Positions 1 through 64,000 of a stretch of 64,000 nucleotides of DNA are shown here, piece by piece. The notes beneath the pieces were generated by a model. It saw only the letters and a list, made by a program, of their open reading frames with translations. It searched no databases and was not told the DNA's origin. Source of the stretch: an uncultured delta proteobacterium (GTDB lineage: Bacteria; Myxococcota; Myxococcia; Myxococcales; Myxococcaceae); the NCBI GenBank assembly GCA_963796055.1, contig CAWCKH010000003.1, forward strand, positions 320,001 through 384,000, written 5' to 3'. Position 1 is the stretch's first letter, and each line of letters begins with the position of its first letter. The position numbers and the translations under genes were made by a program.

Positions 1-124
1 AAGTCACCCAAGCCGCCGCCCTCCCGACCGCCCCGCCGCCCCATCCCCTGCATCACGATGCCCGAGATGCTCCGTCTCCAGGGCGCTGGCTTCTCGGACG
101 CGGAAGTGATCTACGGGGACCTGG

Positions 125-861
125 ATGACCAAGGTCGCGCTCGCAACGCCGAACCCGGAACGCGCGTTCTACAGCGGGCTCACGGTCTTCATGGCCCTGG
201 TCGTCTTCGCCGGCTTCGCACGGACCTATTACCTCCGACCGCTGCTTCCTGCCCCTGCACTCGCCGGTCAGCTGCCGGTCACCGGTCTCATCCACGTTCA
301 CGCTCTCCTCTTCAGCGTTGGATGGTGCTGCTCGTCGTCCAGGCGCGCCTGGTGGCGACGGGGAGAGTTCCGCTCCACCGGCGCCTCGGGCTCGCCGGCG
401 TGGCGCTCGCCGTCCTGATGCTCGGGGTCGGCACCGTCACCGCGCTGCAGGCCGTGGGGCGGGGTGTCTCGCCACCAGGCCTCGACGCCCGGCGCTTCCT
501 GGTGGTTCCGCTCTTCGCCCTGCTGGTCTTCGCCGTCCTCTTCGCCGCGGCGGTCGTCGCCCGGCGCCGTCCGCAGGCGCACAAGCGGTTGATGCTGCTG
601 GCGACCATCGGACTGCTGCCCCCCGCCCTGGCCCGATGGTTGATCTTCTATCTCGGGCTCGGTCCGCCGGTGGTCCTCGGGGTCACCACCCTGTTCCTCG
701 TCCCGCTGGTGGTGTGGGACCTGAGCATGCGCAGGCGGCTTCACCCGGCCACGCTCTGGGGTGGCCTGTTCGTGGTGCTCTCGGTTCCCGCGCGCCTGGC
801 CATCGCCTTCACCCCTGGCTGGCTGGGCCTCGCCGACCGGCTGACCTCGCTGGTCCGATGA
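125..861 (+). pseudogene. Multi-pass membrane protein split by a frameshift near 317 (or a sequencing indel)
   Basis: ORF 125..418 gives the N-terminus (RAFYSGLTVFMALVVFAGF...IHVHALLFS). ORF 58..861 continues in another frame (WMVLLVVQARLVATGRVPLHRRLG...AHKRLMLLAT). TTC AGC GT TGG ATG appears to lack one base. Confidence 0.7.
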
Positions 862-949
862 GGTCCAAGCCGCTCGGCGAGCAGCTCATCGCCCTCGCCC
901 CGGAGGTCGTGGCGAAGCCCTCGCTCCTCGACCGCCCGCGCGCCGGTCT

Positions 950-3900
950 CTAGCGCTCGGCATCTCCGGCGGGGACGATCCGCGGCGTCGACGGACGCTC
1001 GGGCTCGTCCTCCGGCTCGGCCTTCGCTCCGATGCGAGCGAACCAGGGATAGAGGCTGGGGAGGATGAGCAGCGTGAGGAGGGTCGAGGTCACCAGCCCG
1101 CCGACCACCACCGTCGCCAGCGGCCGCTGCACCTCGGCGCCCACGCCGCTGGCGAGCATCATCGGCACGAAGCCCAGGGCGGCGACGAGCGCGGTCATCA
1201 GCACCGGACGGGCCCGCTCCTTCGCCGCACCCACGGCCGCAGCACCCGGCAGGAGGCCCGACTCCTCCAGCGCCAGCAAGCGAGACATGAGGACCACGCC
1301 GTTGAGCACCGCGATGCCGGAGAGCGCGATGAACCCCACCGCGGCGGAGATCGACACCGGCATGCCGCGCAGCGCGAGCACCAGCATCCCGCCCACCGAG
1401 GCGAACGGGACGTTGAGGAAGATCAGCAGTGCCGGGCGCAGCTTCCGGAAGGCGTAGAGGAGCACCGCCATGATCAGGACCATCACCACCGGGATGACGA
1501 TCAAGAGGCGTCGCTTCGCGTCCACCAGGGTCTCGTACTGGCCACCCCAGTCGAGACGGTAGCCGCGCGGCAGCTTCAGCTCGCCGGCCACCAGCGTCTC
1601 GGCCTGCTTCACCACCGAGCCCAGGTCGGCGCCGCGGACGTTGAAGCCGACGACGATGCGCCGCTCTCCGTTCTGCCGAGAGACGAGGCTCGGCGAGGTG
1701 GTCATCTCCACGTCGGCGACGCGCCCCAGCGGCACCAGGCCCCCGCTCGGAGCGGGGATGGACAGGTCGCCCAGCGTGAAGGCGTTGGCCCCTCCCCCCA
1801 GCCGAAGCAGGATGGGGACCCGCAGCGGCCCGTCGTACGTCGCTCCCACCTCCACACCGGTCCGGATCGACTGGACGGCCTCGAGCAGGTTCTTCACCGT
1901 GAACCCGGCCCGCGAGGCGTCCAGCGGTCGCGGCCGTACCTCCAGCAGCGAGACCGCCGGCGGTGCGATCACCCGGGTGTCGACGGCGCCGGGGACCCGT
2001 CCCACCACCTCCGCGGTGCGCGCCGCCAGCCGGCTCAGCTCCGCCAGGTCGTCGCCATAGATGGAGATGGCGACGTCGGCGACCGAGCCGCCCAGCAGCT
2101 CGTTGAAGCGCATCTGGATCGGCTGGGTGAACGAGATCTCGGCGCTGGCGTTGATCGACTTCGCTGCCCGGTCGATCTCCGCGATGATCCGGGCCTTGTC
2201 GACCCCCGGTCGCCAGCTGTGCCGAGGCCTGAGCAGCACGAAGACATCCGCCTGCTCGAGTCCCATGATGTCGGTGGCCACCGCCGGGCTGCCGATGCGG
2301 GAGACCACCTCCTTCACCTCCGGGACCTTCTGCATCATCACCGCCTCGAGCTTCCCTGCCTCGGAGACGGCGGTGTCAAGCGAGATGTCCGCCGCCCGCG
2401 TCACCTGCGCCACCAGGTCCCCCTCGTCGAGCTGCGGGACGAACTCGCTTCCCGCCCGGGCGAAGAAGAGCCCCCCGAGCGCGAGGAGCACCGCGGAGCT
2501 GGCGGCCACCACCCAGGGGCGGGCCTCCGCGGCGCGAAGGAGCGGCCGGTAGCCCCGCTCGATCCACCTCACCAGGAACGGAGCACGGTCCGGGACGTCC
2601 CTCGGCCCGAGGAAGAGCGCGGTCGCCGCCGGGACGAAGGTGAGCGAGAGCACCAGCGAGGTCGCCAGGGCGAAGACCACGGTCAGCGCCATCGGCCGGA
2701 ACATCTTGCCGTCCACTCCGGTGAGGGACAGGACCGGCAGGTAGACCAGCAGGATGATCAGCACCGAGAAGAAGACCGGCTCGGCCACCGTCCCGGCCAC
2801 CTGCTCGACGTGACGGACCCAGAGCGCCCGGCGACGCTTGCGGTCCTGGAGCGGGTAGGCGGACCGGTCGAAGCCGTGGAAGACCGCCTCCACCATCACC
2901 ACCGCGCCGTCGACGATGAGGCCGAAATCCAGCGCGCCGAGCGACATCAGATTCCCGGGCACGTCGAAGGCCACCATCGCCGCGGTGGCGCCGAGCATGG
3001 AGAGCGGGATGGCGGAGGCGACCAGCAGCCCCGCCCGCCAGCTGCCGAGCATCAGGAAGAGCACCGCCCCCACCAGCAGCCCGCCCTCGAGCAGGTTCTT
3101 GAAGACCGTGCGGAGCGTGCCGGTGACCAGCGTGCTCCGGTCGTAGACCACGTCGACGAAGACGTCCTCCGGGACGGCCTTGCGGACCTCGACCATCTGC
3201 TTCTTCAGCCGCTTCATCACGTTCAGCGCGTTCTCGCCGCGGAGCATCTGCGCCATCACGTAGACGGTCTCGCCCTTGCCGTTCTCGCTCGCCGCGCCGA
3301 TGCGGGTGGAGGAGCCCATCGCGATGTCGGCCACCTCGGCGAGACGGACCGGGTTGGCGTCGGAGTCGCGCCTGGACACCAGCGCGTAGCCGAGGTCGCC
3401 GGCGGTCCGGGGCAAGGCCACCGCGCGGAGCAGGGTCTGGCCCGAGCCCGCGGGGAGAGCCGCACCCGGCGCGGTGCCCGTGGCGCTGGCCAGCGCATCC
3501 TGCACGTCCTGCAGCGTGAGCCCACGGGCGGCGAGGCGCATCGGGTCGGCCTTCACCTCGAGCACCCGCTGCTCTCCGCCCCAGGTGTTCACCTCCACCA
3601 CGCCGCGGACGCTGCGCAGCATCGGGGCCACCTTGAACTGGGCGATCTCCAGCAGCTCGGAGGGGCTGCGGCGCGGGGAGTCGAGAGTGAAGTGAAAGAT
3701 CTCGCCCAGGCCACCGGTGACCGGGCCGAGCTCGGGCGGCGAGACGCCGGCGGGAAAGGACAGGCCGTTGAGCCGCTCCTGGACGATCTGCCGGGCCCGG
3801 TACACGTCGAGGCCGTCCACGAAGACCGCGGTCACCGCCGAGATGCCGTAGCGTGACAGGCTCCGTTGCTCCACCAGCCCGGGCAGGCCCCCCATCGCCA

Positions 3901-4111
3901 CCTCTATCGGGCGGCTGACCAGCCGCTCCACCTCCTCGGGGGTGAGACCCGGGGCGCGGGTGAGCACCAGCACCTGGTTGTTGGTGGTGTCGGGAAGGGC
4001 GTCGAACTTGAGGAGCGCGCCCACCAGCGCGCCCACCACCATCAGCGCCAGCGTGGTGCCGACCACCAGGACGCGGTGGCGAACCGACCAGCCGACGAAG
4101 GCCTGGATCAC
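950..4111 (-). CDS. czcA: CusA/CzcA-family heavy-metal RND efflux permease
   Basis: ~1053 aa from GTG 4111, which overlaps the upstream stop. Motifs DALPD, GNLMSLGALDFGLIVDGAVVMVE, GKMFRPMA, RPVLMTALVA, GAEVQRPLA. Confidence 0.92.
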   Translation of the reverse strand: MIQAFVGWSVRHRVLVVGTTLALMVVGALVGALLKFDALPDTTNNQVLVLTRAPGLTPEEVERLVSRPIEVAMGGLPGLVEQRSLSRYGISAVTAVFVDGLDVYRARQIVQERLNGLSFPAGVSPPELGPVTGGLGEIFHFTLDSPRRSPSELLEIAQFKVAPMLRSVRGVVEVNTWGGEQRVLEVKADPMRLAARGLTLQDVQDALASATGTAPGAALPAGSGQTLLRAVALPRTAGDLGYALVSRRDSDANPVRLAEVADIAMGSSTRIGAASENGKGETVYVMAQMLRGENALNVMKRLKKQMVEVRKAVPEDVFVDVVYDRSTLVTGTLRTVFKNLLEGGLLVGAVLFLMLGSWRAGLLVASAIPLSMLGATAAMVAFDVPGNLMSLGALDFGLIVDGAVVMVEAVFHGFDRSAYPLQDRKRRRALWVRHVEQVAGTVAEPVFFSVLIILLVYLPVLSLTGVDGKMFRPMALTVVFALATSLVLSLTFVPAATALFLGPRDVPDRAPFLVRWIERGYRPLLRAAEARPWVVAASSAVLLALGGLFFARAGSEFVPQLDEGDLVAQVTRAADISLDTAVSEAGKLEAVMMQKVPEVKEVVSRIGSPAVATDIMGLEQADVFVLLRPRHSWRPGVDKARIIAEIDRAAKSINASAEISFTQPIQMRFNELLGGSVADVAISIYGDDLAELSRLAARTAEVVGRVPGAVDTRVIAPPAVSLLEVRPRPLDASRAGFTVKNLLEAVQSIRTGVEVGATYDGPLRVPILLRLGGGANAFTLGDLSIPAPSGGLVPLGRVADVEMTTSPSLVSRQNGERRIVVGFNVRGADLGSVVKQAETLVAGELKLPRGYRLDWGGQYETLVDAKRRLLIVIPVVMVLIMAVLLYAFRKLRPALLIFLNVPFASVGGMLVLALRGMPVSISAAVGFIALSGIAVLNGVVLMSRLLALEESGLLPGAAAVGAAKERARPVLMTALVAALGFVPMMLASGVGAEVQRPLATVVVGGLVTSTLLTLLILPSLYPWFARIGAKAEPEDEPERPSTPRIVPAGDAER

Positions 4112-5223
4112 TGCCCCTTCTCCGGCGGCGGCGACGCCGTGGCGGGCGCCTCGGCCAGCGCCGCATCGGCGGCCACCTCCTCGCCGACCGCGATTCCCTT
4201 CACCAGCGCCTCTGCGCCGGAGCTGGCGATGACCTCGACCGGAACCCGCTCCGGCTTGCCGTTCCTCCGCGCGACGACGAAGGCTTTCCCCGCCGAGAGC
4301 CCCACCCCCCGCGTCGGGACCACCGCGACATGCGCGGCGCCGGGGAGCGTCACCACCACCCGGCCGGTGAGGCCCGGCTGGAGCTCGGTGCCCTTCTCGG
4401 GGACGAGCCAGACGGAGATCGTGCCGTCGCGCGGGTCCATCACCGGCGCCCGGGCGACGAAGGTGAGGAGATGGTGGCCGCCGCTGGAGGTGATCAGCTC
4501 GAAGGCCGCGTTCTCGGTGTCCACGGGCCGGGCGAAGCGCGCCTCGACCCGCGAGTCGCCCTCCCCGGCGACGCGGACCACCGGGTCTCCGGTGGGCTCC
4601 CGGCTGTCCCCCACCGCGACGCCGACCGCGGTGACCATCCCGGCGATGGGGCTGCGCAGGCAGACCGGCTTCTTGCCGGACACGATGCCGGCAGCCTCGG
4701 CCGGCTCGATCTGCGCGACGCGAAGCGTGGCCGCCGCGGATTGCTGGTCGGCGCGGGCCTCCGCCAGCTTGGTCTCGGCCTCCAGCACGTCGACCAAGCG
4801 GACCAGCCCCTGGGACTTGAGCGCGTCGAGCTGGGCCTTGCGGCGGCCGTAGGCGTCGACCCGGGTGGAGGCGGCAGCATAGGCGCCGGCGGCGGTCGAG
4901 ACCTCCGGCATCACCACCTCGACCAGCGGCTGACCCTTGGTCACGCGCTCGCCCGGGCGAACCAGGACCTGGATGACCCGCGCGCGGTAGGGCGGGACCA
5001 CGCCGGCCTGCCCCTGCGGAGACGGCAGCACCTGGGCCGGCGCCTCGAGGAGCGGAACACCCTCGCTGGAGCGGGCCAGGACCCACGGCGTGCGCGCGCT
5101 GGGGATGGGCGGCTCCTCCTCGGGGGCGGCACTTTGCTTCCCGCAGCCCGAGGACCCGGCCGCCGCGGCCGCGACCAGGAGCATTCTCACCAGGGCGGCG
5201 GCGGCGTTCCGGAGTCTCCTCAC
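4108..5223 (-). CDS. czcB: RND periplasmic adaptor (membrane fusion protein), lipoprotein
   Basis: GTG 5223 overlaps the czcC stop. Lipobox-like GSSGC, VLVRPGERVTKGQPL, LRSPIAGMV, LQPGL. Lies between the OMF and RND genes. Confidence 0.85.
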   Translation of the reverse strand: MRRLRNAAAALVRMLLVAAAAAGSSGCGKQSAAPEEEPPIPSARTPWVLARSSEGVPLLEAPAQVLPSPQGQAGVVPPYRARVIQVLVRPGERVTKGQPLVEVVMPEVSTAAGAYAAASTRVDAYGRRKAQLDALKSQGLVRLVDVLEAETKLAEARADQQSAAATLRVAQIEPAEAAGIVSGKKPVCLRSPIAGMVTAVGVAVGDSREPTGDPVVRVAGEGDSRVEARFARPVDTENAAFELITSSGGHHLLTFVARAPVMDPRDGTISVWLVPEKGTELQPGLTGRVVVTLPGAAHVAVVPTRGVGLSAGKAFVVARRNGKPERVPVEVIASSGAEALVKGIAVGEEVAADAALAEAPATASPPPEKGQ

Positions 5224-6539
5224 TTCGTGCCTCCCAGCGTGAGGTCCGCGAGCAGCATCCACACCTTGACCTGTGCCCAGGCGTGCGAGGCCAGCGCCCG
5301 GGTGCGCCGGGCACGCGCCACGGCCCATGCCCGGCGGGCGACCAGGACCTCGAGCACCGTGGTCTCTCCGGCTTGCATCGAGGCCTCCCGGACGCGGGCG
5401 CCCTCGGCAGCGGCGGGGAGGAGCTCGGTCTCGACGGCGGCCAGGACCTCGCCGGCGTGCTCCACCTCGTGAAGTGCCCGCGTGAGCTCGGTGGCGGCCA
5501 CCTGCAGGGCCTCGCGGTGCTCTCCCTCCGAGCGCAGCGCCGCGGCAGCCTGCGCCGCGGCCTCGCGTTCGCCACGGTCGAAGACCGGGACCGAGACCTC
5601 GAGCACGGCCTGCACGCCCCAGGTCGCCAGGTAGTCCCGGGTCCCCTTCACGCCGGTGCCCAGCCCCCAGCCCCTGGCGGAGCGGAGCTCCACGTCCCTG
5701 GCGCGCTCGGCGTCTCCGGCGACCTTGCGAGCGACCACCGGGGGGAGCTTGCCGGCGGCCTCGAGGAGCGCCGGCCAGTCGGATCGCAGAGGTGCGGGAG
5801 GCGAGGGAAGCGGGCCGGAGGCGACCAGCGACCGCTCCGCGCCCTGTCCCATGCTCACCGCCAGCTGGAAGCCACGATCCACCACCTCTCCCTCGGCGGC
5901 GATGGCCAGGACGTGGGCTTCCGCCGCGTAGGTGGCGGCGTCGGCGGCCTCGGCGCGGGTGAAGGCGGCGGCCGCCGCGGCGTGGGCCATGCGGGACGAG
6001 AACTCGCGGGCGAGCTCCGATTCCTGCAACGCATCGGCGAGCGACTGCTGTGCGGCCCACAGCTCCATCCAGGCCTGGGCCGCGGCGAGCCGGTGAGAGA
6101 GAGCGGCTGCCCGGGCCTCCGCGGCGAGCACCGCGCCCTCGGCGGCGATCGAGGCCTTGCGGTTGCCCGGAAGCCCGGAGAGGTTCCAGGACTGCATCAG
6201 CGTGGTCTCGCCGAAGAACTTCCACTGATCGTCGAGCGGGTCCTTGGCCGCCCCTGGCTGGACCGTCAGCGTGGGGTTGGCGATCATCGACGAGACGGAC
6301 TGGCCGACGCGCCGCTGCTCGTCGACCGCCGCCTCGGCGCCGAGCACGGCCGGAGCGAGTGCGGCGAGCCCGAGGGCCTGGTCGAAGGTGACCGGCGTCC
6401 CTGGCGGGTGCTGGATCACGTGAGGCTCGCTCCGAACGGCGGACGGCTGACCGGAGGCGGGGCTGGCCAGCGCCTGCGAGGCCGCGAGCGCGAGCAGCCA
6501 CGGCTTCAGCGAGCGCGCGGCCTTTCCTCGACGGAGCAT
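5220..6539 (-). CDS. czcC: TolC/CzcC-family outer membrane efflux protein
   Basis: Signal peptide after ATG 6539, Ala-rich helices, VSVPVFDRG, GETTVLEVLVARR. First gene of the CBA operon. Confidence 0.8.
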   Translation of the reverse strand: MLRRGKAARSLKPWLLALAASQALASPASGQPSAVRSEPHVIQHPPGTPVTFDQALGLAALAPAVLGAEAAVDEQRRVGQSVSSMIANPTLTVQPGAAKDPLDDQWKFFGETTLMQSWNLSGLPGNRKASIAAEGAVLAAEARAAALSHRLAAAQAWMELWAAQQSLADALQESELAREFSSRMAHAAAAAAFTRAEAADAATYAAEAHVLAIAAEGEVVDRGFQLAVSMGQGAERSLVASGPLPSPPAPLRSDWPALLEAAGKLPPVVARKVAGDAERARDVELRSARGWGLGTGVKGTRDYLATWGVQAVLEVSVPVFDRGEREAAAQAAAALRSEGEHREALQVAATELTRALHEVEHAGEVLAAVETELLPAAAEGARVREASMQAGETTVLEVLVARRAWAVARARRTRALASHAWAQVKVWMLLADLTLGGTK

Positions 6540-6781
6540 CCCATCCTCTACCAAAGCAATGCGCGTGCCCGAACGACCGGCGGCTCCGTGGATCGGCACG
6601 TCGCGCGCCGCCGCAACGACCCGCGGGGCAGATCCGCGTCCCCACGCCGATCCGTTCACGCCAGGTGCCGGAAACTCCGAGGCTGGAGGTGGAGACGCGA
6701 CGCAGAGGACGCAGGCTTGCGCATTCCTTGCGTCCACCGTCTCCATCGGCGCACGCGCTGCAGCGCGCTCGTCATCGCCCT

Positions 6782-7375
6782 TCACTTTCCCCACCACCGG
6801 GTGCGGAAGTGCCAGGCGAGGCCACCGGCGATCAGCGCCATCGCTCCGAGCGCGATCGGGTAGCCATAGCGGGTGTGCAGCTCCGGCATCCCCTCGAAGT
6901 TCATGCCGTAGATGCCGGCGATGAGCGTCAGCGGCATGAAGATCGCCGGGATGACGGTGAGCAGGCCGAGGCGGCGGCTCGTCCTCTCTTGCAGGGCGGA
7001 TTCGTACCGGCGGTGGAGGTCGCCCGCGCGGCGATCGAGGCGGTCGATGTCATGGTCCGTGGCCCGGGTCACCTCGATCGCGATCTGGAAGGTCCCCGCC
7101 AGACGGCTCAGCGGCAGCGTCTCGAGGTTGCTGGCCTTCAGGACCTCGAGCACTGCGAGCTCCTCGTCCACGACGCCGCCCAGCGTGAGCACCCGGCGCT
7201 TCAGGGGCAGGATCTCTCCGAGGGAGACCGTCCAGGGATCGGAATCCATCCGGTCGGTGAGCGCGTCCCCCTCGGCGCGGAGGGCCACCACCTGCCGTCC
7301 CAGGCGCGCGGCATGGACCAGGGCCAGGGCGCACACCACGCCCGCGGTCGAGCCTTCGCGGAGCTTCAGTCTGGG
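6782..7375 (-). pseudogene. corA: CorA-family Mg/Co transporter, 5'-truncated
   Basis: C-terminal LLTVIPAIFMPLTLIAGIYGMNFEGMPEL (GMN signature) and two TM helices. The N-terminus is replaced by IS91-like DNA at ~7385. Confidence 0.8.
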
Positions 7376-7389
7376 GAGTGGCCCCACAC

Positions 7390-7627
7390 CGAGCACCGCC
7401 GACTGTCCTCCCGACCGCCCCGCCGCCCCATCCCCTGGGCCGAGCTCCTCAAGCGGACGTTCCGCACCGACGTCCTCTGTTGCCCGCGTTGCAGAGGCAC
7501 CCGCCGAGTCGTGGCCGTCGTCCTCCGCTCCTGCACCGCCCAGGCCATCCTCGAGCACCTCCGCCTCCCCTCCAGACCGCTCCCCCTCGCTCCGGCCACC
7601 TCCCCGCCCCAGCTCGACTTCTGGTGA
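7390..7627 (+). mobile_element. IS91-family (rolling-circle) transposase C-terminal remnant
   Basis: IPWAELLKRTFRTDVLCCPRCRGTRRVVAVV...AILEHLRLP...PQLDFW resembles the C-terminal CxxC tail of IS91/ISCR-type transposases. Confidence 0.75.
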
Positions 7628-8103
7628 GCCCCGTCCAAGCCCGGAAACTCACCCGCCCTGGCCACGGGCCGCGGCCGCCCTCTACCCTCCGGCCCGTACG
7701 CGCCTCCACCCAGCGCCTCCGCCGTTACCCTTCCAGCCCCTCTCCGGGACCAGGAGACCCCCGGCTCGACCGACGTGTTCATCACGTCGACCGACGAGAC
7801 CGGCGCCGCGGTCAGCCACCCGCTCGGCACGTTTCCCCGCACCCGTAAGGTGGCCGCGCCGGCGACGGCGATGAACGCGGTCACCGGCGTCACCTGCGGT
7901 GCGCCCGACGGCACACGCACCGAGCTCCACGCGGTCTCCGGTCGCGACGAGGTGATCTTGCTCCAGCTCAAGATCGATCCTGGATCCAGCCGCGATCCGA
8001 TGGCGCGCCGCGAGGTGACGCGCATCGCCGCGCCGCCGGGCGCGAGAGGCTATCGGCTCGTAACCGCGCGAGATCGCTCGCAGAAAGAAATCTGCCTCGC
8101 GGT

Positions 8104-8130
8104 TGTCGATCCGGCGGCGCGCCGATCGTC
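8104..8130 (+). promoter_or_regulatory. ECF42-type promoter (TGTCGA-N17-CGTC) upstream of YCII gene 1
   Basis: TGTCGA at 8104-8109 and CGTC at 8127-8130. Fits the known ECF42 consensus and is mirrored upstream of the second YCII gene. Confidence 0.75.
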
Positions 8131-8167
8131 GCTCGGATGCAGCAACCGAGTCAGAAGGAGACACGCG

Positions 8168-8596
8168 ATGAAGGTCATGATGTTCGCGAAGGCGACCAAG
8201 CAAACCGAAGCGATGCAGCCGCCGACCCAGGAGGCGCTGCTCGCGATGCACAAGTTCAACGAGGAGTTGGAGAAGGCCGGCGTGCTGCTCGATCTCGGCG
8301 GCCTCACGCCGACCAGCCGCGGCGTGCGCGTGAAGTACAGCGGGAGCAAGTGCACGGTGATCGATGGCCCGTTCCCCGAAAGCAAGGAGCTGATCGCCGG
8401 CTACTCGCTGCTCGAGGTCAAGACGCTCGCCGAGGCGGTCGAGTGGGCCAAGCGCGCGCCGTTCGGCGTCGGCGTGCACGACGGCGAGGAGCTGGAGGTC
8501 GAGATCCGGCCGCTGTTCGACCCGGCGGAGTTCGACGTGCCGGGCGAGGCCGAGGAGCGGGCGAAGCGGCTGGGCGAAAAGGTCGGCAAGGCGTAG
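8168..8596 (+). CDS. YciI/YCII (DGPF-domain) protein
   Basis: AAGGAG RBS, then MKVMM...FNEELEKAGVLL...VIDGPFPESKELIAGY...VEIRP. Confidence 0.9.
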   Translation: MKVMMFAKATKQTEAMQPPTQEALLAMHKFNEELEKAGVLLDLGGLTPTSRGVRVKYSGSKCTVIDGPFPESKELIAGYSLLEVKTLAEAVEWAKRAPFGVGVHDGEELEVEIRPLFDPAEFDVPGEAEERAKRLGEKVGKA

Positions 8597-8616
8597 CCGC
8601 GGCGCGGCGCGGTAAG

Positions 8617-9794
8617 CTCACGGCGAGTGACGCGCTAATCATCGCGCTCGAGCGCTGGCCGACCGACGGCGTGCCGGACAACCCGGGCGCGTGGCTGATG
8701 ACGACCGCGAAGCGGCGCGCGCTCGACGGCGTGCGCCACGCGCGCATTGTCGATGCCATGCAGGTGCAGCTCTCGCGCGATCGCGACGCCGACCCGCGCG
8801 ACGTTGCCGGCGAGCTCGCCGACGCCCTCGACGACGACGTCGGCGACAATCTGCTGCGGCTCGTCTTCACCGCGTGTCACCCGGTGCTGCCGACCGAGGC
8901 GCACGTCGCGCTCACGCTGCGGCTCGTCGGCGGGCTCGCGACCTCGGAAATCGCGCGCGCGTTCCTCGTCCCCGAGCCGACGATCGCGCAGCGGATCGTC
9001 CGCGCCAAGCGCACGCTCGCCGACGCGCGCGTGCCCTTCGAGGTGCCGCGCGCCGCCGAGCGCGCCGAGCGCCTCGAGTCGGTACTCGAGGTGATCTATC
9101 TCGTGTTCAACGAGGGCCACGTCGCGACCGCGGGCGCGAGCTTGACGCGGCCCGAGCTGTGCGACGATGCGCTGCGCATCGCGCGCGTGCTCGCCGGCCT
9201 CGCGCCCGACGAGCCCGAAGTCCACGGGTTGGTCGCGCTGCTCGAGCTCTCGGCGTCGCCGCTCGCATCGATCGCGACGGCGCGCCGGTGGTGCTCGCGG
9301 ATCAGGATCGCGCGCGCTGGGATCGCGTGCTCGTTCGCCGCGGGCTCGCGGCGCTTGCACGCGCAGACGAGCTCGTCGAGACGCAAGGTGCCGCCGCCGG
9401 TCCGTATCAGCTGCAAGCCACGATCGCCGCACACCACGCGCGCGCCGCGACCGCCGAGGCGACGGAGTGGCCGCGGATCGCCGCGCTCTACGCGCTGCTC
9501 GCCCAGCGCGCGCCGTCGCCGATCGTCGAGCTCAATCGCGCGGTCGCGGTCGCGATGGCGTTCGGCCCCGACGCGGGCCTAGAGCTCGTCGACGCGCTCG
9601 TCGGCGACGGCGCGCTCGCCGCATATCACCTGCTGCCGGCGGTGCGCGGCGACCTGCTCGCGAAGCTCGGACGCGGCGACGAGGCGCGCGCGGAATTTCA
9701 GCGCGCGGCCGAGCTGACCCGCAACGAGCGCGAGCGCGACGTCCTGCTCGCGAGAGCTCGCGATTCTGCGTTCAGCGCGTCGCGTCGTTCGTGA
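8617..9794 (+). pseudogene. ECF42 sigma factor (C-terminal TPR extension), with N-terminal deletion and frameshift
   Basis: ALERWP...PDNPGAWLM, LRLVFTACHP, QRIVRAK, IYLVFNEG, GPYQLQA, SPIVELNRAVA. A 7-bp deletion at ~9259 relative to the second copy shifts the frame. Confidence 0.85.
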
Positions 9795-9883
9795 AGCCGC
9801 GGCGGAAGAACCGGCACTCGCTTTGAGCGCTACGGAGTGGGAAGCGGCCCGACGCCGGCGAGCCAACGGGTGCTGTCCGCAGC
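8719..9883 (+). repeat. ~1.16 kb direct repeat, copy 1 (copy 2 at 20039-21207)
   Basis: Near-identical from GCGCTCGACGGCGTGCGCCACG to ...TGTCCGCAGC, extending ~90 bp past the sigma stop codon. Confidence 0.92.
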
Positions 9884-10065
9884 CGGGCTGATGGGCAGTC
9901 GCAGCTCGTCGAGCGTCTCCTCGCCCTCCGAGGCGACGAACTCGAGACCCTGCTCCTGGTCGATCCAGGACTGAGACGGGTCTGGGGCCTGTTCAGGAGT
10001 CGGATTCGCCCCGCTTGAGCGGCGTGCCCCTGCGGCCGCCCGTTCCTCACCTGAACGGCGGGAGC

Positions 10066-10743
10066 TCAGTGGCCGTTCGCTTTGAACTGAATCTTCTCCG
10101 CGGGGAAGCAGTCCCCGTCGCGTTCCGGCGGACAACCGCTGGGAACGCCAACGTGGGCGATACCCGTCTGTCTCGTCTGGGCGAAGCCGGAGGTTCCTTC
10201 GGGGTACCCCGAGCCGGCCCTCAGCTCGCCGTTCTGGCACATGATGCCGGTGTCCAGGGTCAGTGCGACAATCGGCGCGCCAGCGAAGATCGTGAAGAAC
10301 GAGGGGAGGGGGTTACCGGAGGGCTGGGTGAAGACGAGGACGGTGTGCGCGTCTCCGAGCGAGGCGCGAGCGCCTAGAAGGACCTCCCCCGGTTCGTGGC
10401 CGAAGGCAGGTCCGGCCGGGGTGAACCCCCAGCAGATCCCGTTGCTGGTGTGGAGATTGACCGTGACCTGCTCAGTGCCGTCGTGCAGGTCACGGATCAC
10501 GACGGACCCGCTGAACGAGGTGCCCACATCGAGGCTGAACAAGGCCGCCCGCCGTCCGAAGACGTCGAAGCCAAGGAACGAGCCCGTAATGGGGTCGGTG
10601 GCCGGCATGAAATCGTCGAACGTTTGTGCATCGAGGAAGCTGCTGATCGGCAGTCGCACCGTCTGAGCGAACACGTCCATCGACGGTCCAATCAAAGCGA
10701 GCATGAGACCGAGTTTCAGATAGACCCTGAACAATCTCGTCAT
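10066..10743 (-). CDS. Secreted hypothetical protein
   Basis: GGAGG RBS, signal peptide ending VFA-Q, 225 aa of non-shadow composition, several Cys. Confidence 0.7.
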   Translation of the reverse strand: MTRLFRVYLKLGLMLALIGPSMDVFAQTVRLPISSFLDAQTFDDFMPATDPITGSFLGFDVFGRRAALFSLDVGTSFSGSVVIRDLHDGTEQVTVNLHTSNGICWGFTPAGPAFGHEPGEVLLGARASLGDAHTVLVFTQPSGNPLPSFFTIFAGAPIVALTLDTGIMCQNGELRAGSGYPEGTSGFAQTRQTGIAHVGVPSGCPPERDGDCFPAEKIQFKANGH

Positions 10744-11096
10744 ACTGTCCTCCCCTGGCGATGCCTCCCAGCGGCGCGAAATGCTCCGCCGGGGCTAAGC
10801 ACCACGCACAGGACGCCTGACCCCATTGGAATGCAAGAGTAAGCGGGCTACACCTGCATCGTGGTGATAGCTCTCTCCGGGAAATCAGCTGAACCGGGAT
10901 TCGCGACTTATTCGACCTCGCAGCCGAACAGCGGCTCACGGGAGCCCGAACTCCAGCACCTGGCGCACCAGCTCGGCCACCGGGATGCCCCGCGAGGCGG
11001 CCGTGCGCCGAAGCCGCTTCGACAGCGCTGGCGTCAGCCGCAGGTGCCCGAACGCCTCGAACTCCTCGCCGGGCCCGTACGGGCGGATGGGCGTCA

Positions 11097-11241
11097 GCCA
11101 GCGCTCCAGCGCGATCACCATCGCGTCCTGCGCGAGCTCCTCGGCGCGCCCCACGTCGCGCATCACGCGCGCGAGCCGCGCGACGAGCTTGGGCAGCTCG
11201 ATGCGAAAGATCGCGGAATTCGTGTGCGCGGCGTCGCTCAA
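11097..11241 (-). pseudogene. ECF42 sigma factor N-terminal fragment
   Basis: AIFRIELPKLVARLARVMRDVGRAEELAQDAMVIALERW (sigma region 2) directly follows the YCII gene 2 stop, then similarity ends. Confidence 0.75.
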
Positions 11242-11666
11242 TGCTTGCGCTGCTCGAGGGCCTTCTGCTCGAGGGCCTTCTTCGCGGCCACTCGCTCGGG
11301 GCTCACCGGCAGATCCTCGAGCTCCAGGATCTGCCGGATCTCGACCTCGACGTGCTCGCCCGGGTGCACCTCGGTCGAGAACGGAATCCGCTTGGCCCAC
11401 TCGACGGCCTCTTCCTTCGATCGAACCTGGATGATCCAGTAGCCGCCGATCAGCTCCTTGGCCTCGGCGAACGGCCCGTCGATCACGGTGCGCTTGGTGC
11501 CGCTGAACTCCACGCGCACGCCCTGGGCGGTCGGCGCGAGGCCGTTGAGGTCGAGCAGCATGCCGGCGCGCTGCAGCTCGTCGTTGTAACGCCCCATCGC
11601 TTCGAACTGGGCGGGGTCGGGCAGGCCGGTGTACGCGGGGGGCTTGACGATCATCATGAAACGCAT
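11238..11666 (-). CDS. YciI/YCII (DGPF-domain) protein
   Basis: AAGGAG RBS, then MRFMMIVK...YNDELQRAG...VIDGPFAEAKELIGGYW...VEIRQI. Confidence 0.9.
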   Translation of the reverse strand: MRFMMIVKPPAYTGLPDPAQFEAMGRYNDELQRAGMLLDLNGLAPTAQGVRVEFSGTKRTVIDGPFAEAKELIGGYWIIQVRSKEEAVEWAKRIPFSTEVHPGEHVEVEIRQILELEDLPVSPERVAAKKALEQKALEQRKH

Positions 11667-11699
11667 CGCGGTCTCCTTGGTGGGTGTGTACATCGAGGC

Positions 11700-11726
11700 G
11701 ACGAACGACCCGTCCGCGGATCGACA
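11700..11726 (-). promoter_or_regulatory. ECF42-type promoter upstream of YCII gene 2
   Basis: The minus strand reads TGTCGATCCGCGGACGGGTCGTTCGTC, i.e. TGTCGA-N17-CGTC. Confidence 0.75.
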
Positions 11727-12167
11727 CGTGCGCGAAAAAGAGATTTCGCCATGCGACTTCAGCGGGTTACGGCGCGCTGCGATGGATCACGCGCTGCGTC
11801 CGGCGGTGACGCAGGAAGCGAACAGCGCGGTGAACGCGAGCAACCCGACGACGATCGTGGCCGTGAGCCATGCACGCTGGGTGAACGCGCACGACTCCTT
11901 GACCGCGAGCAGCAGCGCGCCGAGCGCGACCAGCATCCAGCCCGTGCTGGTACCGCGGCGGCGGATACTGCGGCGCGCCCTTCTTCATCCCAACCCGCTC
12001 ATCTCGACCCCCAAGGGCAAGGCTCTTCCCGCGACCGGGAAGCGGCCGTGGACCTCATCAGACGGCGCAGACGGGCCGCTGGGCACGCTGCCCCCTCCCC
12101 CGCTCGGTCTACGCGACAGCGACGCCGCGCTTCGTCTGATGGTGCGTCTGATGGAAGGGGAAAGACG

Positions 12168-12192
12168 AAAAGCCCCGTAACTTCAGGGGCTT
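12168..12192 (-). terminator. Intrinsic terminator-like hairpin after the displaced tRNA 3' end
   Basis: Minus strand AAGCCCC-N9-GGGGCTTTT. Confidence 0.65.
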
Positions 12193-12217
12193 CGAGGAGC
12201 GGGAAAAGGGATTTGAA
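12191..12217 (-). repeat. attR: 27-bp duplicate of the tRNA-Gly 3' end
   Basis: TTCGAGGAGCGGGAAAAGGGATTTGAA is identical to 25239-25265. Confidence 0.92.
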
Positions 12218-12345
12218 ACATGACGGGGCGCTGCGTACCACCAACAGAGTCGCGGGCTTCCACTCGCAACTCCCCGTACTCCTTACCTATCACTCCACTC
12301 CCGTCCATTCGTTTCCACCCCAGCCCGGCCAACTCCGGGCACGTC

Positions 12346-12367
12346 GTGGGCAACAGGTGGGCAACAG
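12346..12367 (+). promoter_or_regulatory. Putative integrase arm-type sites (GTGGGCAACAG x2)
   Basis: Tandem 11-bp repeat. The same GGGCAAC doublet with 11-bp period occurs at 25179-25196. Confidence 0.65.
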
Positions 12368-12419
12368 ACCGCATCCCCGGCGTGCGGCGTCCCTTCTCCG
12401 GTCAGCGATCGAGGCCTGC

Positions 12420-14102
12420 TCATGCCGACGCCCGGGGCACATCCGATCTCGCCTGCAACTCCTCCATCTTCTCGGGAAGCGCCTTCCTCAAGGCCTCGAA
12501 GTCGGTGAAGACGTCCGACTCGGGGACGACCGCCGGGATGACTTGTAGTGCCTTCAAGAGATCCAGCTGGGCCACCGGGACGCCCACCAGCAGCACGCGC
12601 ACCCCGGCCGTGGTCAGTCTTCCGAGCGCATCCTCCAGCGCATAGACCCCCGTCTGGTCCATGAAGGAGATGCGATCCATCCGCAGGACCAGGAGCTTGC
12701 TCGAGGTTGCCTGACTGGTGATGTCGAGGAACTGGCTCGCGAAGCCGAAGAACAGCGGCCCCTCGACGTGCTTGATCAAGAGCTTGCTCCGGATCGCTTC
12801 CGGGATGCCCAGCTCGTCGCCCCAGGGCTCGTCAGCCACCTGGCTGAGGGTCGTCTGCCGGGCGGCGACGTCGCTCACCTTCTTCACGAACACGAACGAC
12901 GCCACGATGAGGCCGGCGACCACCGCGACGATCAGGTCGGTGAACACCGTTAGCACCAGCACCAAGAGCATCAGAAACGCATCGGCCCGCGGCACCTTCG
13001 AGAGATGACCGAACCCGCGGGCGTCGATGATCCCCATCCCGACCGTCACCAGCAGGCCAGCGAGCACCGCGCTGGGAATGTACTGAACGAGACCCGACAG
13101 ACCGAGCAGCACGGCGGCAAGGAACAGACCGTGGATCACGCCCGAGAGGCGGGTCTTTCCGCCGGCATTCACGTTGACCACCGTGCGCATCGTGGCACCC
13201 GCGCCGGGAATGCCGCCGATCAGCCCGGCCGCCATGTTTCCCACCCCCTGGCCGAGGAGTTCACGGTTGCTGTCGTGCCGGGTCCGGGTCAGGTTGTCGG
13301 CGACCAGCGAGGTCAGCAGCGAGTCGATGGCCCCCAGCAGGGCGAGCTCGACCGCGAAGGGCAGCATCGCTGGAAGCTGCCGAGGGTCGAGCGATGGAAG
13401 CACCAGCCCCGGCAGCCCAGACGGGATCTCGCCGATTCTTGGAACGTCGAGCTTCAGCAACGCTGCCACGGCCGTCAGCGTCACCAGCGCGACCAGCGAG
13501 GCCGGCACCGCCTTGGTGAGCCGCGGCAGGAGATAGACCATCGCCACGGTCGCCGCCGAGAGGGCGATGGCACTCCAGTTGACGTTGCCACGGAGCAGAT
13601 GCAGCCGCCGGAGGATCGACCACGGGTCCGAGGCAGGCGGGGCCATGCCCAGGAACGGGAACACTTGCTGGACGATGATGATCACTCCGATGCCGCTCAT
13701 GAACCCGGAGATGACCGGGTACGGGACGTAGCGGATGTAGCCGCCCATCCGGCAGACGCCCAGGGCGAGCTGGAACAGACCGGCGAGGAGGAACACCCCG
13801 ACCAGCCAGCGAGTGTCCGCCGCGCCGGAAGGGAGGGTGTGCGCCGCCACCATCCCCGCGACGACCAGGGTCATCGGTCCCGTCGGGCCGGTGATCTGCA
13901 CCGGCGTGCCTCCCAGCAAGGCCGCGATGATGCCCGTGGCGATGGCTCCGTAGAGTCCCGCCGCTGGTCCCAGCCCCGAGGCCACCCCGAAGGCGAGAGC
14001 GAGCGGAAGTGCCACCACGCCCGCGGCGATGCCGCCGAAGAGGTCGCCGCGCAGGGCATTCCATGACCAGGTGGGGGTACGGCGTTCCGCAGTCACGCTC
14101 AT
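12420..14102 (-). CDS. SulP/SLC26 anion (probably bicarbonate) transporter with STAS domain
   Basis: GDLFGGIAAGVVALPLALAFG, GPTGPM, DSNRELLGQG, GATMRT, GPLFFG...MDQTG. ATGA overlap with the carbonic anhydrase stop. Confidence 0.93.
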   Translation of the reverse strand: MSVTAERRTPTWSWNALRGDLFGGIAAGVVALPLALAFGVASGLGPAAGLYGAIATGIIAALLGGTPVQITGPTGPMTLVVAGMVAAHTLPSGAADTRWLVGVFLLAGLFQLALGVCRMGGYIRYVPYPVISGFMSGIGVIIIVQQVFPFLGMAPPASDPWSILRRLHLLRGNVNWSAIALSAATVAMVYLLPRLTKAVPASLVALVTLTAVAALLKLDVPRIGEIPSGLPGLVLPSLDPRQLPAMLPFAVELALLGAIDSLLTSLVADNLTRTRHDSNRELLGQGVGNMAAGLIGGIPGAGATMRTVVNVNAGGKTRLSGVIHGLFLAAVLLGLSGLVQYIPSAVLAGLLVTVGMGIIDARGFGHLSKVPRADAFLMLLVLVLTVFTDLIVAVVAGLIVASFVFVKKVSDVAARQTTLSQVADEPWGDELGIPEAIRSKLLIKHVEGPLFFGFASQFLDITSQATSSKLLVLRMDRISFMDQTGVYALEDALGRLTTAGVRVLLVGVPVAQLDLLKALQVIPAVVPESDVFTDFEALRKALPEKMEELQARSDVPRASA

Positions 14103-14722
14103 CGCTTCACGTCCAGGAACCGGACCACTCCGGTCGAGAGGTCCGCGACCGCACCCACCAGCTTCAACACTCCCTCAGCCTGCCTCGTCTTGCCCTCCGG
14201 AGATTCGAGGATCTGCCGGAGGCTCCACCGGACGTTCGCCTCGACACCGGCGTGAAGCTGCTCGTCGGGCGGGAGCTCGGGCGGGACGCCTTCCAGGCCG
14301 GGGCGGATGCTTTCCAGGAGGACCTCGATCCTGCTCTGCACCCGGGCACGCTGGAACTTGGCCGCCAGCGCGGCCTGGACTGCGCCGCAGCCCTCGTGTC
14401 CGAGAACGACGAAGAGCGGTGTCTGCAGATGCACGGCCGCGTACTGGAGGGTTCCCGCCACCTCGGCCGAGACGACGTTCCCGGCGAGGCGCACCACGAA
14501 CAGCTCGCCGAACCCGGCGTCGAACAGGAGCTCCGGGGGCACCCGTGAGTCGCTGCATCCGAGGATGGTCGTGGAGGGTCGCTGTTCCTTCGCCAGTGCG
14601 GCCAGGACCGTCTTGCACGTCCTGGGAAAGTGGGCTCTCCCGCGCACGAAGCGCGCATTGCCGGCGCGAAGCCGCTCCAGGGCCTCGCTCGCAGGGTCTG
14701 AGCTCGGGGAGCGCTGGGCCAC
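14099..14722 (-). CDS. Beta-class carbonic anhydrase
   Basis: Zn ligands in CSDSRV and HEGCGA, plus ALERLRAGNARF and LFVVRLAGN. Confidence 0.93.
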   Translation of the reverse strand: MAQRSPSSDPASEALERLRAGNARFVRGRAHFPRTCKTVLAALAKEQRPSTTILGCSDSRVPPELLFDAGFGELFVVRLAGNVVSAEVAGTLQYAAVHLQTPLFVVLGHEGCGAVQAALAAKFQRARVQSRIEVLLESIRPGLEGVPPELPPDEQLHAGVEANVRWSLRQILESPEGKTRQAEGVLKLVGAVADLSTGVVRFLDVKR

Positions 14723-14732
14723 GGGGCGCCCC

Positions 14733-16673
14733 TCAGCGCTTTGGCGTGTACCAGATGGGGGAGGTGTAGGCCCTCTCCTGGAGGCTCATGGGGGTCTTCG
14801 GGTCGGGCTTCACCCCGTAGAACTTGGCGTCGTACGCGGTCCAGCGGGGAGTCGGGATCTCGATCACCCTCCCGTAATAGAAGGCAGGCTGCTTCGGGTC
14901 GAAGTCCGGGTCCTTCCACACGGCGATCAGCTCGGGGCTGCCGATGGTGTTGGTCCAGGTTGCCTCCGCCACATCGACGGTGTTGCCCACCGGGGGAAGC
15001 TTCCCGGTCTTCGGATCCGGCTTCCGGTCGCCCGACCAGGCCACGTCGTAGATCCGCTCCTGCACCTTCCCGGACTTGTCGACCCAGCCCTTGATGATCT
15101 GGTAGCGGTCCAGGTTGGCCCCGATGGGGTCCCTGAGGGCGGCGACCAGGAAGGTGGGAGCCTTGCCCTGGGGAGCCGCGGCGAGATCACCTCCCATCGG
15201 CACGCCCTTGGAGTAGCCGACGTCCGCCGGGAGGCGGGACTTCGCATCGGCCGGGGCGAAGTCCCAGCCGCCGAAGAAGCGGACCAGCATGCGGGGCCCA
15301 GTGGTGGCGTACGTCTCCCGCCGCTGCATCGCATCGAACAGCGACTCGCGGGTGTTGTCCGTGGCCCAGACCGCTGCGTAACCCGAGGCCGAGTTCTCCC
15401 AGTCCATGATCGTCACGCCCGTCTGGGGATTCCGGACGAAGACCTTGGTCACGCGCTCTCGCTCCGGCTCCATGGAGGACATCTTTCCGAAGAAGTTGTC
15501 CTCGTCGGCCGTGGCCAGACCAGTATGCGAGTCGGTGCTGCCGATGAGCCCGAACTTGTACGGATTCGTCCCCAGCTTCGTACCGAGCAGCAGGCCGTTC
15601 TTCAGCGCCGAGCGGGCGTACTCGAACTCGAGCATCTCGGGCTTCTTGGCCTCGGTGAGGTCGAGGTTGCCCTTGTCCCAGCGCTCGAAGTTCGCGAACT
15701 CGTCGTTCGGTGACAGAAAGGGATGCGCCTCACCGTCACCTTTGATCTGGGTGACCTCGTAGAGCCGTTCCCAGCGGGCTCGCCGCTCGGCGTATCCGCG
15801 ATCGATCTTCTTCCCGAACGCTTCCACGATCGGGAACATCCGCCCGTTGGAGAGGTTCCCGTTGTGGGCGATCGCCAGCACTTCTCCGCCGGTCTTTGCC
15901 TCGTAGTCCGTCATCCACTTCCAGAGGTCCTCGGGGTTGTCGCTGCCGAGGGGCTTCTGCGTGGTGAAGGGCTCCACGCGGCTGGCGCGCTCGCCCCCGT
16001 CACGGAAGATGACGTTCCGGTGGAGGTTGTTCCCTCCAGTGTTGGAGGTCCACTCGTAGCCGATGAAGGCCGTGAAGCGACCGGGGGCGTTGGCCTCCTC
16101 GGCAGCCTTGATCGTCTCCGACCAGGCGCCCCGGTACGCAGGCGTCCCGGGGGTCGGCAGGAGGCCAGGGGTGATCTTCCCCGCGCCGAAGCTGGTGATG
16201 ATCTCCACCGCCGCCGTGGCTCCCTGACCCGAGTGGATCATCTCGTTCCACCGACGGCCCTGCGGATAGGACAGCACGCTCGGGTCCCCCCCGATCAGCA
16301 GCGGAAAGAAGCCCATTCCATCGGAGTGATCGGCCACCACCAGGAAGTCGAGCGGCCGCGAGAGCTTCACCGGCTGGCCGGTCGAGGAGGTGACCTCCCG
16401 CCCCTTGGCGAAGACGTACGCGTCCCGGGGCCCGAGACGCGCTCCGAAGGCGCCGGCGTCCATCGAGTACGAGGTGTGCAGGTGGGTGTCCCCGAAGAAC
16501 GGGCGAACCGGAAAGTTGCGCCCAGCGTAGGGCGAGTAGGTGGCTCGCTTCGGGAATGCACGCTCGGCCGACGCGGAATCCAGGGTCCCGGTGTCCTGGG
16601 CCAACCCGGGCACGGAAGCAATCAGCGGCAGGACCGGCAGGGCGCGGAGAGCGAAACGGACTAGGGGATTCAC
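14733..16673 (-). CDS. DUF3604-family secreted PHP-like metallohydrolase
   Basis: Signal peptide after GTG 16673. FGDTHLHTSYSMDA, LDFLVVADH, GYEWTS, NLHRNV, HNGNLSNG, GSTDSHTG, QERAYTSPIWY. Confidence 0.88.
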   Translation of the reverse strand: MNPLVRFALRALPVLPLIASVPGLAQDTGTLDSASAERAFPKRATYSPYAGRNFPVRPFFGDTHLHTSYSMDAGAFGARLGPRDAYVFAKGREVTSSTGQPVKLSRPLDFLVVADHSDGMGFFPLLIGGDPSVLSYPQGRRWNEMIHSGQGATAAVEIITSFGAGKITPGLLPTPGTPAYRGAWSETIKAAEEANAPGRFTAFIGYEWTSNTGGNNLHRNVIFRDGGERASRVEPFTTQKPLGSDNPEDLWKWMTDYEAKTGGEVLAIAHNGNLSNGRMFPIVEAFGKKIDRGYAERRARWERLYEVTQIKGDGEAHPFLSPNDEFANFERWDKGNLDLTEAKKPEMLEFEYARSALKNGLLLGTKLGTNPYKFGLIGSTDSHTGLATADEDNFFGKMSSMEPERERVTKVFVRNPQTGVTIMDWENSASGYAAVWATDNTRESLFDAMQRRETYATTGPRMLVRFFGGWDFAPADAKSRLPADVGYSKGVPMGGDLAAAPQGKAPTFLVAALRDPIGANLDRYQIIKGWVDKSGKVQERIYDVAWSGDRKPDPKTGKLPPVGNTVDVAEATWTNTIGSPELIAVWKDPDFDPKQPAFYYGRVIEIPTPRWTAYDAKFYGVKPDPKTPMSLQERAYTSPIWYTPKR

Positions 16674-16693
16674 GCAGACGCTCGATTCTCGGA

Positions 16694-17683
16694 TCACCGG
16701 TCGGAGAACCCGGCGACGCGCTGGAGGAGGAGGAACATCGCGACACTTCCGATGATGTACGGCACCAGCGTGGCGCTCGAGCGTGGCAGCCAGAGCCGTA
16801 CCTTCGCGGTCGCTCGGAGCACCAGGACGACTGTGGCGACGAAGCTCAGCTGCCCGAGCTCGACGCCAAGGTTGAAGAACAGGAGCGCCAGCGGGAGGCG
16901 GCCCTGCGGCAATCCGATTTCCGCGAGGCCGCTGGCGAAGCCCAGGCCGTGCAAGAGTCCGAAGACGAAGGCCACCACCCAGGGCCAGCGAGCGGCCACC
17001 CCGGCATTTCCGCTGCTCCCGCGGACGATCTCCGCGGCCACAAAGGCGATGGAGAGGGCAATCACCGCCTCCACCGGGGGCTGGGGGACGTGCACCCAGC
17101 CGAGCGTCGCGGCGGCGAGGGTGATGCTGTGGGCGACCGTGAAGGCGGTGATGGTGCCCAGAAGCCGGGTGCCGGAGCGGGTGAGGATCAGGAGCGCCAC
17201 CACGAACAAGAGGTGGTCGACTCCGGTGAGGATGTGCTCCACGCCGAGACGGAGATAGAGCCCGGCGACCGCGCTGCCCGACGGTCGAGCGGGGATGACC
17301 GACTCCGGGCGGCTCGGGGTCAGGCGCTCGTTCCACTCCGCCCCATCGACGAACTGAACCCGGACCAGGGCGTCGGTCATCGTGCCCTCGAGTCCCGACA
17401 CCCGGACGCTCTCGCCCCGGAGCGTTCTCGCGCGGATGGACCAGGTCTGCACCGCGGCGCCCGGCACGCGTCGGGTGAGCACCGGTGAGGTCGCGGTCAC
17501 GCCCGCCGAGAACTCGGGGGCCAGCGCCAGCCGCAGGTCGCCCTGCATCGGCGTCTTCCACAGCACCCGGAACTCGCTAGGCGGCCCCTCGCGCAGCTCG
17601 AGGTACGCAGGTCGCGACTCGTGGCCGAGCGCAGCCAGCGGACAGAGGAGCAGGATGAGGACCGGCAGAGGAGGATGCCTCAT
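16694..17683 (-). CDS. HupE/UreJ-family membrane protein (putative Ni/Co permease) with N-terminal soluble domain
   Basis: Signal peptide then HESRPAY. LGVEHILTGVDHLLF, TAFTVAHSITL, FGLLHGLGFA, FNLGVELGQ. Confidence 0.88.
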   Translation of the reverse strand: MRHPPLPVLILLLCPLAALGHESRPAYLELREGPPSEFRVLWKTPMQGDLRLALAPEFSAGVTATSPVLTRRVPGAAVQTWSIRARTLRGESVRVSGLEGTMTDALVRVQFVDGAEWNERLTPSRPESVIPARPSGSAVAGLYLRLGVEHILTGVDHLLFVVALLILTRSGTRLLGTITAFTVAHSITLAAATLGWVHVPQPPVEAVIALSIAFVAAEIVRGSSGNAGVAARWPWVVAFVFGLLHGLGFASGLAEIGLPQGRLPLALLFFNLGVELGQLSFVATVVLVLRATAKVRLWLPRSSATLVPYIIGSVAMFLLLQRVAGFSDR

Positions 17684-18591
17684 GGCACCCCGGTCCGGGT
17701 GGAGGGCGCGACGCTCACCGGGCCGACCAGCTGCCGGACGGTGTCGTCGAGCACCACCCCGTACTTCTTTCCCAGCTCGGCCAGGTAACGTGCCTCGCGC
17801 TCACGACCTCGCTCGGTTCTCCAGAGCGTAACGAGCTCGCCGCGGGCCTCGGTGAGTGTGCGCTGTCGGGGCCCGGTGGCCGCGGCCACGCGCACCAGAT
17901 GTTGCCCATAGGGGCTGGCGACGGGACCACTCCACGTGTCGACCTCGAGGAGGAAGACCTGGCGGGCGAACTCGGGGCCGAAGCTTGCCTCCACCGTTCG
18001 CTGGTCCGCGTCCCGCAGCTCTTCGGGGAGGAGCTGCGGATCGCCTCGGATTGCGCTCGGCTCGGAGCCTTCGAGGAGCTCCTGGAGCGCGTGGGCCGCG
18101 TCGCGGCGGGCGTCGCGGCGTGAGGAGCTAAAGACGATCTGGGTGAACAATCTGCGCGCCTCTGCGCTGAAGCGCTCCGGGTGCTCGGTGTAGAGGCGCT
18201 GGAGCTCGCTCTCCGGCGGGTCCTCGTTCTCTGCGCCATCGCGGAGAACGAACTCGAGCTTCTGAGCCAGTCGGCGCCGGACGATCACGTCCTCCTCGTC
18301 CAGTCGCATGTCCCGCGCGGCCCGGGCGAGCAGCTCCTCGCGGACCAGGTCGGTCACGAGACCACGCAGCTCTTCGCGCGTGGGATCGCGGCGCCACTGC
18401 CGCGACCAGGTCTCCGTGAGCCAGCGGACCTCGCCTGCGCCGATCACGACGGGGCTCGCTGCCTCGGGCTGGGCGCGCCCCCGGGCCAGCAGCGCGTATG
18501 CGCCGAATAGCAGGGCTCCGATGACCAGGAAGTGCCCCAGGGGATCGCGTAGCACACGCCGAAGTGCATTCCCGGGCGCCGGACGCGTCAT
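17680..18591 (-). CDS. Membrane-anchored PpiC/rotamase-type peptidyl-prolyl isomerase
   Basis: LRDPLGHFLVIGALLF, IVRRRLAQKLEF, FGPEFA, WSGPVASPYGQHLV. ATGA overlap with hupE. Confidence 0.82.
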   Translation of the reverse strand: MTRPAPGNALRRVLRDPLGHFLVIGALLFGAYALLARGRAQPEAASPVVIGAGEVRWLTETWSRQWRRDPTREELRGLVTDLVREELLARAARDMRLDEEDVIVRRRLAQKLEFVLRDGAENEDPPESELQRLYTEHPERFSAEARRLFTQIVFSSSRRDARRDAAHALQELLEGSEPSAIRGDPQLLPEELRDADQRTVEASFGPEFARQVFLLEVDTWSGPVASPYGQHLVRVAAATGPRQRTLTEARGELVTLWRTERGREREARYLAELGKKYGVVLDDTVRQLVGPVSVAPSTRTGVP

Positions 18592-18904
18592 GGGTGGGCG
18601 ATGGTAACCGAAGCCCGCAGGGCCGTCGCGGGCCGGGAGCTCCGTGGAGGCGGTGCCTGAGGACCGCCCCGGTTCGTGTCGCCCACCGGCGCCCTGGCTC
18701 TGGCCCTTCGGTGTTGCAGAAACTCCTCTTGAGTTTCGCTCGACCGGTGAACCCAACGCCCCGACGGTCGACTCTTCCCCCCATCGCCGAGGAAGTCCAC
18801 ATGCGCTCTTCGATTCTAGGTTGTACGCCAGAGCTGCGATGGATGTGGGAGAAAGGCCTTCCGGCGAGACGGTTCGAGCGTCTTGCCCAGGAGGACCATC
18901 CACC

Positions 18905-19957
18905 ATGATGCCCCACGCCTTGCTGGTTGCCCTGCTCGCTCTCCTGACGGTCGCGTCGACGGCCGCGGCGGACGAGCAGGACACCACGTCGACGACCGTA
19001 CCCGCCGACGCTCCCACCACGGCGGCCCCATCCGCCCGGACGCCAGAAGGGGAGCCGCTCGTGCCACGAGAGGCTGACGCACCCCCACGCCGGGTCCTCA
19101 ACGGGCACATCTTCATGCCCTCCGCGGCGGTCCCGGGGGCACTGACCACGACGAGCTTCGCCGCGTACCTGGTCACGGTGTACGGGAAGACGTCGGGCTC
19201 GGCCCAGATCGGCGACCAGCTGTACAGCGGCAACTTCGACTACGCCGGCGTGGGCGCCGTCCTCGGCTACGAGTACGCCTTCCTCGACTACTTCTCGGCG
19301 CGGTTGCAGATCACCGAGTTGGTGTACTCGGGCATCAACGGGTCGTCGGCGCTGGTGATCGGAACGTCGGTGCAGACCGCTGGCAAAATCGGCGTCACCG
19401 CCAGCCTGCCGATCGGAGACTCGCTCAAGCTGGCCCTCCTCGTCGACGGCGGCATCGGACCCGGCCTCGCGCTCACCATCGGGAGCGGGATCAACAGCAT
19501 CATCAAGGGCTGCCAGCAGGGAAACTGCAACGCCGGCACTGGAGAGATCTTCCAAACGCAGAACTCGTTCACCTTCCAGCCCGCGATCGCGATGAACTGG
19601 GCGCCGTGGCGTCCGTTCGGCGTCACCGCGAACCTCTCGTATGCCTTCGTCACCCAGAACCTGAACGCTGGGAGCGTCAGCGGCCATGCCTTCGGCCTGG
19701 GCGTGGCGCTCGACTTCGACTTCTACGCCATCTCCAACGTCCCGATCGGCCTGCAGGCGGTCTTCACCTGGACGGCGCCGACCAGCGGCACGTTCCTCCA
19801 GCACGTGAGCGACCTGGGCGGCGGCATCTTCTACACCGGACGGCCGCACCTGGCGCTCGGGCTCCAGATCGTCGCGCGGCGGTTCAAGGTCCAACCCGGC
19901 GTCGACGTGAGCTGGAGCACCTGGCTCGCGACCGTCGGGCTCCGCTACTACTGGTGA
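18905..19957 (+). CDS. Secreted protein, probable outer-membrane beta-barrel
   Basis: GGAGG RBS, signal peptide (…TAAA-D), alternating amphipathic strands, C-terminal GLRYYW. Confidence 0.7.
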   Translation: MMPHALLVALLALLTVASTAAADEQDTTSTTVPADAPTTAAPSARTPEGEPLVPREADAPPRRVLNGHIFMPSAAVPGALTTTSFAAYLVTVYGKTSGSAQIGDQLYSGNFDYAGVGAVLGYEYAFLDYFSARLQITELVYSGINGSSALVIGTSVQTAGKIGVTASLPIGDSLKLALLVDGGIGPGLALTIGSGINSIIKGCQQGNCNAGTGEIFQTQNSFTFQPAIAMNWAPWRPFGVTANLSYAFVTQNLNAGSVSGHAFGLGVALDFDFYAISNVPIGLQAVFTWTAPTSGTFLQHVSDLGGGIFYTGRPHLALGLQIVARRFKVQPGVDVSWSTWLATVGLRYYW

Positions 19958-20038
19958 GACGGAGGGCGTCAGCGCGGGTCACCCCCCCGGCCGGAAGTCG
20001 GCCGCGCTCCCTACGCCTCCATCCTTCCCACGCTCACT

Positions 20039-21118
20039 GCGCTCGACGGCGTGCGCCACGCCCGTTGTCGATGCCATGCAGGTGCAGCTCTCGCGCGATC
20101 GCGACGCCGACCCGCGCGACGTCGCCGGCGAGCTCGCCGACGCCCTCGACGACAACGTCGGCGACGATCTGCTGCGGCTCGTCTTCACCGCGTGTCACCC
20201 GATGCTTCCGACCGAGGCGCGCGTCGCGCTCACGCTGCGGCTCGTCGGCGGGCTCGCGACCTCGGAAATCGCGCGCGCGTTCCTCGTCCCCGAGCCGACG
20301 ATCGCGCAGCGGATCGTCCGCGCCAAGCGCACGCTCACCGACGCGCGCGTGCGCTTCGAGGTGCCGCGCGCCGCCGAGCGCGCCGAGCGCCTCGAGTCGG
20401 TACTCGAGGTGATCTATCTCGTGTTCAAAGAGGGCACGTCGCGACCGCGGGCGCGAGCTTGACGCGGCCCGAGCTGTGCGAGGATGCGCTGCGCATCGCG
20501 CGCGTGCTCGCCGGCCTCGCGCCCGACGAGCCCGAAGTCCACGGGTTGGTCGCGCTGCTCGAGCTCTCGGCGTCGCGGCTGGCCGCTCGCATCGATCGCG
20601 ACGGCGCGCCGGTGTTGCTCGCGGATCAGGATCGCGCGCGCTGGGATCGCGTGCTCGTTCGCCGCGGGCTCGCGGCGCTTGCACGCGCAGACGAGCTCGT
20701 CGCGACGCAAGGTGCCCCCGCCGGTCCGTATCAGCTGCAAGCCACGATCGCCGCACATCACGCTCGCGCCGCGACCGCCGAGGCGACGGAGTGGCCGCGG
20801 ATCGCCGCGCTTTACGCGCTGCTCGCCCAGCGCGCGCCGTCGCCGATCGTGGAGCTCAATCGCGCGGGTCGCGGTCGCGATGGCATTCGGCCCGACGCCG
20901 GCCTCGAGCTCGTCGACGCGCTCGTCGCCGCCGGCGCGCTCGCCGCGTATCACCTGCTGCCGGCGGTGCGCGGCGACCTGCTCGCGAAGCTCGGACGCGG
21001 CGACGAGGCGCGCGCGGAATTTCAGCGCGCGGCGGAGCTGACCCGCAACGAGCGCGAGCGCGACGTCCTGCTCGCGAGAGCTCGCGATTCTGCGGTCAGC
21101 GCGTCGCGTAATTCGTGA
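20039..21118 (+). pseudogene. ECF42 sigma factor, 5'-truncated and multiply frameshifted
   Basis: Same protein as 8617-9794, with indels near 20062, 20432, 20868 and 20891. Confidence 0.85.
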
Positions 21119-21207
21119 AGCCGCGGCGGAAGAACCGGCACTCGCTTTGAGCGCTACGCAGTGGGAAGAGGCCCGACGCCTGCGAGCCAAGGGGTGATGT
21201 CCGCAGC
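20039..21207 (+). repeat. ~1.16 kb direct repeat, copy 2
   Basis: Matches 8719-9883. Confidence 0.92.
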
Positions 21208-21541
21208 GCGGCAGATTCTCGTCCTGTTCGGCCTCTCGGTTGAGGCCGCCCGCTGGTCCGCCCCAGAACCCCGTTGATCCGTCCTTGGACCAGATTCCCG
21301 AGTCGCTTCGCGTACGGCTTCTCTCGGTTCGCGCCTTCGATGACAGGGATGATGCTGGAGGCCGACGTCACTCCGGGGAAGGAGGCGGCGGCCGATTTAG
21401 AGCGAATGCGCTGAGCGGAGCTCGGCGCGGCGAATGTCGTCGGCCGGGTGGTCGTTGAGGACAACCTCCGAGCCCTTCCTCATTAGCCAGGCCCGAAATT
21501 GCCCGCCCGCAATCAATTGCTCCTACATCTGTAGGACTGTG

Positions 21542-21640
21542 AATTCGGCTCCTCAAATGGCTCCAAAACCGGCTCCCCAAGTGGCTCCTCGATCGGGCCA
21601 GTAGGGGAGCCATTTGGAGAGCTCTTCCGGGAGCCGTTTG
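21542..21640. repeat. 12-bp-phased GGCTCC array: four direct units, then inverted units
   Basis: GGCTCC at 21547, 21559, 21571, 21583. GGAGCC at 21606 and 21630, with a degenerate unit at 21618. Confidence 0.8.
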
Positions 21641-21713
21641 CAGCGCGCGTATCCGGTGACTTCGGCCACCTGACCCTCCCCCACCGGGTCCCAGTGCCCC
21701 GCGCGGGCGGACG

Positions 21714-21777
21714 CCCCGAGTTTCCCGTCCCCGCCCTCGCAACCAGTGGCATGAGGGCGGGGACGGGAAACTCGGGG
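21714..21777. repeat. Perfect 25-bp inverted repeat with 14-nt loop
   Basis: CCCCGAGTTTCCCGTCCCCGCCCTC (21714-21738) and its exact reverse complement (21753-21777). Confidence 0.9.
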
Positions 21778-21932
21778 TTCAGCAGAAATCTTGAGGGGGT
21801 GGTGGAGGGTCGAGGAGGGGATCAAGAACAGGAGGTTTGGCGGAGGCGATCGGAGATGAGGTCAGGTCAGGAAGAGGTGGAAACTGGGACAGGGGTAGTA
21901 CGAAACGGATGGCGGGGGACGGAGAGGGTACG

Positions 21933-21977
21933 GACCGGATACATGGGTGACAGATCAGACCGGAGACATGGGTGACA
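21933..21977 (+). mobile_element. Orphan IS481-like end (20-bp direct repeat)
   Basis: GACCGGA(T/G)ACATGGGTGACA at 21933 and 21958. Same architecture (…ACAT…TGACA doublet, ~25-bp period) as the adjacent IS481 left end. Confidence 0.55.
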
Positions 21978-22049
21978 CCAGCGCCGCGGGATAGGTGAGC
22001 AAGACAGGCGAGGCGGCGACTGCGAAGTCGCATCGGGGGTGGGTGGTGC

Positions 22050-23417
22050 TGTACCAGGACATCGCTGACCAAAACCGGTTCAGGACATCGCTGACAGTTT
22101 CGGCTGCTCGACTGTCGCGTGCCCTGGAAAGAGCAGCGAGTCATGAGCCACAAGCTGGAGTTCATCGAGAAGGCCAGCGCGATGGGGGCGAACATCTCGG
22201 CGCTCTGCAGGGAGTACGGCATCTCCCGGCAGACCGGCCACAAGTGGCTTCGGCGCTTCCGCGCGCGGGGATACACGGGCCTCGTCGAGCAGAGCCGTCG
22301 CCCGCTCTCGAGCCCGCTCACCACCGGCGAGGAGATCGTCGTCCGCATCCTCGAGCTGCGCGACCAGCACCAGACCTGGGGGCCGGACAAGATCGCCCGG
22401 GTGCTTCGGCGCACGCTGGGCGAGGACGGGCCGAGCAAGAGCACCGTAGCGCGGGTCCTGCATCGGCTCGGGAGGCTAAGGCGACACCGACCGCGCGTAC
22501 GAGTGTGGAGCGTCGACGGGCGCCCGCGGGTCGAGGTGCACGGGCCGAACGACCTGTGGACGATGGACTTCAAAGGCTGGTGGCGAGCTCGAAACCGCGA
22601 GCGGTGCGAGCCGCTCACGGTGCGAGACGGGTTCAGCCGGAAGGTCCTCGCCGTGACCCTCCTCGGCTCGGTGAGGGCCGAAGAGGTCCGGCGTGTCCTC
22701 CGGAGCTTGTTCTTGCGGCACGGCCTGCCAGCCGCCATTCAGAGCGACAACGGCACGCCATTCGTATCCACCCGCGGCCGCGGCGGACTGAGTCGGCTCT
22801 CGGCGTGGCTCGTCTCGCTCGGGATCCGTGTCGTGCGCTCACGTCCCGGGTGCCCGCAGGACAACGGCGGGCACGAGCGGATGCATCGGGACCTGAGCGA
22901 GCTGGAGCTCAACCCCGCCCGTACCCGCCGCGCTCAGCAGCGCGCGTGCGATCGTTGGGTGATCGAGTTCAACGAGGTCCGCCCCCACGATGCGCTCGGT
23001 GGCAAGACGCCAGCGGAGGTCTATCGCGACTCGGAGCGTCGCTCGCTCGACCCGCTCGTCCCGAGCTACCCGCCCGAGTGGAAGACGCGCCTGGTCTCGA
23101 AGGTGGGGACCATCTCGGTGAACGACGACGTGGTGTTCGTCAGCACGGCCCTCGCGGGCCAGATCGTCGGTCTCAAGCAGGAAGGGATCCTGCGCTGGCG
23201 AGCTCACTTCTTCGGCGTCGACCTCGGGATGATCGAGATCGCCCCGCTGGCGAACGTGCTGACACCCGATGACGTCAGCTCCGTTACACCCGTCAACGCA
23301 CCGTACTCAGAGGCTGTCAACGCCACTGTCACCCAGGACGCGCTGCTGAACGCGCGAGCCGTAAACGCCTGAGAAACCCGCCGTCACCCTGCAGTCAACT
23401 GTCAGCGATGTCTTGAC
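22050..23417 (+). mobile_element. IS481-family insertion sequence
   Basis: Left end TGTAC-CAGGACATCGCTGAC (repeated at 22081). Inverted copy CTGTCAGCGATGTCTTG at 23399-23415. The outermost right end is not recognisable. Confidence 0.8.
22119..23372 (+). CDS. IS481-family DDE transposase
   Basis: MPWKE, HTH ISALCREYGISRQTGHKW, PNDLWTMDFKG, IQSDNGTPF, QDNGGHERMH. Confidence 0.93.
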   Translation: MPWKEQRVMSHKLEFIEKASAMGANISALCREYGISRQTGHKWLRRFRARGYTGLVEQSRRPLSSPLTTGEEIVVRILELRDQHQTWGPDKIARVLRRTLGEDGPSKSTVARVLHRLGRLRRHRPRVRVWSVDGRPRVEVHGPNDLWTMDFKGWWRARNRERCEPLTVRDGFSRKVLAVTLLGSVRAEEVRRVLRSLFLRHGLPAAIQSDNGTPFVSTRGRGGLSRLSAWLVSLGIRVVRSRPGCPQDNGGHERMHRDLSELELNPARTRRAQQRACDRWVIEFNEVRPHDALGGKTPAEVYRDSERRSLDPLVPSYPPEWKTRLVSKVGTISVNDDVVFVSTALAGQIVGLKQEGILRWRAHFFGVDLGMIEIAPLANVLTPDDVSSVTPVNAPYSEAVNATVTQDALLNARAVNA

Positions 23418-23465
23418 TCGTTCCGGGTGAGCGCTCAGGGCATCGAGCCACGAGACCCGTCGGCC

Positions 23466-23494
23466 TTGACGTGGTGTTCTATTTAGCATCTACT
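23466..23494 (+). promoter_or_regulatory. Putative sigma70 promoter of the RHH-xis-int genes
   Basis: TTGACG-N17-TCTACT in an AT-rich patch. The ATG follows 7 bp later. Confidence 0.45.
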
Positions 23495-23500
23495 TAGGGC

Positions 23501-23833
23501 ATGGGAAGGACTCCGCTCCCTGAGGACGAAGCGCTCAAGCCTCTGAATGTGAAGGTCCCGTCCGAGGACCTCTACTTCGTCCAGGAGGTCCTCAAACCGG
23601 CCCTCGGCGTCTCCTACAACGCCGAAGCAGTCCGTGAGGTCCTGGTTCAGCTGCGGACCTGCTTCCGCCTCCCCCAGTACGTCGTCGAAGTCCTCGAGGC
23701 GGAGATGAAGGCGAAGAAGCTCAATATCCTCGGATACGTCCAGGAGCTGCTCCTCCGCCGATACGAAGCGCTCCGCGATAGCAGCGCCAGCCCGAGAACC
23801 GGCCCAGCTGGCAGCACCCGGCGGCCCCGCTAA
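23501..23833 (+). CDS. Small DNA-binding protein, probably tandem ribbon-helix-helix
   Basis: Two strand-helix-helix-like units: LNVKVPSEDL...AEAVREVL and CFRLPQYVVEVLE...GYVQELL. Directly upstream of xis-int. Confidence 0.6.
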   Translation: MGRTPLPEDEALKPLNVKVPSEDLYFVQEVLKPALGVSYNAEAVREVLVQLRTCFRLPQYVVEVLEAEMKAKKLNILGYVQELLLRRYEALRDSSASPRTGPAGSTRRPR

Positions 23834-23869
23834 GAGGCGCGCGACAGGCAGGGAGGGCAGGAGGTCCGG

Positions 23870-24112
23870 ATGGGACGCTCAACCGAGGGATTGGAGATCC
23901 GGACCGGTCCCGAGCTCATGACCGTTCCTGAAGCCGCTCAGCTACTCCGGATGAATTCCAAGGCCCTGTACTCGCTCGCGGCGGCCGGGAAGGTCCCGGG
24001 CGTCCTCCGCCTTGGGCGCAGCATCCGCATCCGTCGCGCGGCTCTCGTGGGTGCCGGAGCGGTAGAGTCCGTTCCAGTGGAGGCCCAGCGGCTCACGGGA
24101 GAACCAACGTGA
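23870..24112 (+). CDS. xis: Excisionase / HTH_17 recombination directionality factor
   Basis: LMTVPEAAQLLRMNSKALYSLAAAGKVPGVLRLGRSIRI. Its stop overlaps the integrase start. Confidence 0.85.
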   Translation: MGRSTEGLEIRTGPELMTVPEAAQLLRMNSKALYSLAAAGKVPGVLRLGRSIRIRRAALVGAGAVESVPVEAQRLTGEPT

Positions 24113-25188
24113 GCATTCGTCGCTGGACATCGAAGCACCCCGGAACGGGGTTACACGAAGAGAGGGGCTGGATGGTCGATCTGCGGACGGACAGTGGCGA
24201 CCGTTACCGGCGGGCCTTCCGGTCGAAGAGGGAGGCACTGGCGCACGAGAGATCCGTGCTCCTGGCCATCGCCGCTGGGACGTTCGGGGTCGAAGTCAAG
24301 CAAGCGCCAACGGTTCGAGCGTTCGCGGCCGACTTCATCACGTGGAGCGAGTTGCACAACAAGCCAAGCACCGTCGCGGCGAAGCGCATCGCACTCGACG
24401 TGCACCTCCTGCCAGCGTTCGGGGAGGTGCGCCTTGACGCCAGTGAGCTGCGTGCCGAGGTCGCTCGATTCGCCACCTCGAAGCTCAAGGCCGGGCTGAG
24501 CGCGAAGACGGTTCGCAACACGCTCGCCGTTTTCGGGAAGCTGCTGAGTCTCGCCGCCGAGCGCGGCGTGATTCAGAGTGTCCCGAGACTCGGAGCGCCT
24601 CGGGTCACGAGGCCCGAGGCGGCGTTCCTCACCTTCGAGGAGGCAGAGCGGCTCCTCGAAGCGGCTGAGGCTGCGTGGAGAACCTGGCTCCTCGTGCTGC
24701 TGCGCACAGGTCTCCGCGTCGGGGAGGCGCTCGCGCTTCACCGAGAGGACGTGGAGCTGAAGGGCGAGCGGCCCTGCATCACCGTTCGACGAAGCATGTG
24801 GATGGGCAAGGAAGGCTTGCCGAAGAACGGAAGGTTGCGGGTCGTGCCACTGACGCGGGAGACGGTCGCCGCCCTCCGCGCTCAACAGCACCTCCGGCGT
24901 CCGTACGTCTTCTGCCACGAGGACGGACGGCCCTACACGCACTCGGAAGTGAAGGACGTGGTGCCGAACGCCTGCCGCCGGGCGGGGCTGGCGAAACGGG
25001 TGACCACGCACGGGCTCCGGCACACCTACGCGAGCCACCTGGTGATGCGGAGCACACCGCTGACCACGGTCCGCGAGCTCCTGGGACATGCGGACCTGAC
25101 GATGGTCGCGCGCTACACGCATCTGTCGCCGGACGTCGCACACGCAGCGGTCCAGGTGCTCGACGCGCCGGCGAGTCGGGGCAACTAA
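24109..25188 (+). CDS. int: Phage-type tyrosine integrase
   Basis: Catalytic residues present: TGLRVGE, PKNG, HGLRHTYAS, LGHAD, RYTH. N-terminal arm-binding-like region. Confidence 0.95.
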   Translation: MSIRRWTSKHPGTGLHEERGWMVDLRTDSGDRYRRAFRSKREALAHERSVLLAIAAGTFGVEVKQAPTVRAFAADFITWSELHNKPSTVAAKRIALDVHLLPAFGEVRLDASELRAEVARFATSKLKAGLSAKTVRNTLAVFGKLLSLAAERGVIQSVPRLGAPRVTRPEAAFLTFEEAERLLEAAEAAWRTWLLVLLRTGLRVGEALALHREDVELKGERPCITVRRSMWMGKEGLPKNGRLRVVPLTRETVAALRAQQHLRRPYVFCHEDGRPYTHSEVKDVVPNACRRAGLAKRVTTHGLRHTYASHLVMRSTPLTTVRELLGHADLTMVARYTHLSPDVAHAAVQVLDAPASRGN

Positions 25189-25196
25189 TGGGCAAC
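25179..25196 (+). promoter_or_regulatory. Putative integrase arm-type sites (GGGCAAC x2)
   Basis: GGGCAAC at 25179 and 25190, 11-bp period, overlapping the int stop. Confidence 0.65.
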
Positions 25197-25213
25197 GTGG
25201 ACGGGAGTAAATG

Positions 25214-25240
25214 AAAAAGCCCCGGAGATACCGGGGCTTT
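25214..25240 (-). terminator. Intrinsic terminator for tRNA-Gly (probably bidirectional with int)
   Basis: Minus strand AAAGCCCCGG-TATCT-CCGGGGCTTTTT. Confidence 0.8.
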
Positions 25241-25245
25241 CGAGG

Positions 25246-25317
25246 AGCGGGAAAAGGGATTTGAACCCTCGACCCTCGCCTTGGCAAGGCGATGCTCTAC
25301 CACTGAGCTATTCCCGC
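25246..25317 (-). tRNA. tRNA-Gly (GCC)
   Basis: GCGGGAA TA GCTCAGTGGTAGAGC A TCGCC TT GCC AA GGCGA GGGTC GAGGG TTCAAAT CCCTT TTCCCGC T folds as a cloverleaf. Followed by CCT, so CCA is not fully encoded. Confidence 0.97.
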
Positions 25318-25334
25318 ACTGAACGACTCCGGCC

Positions 25335-25363
25335 TGTTACCAACCGCGCCCCCCGGGGGTCAA
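25335..25363 (-). promoter_or_regulatory. Putative tRNA promoter
   Basis: Minus strand TTGACC, 17-18 bp spacer, (TGG)TAACA. Confidence 0.45.
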
Positions 25364-25408
25364 GCGTCGCCGCCGGCAGGCGGGAGGGCATGGTACATCC
25401 GATCGCTC

Positions 25409-26641
25409 GTGCACGCCTGTCGATCGACCCGTCCCCTCGCCGCGACCGCCGTCGCCGCCCTGCTCCTCGCCTGTGGCGGCAGCGGCAGCGGCGTCACGGT
25501 CTCCGGTCAGGTCCTCGACGGATCCGGGCAGCCGCTGGCCAACCTGACGGTCCTGGTCGGCGGGAAGTCGACCACCACCGACACCGGCGGCAACTTCACC
25601 GTGACCGGCGTCACCACGCCCTACGACGCGATCATCGTCGAGACGGCGAACAAGGTCGCCACGGTGTACGCGCAGCTGACTCGCAGTGACCCGAAGCTCC
25701 TCGACTTCGGCTCGAACGGCAGCCCTGCAACCCATACGGCGACGCTCGGTGGTGCCATCGTCGGAGGTGACCCGCTGTCCACGGCCGGGACGATCACCGC
25801 CATCTCCTGGGGGTCGGTGGAGAGCTCCACCGGGAGCTACGTGACCAGCACCCCGTACTCCTTTCCCGTCTCCTGGTCGGGCCCCACCGGCACCACCGGG
25901 AGCGTTCACGGACTGCAGTGGACGGTGGACGGAAACGGGACGGTGACCGGGTACCGCTCGCACGGGGTCAAGCCCGGCGTGTCTCTGACCGCCGGAGGGA
26001 CCGTCAGCGACGCGGATGTCCTACTGACAGTCCCGACCACCACCAGCGTGTCCGCGACCATCACCGCACCGGCCGGCTACACCATCGCCGACCGGTCGGC
26101 GTACCTCACCTTCGCCGATGGGGCTTACTTTCCAGTGAGCGAAGACGCGCTCGCCTCGTCGGCCTTCTCCCTGCCGGTGCCCTCGGGCATCGAGGCCAGC
26201 GTCATCATGAACGCCACCGCCACCGAGAGCGTCCGGAACTCGATCACCACCGCCCAGCTGTCCGGCCTGGCGCCCGGCACCAGCGGCGCCGCCCTCACCC
26301 TGCCCTCCCCGGCGGTCGCCACCGCGCCGGCCGACGGCGCCACCGGCGTCGACACCACCACCGACCTCGTCTGGAGCCCGGTCCTGGGCGGGGTGCACGT
26401 CCTCTTCCTCAGCGGAGCCGGGAACGACCCCGCCTTCGCCATCGTGAGCGGCGGGACACAGACGCGCATCCCGGACCTGAGCGCACAGGGGCTCGGACTT
26501 CCCTCCGGGCGGCCATACGACTGGACGCTGCTGGCCCTCGGCCCCTTCGCCAGCATCGACGCCTTCGCCACGGCCGGTGTGCTCTCGCGCGAGGGCCTGG
26601 GCTTCGAGACCGTCACCAGCACCGGGTTCACCACCCGGTAG
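25409..26641 (+). CDS. Lipoprotein with carboxypeptidase-regulatory-like / Ig-like beta domains
   Basis: Lipobox LLLAC, VTVSGQVLDGSGQPLANLTV...TTTDTGGNF, Thr/Ser-rich. Confidence 0.8.
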   Translation: MHACRSTRPLAATAVAALLLACGGSGSGVTVSGQVLDGSGQPLANLTVLVGGKSTTTDTGGNFTVTGVTTPYDAIIVETANKVATVYAQLTRSDPKLLDFGSNGSPATHTATLGGAIVGGDPLSTAGTITAISWGSVESSTGSYVTSTPYSFPVSWSGPTGTTGSVHGLQWTVDGNGTVTGYRSHGVKPGVSLTAGGTVSDADVLLTVPTTTSVSATITAPAGYTIADRSAYLTFADGAYFPVSEDALASSAFSLPVPSGIEASVIMNATATESVRNSITTAQLSGLAPGTSGAALTLPSPAVATAPADGATGVDTTTDLVWSPVLGGVHVLFLSGAGNDPAFAIVSGGTQTRIPDLSAQGLGLPSGRPYDWTLLALGPFASIDAFATAGVLSREGLGFETVTSTGFTTR

Positions 26642-26658
26642 CCGGGGAACGGACCGCC

Positions 26659-27348
26659 TCAGGCCTCCGCCGATCCGCTCCCGTCGCCCCGCCGCGCCAG
26701 CATGTGGAGGAAGCCGCGGAAGTAGACGCCCGCGCTCCACAGGCTGAACACCACGCTCAGGTAGGTCAGCACCTGCCCCACCGCGTTGAAGCTCACCGGC
26801 CCGCGCCACACCCAGAGGTCGACCTCGTGCCGGTAGTGGACCAGCAGGGCGACGATGCCCACCAGCTGCAGCGCCGTCTTCCACTTCCCTTCCTGGCCGG
26901 CGGCGATGACCATCCCCTCGCTGGCGGCGATCTGCCGCAGTCCGGTGACCACGAACTCTCGCGAGAGCAGGAGGATCGCCACCCACGCGGGGAACCGGCC
27001 GAGCCGGACCAGCATCACCATCGCTGCCAGGACGATCAGCTTGTCGGCCAGCGGGTCGAGGAACTTGCCGATGACCGTCACCAGCCCCATGCGCCGGGCG
27101 AGCCACCCGTCCACCACGTCGGTGATCGCCGCCACCGCGAAGAGCGCGCCGGCGAGCAGCGAGGCCATCGGGTTGGCCTGGTAGGCCAGGACGATGAACA
27201 GCGGGATGATGAGGATGCGCCCGAAGGTCAGGAGGTTCGGGACGTTCCAGAACTCCTGGAGCAGCACCCCGGGCCGCCGAGGCTCCGCACCAGAGCGACG
27301 CCGCCGGCGCCTCCGTCGCTGTTCCCGCTCTTCCGGGGGCTGGGCCAC
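26659..27348 (-). CDS. pgsA: CDP-diacylglycerol--glycerol-3-phosphate 3-phosphatidyltransferase
   Basis: NVPNLLTFGR, TDVVDGWLARR...GKFLDPLADK, GKWKT. Confidence 0.95.
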   Translation of the reverse strand: MAQPPEEREQRRRRRRRRSGAEPRRPGVLLQEFWNVPNLLTFGRILIIPLFIVLAYQANPMASLLAGALFAVAAITDVVDGWLARRMGLVTVIGKFLDPLADKLIVLAAMVMLVRLGRFPAWVAILLLSREFVVTGLRQIAASEGMVIAAGQEGKWKTALQLVGIVALLVHYRHEVDLWVWRGPVSFNAVGQVLTYLSVVFSLWSAGVYFRGFLHMLARRGDGSGSAEA

Positions 27349-27419
27349 GGACGCCGGCTTACTCCACGCGCACCGTGTTGGCGACGTGCAACCCCCGGGG
27401 AGTAGTCTCGGTGGCCGTC

Positions 27420-27833
27420 ATGCGACGCACCGGGAGAGGGAGAGACCTGGTGTACCGGCCCCGGCGGGCGCTGGTCGGCGCGGTGCTCATCGGCTGGCCG
27501 GCCGGCCTCGCCGCGTCGCCTACACCGCCCGGAGGCAAGGAGCTCGCGGCGCTGAGGGAGCCCGCCCGCGAGGCGCTGGAGACGAGCTGCGGCCGCTGCC
27601 ACGACCGCGCACAGCCCACCGCCCGTCCCGCCGCGCTCCACGTCTTCGACCTCGCCGAGGCAGACTGGTCTGCCCAGCTCACCGAGGAGCAGATGGACCA
27701 CATCGAGGGCCGCTTCGAGGGCTTCCGGATGCCCGAGGCGGACCGGGTCCCCGTCCGGCGCTTCCTCGCCGCCGAGCGTGCCCGTCGGGCCGCGCTCGCC
27801 CCCACCCCGTCGGGCGGCGCTCCGCCGCGCTGA
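27420..27833 (+). CDS. Small putative c-type cytochrome
   Basis: Signal-like N-terminus and CGRCH heme motif. Start could also be GTG 27450. Confidence 0.6.
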   Translation: MRRTGRGRDLVYRPRRALVGAVLIGWPAGLAASPTPPGGKELAALREPAREALETSCGRCHDRAQPTARPAALHVFDLAEADWSAQLTEEQMDHIEGRFEGFRMPEADRVPVRRFLAAERARRAALAPTPSGGAPPR

Positions 27834-27843
27834 CCTCAGGACG

Positions 27844-28692
27844 ATGATGCGCGCCAACGGCCCTGCCGCCCTGTGGCGCAGCATCGTGACCGAGACCGCC
27901 GAGCGCGCCGATGCGGGCGCCCGCCTGGCTCTGGAACGTGACGGTGCACGGCGCCTCGATCGCGAAGCCGGCGTGGTGCTGGTCACCGCCGTGCTCTGCC
28001 TGCTGCTCATCCACTTCTTCGGCCGCCCGGGGTTCCTCGAGGAGTGGCGGCGGCTCTGCGCGATGCTCCACCTCGAGGCCCTCTACCGGCGGGTGCAAGG
28101 CTATCTGCTGTCCGGCGGGGAGGCGCGTTTCCACGCCCGTGTCTTCTGGGCCGCCGCCCGCGGCATCGGGTTCCTGGTCATTCCCGCAGTGGTGGTGGCC
28201 GTGGTGCTCCGTCGTCCCCTCGGCGAGTTCGGGCTGAGGACGAAGGGGATTCTCCCGCACCTCTGGCTCTACCTGGCGATGTTCCTGCTGATCGCTCCGG
28301 CGGTGGTCATCGCCTCCTACACCCAGCCGTTCCAGGCCACCTATCCGTTCTACCGGGTCGAGCCGGGCGAGCGGCTGTGGCCGAACTTCTGGCTCTGGGA
28401 GCTGCTGTATGCCTCGCAGTTCGTGGGCATCGAGTTCTTCTTCCGCGGCTTCCTGCTCCACGGGCTGAAGCGACGGATGGGCTACGCCGCCGTCTGGGTC
28501 TCGGTCGTGCCCTACACGATGATCCACTTCGAGAAGCCGCTCGCCGAGTGCCTCGGTGCCGTGGTCGCGGGCTGGGTTCTCGGCACGCTCAGCTTGAAGA
28601 CCAGGTCCATGTGGTGGGGCGCAGCCATTCACACCGCCGTCGCCTGGGGAATGGATCTGCTCTCGCTGGGGCACCAGGGCCGGCTGGGGTGA
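27844..28692 (+). CDS. CPBP (CAAX/Abi-like) intramembrane glutamic endopeptidase
   Basis: EFFFRG, MIHFEKP, AIH motifs and multiple TM helices. Confidence 0.85.
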   Translation: MMRANGPAALWRSIVTETAERADAGARLALERDGARRLDREAGVVLVTAVLCLLLIHFFGRPGFLEEWRRLCAMLHLEALYRRVQGYLLSGGEARFHARVFWAAARGIGFLVIPAVVVAVVLRRPLGEFGLRTKGILPHLWLYLAMFLLIAPAVVIASYTQPFQATYPFYRVEPGERLWPNFWLWELLYASQFVGIEFFFRGFLLHGLKRRMGYAAVWVSVVPYTMIHFEKPLAECLGAVVAGWVLGTLSLKTRSMWWGAAIHTAVAWGMDLLSLGHQGRLG

Positions 28693-28843
28693 TGCGGGTC
28701 GCCGTCCACCCACCCAGACCGCCCGCCGCCCGCGCTCCCGCCTGAGTCCCGTCCCTCCGTTCGGCAGGCGATGTCTCGTCAATTCTGCTTGTCATGACCC
28801 CAGGTGAGCAAACAGGCTCCGCGTCCCCTACCTGGAGTGAGCC

Positions 28844-30625
28844 ATGCGACATGTGTTGACAGGCCTGTTGCTCCTTGCCGCCTCCACTGCCCTCGCCGCG
28901 CCTGCCGTCGAGCTGAAGCTGACGCCGCGCGGAAGCCTCGGCGCGCCTCCACCACCAGGAGCTGCGCGACTGCCGGCCGGGGCGGGTCGACTGAACGATC
29001 GTCCCGAGGTCGACCTGCACGCTTACCTGTCGGGGGCACCGGTGGCCACCCATCCGCTGCCAACCAACCCGGGCGTCGCGCCCAGCACCGGCATCTCGCT
29101 CTTGAATCCCGGATTCTCGGGGTTCGAGGGTCTCAACAACACCGACCAGGCGCTCGCCGGCACCGGTATCTACACGGACAGCAACGGCAGCCTCGAGCCA
29201 CCGGACCAGGGACTCTGCGTGGGCCACGGCTTCGTCGTGGAGACAGTGAACGTCGCTTTCGCCATCTACGACCCCAGCGGCAATCTCCTCGCCGGACCGG
29301 TCCCGGCGAACCAGTTCTTCGGGCTCGCCCCGGGGTTCGGGCCGGACGGCTACGGCGACTTCACCAGCGACCCGAAGTGCATCTACGACTGGAGCGCCGA
29401 CCGCTGGTACATCACCATTCTCCAGCTCGACGTCGACCCGCCAACCGGGAACTTCACTGGCGGGAGCCACGTGCTCATCGCCAGGAGCCGCACCGGCGAT
29501 CCCACCGGGACCTGGGACGCCTACGCGCTCGACGTGACGAACGACGGAACGAACGGCACGCCATCGCACCCTGGTTGCCCCTGCTTCGGTGACCAGCCGC
29601 TTCTCGGCTTCGACCAGAACGCCATCTTCATCACCACCAACGAGTTCCCGGTGTTCGTTAACGGGTTCAACGGGGCCCAGGTCTACGGCATCGGTAAGGC
29701 GGCGTTCGGCGGCAACGGCACCGTGGCCCTCTTCGACAACCTCACGCTCGAGGAGGGCATCGCCTACAGCGTCCAGCCGGCGAGCACGCCGCCGGGGGGC
29801 AAGTTCGAGCGCGGTAACCGCGGCACTGAGTACTTCACCAGCTCGCTCGAGTTCACCGGCGGGCTCGACGACCGCGTCGCCGTCTGGGCGATGAGCGGCA
29901 CTCGTAGCCTCAACGGCCAGCACCCCTCGGTGAGCCTGGGCTACAGGGTGCTGAAGAGCCTGGTGTACGGCATCCCGCCGCCGGCCTCCCAGAAGGACGG
30001 CCCCACTCCCCTGCGGGACATCCTGAACAGCATCGAGGGGCCCGGGACCGAGAAGCTGGAGATGACCGACACCAACGACGACCGGATGCAACAGGCGGTC
30101 TACACCGACGGGACGCTGTGGAGCTGCATCGGCACCATCCTCCGGCCGAAGGGCGACACCGAGGACCGCGCGGGCATCCTCTGGTTCCGCGCCGAGGTGG
30201 AGTCCGACGATGGGAAGTTCAAGGCCAAGATGAAGAGGCAAGGGTACCTGGCCCGCGTCGGCACGTACCTCAGCTACCCGACCATCGCGATCAACACCGA
30301 TGGCAAGGGTGCCATGGGGTTCTCCGTCGGCGGCAAGGACTTCTACCCCTCCACCGGGTACACGGTGCTCGACGACGATGGGCCCGGGTCCATCCACATC
30401 GCCGGCGCCGGCCTGGTGCCTCAGGACGGCTTCACCGGCTACAAGTACTTCGGTTACTCGGGGGTGACCCGCTGGGGCGACTACGGCGCGGCGGTGGCCG
30501 CTCCCGACGGGTCGATCTGGCTCGCCAGCGAGTTCACCTCGGCCCGTCCGCGCATCATCTACGCCGACTGGGGCACCTTCGTGACCCGGGTGAAGGTCGG
30601 GCACGACGACCACCACCACCACTGA
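28844..30625 (+). CDS. Secreted hypothetical protein (beta-rich)
   Basis: GGAG RBS, signal peptide, EPPDQGLC, SDPKC, RWGDYGAA, His-rich C-terminus. Confidence 0.85.
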   Translation: MRHVLTGLLLLAASTALAAPAVELKLTPRGSLGAPPPPGAARLPAGAGRLNDRPEVDLHAYLSGAPVATHPLPTNPGVAPSTGISLLNPGFSGFEGLNNTDQALAGTGIYTDSNGSLEPPDQGLCVGHGFVVETVNVAFAIYDPSGNLLAGPVPANQFFGLAPGFGPDGYGDFTSDPKCIYDWSADRWYITILQLDVDPPTGNFTGGSHVLIARSRTGDPTGTWDAYALDVTNDGTNGTPSHPGCPCFGDQPLLGFDQNAIFITTNEFPVFVNGFNGAQVYGIGKAAFGGNGTVALFDNLTLEEGIAYSVQPASTPPGGKFERGNRGTEYFTSSLEFTGGLDDRVAVWAMSGTRSLNGQHPSVSLGYRVLKSLVYGIPPPASQKDGPTPLRDILNSIEGPGTEKLEMTDTNDDRMQQAVYTDGTLWSCIGTILRPKGDTEDRAGILWFRAEVESDDGKFKAKMKRQGYLARVGTYLSYPTIAINTDGKGAMGFSVGGKDFYPSTGYTVLDDDGPGSIHIAGAGLVPQDGFTGYKYFGYSGVTRWGDYGAAVAAPDGSIWLASEFTSARPRIIYADWGTFVTRVKVGHDDHHHH

Positions 30626-30697
30626 CCCGTTCCACCACGGCTCCGGCTGGCCACGGCGGTCGTGGCCGGCCCGAGTCGACGGACCGCCGGCGTACGG

Positions 30698-32179
30698 TCA
30701 GCCACTCACCGTCGGCACGCAGAGCAGGGCCACGCCCTCGCCCGACAGCTCCACCGCGGGGGCGGGCGTGCCCTCCGGGCCCTCCCAGCCGAGCGCCACC
30801 ACCCGCGGGCTCAGCTGCCCCTGCCACCCCACCCAGTGCTGGAGGGGGACGGTGACCGGCGCGTCGTGCCGCACCTCGGTGGAGCGCAGCGGGCCGGGCA
30901 GCGCGAGCAGCACCTGCCCCACCCCGCTCAGGTGCACCAGGTCCAGGTCCGGGGCCACCTCGCTCGGCACACGGCCGTTCTCGAACATCACCGGCTCCTC
31001 GAAGCCGAACACCCAGTCCTCGCGGAGGTAGACGCTCTCGTCACCCAGGTCCACGGCGAGGAACGTCCTGCCCATCACCCCGAGCCACGCCGTGCCGGTC
31101 CCCACCAGCCGGTGCATGCGCGCCGGTCCCCAGCCGAACGGCTTGTCGGTCACCCGGCCCCGGAAGCGCTTGAACTCCGCCCGGGCCTCGATGACGCCCG
31201 TCCACCCGAGCAGCCCCGCGGTCCGCACCAGCACCTCGCCCTGGACCTCGACCCGCACCGCCTCGGGCGTCACGGTGAAGGTGCGGCTGCCGTCACCCGG
31301 AAGCTTTCCGGCGACGGTGGTCAGCTCGGTGGGGCGAGCCACCGGGTGCGAGGGATTGCCCACCCCCGCCCGCGCCGCCTCGCGCAGAGGCCTCGAGGGC
31401 GTGGCGGCCGCGGGCTCCTCGGCGGCGGAAGGAACGCTGGCCGGTGCCGGGGGGAACTGCCGCACCGGAGCCGCCGCGGGGACGTCGCTGGCCTTCGCCT
31501 CGCTCTCCGCTTCCGAGGTGCCGAAGGTGGGGAGCGGCGCCGCGGGTAACGGAGTGGACGGGGGGACGGTCTCGGTGAGCGGGATGGGAGCCGCCGGTGT
31601 GCCGCCCAGCTGGGACACCGAGACCACCGGGAGCTCCTGGGTCAGGCCGGCGATCTTCTGCTCGGCCGGGGGCGTGGCCGGAGCCGGCCGCGGCGGAACG
31701 GGGACGGGCCGCGCCTCGGCGGCGAGCGCCTTGGCCATCTTGTCGGCCATTGCCTCCGAGCCGGCCTTCACGAAGTGCTCGCGGGCCCGGCCGTACTGTC
31801 CGGCCTGGGCCAGCGCCAGGCCCAGGTAGTTGTGCGCCTTGAGGTGACCGGGTTGCAGGTCGACGGCGGTCTCGAACTCGCGGACCGCCCGGGTCAGCTG
31901 GTTGGACTTGAGGTACACCAGGCCGAGGTTGACCCGCAGCGTGGGGTCGGCGCCGTTCTCCCGCACCAGCGCCTCGTACACCTCGGCCGCGCGGACGAAG
32001 TCCCCCAGCTTGAAGTACGCCAGCCCGAGGAGGTTCTTCGCCTTCTCGTCCCCCGGGCGCATCTGGTACGCGCGCTCCAGATGCTCGCGGGCCTCGGTCA
32101 CCTGACCCTGCTGGAGCAGCTCGCCCCCGCGGTAGAGGGCCTCGAGGAACACCGCGTCGGTGGCCTCCGCCGGATTCAC
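30698..32179 (-). CDS. TPR + Pro-rich linker + AIM24-like domain protein
   Basis: N-terminal TPRs (NLLGLAYFKLG, VNLGLVYLK, HNYLGLALA) and C-terminal YLREDWVFGFE...LVHLSGVG. GTG overlaps the upstream stop. Confidence 0.8.
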   Translation of the reverse strand: MNPAEATDAVFLEALYRGGELLQQGQVTEAREHLERAYQMRPGDEKAKNLLGLAYFKLGDFVRAAEVYEALVRENGADPTLRVNLGLVYLKSNQLTRAVREFETAVDLQPGHLKAHNYLGLALAQAGQYGRAREHFVKAGSEAMADKMAKALAAEARPVPVPPRPAPATPPAEQKIAGLTQELPVVSVSQLGGTPAAPIPLTETVPPSTPLPAAPLPTFGTSEAESEAKASDVPAAAPVRQFPPAPASVPSAAEEPAAATPSRPLREAARAGVGNPSHPVARPTELTTVAGKLPGDGSRTFTVTPEAVRVEVQGEVLVRTAGLLGWTGVIEARAEFKRFRGRVTDKPFGWGPARMHRLVGTGTAWLGVMGRTFLAVDLGDESVYLREDWVFGFEEPVMFENGRVPSEVAPDLDLVHLSGVGQVLLALPGPLRSTEVRHDAPVTVPLQHWVGWQGQLSPRVVALGWEGPEGTPAPAVELSGEGVALLCVPTVSG

Positions 32180-32811
32180 CGCCACGCCGCCGGCTCCACC
32201 TGCGAGGTCATCTCCCCCTCCTGCTTGTACTGGAAGTACAGCGCCAGGACCTTCTGCACGTAGGCCCGGGTCTCCTCGAAAGGAGGAACCTGGTTTCCGT
32301 ACTTCCGCACCGCGTCCGGACCGGCGTTGTACGCGGCGACGATGGTCTCCATCTGACCGGCGAACTCGTTGGCCAGCACTCGGAGGTAACGGACTCCGCC
32401 GAAGATGTTCTGCCGGGCGTCGAAGATGTCCCGCACGTACATCTCCGAGGCCGTCCCGGGCATCAGCTGCATCAGGCCCGAGGCACCCTTGCGCGAGAGC
32501 GCGTGAGGATCGAAGTTGCTCTCGGCGTGGGCCACCGCCCGTACCAGCGCCAGCGGGATGTTGTACTTGCGCGCCGCCTCCTCCATCCATGCCAGGTAGA
32601 GCGACGGAGCGATGACCGAGCGCGCCGGGGGCTCGGCCGGACGCGGCGCCTGGCGAAACGACGAGCCACCCAGGCGGCGCGCCTTCACCCCCGCGGGCGG
32701 CACGTTGGTGTAGACGATGGTGCCGTCCTTCTCGCGGTAGGTGTAGATGGCGCTGGCGCGCACGGGCAGAGCCGGGAGCAGCGCGAGCAGGATCACGGGA
32801 AGAAGACGCAT
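32176..32811 (-). CDS. Lytic transglycosylase (SLT) with DUF4124-like N-terminus
   Basis: AESNF, GASGLMQLMPGTA, AAYNAG, ETRAYV. Confidence 0.92.
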   Translation of the reverse strand: MRLLPVILLALLPALPVRASAIYTYREKDGTIVYTNVPPAGVKARRLGGSSFRQAPRPAEPPARSVIAPSLYLAWMEEAARKYNIPLALVRAVAHAESNFDPHALSRKGASGLMQLMPGTASEMYVRDIFDARQNIFGGVRYLRVLANEFAGQMETIVAAYNAGPDAVRKYGNQVPPFEETRAYVQKVLALYFQYKQEGEMTSQVEPAAWR

Positions 32812-32910
32812 CGCGGGGGAGCCAGCGACGACTCTACTGAACCCGCCGCGGAAACCTCAAGAAATGGCCTTGTTTCCGCCGGGTTGGGGGCGTTAGACGT
32901 GGGTCGCAGG

Positions 32911-34494
32911 ATGCCCCAGCGGTTCGACTTCCTGGTGCTCGGTGGTGGCGTGGCGGGGCTGTCGTTCGCGCTCCAGGCCGCGCAGCGTGGGTCGGTCGCG
33001 GTGCTGACCAAGCGGAGCCGGTCCGAGAGCAACACCATGTACGCGCAAGGAGGAGTGGCGGCGGTCCTCTCGGAGCGCGACAGCTTCGAGCAGCACGTCG
33101 CGGACACGGTCGACGCCGGGGCGGGCCTGAACAACCCCGAGGCGGTCTCGATCACCGTCCACGACGGCCCGGAGCGCATCCGCGAGCTGGCGGCGCTGGG
33201 CGCACATTTCGATACCCGACCCGACGGGGAGTTCGATCTCGGCCGCGAGGGCGGGCACACCCGGCGCCGGATCGTCCACTCGGGCGACATCACCGGACGG
33301 GAGATCGAGCGCGCATTGCTCGCCGCCTGCGACGACCGCCCGAACATCCGGTTCTTCTCCGACTCGGCGGCGATCGACCTCATCCTCGACCGGCGGAGCC
33401 CCCACGGGCAGCCCCGGTGCCTGGGGGCCTACGTGCTGCTCCCCACCGGGGAGATCGAGACCTTCCTCGCACGGGTGACAGTGCTCGCCACCGGGGGCGC
33501 GGGAAAGGTGTACCTGTACACCACCAACCCGGACGTCGCGACCGGCGACGGGGTGGCGATGGCGTACCGGGCGGGGGCGCGGATCGCCAACATGGAGTTC
33601 TACCAGTTCCACCCCACCTGCCTCTTCAGCCCCGAGGCGAAGAACTTCCTCATCTCCGAGGCGCTGCGTGGCGAGGGCGGGAAGCTGCGGCTGCGCAACG
33701 GCGCGCCGTTCATGCAGCGTTACGACTCCCGCGCCGAGCTGGCGCCGCGCGACATCGTGGCCCGGGCCATCGACTCGGAGCTGAAGCGGACCGGTGACGA
33801 TTTCGTGCTCCTGGACATGACCCATCTTGGACGCGCCTTCCTCATCGAGCGCTTCCCCAACATCTACGAGACCTGCAAGGCGTTCGGCATCGACATGGCG
33901 GTCCAGCCCATCCCGGTGGTCCCCGCGGCCCACTACCAGTGCGGCGGGGTGTCCACCGACCTCGGCGGGCGGACCAGCGTGCCGGGGCTCTTCGCGGTGG
34001 GTGAGGTGGCGCACACCGGGCTGCACGGCGCGAACCGGCTGGCCTCGAACTCGCTGCTCGAGGGCCTGGTGTTCGGCCACCGGGCAGCACGCGTCGCGGC
34101 CGAGGAGCCCGCTGCCGGGGCGCAGGCCGACGACGTTCCACCCTGGGACCCCGGCGCGGCGGTGGACCCCAACGAGGCGGTGCTGGTCACCCACAACTGG
34201 GAGGAGGTCCGCCGGCTGATGTGGAACTACGTGGGCATCGTCCGGACCGACAAGCGGCTGATGCGCGCCCGCCGCCGGCTGGATCTGCTGCGCGAGGAGA
34301 TCCGGGACTACTACTGGCGGTTCAAGGTGACCCGCGACGTGATCGAGCTGCGCAACATCGCCGACGTCGCGCACCTCATCGTCGAGTGCGCCAGCCGTCG
34401 CAAGGAGAGCCGCGGCCTGCACTACACGCTCGACTACCCGAACCGCGACGACCACAACTGGAACAAGGACACCGTCGTCCAGCGCGAGATCTGA
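32911..34494 (+). CDS. nadB: L-aspartate oxidase
   Basis: GGGVAG, AQGG, EGGH..RRI.H..D.TG, QFHPT, LISEALRGEG, GLHGANRLASNSLLE, ESRGLHY. Confidence 0.95.
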   Translation: MPQRFDFLVLGGGVAGLSFALQAAQRGSVAVLTKRSRSESNTMYAQGGVAAVLSERDSFEQHVADTVDAGAGLNNPEAVSITVHDGPERIRELAALGAHFDTRPDGEFDLGREGGHTRRRIVHSGDITGREIERALLAACDDRPNIRFFSDSAAIDLILDRRSPHGQPRCLGAYVLLPTGEIETFLARVTVLATGGAGKVYLYTTNPDVATGDGVAMAYRAGARIANMEFYQFHPTCLFSPEAKNFLISEALRGEGGKLRLRNGAPFMQRYDSRAELAPRDIVARAIDSELKRTGDDFVLLDMTHLGRAFLIERFPNIYETCKAFGIDMAVQPIPVVPAAHYQCGGVSTDLGGRTSVPGLFAVGEVAHTGLHGANRLASNSLLEGLVFGHRAARVAAEEPAAGAQADDVPPWDPGAAVDPNEAVLVTHNWEEVRRLMWNYVGIVRTDKRLMRARRRLDLLREEIRDYYWRFKVTRDVIELRNIADVAHLIVECASRRKESRGLHYTLDYPNRDDHNWNKDTVVQREI

Positions 34495-34498
34495 AGCG

Positions 34499-35188
34499 GT
34501 GGAACCCACTCCGACTCCGCCGCCGCAGCCGGTGCCCCGGCTCCCGCCCCCGCTGTTCTCGTGGATCTTCCTCGGGGTCTGCGTGCTGGTGTTCCTGCCG
34601 CACGCGCTCGACGGAGAGCCACCCGACCGGTTCCTCCTCTATGGCCCGGCCATCGCCGCCGGGGAGTGGTGGCGGGTGCTCACCTCGAGCGTCGAGCACG
34701 TGACGCCGATGCACATCCTGGCCAACGGGGTGAGCATCTGGAGCTTTGGCCCGGTGGTGGAGCGGCAGATTGGCACCGCGAGGCTGGCCGTGGCCTCGCT
34801 CATCGCCGGGCTTCTGTCCTCGGCGACCGCGCTGGCCTTCATGTGGCTCTACCCCAGCGCCGGGGCCTCGGGGGTCATCGCCGGGTGGCTCGGGCTGGCC
34901 CTGCCCATCTTCGACGGGCGGGCGCGGAAGGTCCTGGTGCAGTGGACCATCCTCCTGGTCCTGGTGAGCCTGGTGCCGCGGGTGAGCTGGGCCGCGCACC
35001 TGGGCGGCTTCGTCGGGGGGCTGGTGCTGGGGCTGCTCATCCGTCTCGGGGCGCGCAGCGGCGGGCCAACCCGACCCTTCTGGCTCTTCGACCGCCTCGC
35101 GCTCCCGCTGCTCCTCCTGGCCGCGCTGGCGGTGTTCCTGGTGGTGCGCTGGCATGCCGGAGTGAGCCCGGGAATCCTGCCCGCATGA
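34499..35188 (+). CDS. Rhomboid intramembrane serine protease
   Basis: EWWR, H...HI..N, GASG, AHLGG. Confidence 0.88.
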   Translation: MEPTPTPPPQPVPRLPPPLFSWIFLGVCVLVFLPHALDGEPPDRFLLYGPAIAAGEWWRVLTSSVEHVTPMHILANGVSIWSFGPVVERQIGTARLAVASLIAGLLSSATALAFMWLYPSAGASGVIAGWLGLALPIFDGRARKVLVQWTILLVLVSLVPRVSWAAHLGGFVGGLVLGLLIRLGARSGGPTRPFWLFDRLALPLLLLAALAVFLVVRWHAGVSPGILPA

Positions 35189-35739
35189 CCCGCCCGTTCC
35201 ACGTCTGCGTCTTCTGCGGCGCACGCAGCGGAAACACCTCGGCCTACGCCGCGGCGGCGGCGGCGCTCGGGCGGCGCATCGGCGAGCGCGGCCTCGGCCT
35301 GGTGTACGGCGGCGCGCGGGTGGGGCTGATGGGCACCCTGGCCGACGCGGCGCTCTCGGCGGGAGCGCCGGTCCTCGGGGTGCTACCCCGGGCGCTTTCG
35401 AGCGTGGAGGTCGCCCACCCCGGCCTCACCGAGCTGATCCTGGTCGACGGGCTCCACGCGCGGAAGGCGCGGATGACCGCGGAGAGCGACGCCTTCATCG
35501 CGCTCCCTGGCGGCTTCGGAACGCTCGACGAGCTGTTCGAGGCGCTCACCTGGGCCCAGCTGGGGCTGCACACCCGTCCGCTGGGGCTGCTGAACGTCGA
35601 CGGGTTCTGGGATCCCCTGGTGGCCACCATCGACCGACAGGCCGCCCAGGGCTTCGTCACCCCGTCCGACCGGGCCCGGCTCTCGGTCGAGGCCGGGCCC
35701 GATGCGCTGCTCGACGCGCTCGGCGCACCGCGCGGTTGA
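35185..35739 (+). CDS. LOG-family nucleotide monophosphate nucleosidase (TIGR00730-like)
   Basis: VCVFCG, LVYGG..GLMG, PGGFGTLDE. Confidence 0.92.
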   Translation: MTRPFHVCVFCGARSGNTSAYAAAAAALGRRIGERGLGLVYGGARVGLMGTLADAALSAGAPVLGVLPRALSSVEVAHPGLTELILVDGLHARKARMTAESDAFIALPGGFGTLDELFEALTWAQLGLHTRPLGLLNVDGFWDPLVATIDRQAAQGFVTPSDRARLSVEAGPDALLDALGAPRG

Positions 35740-35853
35740 TAGGCTCGCCGGCCAGATGCGCTGGAACAATCCGCGATGGTCCGCCGTTGTCCTCCGGACG
35801 AGGGGCGGGCGAGCGGGGCCCCTCGGGGGCGAGTGAGGGAGGAGCAGCGAGCC

Positions 35854-36909
35854 GTGCCGACGCAGCGGAGGCTCGTCCGGAAGAGGCCCTTCCTCCGGGC
35901 GCTGGCGGTCTCTCTGCTGCTCCACGCAGCGCTGCTGGCCTGGCTGGTCCGCACCGTCACCCGGCCGGCGCGTCCACCGCCCCGCCCGGCGACGCGCATC
36001 TCGCTGCGCCCGTTGCCGCCTCGCCCACCGGCGCCGGATCGGCATGCGCCGCCCCCGAAGTCGCCACGCGGCCCGGCCCGGCCCTCCGCTCCGGCCACTG
36101 CCTCCCGTCCACCCCCGGAGGGCAGCACGACTCCCTCTCCGTCCGCCCCGCCAGGACCGCCGGCCACCGATGCGCCCATCCAGCTCTTCCCCGGAGGGGC
36201 GGTGGCTCGCGGCGCAGGGCCGGTCCCACCCGGAGACTCCGGCGCGTCCACCGCCCGCGACGGCCCCGAGAGCCGCGAGGCGGAGGGCCGCCGGGTGCAG
36301 CAGCGGGTGGAGAGCTGGCGCAGCGAGGGTCTGGCCGAGCGGCTCGTCGCCACCGGAGTCGACGACTACTTCAAGGACTACCGGCGGGCGCTGCAGGCCA
36401 ACATGGGTCCACCTCCCCCGGGCGGAGGGCCGAAGCACGGAGATCCCACCGCCGGCCAGCGGTGGATCAACGCCTGGCTCGCCGCGCTCGAGGAGGCCGA
36501 TCCCTCGCGCGACCCTCCGCCCAAGGGCGAGCGGATGCCCGACCGCGACGTGCAGGACGTCACCGGCCGGATGGAGGAGTTCGTCGGTAACCGCCTCGGG
36601 CCAATGGCGGTGCAGCCGAGCTTCGCCGCGCAGCGGCTCCTCCAGCGCGCCGCGGCCGGAATCCCGGTGGCGGTGCTCCGCATCGTGCAGCGCGCGGACG
36701 GGTCCATCGCCTCGACCGAGCTGGTGGCCTCGAGCGGGGACAAGGCCTTCGACGCCTACGTCGTGGAGCACGCCCCGCTGGCGCTGGCCGCGGTGCCTCG
36801 GCCGCCCGCGCGGCAGGGCGCAGGGCTACATCCGGATGGCACGCGGACCGAGTGGGCCTTCTACCGCGCCGAGGGAGGCTGCGGGCTGCTCCTCCTCCGG
36901 GTGTACTGA
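35854..36909 (+). CDS. TonB/TolA-like protein (TM anchor, Pro-rich linker, TonB-C-like domain)
   Basis: SLLLH anchor motif, Pro-rich spacer, DGSI...SSGDKAFD. Confidence 0.65.
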   Translation: MPTQRRLVRKRPFLRALAVSLLLHAALLAWLVRTVTRPARPPPRPATRISLRPLPPRPPAPDRHAPPPKSPRGPARPSAPATASRPPPEGSTTPSPSAPPGPPATDAPIQLFPGGAVARGAGPVPPGDSGASTARDGPESREAEGRRVQQRVESWRSEGLAERLVATGVDDYFKDYRRALQANMGPPPPGGGPKHGDPTAGQRWINAWLAALEEADPSRDPPPKGERMPDRDVQDVTGRMEEFVGNRLGPMAVQPSFAAQRLLQRAAAGIPVAVLRIVQRADGSIASTELVASSGDKAFDAYVVEHAPLALAAVPRPPARQGAGLHPDGTRTEWAFYRAEGGCGLLLLRVY

Positions 36910-36961
36910 CCGCGCCGATGGCGCGAGGGGGATCTCGGCTCAGTCCCCCGCACCAGGGGGC

Positions 36962-37636
36962 TCAGTGTCCGGGCGGAGGGGGCGGCGGGACCGGGGGCGG
37001 GCCCGGCTCCGGTGGCACCTCGACGGGGAACTTCATCTCCACCTGCCCCTGGGTGGAGGACATGCGGAACAGCAGCGCCCGCGTGGCGGGGCCGACGAGC
37101 GGCCGACCGGCGACGGTGAGCGGGAAGCGCACGGTGTACATGGTCCAGAAGTCGCCCAGGTACGGGTAATAGGCGCGGAGATCCTGGTTGGCGCGTCCCA
37201 CCCGCTTGATGGCCAGCGGGGTGACCTCTCCCTGGTCGGTGGCGAGACTGAGCCGCCAGATGGTGTTCTTGGAGTCGAAGTCGTCGAAGCGCCGGTCGAC
37301 GAGGCTCACCCCGAAGACCAGCTCGTGGGCCTGGGCGGCGGCGGCGCGCTCGACGGCCAGCGTCTCCTCCAGCTTCGCCTCGGGCCAGGTCTGGAACAGC
37401 GCCTGGCGGCGGACGCGCGCTTCGCGGAACTCCGAGCTCTGGTAGGTGGCGGCGCAGTAGAGCCGGGTGTCGAGCCCCGAGTAGACCTCGCGGTGGTCGG
37501 TGAACCGCTCGAGCGCGTGCTGGTAGGTCAGCTCGGCGTTCCGGTCGGGGAGCTCCGGGCCTGGCTCGCCGATGACCGGGGGGACGGCGGCACAACCGGC
37601 GGCGCCGAGCAGGACCAGCAGCGGCGCGGTCCTCAC
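36962..37636 (-). CDS. Hypothetical lipoprotein
   Basis: GTG overlaps the pyrE stop. Lipobox AAGC. Confidence 0.75.
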   Translation of the reverse strand: MRTAPLLVLLGAAGCAAVPPVIGEPGPELPDRNAELTYQHALERFTDHREVYSGLDTRLYCAATYQSSEFREARVRRQALFQTWPEAKLEETLAVERAAAAQAHELVFGVSLVDRRFDDFDSKNTIWRLSLATDQGEVTPLAIKRVGRANQDLRAYYPYLGDFWTMYTVRFPLTVAGRPLVGPATRALLFRMSSTQGQVEMKFPVEVPPEPGPPPVPPPPPPGH

Positions 37637-38193
37637 GGCAGGAAGTCGTTCCGGGTGAAGAGGGTGGACAGCCCGTAGCCCTTCTGGGTGACCGCCTCGC
37701 GTCCTCCCTCCAGCCGGTCGACGAGGGCGAAGACGCAGCGGACCCGCAGGCCCGAGGCCTCCACCCGCTCGATGGCCTTCAGCGTGCTCGCGCCGGTGGT
37801 CACCACGTCCTCCACCACCGCCACCTCGGCGCGATCGGCGATCAGGCTCCGGCCCTCGATCCACTCGCCGGTGCCGTGGCCCTTCGGCTCTTTGCGCACG
37901 ATGAAGGCCGGGATGGGCGAGCCGGCGAGGTAGCTGGTGAAGCTCACCGCGGAGGCGAGCGGATCGGCCCCGAGGGTGAGCCCCCCCACCGCGGCCGCGG
38001 CCGGCGCGAGCCGCTGGATGTCGCGCCACAGCAGGCGCCCGACGAGGAAGTGGCCCTCGGCGGTGAGCACCGTTCGCTTGCAGTCGATGTAGAAGTCGCT
38101 CTCCTTGCCCGAGGAGAGCGTCACCCGCCGCTTCTCGAACGACAGCTGGGTCAGCAGCTCGAGGAGCCGCGCACGATCCCGGTCCAGCGCCAT
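37633..38193 (-). CDS. pyrE: Orotate phosphoribosyltransferase
   Basis: LSSGKESDFYIDC, VRKEPKGHG, VVEDVVTTGAS. Confidence 0.95.
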   Translation of the reverse strand: MALDRDRARLLELLTQLSFEKRRVTLSSGKESDFYIDCKRTVLTAEGHFLVGRLLWRDIQRLAPAAAAVGGLTLGADPLASAVSFTSYLAGSPIPAFIVRKEPKGHGTGEWIEGRSLIADRAEVAVVEDVVTTGASTLKAIERVEASGLRVRCVFALVDRLEGGREAVTQKGYGLSTLFTRNDFLP

Positions 38194-38197
38194 GGGG

Positions 38198-39004
38198 TCA
38201 GGACTCCTCCTCGAAGTAGGCCACCAGCTCGGCCGCGTAGCGGAGCTGCTGCAGCAGCTCGGCCCGCCGACCGGGCTCGAGCGCGTCGAACACCGGCGCG
38301 AGCAGCGCCAGGTCCTGGTTCAGCTCTCCCATGCGGGCGGTGAGCTCGGAGGCCAGCTCGTCGGCGTCGACCTCCTCCTCGCCCTCGCCCTCCACCATCT
38401 CCGGGGCGAGCCCGTCGTCGCTGGCCTGCGCCCGGCCGAGCATGTCGCGGGCCGGGGCGGACAGCCGCCCCTCCTGGTCCAGCCGGGCCTCGATCCCGGC
38501 GAGGTCCTCGGGCGTGGCCGCGGCCCCGTGGAGGATGCCGGCGAGCGCGACCAGGAGCGCGTCCTCGTCCGACAGCCGCGCGTGGACCCGTGCCAGCACC
38601 GACGTCCGCTGCAGGAACCGAAGCGCCGCGACCCGGCGGAACCCGGCCACCAGCTGGTAGCGGTCGGTCCCCGCGCGCGGGCGCACCTCCACCGGGAAGG
38701 CCTGCCCCAGCCGGGCGAGGTCCATCGCCAGCCGGCCCACCTCTCCCACCGGCCGGAGCTGGAAGGTGTCGTCCTCGTCGACGGTATCGAGCGGGATGAG
38801 CCGCTCCTCCACCTCGGGCGGTCGCTCCAGCCGCGGGGTGGGGGTGGGCTCGACCCGCGGGGGCAAGCTGGGCATCGCGGCGTCGGCGGCAACGGTGCCG
38901 TCGGCATCGAGCGCCTCGGGGCTGGAGGGTGCCTCGCCGGGTTGGGGCCCGGGGCGCTCCTCGGGGGAGTCCGAGGTCATCTCCTGGTGCTCGCGCCTCT
39001 CCAT
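38198..39004 (-). CDS. padC: ParB-like CTP-binding adaptor PadC
   Basis: ParB/Srx-like domain with YQLVAGFRR. Directly downstream of three bactofilins, as in Myxococcus. Confidence 0.82.
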
Positions 39005-39061
39005 GGACCCGTGCGGTGCACGCTACCGCGGGCGGGGGGGCCACGGGAACGTGCCCGCCGG

Positions 39062-39670
39062 TCACTTCTTCTTCTTCAGCACGACCTTCTTCTTGGCCCC
39101 TGCGGCCACCACCGGCGGTGCGGGGGGCGCGGGCGGTGTGGGCCGGGCGGCCTCGGTGCGGACGATGCCCGGCATGCCTCCCGGCTTCTTCGCCGGCGTG
39201 ACCGCCGCGGGGCTCCCCGGACGCTGAGCGGTCGCCGCGGCCGGGCGCGGGGGTGGAGGAGGCAGGCTCCGGACGGTCGGCCGCAGCTGGGTGCGGGGGG
39301 TGCTCCGCTCGGGCAGGCTCCGGCCGGGCGGCAGCTCGCCCATGTCCACGCGCCCCCGGAAGCTCGCCCCGTCGACGATGATCACCCGGGGCGCACGGAT
39401 GTCACCGACCATCCGGCCCTCCTGGGTGAGCTCCACGCTCTCGGTGGCCTGGATGTTTCCCACCACCACGCCGCTCACCACCGCGTTCTTCACCGTGACG
39501 TTGGCCTTCACCACGCCGGAGGGCTCGACGATGAGCGTCCGGGTCAAGGACAGCTCGCCCTCCACCCGACCACGGACGGTGAGGTCCTCGTCCCCGGTGA
39601 GCTTCCCGTTGATGAGGATGGATGGACCGATGACCGTGTTGCCGCTCGTGATCAGATCCTTGGCGGCCAT
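39062..39670 (-). CDS. bacP: Bactofilin with disordered basic C-terminal tail
   Basis: TVIGPSILINGKL...GASFRGRVDM followed by a Pro/Lys-rich tail. Confidence 0.87.
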   Translation of the reverse strand: MAAKDLITSGNTVIGPSILINGKLTGDEDLTVRGRVEGELSLTRTLIVEPSGVVKANVTVKNAVVSGVVVGNIQATESVELTQEGRMVGDIRAPRVIIVDGASFRGRVDMGELPPGRSLPERSTPRTQLRPTVRSLPPPPPRPAAATAQRPGSPAAVTPAKKPGGMPGIVRTEAARPTPPAPPAPPVVAAGAKKKVVLKKKK

Positions 39671-39673
39671 GGG

Positions 39674-39997
39674 TCAGCGTTCCTTGACGTCCATGTCCAC
39701 GTTGCCCTTGAAGCTCGCGCCGTCGGCGATGAGGATCCGCGGCGCCTTCACGTCGCCCACCACGCGGCAGTCGGCCTTGAGCTCGACCTTGTCGCTGGCC
39801 TGGATGTTCCCGGTCACCCGGCCGGCAATCTCCACGTTCTGGGTCTCGATGTCGGCCTCCACCACGCCCGAGCCCTCGACGTAGAGGCTCTCGCGCAGGG
39901 AGATCTTCCCCTTCACCGTGCCCTGGATGACGAGGTCCTCGTCGCCCGAGATCTCTCCGTCGATGACGATGCTGGATCCGATGACCGTGTTCGCCAC
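39674..39997 (-). CDS. bacO: Bactofilin
   Basis: TVIGSSIVIDGEI...GASFKGNVDM. Start taken as GTG 39997. Confidence 0.87.
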   Translation of the reverse strand: MANTVIGSSIVIDGEISGDEDLVIQGTVKGKISLRESLYVEGSGVVEADIETQNVEIAGRVTGNIQASDKVELKADCRVVGDVKAPRILIADGASFKGNVDMDVKER

Positions 39998-40136
39998 GTG
40001 CGTTCCGTCCTTCCCTGGTCTGTTCGCCACGCTCGCGGGAATCGCGGGGAAACCCCCGCGCGGTTCCTCACGCCGGAGCAGCTTTCTCTGAAATGTCTAC
40101 GTTTGTCGCTCCCGCCGCCCTCGCCGCAGTCGCGCG

Positions 40137-40481
40137 CTAGATGTCCTCGGGCAGCTTGACGTCCATCTCGATGGAGCCGTTGAACACCGCGCCGTCCTCG
40201 ATCACCACCCGGGGAGCCTTGATGTCTCCGGCCACCTTCGCCGACGCGGAGATCGCCACCCGCGAGCTGGCGTCGATGTTGCCGCTCGCCTCGCCGTTGA
40301 TGGTCAGCTCGTCCGCCCGGATGTCCGCCTGCACCCGTCCGGTGCTCTCGATGGTGAGGTGGTTCTTCAGGGCGATCTGCCCCTCCACCCGGCCCTCGAT
40401 GACGAGGTTGCCACCCCCGGTGAGGTTTCCCCGGATGACGATGCCTTTCCCGATGACTCCCACCTGATCGGCCTGTGCCAT
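40137..40481 (-). CDS. bacN: Bactofilin
   Basis: VIGKGIVIRGNL...GAVFNGSIEM. Confidence 0.87.
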   Translation of the reverse strand: MAQADQVGVIGKGIVIRGNLTGGGNLVIEGRVEGQIALKNHLTIESTGRVQADIRADELTINGEASGNIDASSRVAISASAKVAGDIKAPRVVIEDGAVFNGSIEMDVKLPEDI

Positions 40482-40509
40482 CAATGCCCCTGTCGTCGAA
40501 AACCGTACG

Positions 40510-41361
40510 CTAGAGATGCTCTGAGATCCAGCGAGAGGTTTCGGCGTACACGTCCTCCTTGCCGATCTCGTTGAAGATCTCGTGTCGCATGGACGGCCAC
40601 TCCCGGAGTCGCTTGTCGGGTGTGGTCAGCGTCTCGAACCACCGCCGCGACACCGCAGCGGAGGCGACGCGGTCGTCACCGGGCAGCATCAGCAGCACTG
40701 GAATCCGGAGCCGCTTGGCGGAGGCGAGCACCTCGGCCTGGGTCCGGGTGTGCTCGGTGAACCAGCGCGGAGTGGCCTTGCGGCCGTAGAGCGGGTCGTC
40801 GTCGGTGGCCCGTTGCCAGGCCGGATCGCGGCTCAGATCGGTGGAGGAGATCCCGGTGGGGATCGGCAGCGACGGCGCCAGGCGCGACAGCAGCACCGCG
40901 GGCGCGGTCTTCCACGCTGGCGGGGTGAAGGCCAGCCCCAGGTACGGCGCGGAGAGGACCAGTCCGTGCAGGCCGAAGGCGAGGACAGGGTCCGGCCCCG
41001 GAGCGCCGAGCCAGCTCAGGGTGATGAGCGCCCCGTGGCTGTGAGCGACGAGGAAGAGCGGAAGGCCCGCCGCGATCGCATGCACCGAGCGGACGAAGGC
41101 CCCGAGCTCGTCGGTGTACTCGGAGAACGCGCGTACCCCGCCGCGCGGGCCATCGCTCCGCCCGTGGCCCCGGACGTCGTAGGCGTGCACCGCGTGGCGC
41201 TCGGCGAGCATCGCGTCGCGGAAGGTGCGGTAGCGGCCGAGGTGGTCGCCGTACCCGTGTACCAGGACGAGGTGTGCCCGGGCCCCGTCCGGGACGTCGC
41301 GCTCGAACCACAGGCGCGTGCCGTCCGGCGCCGAGAAGTGGCCTTCCTGGTGGTGGTTCAT
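40510..41361 (-). CDS. Alpha/beta hydrolase (lysophospholipase-like)
   Basis: VHGYGDH, DVRGHGRS, AHSHG nucleophile elbow, RHEIFNE. Position matches my recollection of M. xanthus agmH. Confidence 0.9.
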   Translation of the reverse strand: MNHHQEGHFSAPDGTRLWFERDVPDGARAHLVLVHGYGDHLGRYRTFRDAMLAERHAVHAYDVRGHGRSDGPRGGVRAFSEYTDELGAFVRSVHAIAAGLPLFLVAHSHGALITLSWLGAPGPDPVLAFGLHGLVLSAPYLGLAFTPPAWKTAPAVLLSRLAPSLPIPTGISSTDLSRDPAWQRATDDDPLYGRKATPRWFTEHTRTQAEVLASAKRLRIPVLLMLPGDDRVASAAVSRRWFETLTTPDKRLREWPSMRHEIFNEIGKEDVYAETSRWISEHL

Positions 41362-41471
41362 CGGGGGAGCGGCCGCCCGGGAGGAGGCCGCCGGCTGAAA
41401 TCATGCCCGGAGGATCCGACGGAGGTCCACCGGAAGTCACACCGGACGGGCCGCCGGAGGGCCGATCAGGT

Positions 41472-43298
41472 TCAGCGATCGGCCACCGGCGAGGTCAGCG
41501 CCTTCAGCTTGCGCTCCACCACCGCGCTGCGCTCGCGGGCCTGGGGGTCGTCCGCGGTACGCATCGCCTCCAGCGCCCTCCGGTACGCTCCCACCGCGGC
41601 GTCCCTCCGGCTGACCCCGCCGTAAGCATCCCCGAGGTGCTCGAGGATGGTGGGCTCGTCGGGCTCCAGCTCGGCGGCACGCTCCAGCGTGCCGGCGGCG
41701 TGCACCACGTCGCCGCGCCGGAACTGCACCCAGCCGAGCGAGTCGAGGTATGCGCCGCTGTCGGGGTGGATGGCGAGGGCGCGGCGTACCAGCCGCTCCG
41801 CCTCCTCGAGCTGCTCGCCGTGATCGGCGAGGGTGTAGCCGATGAAGTTCAGGGCGGCGGCGTTGCGCGGGTTCACCTCCAGCAGCTCGCGCATGCGGGC
41901 CAGCGCCTCCCGGGTGGCACCGCTCCGCTCCAGCACCGTGCCCAGCGCGTACAGCAGCTCCTCGTCGCGGGGGTGCGCCTTCAGGGCCTCGTCGAGGACC
42001 GTCACCGCCTCGGCGTGCGCCCCGGTCCGGGAGAAGATCTGCGCCAGCGCGGTCACCAGCTCGGTGCTCCCCGACGCACGGATGCGAGCCTGGAGGAACT
42101 GCTCGGCCCGGCCCGGCTCGCCGACGGCCTCCAGCACCGCGGCGTGTCCGGCCTCGAGGGCGACGTCGCCCGGCGCCTGCTTCAGCGCCTCCGCGGTGGC
42201 CCGCTCGGCGGCCGCGGGCTCACCCGCCCGGGCCAGGGCCAGTCCGCGCTGCACCACCGCGTCCTTCCACCCCGGCGCGCCCGGAGGAACCAGGGCGTAG
42301 GCGCGGGCGGCGTCCGCCCAGCGGCCGACCTTCCCCTGGACCAGCCCGAGCGCGAGGAGCAGCCGCGGGTCGTCGCTGCCGGCGCGCGCCTGCTCCAGCA
42401 CGTGGATCGCCGCCACCGGCTTTCCGGCAGAAAGCCAGGTCAGGGCGATGCGCAGCGACTGCTCGGGCCCGATGTCGAGCGAGGCCAGCCGGTCCAGATA
42501 GGCCCGTGCCCGCGCCTCGGAACCCGACCGGAGCGCCAGCCGCCCGGCCCGGAGCAGCACCTCCCGCGCATCCGGGTCACGCTCCAGCGCCCGGGCGTAG
42601 GCGGCCTCGGCCTCCACCGGACGGCCCAGCGCCTCCAGCGCCTCACCGAGCGCACCCTGGGCCTCGGCGTCACCGGGGTCGATCTGCACCGCCTTCTCCA
42701 GCAGCGCGCGGGCGGTGTCCGGCTCTCCCCGGTCCAGCAGCGCCATGCCCAGCCGCCGCAGGCCGGTGGTGTCGCGGTTGAGGTCGGCGAGCGCCTGCAC
42801 CGTGTGCACCGCCTCCTCGGGGTGGCCCGACTCGAGCGCCATCTCCGCCAGCAGGAGGTAGGGTTCCTGCTCGCGCGGGGCGAGCTTCCGCACCCGCTCC
42901 AGCACCTCGCGGGCACGCTCCGGTCGATCGGTCTCGAAGAGCAGCCGCCCGAGGAAGAGAAGCGCGGGGACGTGGTCCGGCTTGCGCTCGAGGAGCCCGC
43001 GGACGGTGGCCTCGGCCCGCGCCGGCATGGCGGCCCGGGCCTGGGCCTCGGCGAGCGCGAGCAGCAGCTCGGGGCGGCCGGGGTCGGAGGCGAGCGCGAG
43101 CCGCAGCTGTTCCACGCTGCGCGTGTGCTCACCCTGCAGCGCGAGCAGCCTGGCCCGGAGGAAGTGGGCGTAGGCCGAGGCCGAGGAGTAGTCGCCCGTG
43201 GGCGCCTCGATGGCCTCCTTCATCGCCGAGATGTCGACCCGCGGATGCGCCGGCGAGGCGCCCAGGAGCACGAGGACAGCGAGGGCTGGAGCGACCAC
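41472..43298 (-). CDS. Secreted TPR-repeat protein
   Basis: Signal peptide after GTG 43298, many TPRs, ALNFIGY, YLDSLGW, EHLGD. Confidence 0.85.
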   Translation of the reverse strand: MVAPALAVLVLLGASPAHPRVDISAMKEAIEAPTGDYSSASAYAHFLRARLLALQGEHTRSVEQLRLALASDPGRPELLLALAEAQARAAMPARAEATVRGLLERKPDHVPALLFLGRLLFETDRPERAREVLERVRKLAPREQEPYLLLAEMALESGHPEEAVHTVQALADLNRDTTGLRRLGMALLDRGEPDTARALLEKAVQIDPGDAEAQGALGEALEALGRPVEAEAAYARALERDPDAREVLLRAGRLALRSGSEARARAYLDRLASLDIGPEQSLRIALTWLSAGKPVAAIHVLEQARAGSDDPRLLLALGLVQGKVGRWADAARAYALVPPGAPGWKDAVVQRGLALARAGEPAAAERATAEALKQAPGDVALEAGHAAVLEAVGEPGRAEQFLQARIRASGSTELVTALAQIFSRTGAHAEAVTVLDEALKAHPRDEELLYALGTVLERSGATREALARMRELLEVNPRNAAALNFIGYTLADHGEQLEEAERLVRRALAIHPDSGAYLDSLGWVQFRRGDVVHAAGTLERAAELEPDEPTILEHLGDAYGGVSRRDAAVGAYRRALEAMRTADDPQARERSAVVERKLKALTSPVADR

Positions 43299-43368
43299 GG
43301 CGAGGTTCCCTGGCCGGTAGCCTAACAGGGGCCCCTGGTGGGTGCGCGTCGCCCCCGGGGCAGAAACG

Positions 43369-45540
43369 TCAGCCTGCGGGCCGCCGGTCGAGGAGGTGAT
43401 CCAGCACCGCCTCGGGCAACTCCCGCCCCGGCACCTCGGCCACCTCGACCTGGCAGCGGAGGCTGGTGGAAGCGCGGAGGTCGGACTCGACGCGGCTGAA
43501 GACGGCCATCGCCTGCTCCGAGGTGCACTCGGGCAGCAGCGCGGCGAAGGTGCCCTGCCCCAGGTGGGCGAGCACGTCGGGCTGACGGAGGCGCTCGCGC
43601 ATGCGGGCCGCGACGGTACGGAGCAGATCCGGATGCACCGCGTCGGTGCGGGCCACCGCGAGCGAGAGCGGCCTTCCGTAGCGTCTGGCCCGCGCCGCCT
43701 CCTGGGTGAGCCGGGCGACGAGCCCCCGCCGGTCGAGCAGGCCGGTCTCGGCGTCGGCCACCCCCGACGTGGGCGCCTCGGCCTCGGGTGCGGAGGCGGT
43801 GCGCCGGTTGACCGACAGGGCACGCTCGGCCCGCTGCAACAGCTCGGAGGCGTGGAACGGCTTGGCCAGGTAGTCGACGGCGCCGAGGTTCAGGGCACGC
43901 ACCCGGTCTGCGACTCCCACCTGTGCCGACACGAGGATGACCGGGATGTCCGCGGTGTCGCTGGAGGCCTTGAGGGAGATGACGGCGTCGAGCCCGTCCA
44001 GGTGGGGGAGGAAGACGTCCATCACCACCAGGTCGGGGTGAAGAGCGTGCACCTTGGCCACGCCCTCGCGCCCGTCGCGGGCTACCTCCACCCGGTAGCG
44101 CTTGCGGAGGATGCCCTCCAGGACCGCGGCGATGTCCGCCTCGTCCTCGACGATGAGCACCCGGGGCTGCTCCTCGTCGCCCAGGGCCTGCAGCTTGGGG
44201 ACGACCTTCCGATCCGCCTGGGCGAGCGGGAGGGTGAAGACGAAGGCGCAGCCGCCGTCGGCGGGCCGCTCGGCCCAGATCTCCCCGCCGTGCAGCTCCA
44301 CGAACTCCTTGCAGATGGCCAGGCCCAGTCCGGTACCGCCGGGGCCATGCCGGTAGCGGTCGAAGACCAGGTGCATCTGCTCCTCGGCCATCCCCGGGCC
44401 GTCGTCCTGGACCACGACCTTCACCACCGGGCCATCGGGCCGGTGCAGCACCTCGCCCTCGACCAGGACGGTGCCGCTCTTCGCCGCGTGCTCGAGCCCG
44501 TTGGTGATGAGGTTCTGCAGCACCTCCCGCAGCTTGAGCTCGTCTCCCATCACCGGGAGCCGCTCCGGGGCGTGGGCCTTGAGAGTGATCCCGCGCTCGG
44601 CGGCGAGGATCTCCAGCTCGAAGGCGCAGTCTCGCGCCACGCGGCTCACGTCGAGCAGCTGCACGTCGAGCGCGACCCGGGCCTGCTCACCCTTGCCGCG
44701 GTCGAGCAGCGACTCGACCATCTTCAAGATCTTTCGCGATTGCCGGACGATGGCCTCGGCCGAGGTCTTGAGGTCTCCGGCCAGGTTGGCCTCCTCGAGC
44801 ATCCGCCCGTGGCCGAGGGTCACTTGAAGGGGGGCCCGGAGGTCGTGGCTGATGATGGCGATCAGCTCGTCCTTGAAGCGGGCCAGCTCGCGGAGCCGGC
44901 GGTTCGCCTCGGTGAGCTCGCGGTACCGCTCCACGTACGCCAGCTCGAGGTCGTCGCGCTTCCTCTGCACCGAGGCGTGCAGCTTGGCGTTGCGGACCGA
45001 GTTGGCCAGCGCCGCGGCCACCGCCTTGGCGAACTCCTGCTCCTCGGGACCGAAGGCCCCTCGCCTCCGGGACAGGCGGAGGAACAGGGCACCCACCAGG
45101 TCGTCCTGGCTGATGAGGGGCTGGACCAGAATGCTCTTCACGGCGAGCGGCGCGATGGCGGGCATGACGTCCGCCATCAGCGGATCCTCGAGCGCGTCCT
45201 CGATGTAGGTGGGCTCGCGGGTCTGGAGCGAACGCCGCAGTTCCGGGTACTTGGAGAGGTCGATGGTGATGGGCCGGTAGTCGTCGCGCTCGCGGGTGGC
45301 CATGACCACGGCCTCGGTGGAGCTCGGGGAGTCCACCAGGACGACCGAGCACCGGTCGGTGGGGAGCACCTGGCTGACCTTCTCGACGGCGATCTTGAGG
45401 ATCTTCTCCAGCTCGAGGGATGAGGTGGCCGCCTGGGTGATGTCCAGGAGCATCGCCATGCGTTCGGCGATGCGACGTTCGCGGTCGCCGGCCGTCTCCG
45501 GCGGCCGCGCCAGCGCCGGCGTGGAACTCTCCCCGTTCAT
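43369..45540 (-). CDS. sgmT: Hybrid histidine kinase GAF-HisKA-HATPase-REC-degenerate GGDEF (SgmT-like)
   Basis: SHDLRAP, GTGLGLAIC, VVMDVFLP, YLAKPF. I-site RQPD and degenerate A-site GQGTF. Synteny with bacNOP. Confidence 0.82.
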   Translation of the reverse strand: MNGESSTPALARPPETAGDRERRIAERMAMLLDITQAATSSLELEKILKIAVEKVSQVLPTDRCSVVLVDSPSSTEAVVMATRERDDYRPITIDLSKYPELRRSLQTREPTYIEDALEDPLMADVMPAIAPLAVKSILVQPLISQDDLVGALFLRLSRRRGAFGPEEQEFAKAVAAALANSVRNAKLHASVQRKRDDLELAYVERYRELTEANRRLRELARFKDELIAIISHDLRAPLQVTLGHGRMLEEANLAGDLKTSAEAIVRQSRKILKMVESLLDRGKGEQARVALDVQLLDVSRVARDCAFELEILAAERGITLKAHAPERLPVMGDELKLREVLQNLITNGLEHAAKSGTVLVEGEVLHRPDGPVVKVVVQDDGPGMAEEQMHLVFDRYRHGPGGTGLGLAICKEFVELHGGEIWAERPADGGCAFVFTLPLAQADRKVVPKLQALGDEEQPRVLIVEDEADIAAVLEGILRKRYRVEVARDGREGVAKVHALHPDLVVMDVFLPHLDGLDAVISLKASSDTADIPVILVSAQVGVADRVRALNLGAVDYLAKPFHASELLQRAERALSVNRRTASAPEAEAPTSGVADAETGLLDRRGLVARLTQEAARARRYGRPLSLAVARTDAVHPDLLRTVAARMRERLRQPDVLAHLGQGTFAALLPECTSEQAMAVFSRVESDLRASTSLRCQVEVAEVPGRELPEAVLDHLLDRRPAG

Positions 45541-45627
45541 CCGCGCTCCAATTTTCCTCGATTTTCTCGGCACTGACCAGCGCTCCGTCGGCGAGTCCTC
45601 ACCGACACCGATCCGCAGTCGGACCCG

Positions 45628-46374
45628 TCAGGGGCGGCGTGCCACCAGGAGAATCTCACGGTTCCCGGCTGGACCGTGAACCGGGGAATCCACGGCGCCG
45701 ACGGCGACGAGTCCGAGCTGCTCCATGCACGTCCGTACACGCGCCACCGCCTCGGCCCGCACCGTGTCGTCACGCACCACCCCGCCCTTCCCCACCTGTC
45801 CCCGTCCCGCTTCGAATTGTGGCTTCACCAGGGCAACCGTCACCCCGCCCGGGCTGAGGGCCGGGACCGTGGCCGGCAGGACCTGCGTGAGCGAGATGAA
45901 GCTCACGTCCAGCACCAGGACCGAGACCGGTTCGGGCAGCTCCGACGGGTCGAGATGGCGTGCATTCACTCCCTCGCGGAGCACGACCCGAGGGTCGCTC
46001 CGCAACCGGGCGTGCAGCTGACCCCGCCCGACGTCGAGTGCATACACCCTGGCTGCACCCGCCTGGAGCAAACAATCGGTGAACCCGCCGGTGCTGGCGC
46101 CGATGTCGGCGCAGACGGCGCCCCGGACGTCGAGCTGGAAATGGCGCAGCGCGGCCTCGAGCTTGAGCCCGCCCCGGGACACGTAGGGCATCGGCTCGCC
46201 CTTGAGGCGCACCTCGGCGTCGGCGGAGACGCGGGTGCCCGGCTTGTCGATGCGCTGGTCGTCGACCACCACCTGTCCGGCGAGAACCAGGGCTTGCGCC
46301 TTCGCCCGGGTGGGAGCGAGGCCGAGCTCCACGAGGAGGATGTCGAGGCGTTCCTTTCGGGGGCGGCCAGTCAT
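45628..46374 (-). CDS. tlyA: TlyA-family rRNA 2'-O-methyltransferase
   Basis: KERLD, YVSRGGLKL, DIGASTGGFTD, DVSFISL, KPQFE, GNRE. Confidence 0.95.
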   Translation of the reverse strand: MTGRPRKERLDILLVELGLAPTRAKAQALVLAGQVVVDDQRIDKPGTRVSADAEVRLKGEPMPYVSRGGLKLEAALRHFQLDVRGAVCADIGASTGGFTDCLLQAGAARVYALDVGRGQLHARLRSDPRVVLREGVNARHLDPSELPEPVSVLVLDVSFISLTQVLPATVPALSPGGVTVALVKPQFEAGRGQVGKGGVVRDDTVRAEAVARVRTCMEQLGLVAVGAVDSPVHGPAGNREILLVARRP

Positions 46375-46512
46375 GCCCAGCCGGCCTGGAGGAACGGCGG
46401 TGGCGAGGCTGGCCGGGGCCTGTCCCATGGTGACCCTGGCCTCACCTCGCGCCGTCGCAGGGTGCCGCGCGTGCCCAGCCGTCCCGCAGCGCAGAGGAGC
46501 GCCGGCGCTCGA

Positions 46513-46817
46513 GTTTCGGAAAGCCCCTTCACGAAGCCTTTTGGAACGGTCCCTGCCGGGGGGGGTCTGCGCACTCGAAAGAGCGTTCCATCCGGTATCC
46601 CGAACGTGGTTTGCGAAACCGTTCTGCCCGCGGGGGACGTGAGGCGGATCAGCCGAGGATCAGACCGCCTCACGTCGTGGCTCCACGCTCGCTTCAGCAG
46701 GAGCGGTCCGGTTTCCCGAACGCCGTCTCCGATACCCGATGGAACGCTCCGGCGAGCGCGCAGACCCCCCTGCCCGGCGACCGTTCCAAAAGGTTTCGCC
46801 AAGCCAGCTTGGGAAAC
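46513..46817. other. 305-nt rod-like imperfect palindrome with internal hairpins (candidate ncRNA or palindromic mobile element)
   Basis: Gap-free 90-nt arms at 46532-46621 and 46709-46798, with a 12-bp inner stem at 46636-46647/46665-46676. Confidence 0.75.
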
Positions 46818-47115
46818 CGCTTCCGTGGTGGAAAACGGTGGGGCCCTGGGCGAGGGCCCGCCTGACTCCACGGCGCCCGCGCCGGCGGCGCGACTGCGGC
46901 GACCTGGCACCCTGCGAGGCTCGAGGCCAGGGTCGGTCCTCGCACCCCGCCCCGCCGCCCTGTCGTCCCGGCTCCCCTCAGGACCAATCGCCGCATGCGC
47001 CGTGACCCCGCGGCCCGGTTCCGAGCTCGCGACCGCTCGACAAGCAGCTCCTGTCCAGCGTCATGGCAAACCGTCCTCGGACGAGACCGGCCGACGACCT
47101 CCTCGGTCCTGCCGT

Positions 47116-48861
47116 TCATCCCGCCCCCGTGAGACTCCGCACCGCGGCGGCGATTCCCTCCGGTGACAGTCCGAGCGCCCGGCGCTGCGCCCGTGCGTCT
47201 CCGTGCGGCACCGGCGCGTCCGGCAAGCCCAGCGTCCTCACCCGCGGAGACAGCCCACGCGCCGCCAGCAGCTCGAGCACCGCGCTCCCGAGACCGCCGT
47301 GCACCGTGCCCTCCTCGACGGTGACGACGTGCCCCGCGGCACAGGCCTCGAGCACCGCGGCGACGTCGAGCGGCGCAAGCGCCCGGACATCGAGCACCGC
47401 GGTGGGCACCTCCAGCGCCTCCGCTGCCTCCAGCGCGGCCAGCCCGAGCGGCCCGAGCGAGAGGATGGCCGCCACCGCCCGCTCGGGGCGCCGAAGCCAG
47501 CGCGCGCCGTGAACCGGTCCCTGCTCGACCCGGAGCTGGGCTGGCGTGGCTGGCAAGGTGCCGCGCGGAAACCGGAACGCCGCGGGCCCGGGCCCCGCGA
47601 GGGCGGTCTCGAGCACCGGGTCCACGTCCTCGCCCACCGTCGGCGCGTACAGTCGAAGACCGGGGAGCGGCCGCAGGTAGGCGAGGTCGTACGTGCCCTG
47701 GTGCGTGGCGCCGTCGGCGCCCACCAGGCCGGCGCGATCGATGGCGAAGGTCACCGGCAGCCCGGGCAGCACCACGTCATGGATGACCTGGTCCAGGGCG
47801 CGCTGGAGGAAGGTGCTGTAGATGCAGACCACCGGCCGCAGTCCGCGCGCGGCCTGGCCCGCGGCGAGCGTCACCGCGTGCTGCTCGGCGATCCCGGCGT
47901 CATGCACCCTGGGCCCGAACCGGGCGGCCAGGCCGGTGAGCGAGGAGCCCTCGAGCATCGCCGGCGTCACCACCACCACCCGCGGGTCGCGCTCCATCGA
48001 CCGTCCGAGCGCGGCGGCGACGGCATCCGACCAGGTGGGTTGGCCGTGGCGGCTGCGGACCAGCTTCCCGTCGCGCATCTCGTAGGGCCCCATGGCATGC
48101 CCCCGGGTGGCGAGGTCCGCCTCGGCCTCCGCGAGCCCGCGCCCTTTCTGGGTCCGGGCGTGGACCAGCACCGGCCGGCGGCTCCGGCGTGCCTCGGTCA
48201 GCGCCGGGAGCAGCTCGCCCAGCGCATGCCCATCCACCGGCCCGAGGTAGGTGAATCCCAGCGCCTCGAAGAAGGCGCGCGCGCCAGGGCCAGCGAGCAT
48301 CCGCGGCACGGCGCCCACGTTGGCCGAGATGGACATCCCGTTGTCGTTCAGCACCACCGCCAGGGGGAGTCCGCTCGAGCCTGCGTCGTTCAGACCCTCG
48401 AAGGTGAGCCCGCCGGTGAGCGCACCGTCCCCGACGATGGCCACCGCCCGCCCGGGGGCGCCGGTGCGCGCCCGCGCCTGCGCCATTCCCAGCGCCACGC
48501 TCACCGCGGTGCAGGCATGGCCGGCGGGGAAGGCGTCGAACGGGCTCTCGCGCGGGTCGAGGAACGGGGCCACTCCGCTCTCTTGCCGGAGGGTGTGCAT
48601 CCTCGGGGCCCGTCCGGTGAGGAGCTTGTGGGCATAGGCCTGGTGGCCGACGTCGAAGACCAGGTCGTCCTCGGGCGCATGGAAGATCCGGTGCAGCGCG
48701 ACGATCAGCTCGACGGCGCCCAGCGAGGCCCCGAGGTGTCCGCCCACCCGGCCGCAGATGGAGATGATCTCCTCGCGCAGCTCGGCGCAGAGCGCCGGGA
48801 GGTCGCTCTCGGGCAGCGCGCGCACGTCCCTGGGCGACAGGACGTGCCCGAGCAGCGTCAC
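47116..48861 (-). CDS. dxs: 1-deoxy-D-xylulose-5-phosphate synthase
   Basis: GGHLGASLG, DVGHQAY, GDGALTGG..EGLN, GIAEQH, YSTFLQR, DGATHQG. Confidence 0.95.
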   Translation of the reverse strand: MTLLGHVLSPRDVRALPESDLPALCAELREEIISICGRVGGHLGASLGAVELIVALHRIFHAPEDDLVFDVGHQAYAHKLLTGRAPRMHTLRQESGVAPFLDPRESPFDAFPAGHACTAVSVALGMAQARARTGAPGRAVAIVGDGALTGGLTFEGLNDAGSSGLPLAVVLNDNGMSISANVGAVPRMLAGPGARAFFEALGFTYLGPVDGHALGELLPALTEARRSRRPVLVHARTQKGRGLAEAEADLATRGHAMGPYEMRDGKLVRSRHGQPTWSDAVAAALGRSMERDPRVVVVTPAMLEGSSLTGLAARFGPRVHDAGIAEQHAVTLAAGQAARGLRPVVCIYSTFLQRALDQVIHDVVLPGLPVTFAIDRAGLVGADGATHQGTYDLAYLRPLPGLRLYAPTVGEDVDPVLETALAGPGPAAFRFPRGTLPATPAQLRVEQGPVHGARWLRRPERAVAAILSLGPLGLAALEAAEALEVPTAVLDVRALAPLDVAAVLEACAAGHVVTVEEGTVHGGLGSAVLELLAARGLSPRVRTLGLPDAPVPHGDARAQRRALGLSPEGIAAAVRSLTGAG

Positions 48862-49742
48862 GTGCTCCGCTCCACGGTGTAGCGGGCGAGCGCGGCCAGG
48901 GGCCCCGGGGTGGGTTCGAGCGCCTTCACCGCGCCGAGCGCCTCGTCGACCAGCGCGCCGGCCCGGGCGCGCGAGGCCTCCAGCCCCAGCACCACCGGGT
49001 AGGTATGCCGGCCGGCGGCGGCATCGGCCCCGGTGGGCTTCCCCATCGCCTCCGCCGAGGAGGTCACGTCGAGCACGTCGTCGGCGATCTGGAAGGCGAG
49101 TCCGATGGCGTCCCCGTAGCGCTCGGCGGCCGTGATCTGGAGGGGGCTGCCTCCCTCGGCCACCACGCCCAGGGTGCAGGCAGCGCGGAGCAGGGCGCCG
49201 GTCTTCGCCCGGTGAAGCCGGGTGAGGTACGCCTCCTCGGCCGGGCGGTCCTCGGCGATGTCCAGCACCTGTCCGCCCACCATGCCCACCGCGCCCGCGG
49301 CGTGGGCCAGCCTTGCCGTCAGCTCGCGCCGCCGGGGCTCGGGACCGCCTGCGACCAGGGCGAAGGCCTCGGTGAGCAGCGCGTCGCCGGCGAGGATGGC
49401 CATCGCCTCCCCGTACACCTTGTGGCTGGTGGGGCGGCCGCGGCGGAGGTCGTCGTCGTCCATCGCCGGCAGGTCGTCGTGCACCAGGCTGTAGGTGTGG
49501 ATGTACTCCAGGGCGCAGGCGGCGTCCTCGGCGGCGCTGCCGGGCGTCCCGCCCCTGATCGCCTCGGCGAAGGCGAGACACAGGAGCGGCCGCAGCCTCT
49601 TCCCGCCGGCCAGCAGCGAGTACTCCATCGCCTCCACCAGTCGGCGCGGCGCCGCCTCGAGACGCCGCAGCCGATCGGCGAGCAGGGCCTCGACCCGAGC
49701 GCCCTGGGCCTGCAGCCAGGACTCGAGCTGAAACCCGCTCAT
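48858..49742 (-). CDS. ispA: Farnesyl/geranyl diphosphate synthase
   Basis: GGKRLRP, SLVHDDLPAMDDDDLRRG, KTGAL, FQIADDVLD. Confidence 0.95.
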   Translation of the reverse strand: MSGFQLESWLQAQGARVEALLADRLRRLEAAPRRLVEAMEYSLLAGGKRLRPLLCLAFAEAIRGGTPGSAAEDAACALEYIHTYSLVHDDLPAMDDDDLRRGRPTSHKVYGEAMAILAGDALLTEAFALVAGGPEPRRRELTARLAHAAGAVGMVGGQVLDIAEDRPAEEAYLTRLHRAKTGALLRAACTLGVVAEGGSPLQITAAERYGDAIGLAFQIADDVLDVTSSAEAMGKPTGADAAAGRHTYPVVLGLEASRARAGALVDEALGAVKALEPTPGPLAALARYTVERST

Positions 49743-49828
49743 CGCTGCATCCCTCCGGAAGGCCGCTCGACCCGCTCGCGCATCCGTCCGAGGAGCGCGT
49801 CGAGGTCGATGGGCTTGGTGAAATAGGG
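49739..49828 (-). pseudogene. C-terminal relic of a receiver-domain response regulator
   Basis: The minus strand reads PYFTKPIDLDALLGRMRERV...*, the beta5-alpha5 end of a REC domain. Its stop overlaps the ispA ATG. Confidence 0.6.
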
Positions 49829-49832
49829 ACCG

Positions 49833-50129
49833 TCAGAACGGGATGTCGTCATCGTCGGTCGCCGCCGGGGCGGGCTTCGACGGCGCGCCCCGGGTGGGCT
49901 CGAGAGGGACGGTCCGGTCCCCGCCCTTGTGCTCCAGAAGCTCCTGCACGCGGCGCTCGGCCTGCTGGAGGAGGGCCTCGCCGCGCTTCACCAGCTGGAT
50001 GCCCTTCTCGAACTCCTCGAGCGAGTCCTCGAGGCTGAGCTGCCCGCCCTCGAGCTTCTTGACCACCTCCTCGAGGCGGTCCACGACGTCGCTGTAGCGC
50101 TCGCTGGGCGGCTCTTCTCGGGTGGCCAC
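49833..50129 (-). CDS. xseB: Exodeoxyribonuclease VII small subunit
   Basis: RLEEVVKKLEGGQLSLEDSLEEFEKGIQL...LQQAERRV, with an extended tail ending DDDDIPF. Confidence 0.92.
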   Translation of the reverse strand: MATREEPPSERYSDVVDRLEEVVKKLEGGQLSLEDSLEEFEKGIQLVKRGEALLQQAERRVQELLEHKGGDRTVPLEPTRGAPSKPAPAATDDDDIPF

Positions 50130-50172
50130 GGGACCTGCGTCTACCGCCGGGCCGGGCGAGGCGCAACCGCCG

Positions 50173-52176
50173 TCAGTCCGGGGGACGCTCGCCCTCGTCA
50201 CCGCCGGGCTTGACGCGCGTGACGGTGGCCTCGGCCTCGTCGCAGCCGGAGAGCGAGGCGCACCCGGGCGGCGCCCAGCGGAGCCGCACCGCGGCGCCGG
50301 GCTTCAGCTCGCCGGCCCGGCGCACCAGGTGCCCGTCGTCCGTCCGGTACACCACGGCGTAGCCACGGGCCATGACCCGGAGCGGGCTCAACCCGTCGAG
50401 GCGTCCGGCCTGCATCTCGGCCACCCGCTTCGATGCGGCGAGGCGGGCCCGCATGGCGCGCTCGAGCCGCGCCCGTGCCTCGCGCACCGGCGTCCGGGCC
50501 GCCGCCAGGCGTCCCTCGCCTTGCTGCCCCAGACGCGAGGTCAGGGCAGCGAGCCGCGTCCGGGCCCGGGCGAGGTCGACGTCGGGCGCCTTCCGCTCGA
50601 GTCGCTGCCGGTGCGACCCCAGCGCTGCGGCCTCGAGCGAGAGCCGGGCACGCTGCAGCTCGGCCAGCCTCCAGCGCAGACGGTCGAGCCGGGCGCGGCG
50701 CTCGCCGAGCAGCGACTCGGGCCGGAACCGCTCCAGCCGTCCGCGCAGGTCCATCAGCCGGGCGCGCTCGCTCCGGAGCCGCTCGGTCCAGAGCCGGCCG
50801 AGCGCCCGTTCCTGCTCGATGAGTCCGTGGCGGAGCCGGGTGACGTCCTGGCGCGGGTCGCGCAGGCGCCGCTCGTGCTGGCGGAGGCGCTCGCGGGCCC
50901 GGGCCACGGAGCCACCGACTCCCTGGCGGAGGCGGGTCCGGGCGGTGCGGAGATCGTCCAGCAGAGCCTCGAGCTCCGGGGCGAGCACCTCGGCGGCGGC
51001 GCTGGGGGTGGGCGCGCGGACGTCGGCCACGAAGTCGGCGATGGTGAAGTCGACCTCGTGGCCCACCGCCGAGACCACCGGCACCGGGCTGGCGGCGATG
51101 GCCCGCGCGACGGCCTCCTCGTTGAACGTCCAGAGGTCCTCGGCGCTGCCCCCGCCGCGGGTGACGACGATGACGTCCACGTCGGTCCGGACGAGCCGCT
51201 GGAGGGCGCGCACCACCTCGTCGGCTGCGCCCGGGCCCTGCACGCGGGCATGGCACAGGAGAACGGAGAGGCGGGGGTTTCTCCGATGAAGCACCCGCAG
51301 GAAGTCCTGGAGCGCCGCCCCGGAGCGGCTGGTGACGACGCCGATGCGCCAGGGGAGGAAGGGCAGCGGCCGAGGCGGGCGGAGCCGCTTCTCGCCCATC
51401 AGCCCCTCCGCCGTCAGCCGGTCCCGCAGCTGGGCGAAGGCGATGGCCAGCGCGCCGGCGCCCGACGGCTCGATGCGCTGGACGATGAGGTTGTACTGAC
51501 CGGCCTTCTCGTAGACGTCGAGGTTGCCCTCGGCGATGACCTCCATCCCCTCCTCCAGGCGGAACCGGAGGCGCTGGACGACGCTGGCCCAGATCTTCAC
51601 GTCGATGGAGGCACCGGCGTCCTTCAGCTTGAAGAAGAGATGGCCACTGGCGTGGAGGCCGCGGAAGTTGCTGACCTCGCCCCGCACCAGCACCCGGCGG
51701 AAGCCCTCGATCAGCACGCCCTTCACCGCCTGGGTGAGCTGGGTGACGGTGAGCACCACCCGCTCCGGCCGGACGACCGGCGTCGACACCGGGGTCTCGA
51801 TGCGGACCACCTCGGTGGTGGAGGTCCAGCGCACGGCAGGGCCTCGCTCGCGCGGGCGCGAGGGGGCGAGGTCCACCCGGACGGTCTCGCGGCTCACGCC
51901 CAGCTCCGTCGGCGGCTCGGGGTCGAGCGGTTCGGGCTCCCGGCGGGGCCGGGCGATGCGTGGGGGCGCGCTCACCTCCGGCGGTGGGAGGCCAGGCGGC
52001 GGCACGAGGTCAGGTGGAGGGGAGAGCTCGGCCGGGGGCTCGGGGGCATGCAGCGGAGCCGCGGGGACGGAGGGGGCTCGGTCGCTCCGCGCCTGGGGCT
52101 GACCGAAGAGGTCGCCCTGCAGCGTGGAGGGCGCGGACGGGACGAGGCTCTTGACCTTCTTCACGGGCACGGGCAA
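50173..52176 (-). CDS. xseA: Exodeoxyribonuclease VII large subunit with Pro-rich N-terminal extension
   Basis: VRGEVSNF, SGHLFF.LKD, RGGGSAEDL..FNEE, VSAVGHEVD, RAPTPSAAAE, LSP..VMARGY. Confidence 0.93.
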   Translation of the reverse strand: MPVPVKKVKSLVPSAPSTLQGDLFGQPQARSDRAPSVPAAPLHAPEPPAELSPPPDLVPPPGLPPPEVSAPPRIARPRREPEPLDPEPPTELGVSRETVRVDLAPSRPRERGPAVRWTSTTEVVRIETPVSTPVVRPERVVLTVTQLTQAVKGVLIEGFRRVLVRGEVSNFRGLHASGHLFFKLKDAGASIDVKIWASVVQRLRFRLEEGMEVIAEGNLDVYEKAGQYNLIVQRIEPSGAGALAIAFAQLRDRLTAEGLMGEKRLRPPRPLPFLPWRIGVVTSRSGAALQDFLRVLHRRNPRLSVLLCHARVQGPGAADEVVRALQRLVRTDVDVIVVTRGGGSAEDLWTFNEEAVARAIAASPVPVVSAVGHEVDFTIADFVADVRAPTPSAAAEVLAPELEALLDDLRTARTRLRQGVGGSVARARERLRQHERRLRDPRQDVTRLRHGLIEQERALGRLWTERLRSERARLMDLRGRLERFRPESLLGERRARLDRLRWRLAELQRARLSLEAAALGSHRQRLERKAPDVDLARARTRLAALTSRLGQQGEGRLAAARTPVREARARLERAMRARLAASKRVAEMQAGRLDGLSPLRVMARGYAVVYRTDDGHLVRRAGELKPGAAVRLRWAPPGCASLSGCDEAEATVTRVKPGGDEGERPPD

Positions 52177-52232
52177 CGAGCTCCAGAGGCTGGAGTATGC
52201 CGTGGGACTGACGCTCGCCGCTTCCCCGCGGC

Positions 52233-53588
52233 TCAGCGCTCCTGCTCGGCCGGCAGCTGGACCGAGAAGCCCCGGGCGATCTCCGCCGCCCGCCTTGCCT
52301 CCGGGGTGCCCGGGAACTCACGGCCGACGACGGAGCAGTGAAGGACCGCGTCCGGCCCGAGCTGGAGCGAGGCGTCAATCTCGCACCGCTCCATCAGCAG
52401 CGCCTTGCGCTGGTCGCCCGTCGCGGTCTCCAGCTGGCGGCCGATCTCGACGAGTCGGGCCTGCTTCTCGGGTGAGCTGGCCCCCATGCGCATGGACTGC
52501 ATCGGGGCGACCTTGAGCCCCGTGGCGGCGGGAGCCGCGGCGGCGCCCTTGCTCTCGGCGGGAGCAGGCTGCCGGAGCGCCTTGGTGGGCGGGGCGGGCT
52601 GGACATCCGCGGACGCATGACCACGCTCGGACTTGGCCAGCGCCTCGTTCAGCGGCGCGGCGGCGTTCGCGCCTGCGCTCTGCGCGTCGAGCTCCTCCGC
52701 GCTGGCCGGGGTGGGCGCCTGGCCCGGGGTGGCGTGAAGGCCATTCTGCTCGCGATGCCCGACCCGGACGCTCTTCTTCGCGGCGAAGGCGTCCCCACCG
52801 GCGACGCTCCCACCGCCGGCCGCACTGGACGGCCCGACCAGAGAACCCGTCCGCTCGGTGGAGACGCTCGCTCCGCCGAGCAGCCCGGAGACGTTCGAGC
52901 GGGCCGCAGACTGGTCCTTCGCGGCGTCGTCCGCCCGTCGCTGCTCGGGGGGCGGAGACGAGGGCTTGCGATCGGCCGGAGCGTCGAGCTTCGCCAGCTC
53001 CTTCTGCTTCGTCTCGGGCTCCGCAGCGACCGAGCGCGGCCGGGCCGGCTGCTCCGCGACGACGGGCTGCCCGGCCTTCCCCGCCATCGTCGCCGCAGGC
53101 GGCGACGCTGACGGCGCCGGAGCCTTCACCGCCTGCTCCCGGGCCGCCTCGTCCCGCGCGCGACCTTCCTGCACCGGGGCGGGCGGCCTTTCCGCCTGGG
53201 CCAGCATGTCGGTCGCGCCTGCTGCCGGCGCCTGGGCGACGCTCTCCGCCTGCTCCCGCGGCGTGGGAAGCACCAGCCAGACCACCGCCAGCGCCGCGGC
53301 GGCCGAGAGGATGCCGAGGATGCGCAGGCCACCGCGCCGGCTCCGCGCGCGGGCCGCGGCCTGCTCCCCGTAGGCGAGGAGCGAGTCCAGTCCCCGTTCG
53401 GGAGCCGGCTCGGTCGGAACCGAGCGAAACGCGGTCCGCACCTCGGCGATGCCCTCGAGCACGGTGCGGCAACGACTGCAGCCATCGACGTGCTGTCGGA
53501 GCGCGCGGGCCTCCGAGGCCGGGACCTCGCCGTAGGCCAGCTCCAGCAGCCGGTCGTCGTCGGGATGGGCAGGCACGGGAGGCCTCAT
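52233..53588 (-). CDS. Zinc-binding (ZAS) transmembrane anti-sigma factor
   Basis: HVDGCSRC (HxxxCxxC), one TM helix, Ala/Pro-rich extracytoplasmic part. ATGA overlap with the sigma gene. Confidence 0.8.
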   Translation of the reverse strand: MRPPVPAHPDDDRLLELAYGEVPASEARALRQHVDGCSRCRTVLEGIAEVRTAFRSVPTEPAPERGLDSLLAYGEQAAARARSRRGGLRILGILSAAAALAVVWLVLPTPREQAESVAQAPAAGATDMLAQAERPPAPVQEGRARDEAAREQAVKAPAPSASPPAATMAGKAGQPVVAEQPARPRSVAAEPETKQKELAKLDAPADRKPSSPPPEQRRADDAAKDQSAARSNVSGLLGGASVSTERTGSLVGPSSAAGGGSVAGGDAFAAKKSVRVGHREQNGLHATPGQAPTPASAEELDAQSAGANAAAPLNEALAKSERGHASADVQPAPPTKALRQPAPAESKGAAAAPAATGLKVAPMQSMRMGASSPEKQARLVEIGRQLETATGDQRKALLMERCEIDASLQLGPDAVLHCSVVGREFPGTPEARRAAEIARGFSVQLPAEQER

Positions 53589-54304
53589 GCCACCTGACCT
53601 CCCGCGGGCGCGTCGACACCCGCCTCGGTCAGACGCGTCCGCAGCGCCTCGAGCGCGTAGCGCATCCGGCTCTTCACCGTGGGCTCGGGGGCGCCGGTCA
53701 TCCGGGCGATCTCGTGGAAGGGGATGCCCGCCATCTCCCGGAGGAGGAAGACCTCGCGCTGGGCCTCGGGGAGAGCGGCGATGGCCGCCTCGAGCAAGGG
53801 CCGGAGCTCGGACGACGCAGCGGCGCGCTCGGGATCGTGCGCCCCGGTCGACACCCGCTCGGCCTCCAGCGGCTCGGCGGCGCGCGCTCGCTCTCGTCGT
53901 GCTCCATCCACGCAGGCATTCCTCGCAATGGTGTACAGCCAGGTGGTGAACCGTGCACGCGGGCTCCAGTCGTTCGACGCGCGAACCACCTTCAGCCAGG
54001 TCTCCTGGAGGATGTCCTCCGCCCGCGCCCGGTCCTGCGTCCAGCGCAGGACGAAGGCGAACACCGCCCCCCGGTGCCGCCGCACCAGCTCCGGGAAGGC
54101 CCGGGCATCACCCCGCTGGAACCGCCGCATCAGGACCTCGTCGGGGGTCGTGTGGTCGGGGGTGTCGATGCGGCCTCCGCCGGTGCTCCATTCATGCCGC
54201 CTGGAACGCGAGGCGCCGGCCGATGGATCTACGGACGCTTCCGAGTCTGGCAGCCTGCCAGGTGGGCTGTCATGGGAGGGAGCCCACCTGCTCCACGGGC
54301 ACAC
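53585..54304 (-). CDS. ECF sigma-70 factor (start uncertain)
   Basis: GDARAF, AEDILQETW, FTTWLYTIARN, LPEAQREVFLLRE, TVKSRMRYA. Confidence 0.9.
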   Translation of the reverse strand: MCPWSRWAPSHDSPPGRLPDSEASVDPSAGASRSRRHEWSTGGGRIDTPDHTTPDEVLMRRFQRGDARAFPELVRRHRGAVFAFVLRWTQDRARAEDILQETWLKVVRASNDWSPRARFTTWLYTIARNACVDGARRERARAAEPLEAERVSTGAHDPERAAASSELRPLLEAAIAALPEAQREVFLLREMAGIPFHEIARMTGAPEPTVKSRMRYALEALRTRLTEAGVDAPAGGQVA

Positions 54305-55031
54305 CTGGCGGCGGCTCGGGGACGAACAGGGAGGAGTCCGGCTGCTCGCCCAGCCGGAGGTCGGTGTACTGCAGGGCCACCGAGCCCTGGCCGGCGAAGG
54401 TGATGGAGCGCGGGAACGGCGTGCCGCGGAGGTCCTCGAAGTCGGCGAAGGTCAGGGTGTAACCGCCCGGGCCGTCGACCCGGCTGCGGACCACCCGCTT
54501 CCGCGAAGGGTCCACCCACAGCTCCTGCGTCCGTCCGCCTGCCCGGAGGGTGACCCGGAACACGTTCTCCTCGGGGTCGACGGCGAGCGTTGGCGCGGGG
54601 TCCGGCAGGCGCGGGGCGCGGCCGAGGAGCATCGATACCAGCTGCTCGGGCGGGAGCGAGACCGGGACCACCCGCGACACGTTCTCGGCGCTGGCCGCGC
54701 CGCGCTGCCACACGCCCACGTCGGACGAGAACATCACGAATCGGTTGCCATCGGAGATGAGGATGCCGCTCGGCTTGCCGAAGAAGTCGAGCACCTCGAG
54801 GTGCACCAAGGCCGGCGAGGAGACCGCCACGAAGAGCTGGACGTTGCCCTTCTTGCCGCGACCGTCTACGCGGGCCTTGGCCTGGCTTTGCAGCCGGGCC
54901 ACCTGGGCATCGACGACGTCCACCTCGGCGAGCAATGCCGTGGCATCCGGGGGAGGGACGCTGCGGATGTCCACCCGCGGCGGACACCCGGCGAGCGCGA
55001 TTAGGAACAACGGCAGGCCACGCCTGTTCAT
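54270..55031 (-). CDS. Lipoprotein, LolB/DUF4292-like
   Basis: Lipobox LAGC after ATG 55031, LHLEVLDFFG-type strand, C-terminal F..EPPPG. Confidence 0.7.
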   Translation of the reverse strand: MNRRGLPLFLIALAGCPPRVDIRSVPPPDATALLAEVDVVDAQVARLQSQAKARVDGRGKKGNVQLFVAVSSPALVHLEVLDFFGKPSGILISDGNRFVMFSSDVGVWQRGAASAENVSRVVPVSLPPEQLVSMLLGRAPRLPDPAPTLAVDPEENVFRVTLRAGGRTQELWVDPSRKRVVRSRVDGPGGYTLTFADFEDLRGTPFPRSITFAGQGSVALQYTDLRLGEQPDSSLFVPEPPPGVPVEQVGSLP

Positions 55032-55082
55032 GGGCAGCGAAAAGCACGTAACCTCGGTAAAGCTCAAGGATTTGAGGGCGGA

Positions 55083-55805
55083 ATGACCTTCGAAGAGTTG
55101 TCCCACTACCTGCGCCTGGGTGGCGCGACGCTGGCGATCATCCTCGCCGCCTCGGTCCTGGCCATCGGGGTGGCCGTGGAGCGGTGGATCGCGCTGTGGA
55201 ACATGTCCGCCAACTCCCGGGCCCTGACCGATGCCGTGGGCCGGCACCTCCTGCGCGGGGACGTCTCGGCGGCGAAGAGCACCGTGGAGCGGTCCGACAC
55301 GCTCCTGGCGGACGTCTACCGGATGGGCTTCGAGCGGCTGGAGCGCAGCCGGACGGTGACGCCCGGGGTGGAGGCGGCGGTGGAGCGCGAGCGGGCGCAG
55401 CTCGGGCTCCGGATGAAGAAGAACCTCTGGATTCTCGGGACCATCGGCGCGACCACGCCCTTCGTCGGCCTCTTCGGCACGGTGTACGGAATCATGCGCA
55501 GCTTCCGGGAGCTGGGCCTGGACGTGGAGGCCGGCGGGACGGGCGGCACGGCGGCGGTGATGACCGGCATCTCCGAGGCGCTGGTGGCGACCGCGGCGGG
55601 CATCCTGGTGGCGGTGGAGGCGGTCATCCTCTTCAACTACTTCCAGTCGCGCATCGCCCGGCTGAACGTGGAGATTCGGCTGCAGATCGAGGAGTTCATG
55701 GAGCTGCTCCGCGAGCGCCCCACCGGGCCCGCGCACCCCGAGCCGGCGCAGCCGTCCAAGGCCCCCACCCCGCTGCCGGCCGTGACCACGGCCGGGGCGA
55801 GCTAG
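55083..55805 (+). CDS. exbB: MotA/TolQ/ExbB proton channel
   Basis: LGTIGATTPFVGLFGTVYGIM, GISEALVATAAG. Confidence 0.9.
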   Translation: MTFEELSHYLRLGGATLAIILAASVLAIGVAVERWIALWNMSANSRALTDAVGRHLLRGDVSAAKSTVERSDTLLADVYRMGFERLERSRTVTPGVEAAVERERAQLGLRMKKNLWILGTIGATTPFVGLFGTVYGIMRSFRELGLDVEAGGTGGTAAVMTGISEALVATAAGILVAVEAVILFNYFQSRIARLNVEIRLQIEEFMELLRERPTGPAHPEPAQPSKAPTPLPAVTTAGAS

Positions 55806-55816
55806 GAGGGGGGCAG

Positions 55817-56278
55817 ATGGCGATCGGGCACGTCCCCGGCACGGCGGAAGACGAGACGGAGGAGGCGGTCTTCTCGGAGATCAACATCACTCCGCTCACC
55901 GACATCTTCCTGGTTCTCCTCATCATCTTCATGGTGACCAGCTCGGTCATCGTGAACCAGGGCGCGGGCGCGGCGAAGGCGGGGCTGAAGGTGAATCTGC
56001 CCAAGGGGAGCGCCGCGGACGTCATGCCGGCCTCGACCGACCTCTCGGTGGCCGTGCTGCAGGACGGCCGCATCGTTCTCTCGGGCAACGTGGTGTCCAA
56101 CGAGGAGCTGAAGAAGGCCCTCGACGAGGCGCGGGCGAAGAACCCCAACACCCTGGTGGTCATCCAGGCCGATGAGGGCGTCCCCCACGGCCGGGTGGTC
56201 GAGGTGATGGAGACGGCGAAGGGCGCCGGCCTCGGTCAGCTCGCCATCGGGGTCCGCGAGGCGCCAGGGACCAAGTAG
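55817..56278 (+). CDS. exbD: ExbD/TolR protein
   Basis: GGAGG RBS, EINITPLTDIFLVLLIIFMV, IQAD..VPHG.VV.VM. Confidence 0.9.
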   Translation: MAIGHVPGTAEDETEEAVFSEINITPLTDIFLVLLIIFMVTSSVIVNQGAGAAKAGLKVNLPKGSAADVMPASTDLSVAVLQDGRIVLSGNVVSNEELKKALDEARAKNPNTLVVIQADEGVPHGRVVEVMETAKGAGLGQLAIGVREAPGTK

Positions 56279-56491
56279 TCCCCGAGGTCCTCCCAGGGCT
56301 CGCCGGCGCGGAGACGAGGCCGCGACAGTGTCGCCCACGGTGTGCCCGCTTCGGATCGGGCACCCCGGCCTCTGGTGAGTCGACCGGGCGCCCGCGCGGG
56401 CGCCCACCAGGGCGGAGGGAACGACGGGCTGACTGCGCGTCGGGTCCTCGCGCTTCCGTGGACCTGCGAGCGCGCTCCTGGCGCGGCCGGA

Positions 56492-56507
56492 TGGCACCCC
56501 TGCTGCA
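56492..56507 (+). promoter_or_regulatory. Putative sigma54 (-24/-12) promoter
   Basis: TGGCAC-CCCTG-CTGCA has the exact GG-N10-GC spacing and lies ~70 bp upstream of the small ORF. Confidence 0.5.
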
Positions 56508-56575
56508 CTTCCGGGTTGACGGGCGCGGCGGTTCGCGCTGCCGGGGTGACGCCCGGGAAACCGAGGAGACGACAG

Positions 56576-56761
56576 ATGAGTGCACGGGAGCAGACGAACG
56601 GAAGCGCGGTCTGGCCGCGCACGGCCACCGTGGCGGTCCTGGCGGCGATGGCGATCCTGGGTGCGGTGATCCCCGTCAGCAGGGCGATCACGCCCGCTCT
56701 GGACCAGCCCGCGGCGAGCTCGCCCGAGGAGCCGGAAGCAGTCCCGGTGTCCGGATCCTGA
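56576..56761 (+). CDS. Small single-TM or secreted peptide (61 aa)
   Basis: GAGGAG RBS, hydrophobic segment TVAVLAAMAILGAVIPV. Confidence 0.5.
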   Translation: MSAREQTNGSAVWPRTATVAVLAAMAILGAVIPVSRAITPALDQPAASSPEEPEAVPVSGS

Positions 56762-56793
56762 AGGCGCGGCCTGCAGAGGCGGCAGGCCCTCGC

Positions 56794-58810
56794 TCAGGGA
56801 CCGGGGAGCTGCCGTAGCTGTTCGACCAGGGCCTCGAAGCGAGGGAGCCCCCGGAGCGCGGGGAAGGACTCCGCCGAGACGTCCTTTCGCACCGTCGGCT
56901 CGATCCCGTTCCGCACCGCAGCCTCGAGGAGGTCCAGCGCCTCCTCCGGCGCGCGACCCTGCACGTAGGCAGCGAGATGGACCTGGGTGTTGGTGGTCAG
57001 GAAGTGTTTCGGCCCGAGGGCGCGCTCGCTGAAGGCGAGCGCCTCCCGCCCCATCCGTTCCGCCTCCGGGAGCCGGTGAAGGTCGTAGAGCAGGCTGCTC
57101 AGCGATGTCCGCGAGCGGATCGTCAGGGGATGCTCCGGCCCGAGCACCCGCTCCTGGATGGCCAGCGTCTCTCGCGCGAGCGACTCGGCCTCCTCCATTC
57201 GGCCCTGCCGCTGGACCAGCTGCCACACCAGCATCATCGCGTTCAGGGTCTGCGGATGCTCCGGCCCGAGGACCTTCCTCTTCAGCTGCAGCGCCTCCTG
57301 CTGAAGCGAGAGTGCCTCCTCGAGATGTCCCTCCGCCTTCAGCGTGTTGGAGAGGTTGGTGATGAGCTGCAGCGTGTTGGGATGGTCGTCTCCGAGCACG
57401 GACCGGGCTCGGCCCAGCGTGTCGCGTTGCAGCGCCTCCGCCTCGGCGTAGCGCCCGGTCTCCTGGTACACCGAGGCCAGGTTGATCAGCGCTCGGATCT
57501 CGCTCGGGTTCTGCCGGCTGAGCAGCGGCCGGGCGCGTTCCGCCACTTGCCGGAACAGGGGCGCCGCCTCGTCGCGGCGCCCCGCTGACTTCAAGGTGAG
57601 CCCGAGGGTGTTGATCGCGCGCAGCGTGCTCGGGTCGGTGGGGCCGAGCAGTCGTGACTTCGCCGCCACGGCTTCCCGCAGGAACTCCTCGGCCTCGGCG
57701 TACTTCCCAAGCTCCTGCAGCGTGCCGCCCAGCGCGTGGAGTGCGTCCGCGGTCTCGAGGCGGTGGGGTCCGAGCACCCGGCGATCGAGCTCCAGCGCCT
57801 GACGCTCCAGCTGCTCGGCCCGGGGGAGCAAGCCGAGCTGAAAGTAGACCCCTCCGATGGTGCTCATCATCCGGGCCTGCAGCTCGGGGTCCCTCGCCAG
57901 CGACCGCTCCACGTCCGCCGAGGCGCGATCGAGGATCTCGCGGGCGGTCACCGAGTTCCCCCGGGCCTCCGAGGGGTCCGAGACCCGGAAGATCCCGGTG
58001 AGGAACTCGGTCATCCGTCGCGAGGCGGCCGCCTCCTTGTTCGCCCGATCCCGCTCGGCCGCGACGCGGCGCAACTGCAAGGTCATGCTCACCGCGAATG
58101 CCACGAGGAGGATCAGTGCGCCGGCGGCGATCGTCGCCCCGAGGCGGTGGCGGCGGAGATACTTCCGGACCCGGTACCCGACGCTCGGGATGCGGGCGAG
58201 CACCGGCTCGTGCTGCAGGTGGCGCCGGAGGTCGGTGGCGAGCTCGGACGCAGCTCCGTATCGGCGGGCGCGATCCTTCTCCAGCGCTCTGAGGGCGATC
58301 GCGTCCAGATCTCCCGCGATCTCCCTCGACAGCGTGCCGGGATCGGTCCGTTCCTCTCCGGCCGCAGCTCGGGAGGCCCGGGTCAGAAGGCGCGTGCTGG
58401 GCCTCGGTGGCTCCTCCTCGCGGAGGATGCGCCGGAGCTCGTCCGCCGTGGAGGTCCGGAGCCGCTCGGAGGGAAACGGCAGCTCCCCGGTCAGCAGCTG
58501 GTAGAGGACCACCCCGAGCGAGTACACGTCGCTGCGGGTGTCGACGTCCGCGCCCGTCGAGTCCGCCTGCTCGGGGCTCATGTACTCCGGCGTGCCGATG
58601 ACCGAGCCGAGCTCGGTGAACAGCGTCCGGTCGGTGAGGCGCTGGCCGATGGCCTTGGCGATCCCGAAGTCGATGATCTTCGGCTGCGGGCGGCCATCCA
58701 CCTCGGTGACCAGGATGTTCGTCGGTTTGAGATCTCGGTGAATGACGGCCTTCTGGTGCGCGTGCTGCACGCCGTCGCAGACCTCGGCGAGGAGTGACAC
58801 CCGCGCTGCC
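56794..58810 (-). pseudogene. Hanks-type Ser/Thr kinase with TM and TPR repeats, lacking the N-lobe
   Basis: HRDLKPTN, DFG, GTPEYMSPEQ and LGxxHP TPRs are present. No Gly-loop or VAIK; similarity begins at ARVSLLAEVC. Confidence 0.85.
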
Positions 58811-58814
58811 GTGG

Positions 58815-59245
58815 CCAGCGCGCGGCGCGAGGACCTGGGCCTGGTGGTGCGCAGCATCCTCGGCGCGGTCCCGGGCGGCCCGGGACGGATCCGTCTCGAG
58901 CTGGAGGCGGCGCGCGCGCTGCTGTTGCACCCGTGGCCGCTCAACGTCCGTCAGCTGCGAACGATGCTGCTCGCCGCGGTCGACCTCGCGAGCGTGGACG
59001 AGACCGGACCGGTGCTGGTGGGCAGGGGCCACGTCTCCGAGCCCGAGCAACCACCCTCGCGGGGCACCGCAGCGACACAGCCGCGGCCGCTCTCCCCTGC
59101 CGACCAGGCGCTGCGCGGCCAGCTGGCGTCGCTGCTCGCCGAGCACCGGGGCAACGTGGCGGCGGTCGCTCGAGCCTTTGGCAAGCCTCGGACCCACGTG
59201 CAACGGCTGATGGCGCGCCTCGGTCTCCGGCGCGACGAGCGCTGA
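58815..59245 (+). pseudogene. C-terminal part of a sigma54-dependent (Fis-HTH) activator
   Basis: RREDL...HPWPLNVRQL...LAEHRGNVAAVARAFG..RT. No Walker A or GAFTGA. Confidence 0.8.
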
Positions 59246-59266
59246 CCGGCGCGGGGGGCCCGCTGC

Positions 59267-61108
<1,842 letters not shown>

Positions 61109-61218
61109 CGGTCGACTCCAGAATCAACGGGACACACCGGAAGCATGTGTCCGGCTGATTCCCGAGTCAATCCAAAATGACGCCCCGCGTCGGCAGGGGC
61201 CTGGAGGGGTCGTCAGAC

Positions 61219-61857
61219 CTACTTCTTGGCGGCCTTCTTCGCCTCGGGGGCCGTTCGCAGGGCCTGCGACTTCTGGGAGGTGGCCTTCTTGACCCCGGAA
61301 ACGGGGGTGGCCACCGGCTCCTTGCGCGTCGCGGGCGTGGTAGCGGGAGCCGGCGGGAGGATGCTCTCGCGCGGGGCGGGGATGACCAGCGGCGGCTGCC
61401 CGGCACGCTGGCGGTTCTCGTCCTCCAGGGAGAGGAAGAGCTGGATCTGCGCGCCGCCCCGGAGGACCAGCTCGCCCTTCTGGTTCTCGGCCCAGAGGTC
61501 CAGCTCGGCGAAGTAGCGACCCTCGTCACCCCAGCGCTCGGTCACCCGGCCCTTGCAGACCACCGTGTCCCCCGGCCAGACGATCTTCGAGAACTTCACC
61601 GAGTACCGGCGCAGCTGCGCGCCCCGGGCCCAGTCGGACACCAGCTGTCCGAGAAAGCCCATGATCAGCATCCCCGGGGCGTAGACCGAGGGCATGCCCA
61701 GGCTCTTGGCGTACGTCTCGTCGACGTGCACCGGGTTGAAGTCACCCGAAGCGCCGGCGTAGCGCGCCAGCTGCACCCGATCGACCGGGGTCTTGGAGAG
61801 CCCGGGCATCTCCTCCCCCACCCGCACCGCCTCGAAGTAGAGCTTGCGTGATGCCAT
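61219..61857 (-). CDS. MaoC-like dehydratase
   Basis: YAGASGDFNPVH motif. Confidence 0.9.
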   Translation of the reverse strand: MASRKLYFEAVRVGEEMPGLSKTPVDRVQLARYAGASGDFNPVHVDETYAKSLGMPSVYAPGMLIMGFLGQLVSDWARGAQLRRYSVKFSKIVWPGDTVVCKGRVTERWGDEGRYFAELDLWAENQKGELVLRGGAQIQLFLSLEDENRQRAGQPPLVIPAPRESILPPAPATTPATRKEPVATPVSGVKKATSQKSQALRTAPEAKKAAKK

Positions 61858-61863
61858 CGGCGT

Positions 61864-62310
61864 TCAGCTCTCCTTGCTCGCGCGCACCACCAGCGTGCGC
61901 CGGGCCTTGAAGACGAGGTTCCCCTCCTCGTCGCGCCCCTCGTCCTCGATGACCGCGACGTCCATCTTCCCCGCCGGGCCGGTGCGCTCGAGCACCTCCG
62001 CCACCCGGGTGGAGACGTAGATCCGGTCCCCGGCGAAGATGGGTCGGTCGTACTCGAACGCCTGCTCGGCGTGCAGCAAGCTCTTGATACCCACCCCGAG
62101 GAGCTCGCGCAGATCCGCCGCGGAGTGGAAGCTGGCCGGGAAGGTGGGTGGGGCGACGATGGTGGGGTACCCCGCGGCCCGGGCGTACTCCTCGTCGTAG
62201 TACATGGGGTTGAAGTCGCCGAGCGCCTCGGCGAAGCGGCGGATCGCCCCCTTCTCGACCTCGTTCAGGGTTGGCGGGGACGATCGGCCGATGGCGTTCC
62301 TGTCCAGCAT
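61864..62310 (-). CDS. MaoC N-terminal-type hotdog dehydratase subunit
   Basis: VEKGAIRRFA..GD.NP, APPTF, LLHAEQ.FEY.RPI. Confidence 0.88.
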   Translation of the reverse strand: MLDRNAIGRSSPPTLNEVEKGAIRRFAEALGDFNPMYYDEEYARAAGYPTIVAPPTFPASFHSAADLRELLGVGIKSLLHAEQAFEYDRPIFAGDRIYVSTRVAEVLERTGPAGKMDVAVIEDEGRDEEGNLVFKARRTLVVRASKES

Positions 62311-62328
62311 GGTTGGTCCTTTGGCGGC

Positions 62329-63324
62329 TCAGCGTCCCGCCGGCAGATCGAGCACCGTGAGGAGCCCCGACTCCGCGGATGCGACGCGTGGGGCGGCGTG
62401 TACCACGAGCTGGGCGGTGGCGGAGTCCCCCGGGATGCCGCCGGCGATGTCGACGCTCAGCCGTGTGTCCGATTCAATGACGATCTGGTCCCCGGGGGGT
62501 TCCGCCCCCAGGGCGAGCATCAGCTCGAGCCGTACCCTCTCCTGCCCGTCCACCAGACCGACGACGGTCTGGTTCACACCCGCCACCCGGCCCCGGGGCA
62601 CGACGAAGGCGCCTCCCGGGATGTCCTCGTGGGCGATGACCGGAGCGACCTCCTCCTCGTACTCCTCCAGGTCGAGGCCGAGGCCCAGCGCACAGAGCGC
62701 CGCCGACTCGAGGAGGCCGACGTGGCCCACCGCCCCCTCGGCTGCGAGGGCGTCGAACTCGTCCTCGGTCAGGCCGGCGCCGATCTTTCGCTGCAACGCC
62801 TCGCGGCGCCCGCGGGCGTCCACCACCCGCCGGGCGAGGATGTGGCGCACCGGTCCGAGGGTCTGGCCGAGCGTGGCCGCGAGCCGGTCCAGAACGAAGC
62901 CCGGGTTGACCCCTGTGCCGAGCATCGAGACGCCCGCCCGCTGGGCTGCCCGCTCGAGCCGCTCGGCCAGCTCCGGATGCCGGACCCAGGGGAACGCCAG
63001 CTCCTCACAGGTGGAGACAACCGGGTGGCCGTCCCGCACCGCCGCCAGGAGCTGCTCGGCGACGGCGGGCAGCGACGAGCCGGTCGCATGGAGCACCACC
63101 GGGCGTGGCCCGCGCGCCGGCGCACGCCGGAGCTCCGGCTCGACCTTGATCGGGCTCGGCACCCCGAGCTCCTCCAGTCGCTTGCCCACGATGCTGGTAT
63201 GCGTGTCCACGGCGCCGACCAGCGTCACCTCCTCCGACTGGAGCGAGGCGCGTGCGATCTCCCGCCCGATGGCCCCGAGCCCCACCACCACCACGGGCAC
63301 CGGACCCGAGTTCGCCCTGGCCAT
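62329..63324 (-). CDS. NAD(P)-dependent oxidoreductase (DapB-like / 2,4-diaminopentanoate dehydrogenase-like)
   Basis: GLGAIG, STCEEL, GTGVNPGF, GGIPGD.AT. Confidence 0.8.
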   Translation of the reverse strand: MARANSGPVPVVVVGLGAIGREIARASLQSEEVTLVGAVDTHTSIVGKRLEELGVPSPIKVEPELRRAPARGPRPVVLHATGSSLPAVAEQLLAAVRDGHPVVSTCEELAFPWVRHPELAERLERAAQRAGVSMLGTGVNPGFVLDRLAATLGQTLGPVRHILARRVVDARGRREALQRKIGAGLTEDEFDALAAEGAVGHVGLLESAALCALGLGLDLEEYEEEVAPVIAHEDIPGGAFVVPRGRVAGVNQTVVGLVDGQERVRLELMLALGAEPPGDQIVIESDTRLSVDIAGGIPGDSATAQLVVHAAPRVASAESGLLTVLDLPAGR

Positions 63325-63371
63325 GCCGACCGAATCTCCCGCCGTTTCGAGGGTTTGTGCTTTTACGCCGC

Positions 63372-64000
63372 TCAGCGGGTGAAGACAATCCAGTCCGCCA
63401 GGGGGTCACCCTCGACCATCCCATCCAGCGCTTCCATCCCCGAGGCCACAGTTCCAATGATGGTGTAACGGCCATCCAGGTGGGGCTGTGGAGAGAGCGC
63501 CACGAAGAACTGGCTTCCGCCGGTGTCCTTCCCCGCCAGGGCCATCCCAACGGTGCCGCGGAGGTAGCTGCGCGGGGAGACCTCGCAGGGCAGGGTGAAG
63601 CCCGGACCGCCCTCCCCGTCCCCGCGCGGGTCGCCGCCCTGGACGACGAAGTCCGGAACCACGCGGTGAAAGGTGAGCCCGCGGAAGAACCCTTCCCGGG
63701 CGAGTCGGGTGAGCTGGGCCACCGTGGCCGGGGCGGCGTCGATGTCCGGGGCGATGACCACCGGGCCGTGCGCGGTCTCGATCCGCCAGAGGGTGCCGGC
63801 CGGCACAGGAGTCGCCGGTGGCGCCTCGGCCCGGGCCGGCAGCGGCGGGGCCCGGACCGGCGTGCCCTCCAGCGCGGTGAGGGCCCGTGCCGCCTGCTGC
63901 CGGATGTGGGCGTGCGGGGACGCGAGCCACTGTCGGAGGACCGTCCTGCTGCCCTCGGGCTTCAGCTTGATCAGCGCGTCGGCGTACGTCGTCACCACGT
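63372..64000 (-). CDS. Cyclophilin-type PPIase with HEAT-like N-terminal region (runs off the window)
   Basis: FHRVVPDFVVQGGDPRGDGEGG, GMA..GKDTGGSQFF, PHLDGRYT. Confidence 0.88.
   Translation of the reverse strand, partial: VVTTYADALIKLKPEGSRTVLRQWLASPHAHIRQQAARALTALEGTPVRAPPLPARAEAPPATPVPAGTLWRIETAHGPVVIAPDIDAAPATVAQLTRLAREGFFRGLTFHRVVPDFVVQGGDPRGDGEGGPGFTLPCEVSPRSYLRGTVGMALAGKDTGGSQFFVALSPQPHLDGRYTIIGTVASGMEALDGMVEGDPLADWIVFTR

What the first reader, a model, noticed from the sequence alone, without database searches (positions are those of the whole stretch)
49833..49865. Exonuclease VII small subunit ends in an SSB C-terminal tail mimic (DDDDIPF)
Seen: XseB has a flexible Pro/Ala linker ending ...APAATDDDDIPF-stop. 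Known: E. coli SSB ends DFDDDIPF, and this acidic/IPF tip docks RecQ, ExoI, RecO, PriA, RNase HI, Ung and Pol III chi. XseB is multicopy in ExoVII, and E. coli XseB has no such tail. Inference: this ExoVII would display several SSB-like tips and could recruit or compete for SSB partners, acting as a repair hub.
Basis: partly seen in the sequence, partly recalled or inferred. Interest (0 to 1): 0.78.

Follow-up and report, generated by a model that had tools for sequence, protein, structure and literature searches.

The report
Exonuclease VII carrying SSB docking tips
In many myxobacteria the small subunit of the DNA-repair nuclease exonuclease VII ends in the same short docking peptide as the cell's single-stranded-DNA-binding protein, and the large subunit has a sliding-clamp-type motif and a lengthened arm, so the enzyme probably plugs into the replication and restart machinery with many docking tips at once.

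Summary
Confirmed. xseB (49833-50129, minus strand) ends AATDDDDIPF-stop after a disordered linker. This genome's SSB ends AAEDDIPF, and no other ORF ends this way. The tip is under selection: 41 of 72 order-level relatives have it, the linker varies freely, and it recurs in Pasteurellaceae. A complex model puts only the tip into the host PriA's SSB pocket: 0.61 against best control 0.00, but a like complex is solved, so this shows likeness only. That link is not significant once relatedness is counted. Best reading: a clamp-tethered, multivalent SSB-tip mimic acting in trans. No binding has been measured. This scan noted an SSB-tipped XseB before on other DNA (e1-4445593); my paper searches found no description.

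The parts
49833..50129 (-). xseB, exonuclease VII small subunit, 98 aa (GTG start)
   Evidence: PF02609 E 2.5e-16; close homologues begin M/V-ATREE; profile match to E. coli XseB in 8TXR
49932..50096 (-). XseB helical hairpin, residues 12-66 (binds the XseA arm by analogy with E. coli)
   Evidence: AF2 helices H12-28 and H33-66, block pLDDT 91-96 for residues 11-60; PMC10835039
49857..49931 (-). Disordered Pro/Ala/Gly linker, residues 67-91; includes the internal V-P-L motif that aligns with E. coli P74-F75
   Evidence: Low pLDDT; 31-45 residues from core to end in 27 of 28 tip-bearing genes measured, sequence variable; alignment to E. coli
49833..49856 (-). SSB-Ct-like tip D92-D-D-D-I-P-F98 and stop codon
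   Evidence: Last five residues identical to host SSB; F 28/28, P 27/28, I/V 28/28; residues 93-94 and 96-98 are the only confident contacts to PriA in the model
50173..52176 (-). xseA, exonuclease VII large subunit, 667 aa (TTG start; exact start codon uncertain by a few residues)
   Evidence: PF02601 E 7.6e-99 and PF13742 E 3.6e-28
52105..52119 (-). QGDLF, a beta-clamp-binding-motif-like pentapeptide at XseA residues 20-24
   Evidence: QxxLF in 42 of 57 order-level XseA extensions; that or xxx[DEG]LF in 57 of 57; 38 of 5000 random 200-aa windows hold QxxLF; consensus QL(S/D)LF from PMC9690074; absent from E. coli XseA. Binding not tested.
51763..52176 (-). Pro-rich (25%) N-terminal extension of XseA, 138 aa, presumed disordered
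   Evidence: Composition; length and sequence vary around the fixed motif
50974..51753 (-). XseA OB fold (142-237) and catalytic domain (about 238-401)
   Evidence: Pfam; alignment to E. coli XseA; alignment A2
50383..50973 (-). Lengthened XseA helical arm (about 402-598), 65 residues longer than in E. coli: about 9 XseB sites instead of 6
   Evidence: Motif-to-motif distance 209 against 144; prolines at 441, 486, 531, 598; quantised arm lengths described in PMC10835039. The site number is an estimate.
45628..49742 (-). Downstream genes ispA, dxs and tlyA-like methyltransferase: ordinary context, not part of the mechanism
   Evidence: Pfam; E. coli also has xseB-ispA-dxs

Best explanation
The XseB tail is a functional copy of the SSB C-terminal tip that docks in trans into the SSB-Ct pockets of host genome-maintenance proteins, PriA being the best candidate tested. 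Steps: (1) shown by sequence: each XseB has a helical hairpin, a disordered tether of about 25 residues and a free acidic-I/V-P-F end. (2) Inferred from the E. coli structure and arm length: about 9 XseB per XseA, so about 18 tips per DNA-bound dimer and about 36 per tetramer, against 4 per SSB tetramer (recalled). (3) Inferred from a motif: XseA's QGDLF ties the enzyme to the beta clamp at forks, nicks and gaps. (4) Modelled only: the tip fits PriA's SSB pocket. (5) Inferred: ExoVII works on ends with as little as 4 nt of single strand, too short to hold SSB (SSB site size recalled), so the tips stand in for SSB and couple end cleaning to restart or resection proteins. Whether ExoVII recruits these proteins or is recruited by them is not resolved.
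For: Only XseB and SSB have this end in the genome. The last four positions are fixed while the linker is free: entropy 0-1.0 bit at -1 to -5 against 1.9-2.9 at -8 to -30. Tip in 41 of 72 order genomes and 28 of 29 in the family. Repeated gains or losses: 14 changes on a 97-row XseB tree, at least 8 forced by well-supported branches, with a named Pasteurellaceae case. PriA + XseB 66-98 model: score 0.61 against best of 3 controls 0.00; the mark was reached by 116 of 157 solved and 2 of 215 mismatched pairs; runs agree in at least 23% of contacts; partner pLDDT at least 33. The contacts are the tip only and include PriA Y87, R374, R708/H709, which map onto the published pocket Y86, K370, R697. 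The same tip sits on a UvrD-like helicase in 10 of 13 genomes of family f7, where XseB lacks it in 12 of 12 scored; this favours a portable docking role over an XseA-specific one. Tip-bearers have long arms, 39 of 39 against 2 of 31.
Against: No binding measured. The PriA pass may come from memory of the solved PriA-SSB-Ct complex 4NL8. ExoI and chi were not found. RecG R474 and R614 are kept in 0 of 22 sequences. The RecO pocket is half changed. The RecQ and DnaG pocket regions did not align. XseB uses Val in 12 of 28 tips where SSB uses Ile in all but 1 of 29, so it is not an exact host copy. The same ending also occurs on NYN-domain proteins, a kinase and a Pfam-less protein, so it is not specific to repair enzymes. 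The tip-arm link gives only 2.7-3.0 same-way independent pairs, 0 opposite, median p 0.25. Precedent for a dispensable mimic: the SSB-like motif of DdrB is not needed for radioresistance (PMC3834827).
Confidence: 0.68

Rival explanations
1. Cis regulation: the tip binds XseA itself, either in an SSB-binding pocket or on the basic DNA-binding face of the OB fold, and so autoinhibits the nuclease or makes it independent of SSB.
For: B. subtilis XseA co-purifies with SSB and its foci need the SSB C-terminus (PMC3000357; no in vitro test there). Family-f1 XseA has a basic insertion after the OB fold. One OB-fold column is basic in 13 of 17 tip-bearers and 0 of 8 others.
Against: That column (p 4.6e-4) is one of 2,223 tests and does not survive correction. 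The basic insertion is absent from tip-bearing families f2, f3 and f5 and present in tip-less G076. Most XseB copies sit far along the arm from the head (PMC10835039). The tip also occurs on unrelated proteins.
Confidence: 0.12
2. The tip acts on SSB itself or as a decoy: it competes with SSB tips or binds SSB's OB fold, helping ExoVII to clear SSB or its partners from single-stranded DNA.
For: Very high tip valency is predicted. That SSB's own tip can bind its OB fold is recalled, not from a call.
Against: Strict terminal Phe, Pro and I/V are the features read by partner pockets (PMC10164576). A constitutive decoy on a housekeeping gene should be costly (inference).
Confidence: 0.08
3. The ending is a generic C-terminal signal in these bacteria (for a protease, adaptor or localisation factor) that SSB and XseB share without XseB using SSB-partner pockets.
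For: Of 39 pattern-matching ORFs read outside xseB loci, 14 were SSB, 9 UvrD-like, 4 a Pfam-less family, 1 a phage-like protein and 11 unclassified by the local comparison, among them NYN proteins and a kinase.
Against: Identity with the host SSB tip, the fit to the PriA pocket, and DNA-repair proteins being the commonest carriers.
Confidence: 0.09
4. A neutral low-complexity extension with a chance resemblance to SSB.
For: The tip is absent from 31 of 72 order genomes and 48 of 49 phylum genomes outside the order, so it is dispensable over evolutionary time.
Against: Expected 0.011 per genome by chance; invariant tip with synonymous codon changes across families; repeated occurrence on the same subunit.
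Confidence: 0.03

Closest known systems
Bacterial SSB C-terminal tail (disordered linker plus SSB-Ct tip, E. coli DFDDDIPF)
   Same: Disordered linker, acidic run, I/V-P-F with a free carboxyl; multimeric display; modelled in the PriA pocket
   Different: Carried by a helical hairpin subunit of a nuclease, not by an ssDNA-binding OB fold; shorter linker; Val often replaces Ile; no upstream Phe (the host SSB lacks it too); predicted valency far above four
E. coli exonuclease VII (XseA4-XseB24; PMC10835039)
   Same: Both subunits, domain order, hairpin fold, xseB-ispA-dxs context
   Different: E. coli has no tip on XseB, no N-terminal extension or QxxLF motif on XseA, and a six-site arm
Bacillus subtilis XseA as an SSB-Ct-dependent fork protein (PMC3000357)
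   Same: Links ExoVII to the SSB network at forks
   Different: There ExoVII is a client of SSB's tip; here it carries the tip itself and has a clamp-type motif
Deinococcus DdrB SSB-like C-terminal motif (PMC3834827)
   Same: A non-SSB chromosomal repair protein with an SSB-like end
   Different: DdrB binds ssDNA itself, and its motif is dispensable for radioresistance
Beta-clamp-binding motif proteins (consensus QL(S/D)LF; PMC9690074)
   Same: XseA QGDLF in a variable, Pro-rich extension
   Different: Position 2 is usually Gly; N-terminal; I found no report of such a motif in XseA

Membership tests
Exonuclease VII | XseB helical hairpin (PF02609) | tested here: met
   E 2.5e-16; AF2 hairpin; match to 8TXR
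Exonuclease VII | Partner XseA with OB fold, catalytic domain and helical arm | tested here: met
   Adjacent gene, PF13742 and PF02601; 180 identities over 454 aligned residues with E. coli XseA
Exonuclease VII | ssDNA nuclease activity and XseA:XseB stoichiometry | not testable with these tools
   Nine sites per XseA is an estimate from arm length
SSB-Ct docking peptide (works-like claim) | Terminal Phe with free carboxyl, preceded by Pro and an aliphatic residue | tested here: met
   F 28/28, P 27/28, I/V 28/28, stop follows
SSB-Ct docking peptide (works-like claim) | Acidic residues before the tip, on a disordered linker | tested here: met
   Four Asp; low pLDDT; linker length variable
SSB-Ct docking peptide (works-like claim) | Matches and follows the host's own SSB tip | tested here: inconclusive
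   Same last five residues in this genome, but SSB tips hardly vary in the order and XseB often has Val
SSB-Ct docking peptide (works-like claim) | Binds SSB-interacting proteins through their pocket | tested here: inconclusive
   Model passes for PriA with pocket contacts, but a like complex is solved; RecG and RecO pockets eroded; no measurement
SSB protein family (PF00436) | ssDNA-binding OB fold | tested here: not met
   XseB is all-helical; the genome's single PF00436 match lies elsewhere. XseB is not an SSB.
Beta-clamp-binding proteins | QxxLF-type motif in a flexible region, conserved among relatives | tested here: met
   42 of 57 strict, 57 of 57 strict or loose; host has DnaN
Beta-clamp-binding proteins | Physical binding to DnaN | not tested

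The most novel reading that the evidence does not exclude
Myxobacterial exonuclease VII has become a clamp-riding, multivalent SSB surrogate. XseA's N-terminal motif holds it on the beta clamp, and its helical arm has been lengthened to carry more XseB subunits, presenting roughly 14-24 SSB tips per active dimer (about 18 here). These gather PriA and other SSB partners at cleaned DNA ends where no SSB can bind. This would give the ExoVII arm, whose purpose and quantised length variation are stated as unexplained in PMC10835039, a role as a tunable display scaffold, and would show SSB tips as portable modules that different lineages place on different repair enzymes (XseB here, a UvrD-like helicase in family f7).
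Probability: 0.3. Interest if true: 0.85.

Novelty: new variant of a known kind. Interest (0 to 1): 0.66.

Why it matters
The SSB tip is treated as the single hub peptide of bacterial genome maintenance, and how ExoVII finds its substrates and why its arm length varies are open questions (PMC10835039, discussion). A core chromosomal nuclease carrying many SSB tips plus a clamp-type motif would be a second hub. It can be tested with one-residue deletions in a laboratory myxobacterium. It also bears on repair of trapped gyrase, an ExoVII function in E. coli (PMC7929499).

Tried and rejected
DNA-level copying from ssb: the two genes share their last 18 nt in this genome but differ upstream, and relatives use different synonymous codons, so no evidence of copying. 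Host tracking of the tip: not testable, because SSB tips barely vary in the order. An XseA site co-varying with the tip: nothing survives 2,223 tests. RecG and RecO as partners: pockets eroded. RecQ and DnaG pockets: could not be aligned (RecQ residue numbers recalled). An E. coli-type RNase HI or family-1 Ung was not established: rough recalled motifs gave one RNase H-like ORF and one spurious Ung hit, which is weak evidence. The genome scan gave only 2 loci. The metagenome scan for a non-myxobacterial tip-bearer gave 3 loci, all without a tip, so no further independent contrast was gained. The plasmid search gave only ordinary enterobacterial-type XseB. The Atlas gave no family for the Pfam-less tip-bearing protein. 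A term search in PMC7290993 found nothing. Cis binding to XseA and clamp binding were not modelled.

Full report
Observation. The minus strand at 49833-49865 encodes A-A-T-D-D-D-D-I-P-F-stop, the end of a 98-residue XseB. It lies in the gene order xseA-xseB-ispA-dxs-tlyA. AlphaFold2 on a 15-row alignment gives the two-helix hairpin (12-28, 33-66) and an unstructured remainder. The genome has one PF00436 SSB, ending GAAEDDIPF. Of 61,435 stop-to-stop ORFs, 43 end in PF, and only XseB and SSB have an acidic run before it; 0.011 such ends are expected among 8,911 likely-coding ORFs. E. coli K-12 XseB lacks the tail and its SSB ends DFDDDIPF.

Distribution. The family is Myxococcaceae, judged from two titled records; other families are known to me only by code. 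Across 72 order-level genomes with a complete xseB, 41 have acidic-[IVLP]-P-F: f1 28 of 29, f2 1 of 1, f3 4 of 5, f4 6 of 9, f5 2 of 2, f6 0 of 1, f7 0 of 12, f8 0 of 12, f9 0 of 1 (that one ends DIAF). Two genes cut by contig ends (G108, G122) were not counted, nor were G012 and G013, which have the tip but whose XseA was not found; a few order genomes were not fetched. Outside the order, 1 of 49 phylum genomes has the tip (G041). A profile search that included the tail returned 19,424 proteins; 57 of the best 150 have the tip, a number biased upward by the query. One is named Spirabiliibacterium mucosae, a Pasteurellaceae; among its 100 other hits only 1 has the tip. On a 97-row tree of XseB cores (59 columns, so weakly resolved) the label needs 14 changes, at least 8 forced by well-supported branches, and 0 of 200 bootstrap trees make it one clade. 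The tip has therefore been gained or lost repeatedly.

Selection. In 28 tip-bearing genes aligned from the stop, F is invariant, P is 27 of 28, position -3 is I (16) or V (12), and -4 is D in 27. Positions -8 to -30 are highly variable, and core-to-end length runs from 31 to 45 residues in the 27 measured. Synonymous codons differ inside the tip. SSB tips in the same genomes are I-P-F in 28 of 29 read, so XseB is a near copy, and host tracking cannot be tested here.

Which partners exist. Published SSB-Ct pockets bury the terminal Phe and bind its carboxyl and the Asp residues with basic side chains (PMC10164576, passages; PMC10143822 and PMC5872125, passages). In this genome (98.5% complete) RecO, RecJ, PriA, a RecQ-like helicase and DnaN were found, and RecG and RarA by motif. 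ExoI and chi were not found. RecG lacks R474 and R614 in 22 of 22 sequences from 21 genomes; 3 of 25 loci were left out as partial or interrupted. RecO keeps R203 and R229 but has A, L, V and L at K206, R210, R225 and F228 (positions 225, 228 and 229 recalled). PriA keeps the pocket in kind: F83, Y87, R374, R708/H709 against the published W82, Y86, K370, R697 (PMC5531588, passages; a one-residue numbering offset to E. coli is inferred). A model of host PriA (no alignment) with XseB 66-98 scored 0.61 against a best control of 0.00. The mark was reached by 116 of 157 solved complexes and 2 of 215 mismatched pairs; runs agree in at least 23% of contacts; partner pLDDT is at least 33. Confident contacts are limited to tail residues 93-94 and 96-98, and include PriA 87, 374 and 708-710. 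A PriA-SSB-Ct crystal structure exists (4NL8), so the pass shows likeness, not binding.

A second motif on XseA. XseA has a 138-residue, 25% proline extension with QGDLF at residues 20-24. In 57 order-level XseA loci, 42 have QxxLF upstream of the OB fold and all 57 have that or xxx[DEG]LF; 38 of 5,000 random 200-residue windows hold QxxLF. The bacterial clamp consensus is QL(S/D)LF (PMC9690074, passages). The motif is order-wide, also where the tip is absent, and patchy outside the order. Binding to DnaN was not tested.

Arm length follows the tip. E. coli ExoVII is XseA4-XseB24, six XseB per arm, with disordered XseB C-termini; arms vary between species in steps of one XseB site, and the reason is stated as unclear (PMC10835039, parts 1-4 of 7 of the text; its supplement, not read, holds the arm-length survey and may bear on this). 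The motif-to-motif distance is 144 in E. coli and 209 here, about nine sites. Of 70 genomes scored for both traits, 39 of 39 tip-bearers have 164-273, while 29 of 31 tip-less genomes have 140-142; the exceptions are G092 and G104. G076, the one tip-less family member, also has the short arm. Outside the order, G041 has tip and long arm, but G048 and G077 have long arms without a tip. On a 62-row XseA tree, independent pairs go the same way 2.7-3.0 times and never the opposite way, median p 0.25: consistent, not significant.

The tip is portable. In family f7, where XseB lacks it, a UvrD-like helicase ends DDVPF-like in 10 of 13 genomes. Other carriers were a Pfam-less 150-residue protein, NYN-domain proteins, a kinase and phage-like genes. 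This argues for a docking role in trans, but also shows that the ending is not confined to repair enzymes.

Mechanism. The most likely reading (0.68) is that ExoVII is held near forks and breaks by the clamp and uses many SSB-like tips to engage PriA and other SSB partners. E. coli ExoVII is tuned to 4-nt overhangs bearing gyrase adducts (PMC7929499, discussion section) and acts in mismatch excision (PMC2781695, one passage). Such short ends cannot hold SSB (site size recalled), which gives a reason for a surrogate. This step is inference. The main rival is cis binding to XseA (0.12), prompted by the SSB-Ct-dependent foci of B. subtilis XseA (PMC3000357, passages); I found no co-varying site. 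DdrB is a warning that such a motif can be dispensable (PMC3834827, passages).

Novelty. Searches for XseB with SSB and C-terminal tail, ExoVII structure, XseA with the SSB interactome, XseA with clamp motif, SSB-Ct mimics, Myxococcus with xseB and ExoVII with SSB and clamp showed no description in their listings; the ExoVII structure paper never mentions SSB or the clamp. The library lacks most subscription papers. This scan's own notes hold one SSB-tipped XseB from another genome (e1-4445593) and 103 findings with the words SSB, tail and mimic; these are unchecked and are not used as support. None shown mentions the XseA motif or the arm link.

Verdict. A real, conserved and apparently unpublished variant of exonuclease VII; works like an SSB tip, is not an SSB. 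Interest 0.66.

Noticed in passing
L180 (G024:C4:410500-415400), L249-L257: A UvrD/PcrA-like helicase ends in an acidic linker plus DDVPF-like tip in 10 of 13 genomes of family f7, whose XseB has no tip. This genome's closest homologue (C3:290871-294071) lacks it.
   Followed up: partly
G000:C4:2640013-2640477 (+); L181, L182, L271, L284-L286: A roughly 150-aa Myxococcota protein with no Pfam or Atlas family ends DD[IV]PF or DEIPF in six relatives and EEEQF in this genome.
   Followed up: partly
L259, L261-L263, L275: NYN plus OST-HTH (LOTUS) proteins of family f4 end in DE[IV]PF or EDIPF; two confirmed by Pfam, three by resemblance.
   Followed up: partly
L269 (G061:C12): A Ser/Thr kinase ends DDDIPF, like the kinases in this scan's earlier notes.
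   Followed up: no
L202-L226: RecG of this order lacks two of the three SSB-pocket arginines in 22 of 22 sequences although SSB keeps a canonical tip: the SSB partner set differs from E. coli's.
   Followed up: partly
L147 (G037): An XseA outside the order has no N-terminal motif but ends QGNLF, a clamp-type motif at the other end.
   Followed up: no
window 46527-46803: A 95-nt imperfect inverted repeat (77% complementary, 87-nt spacer) between tlyA and dxs, REP- or MITE-like.
   Followed up: no
G000:C4:63238-64602 (-): A PilT-like ATPase (named by resemblance) has a long Pro/Ala tail ending DDDFHIERF.
   Followed up: no
P0116, P0164, P0117, P0155, P0143, P0201: Tip-bearing XseBs that fall outside the myxobacterial branches, several among gammaproteobacterial sequences; their XseA partners were not reached.
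   Followed up: partly
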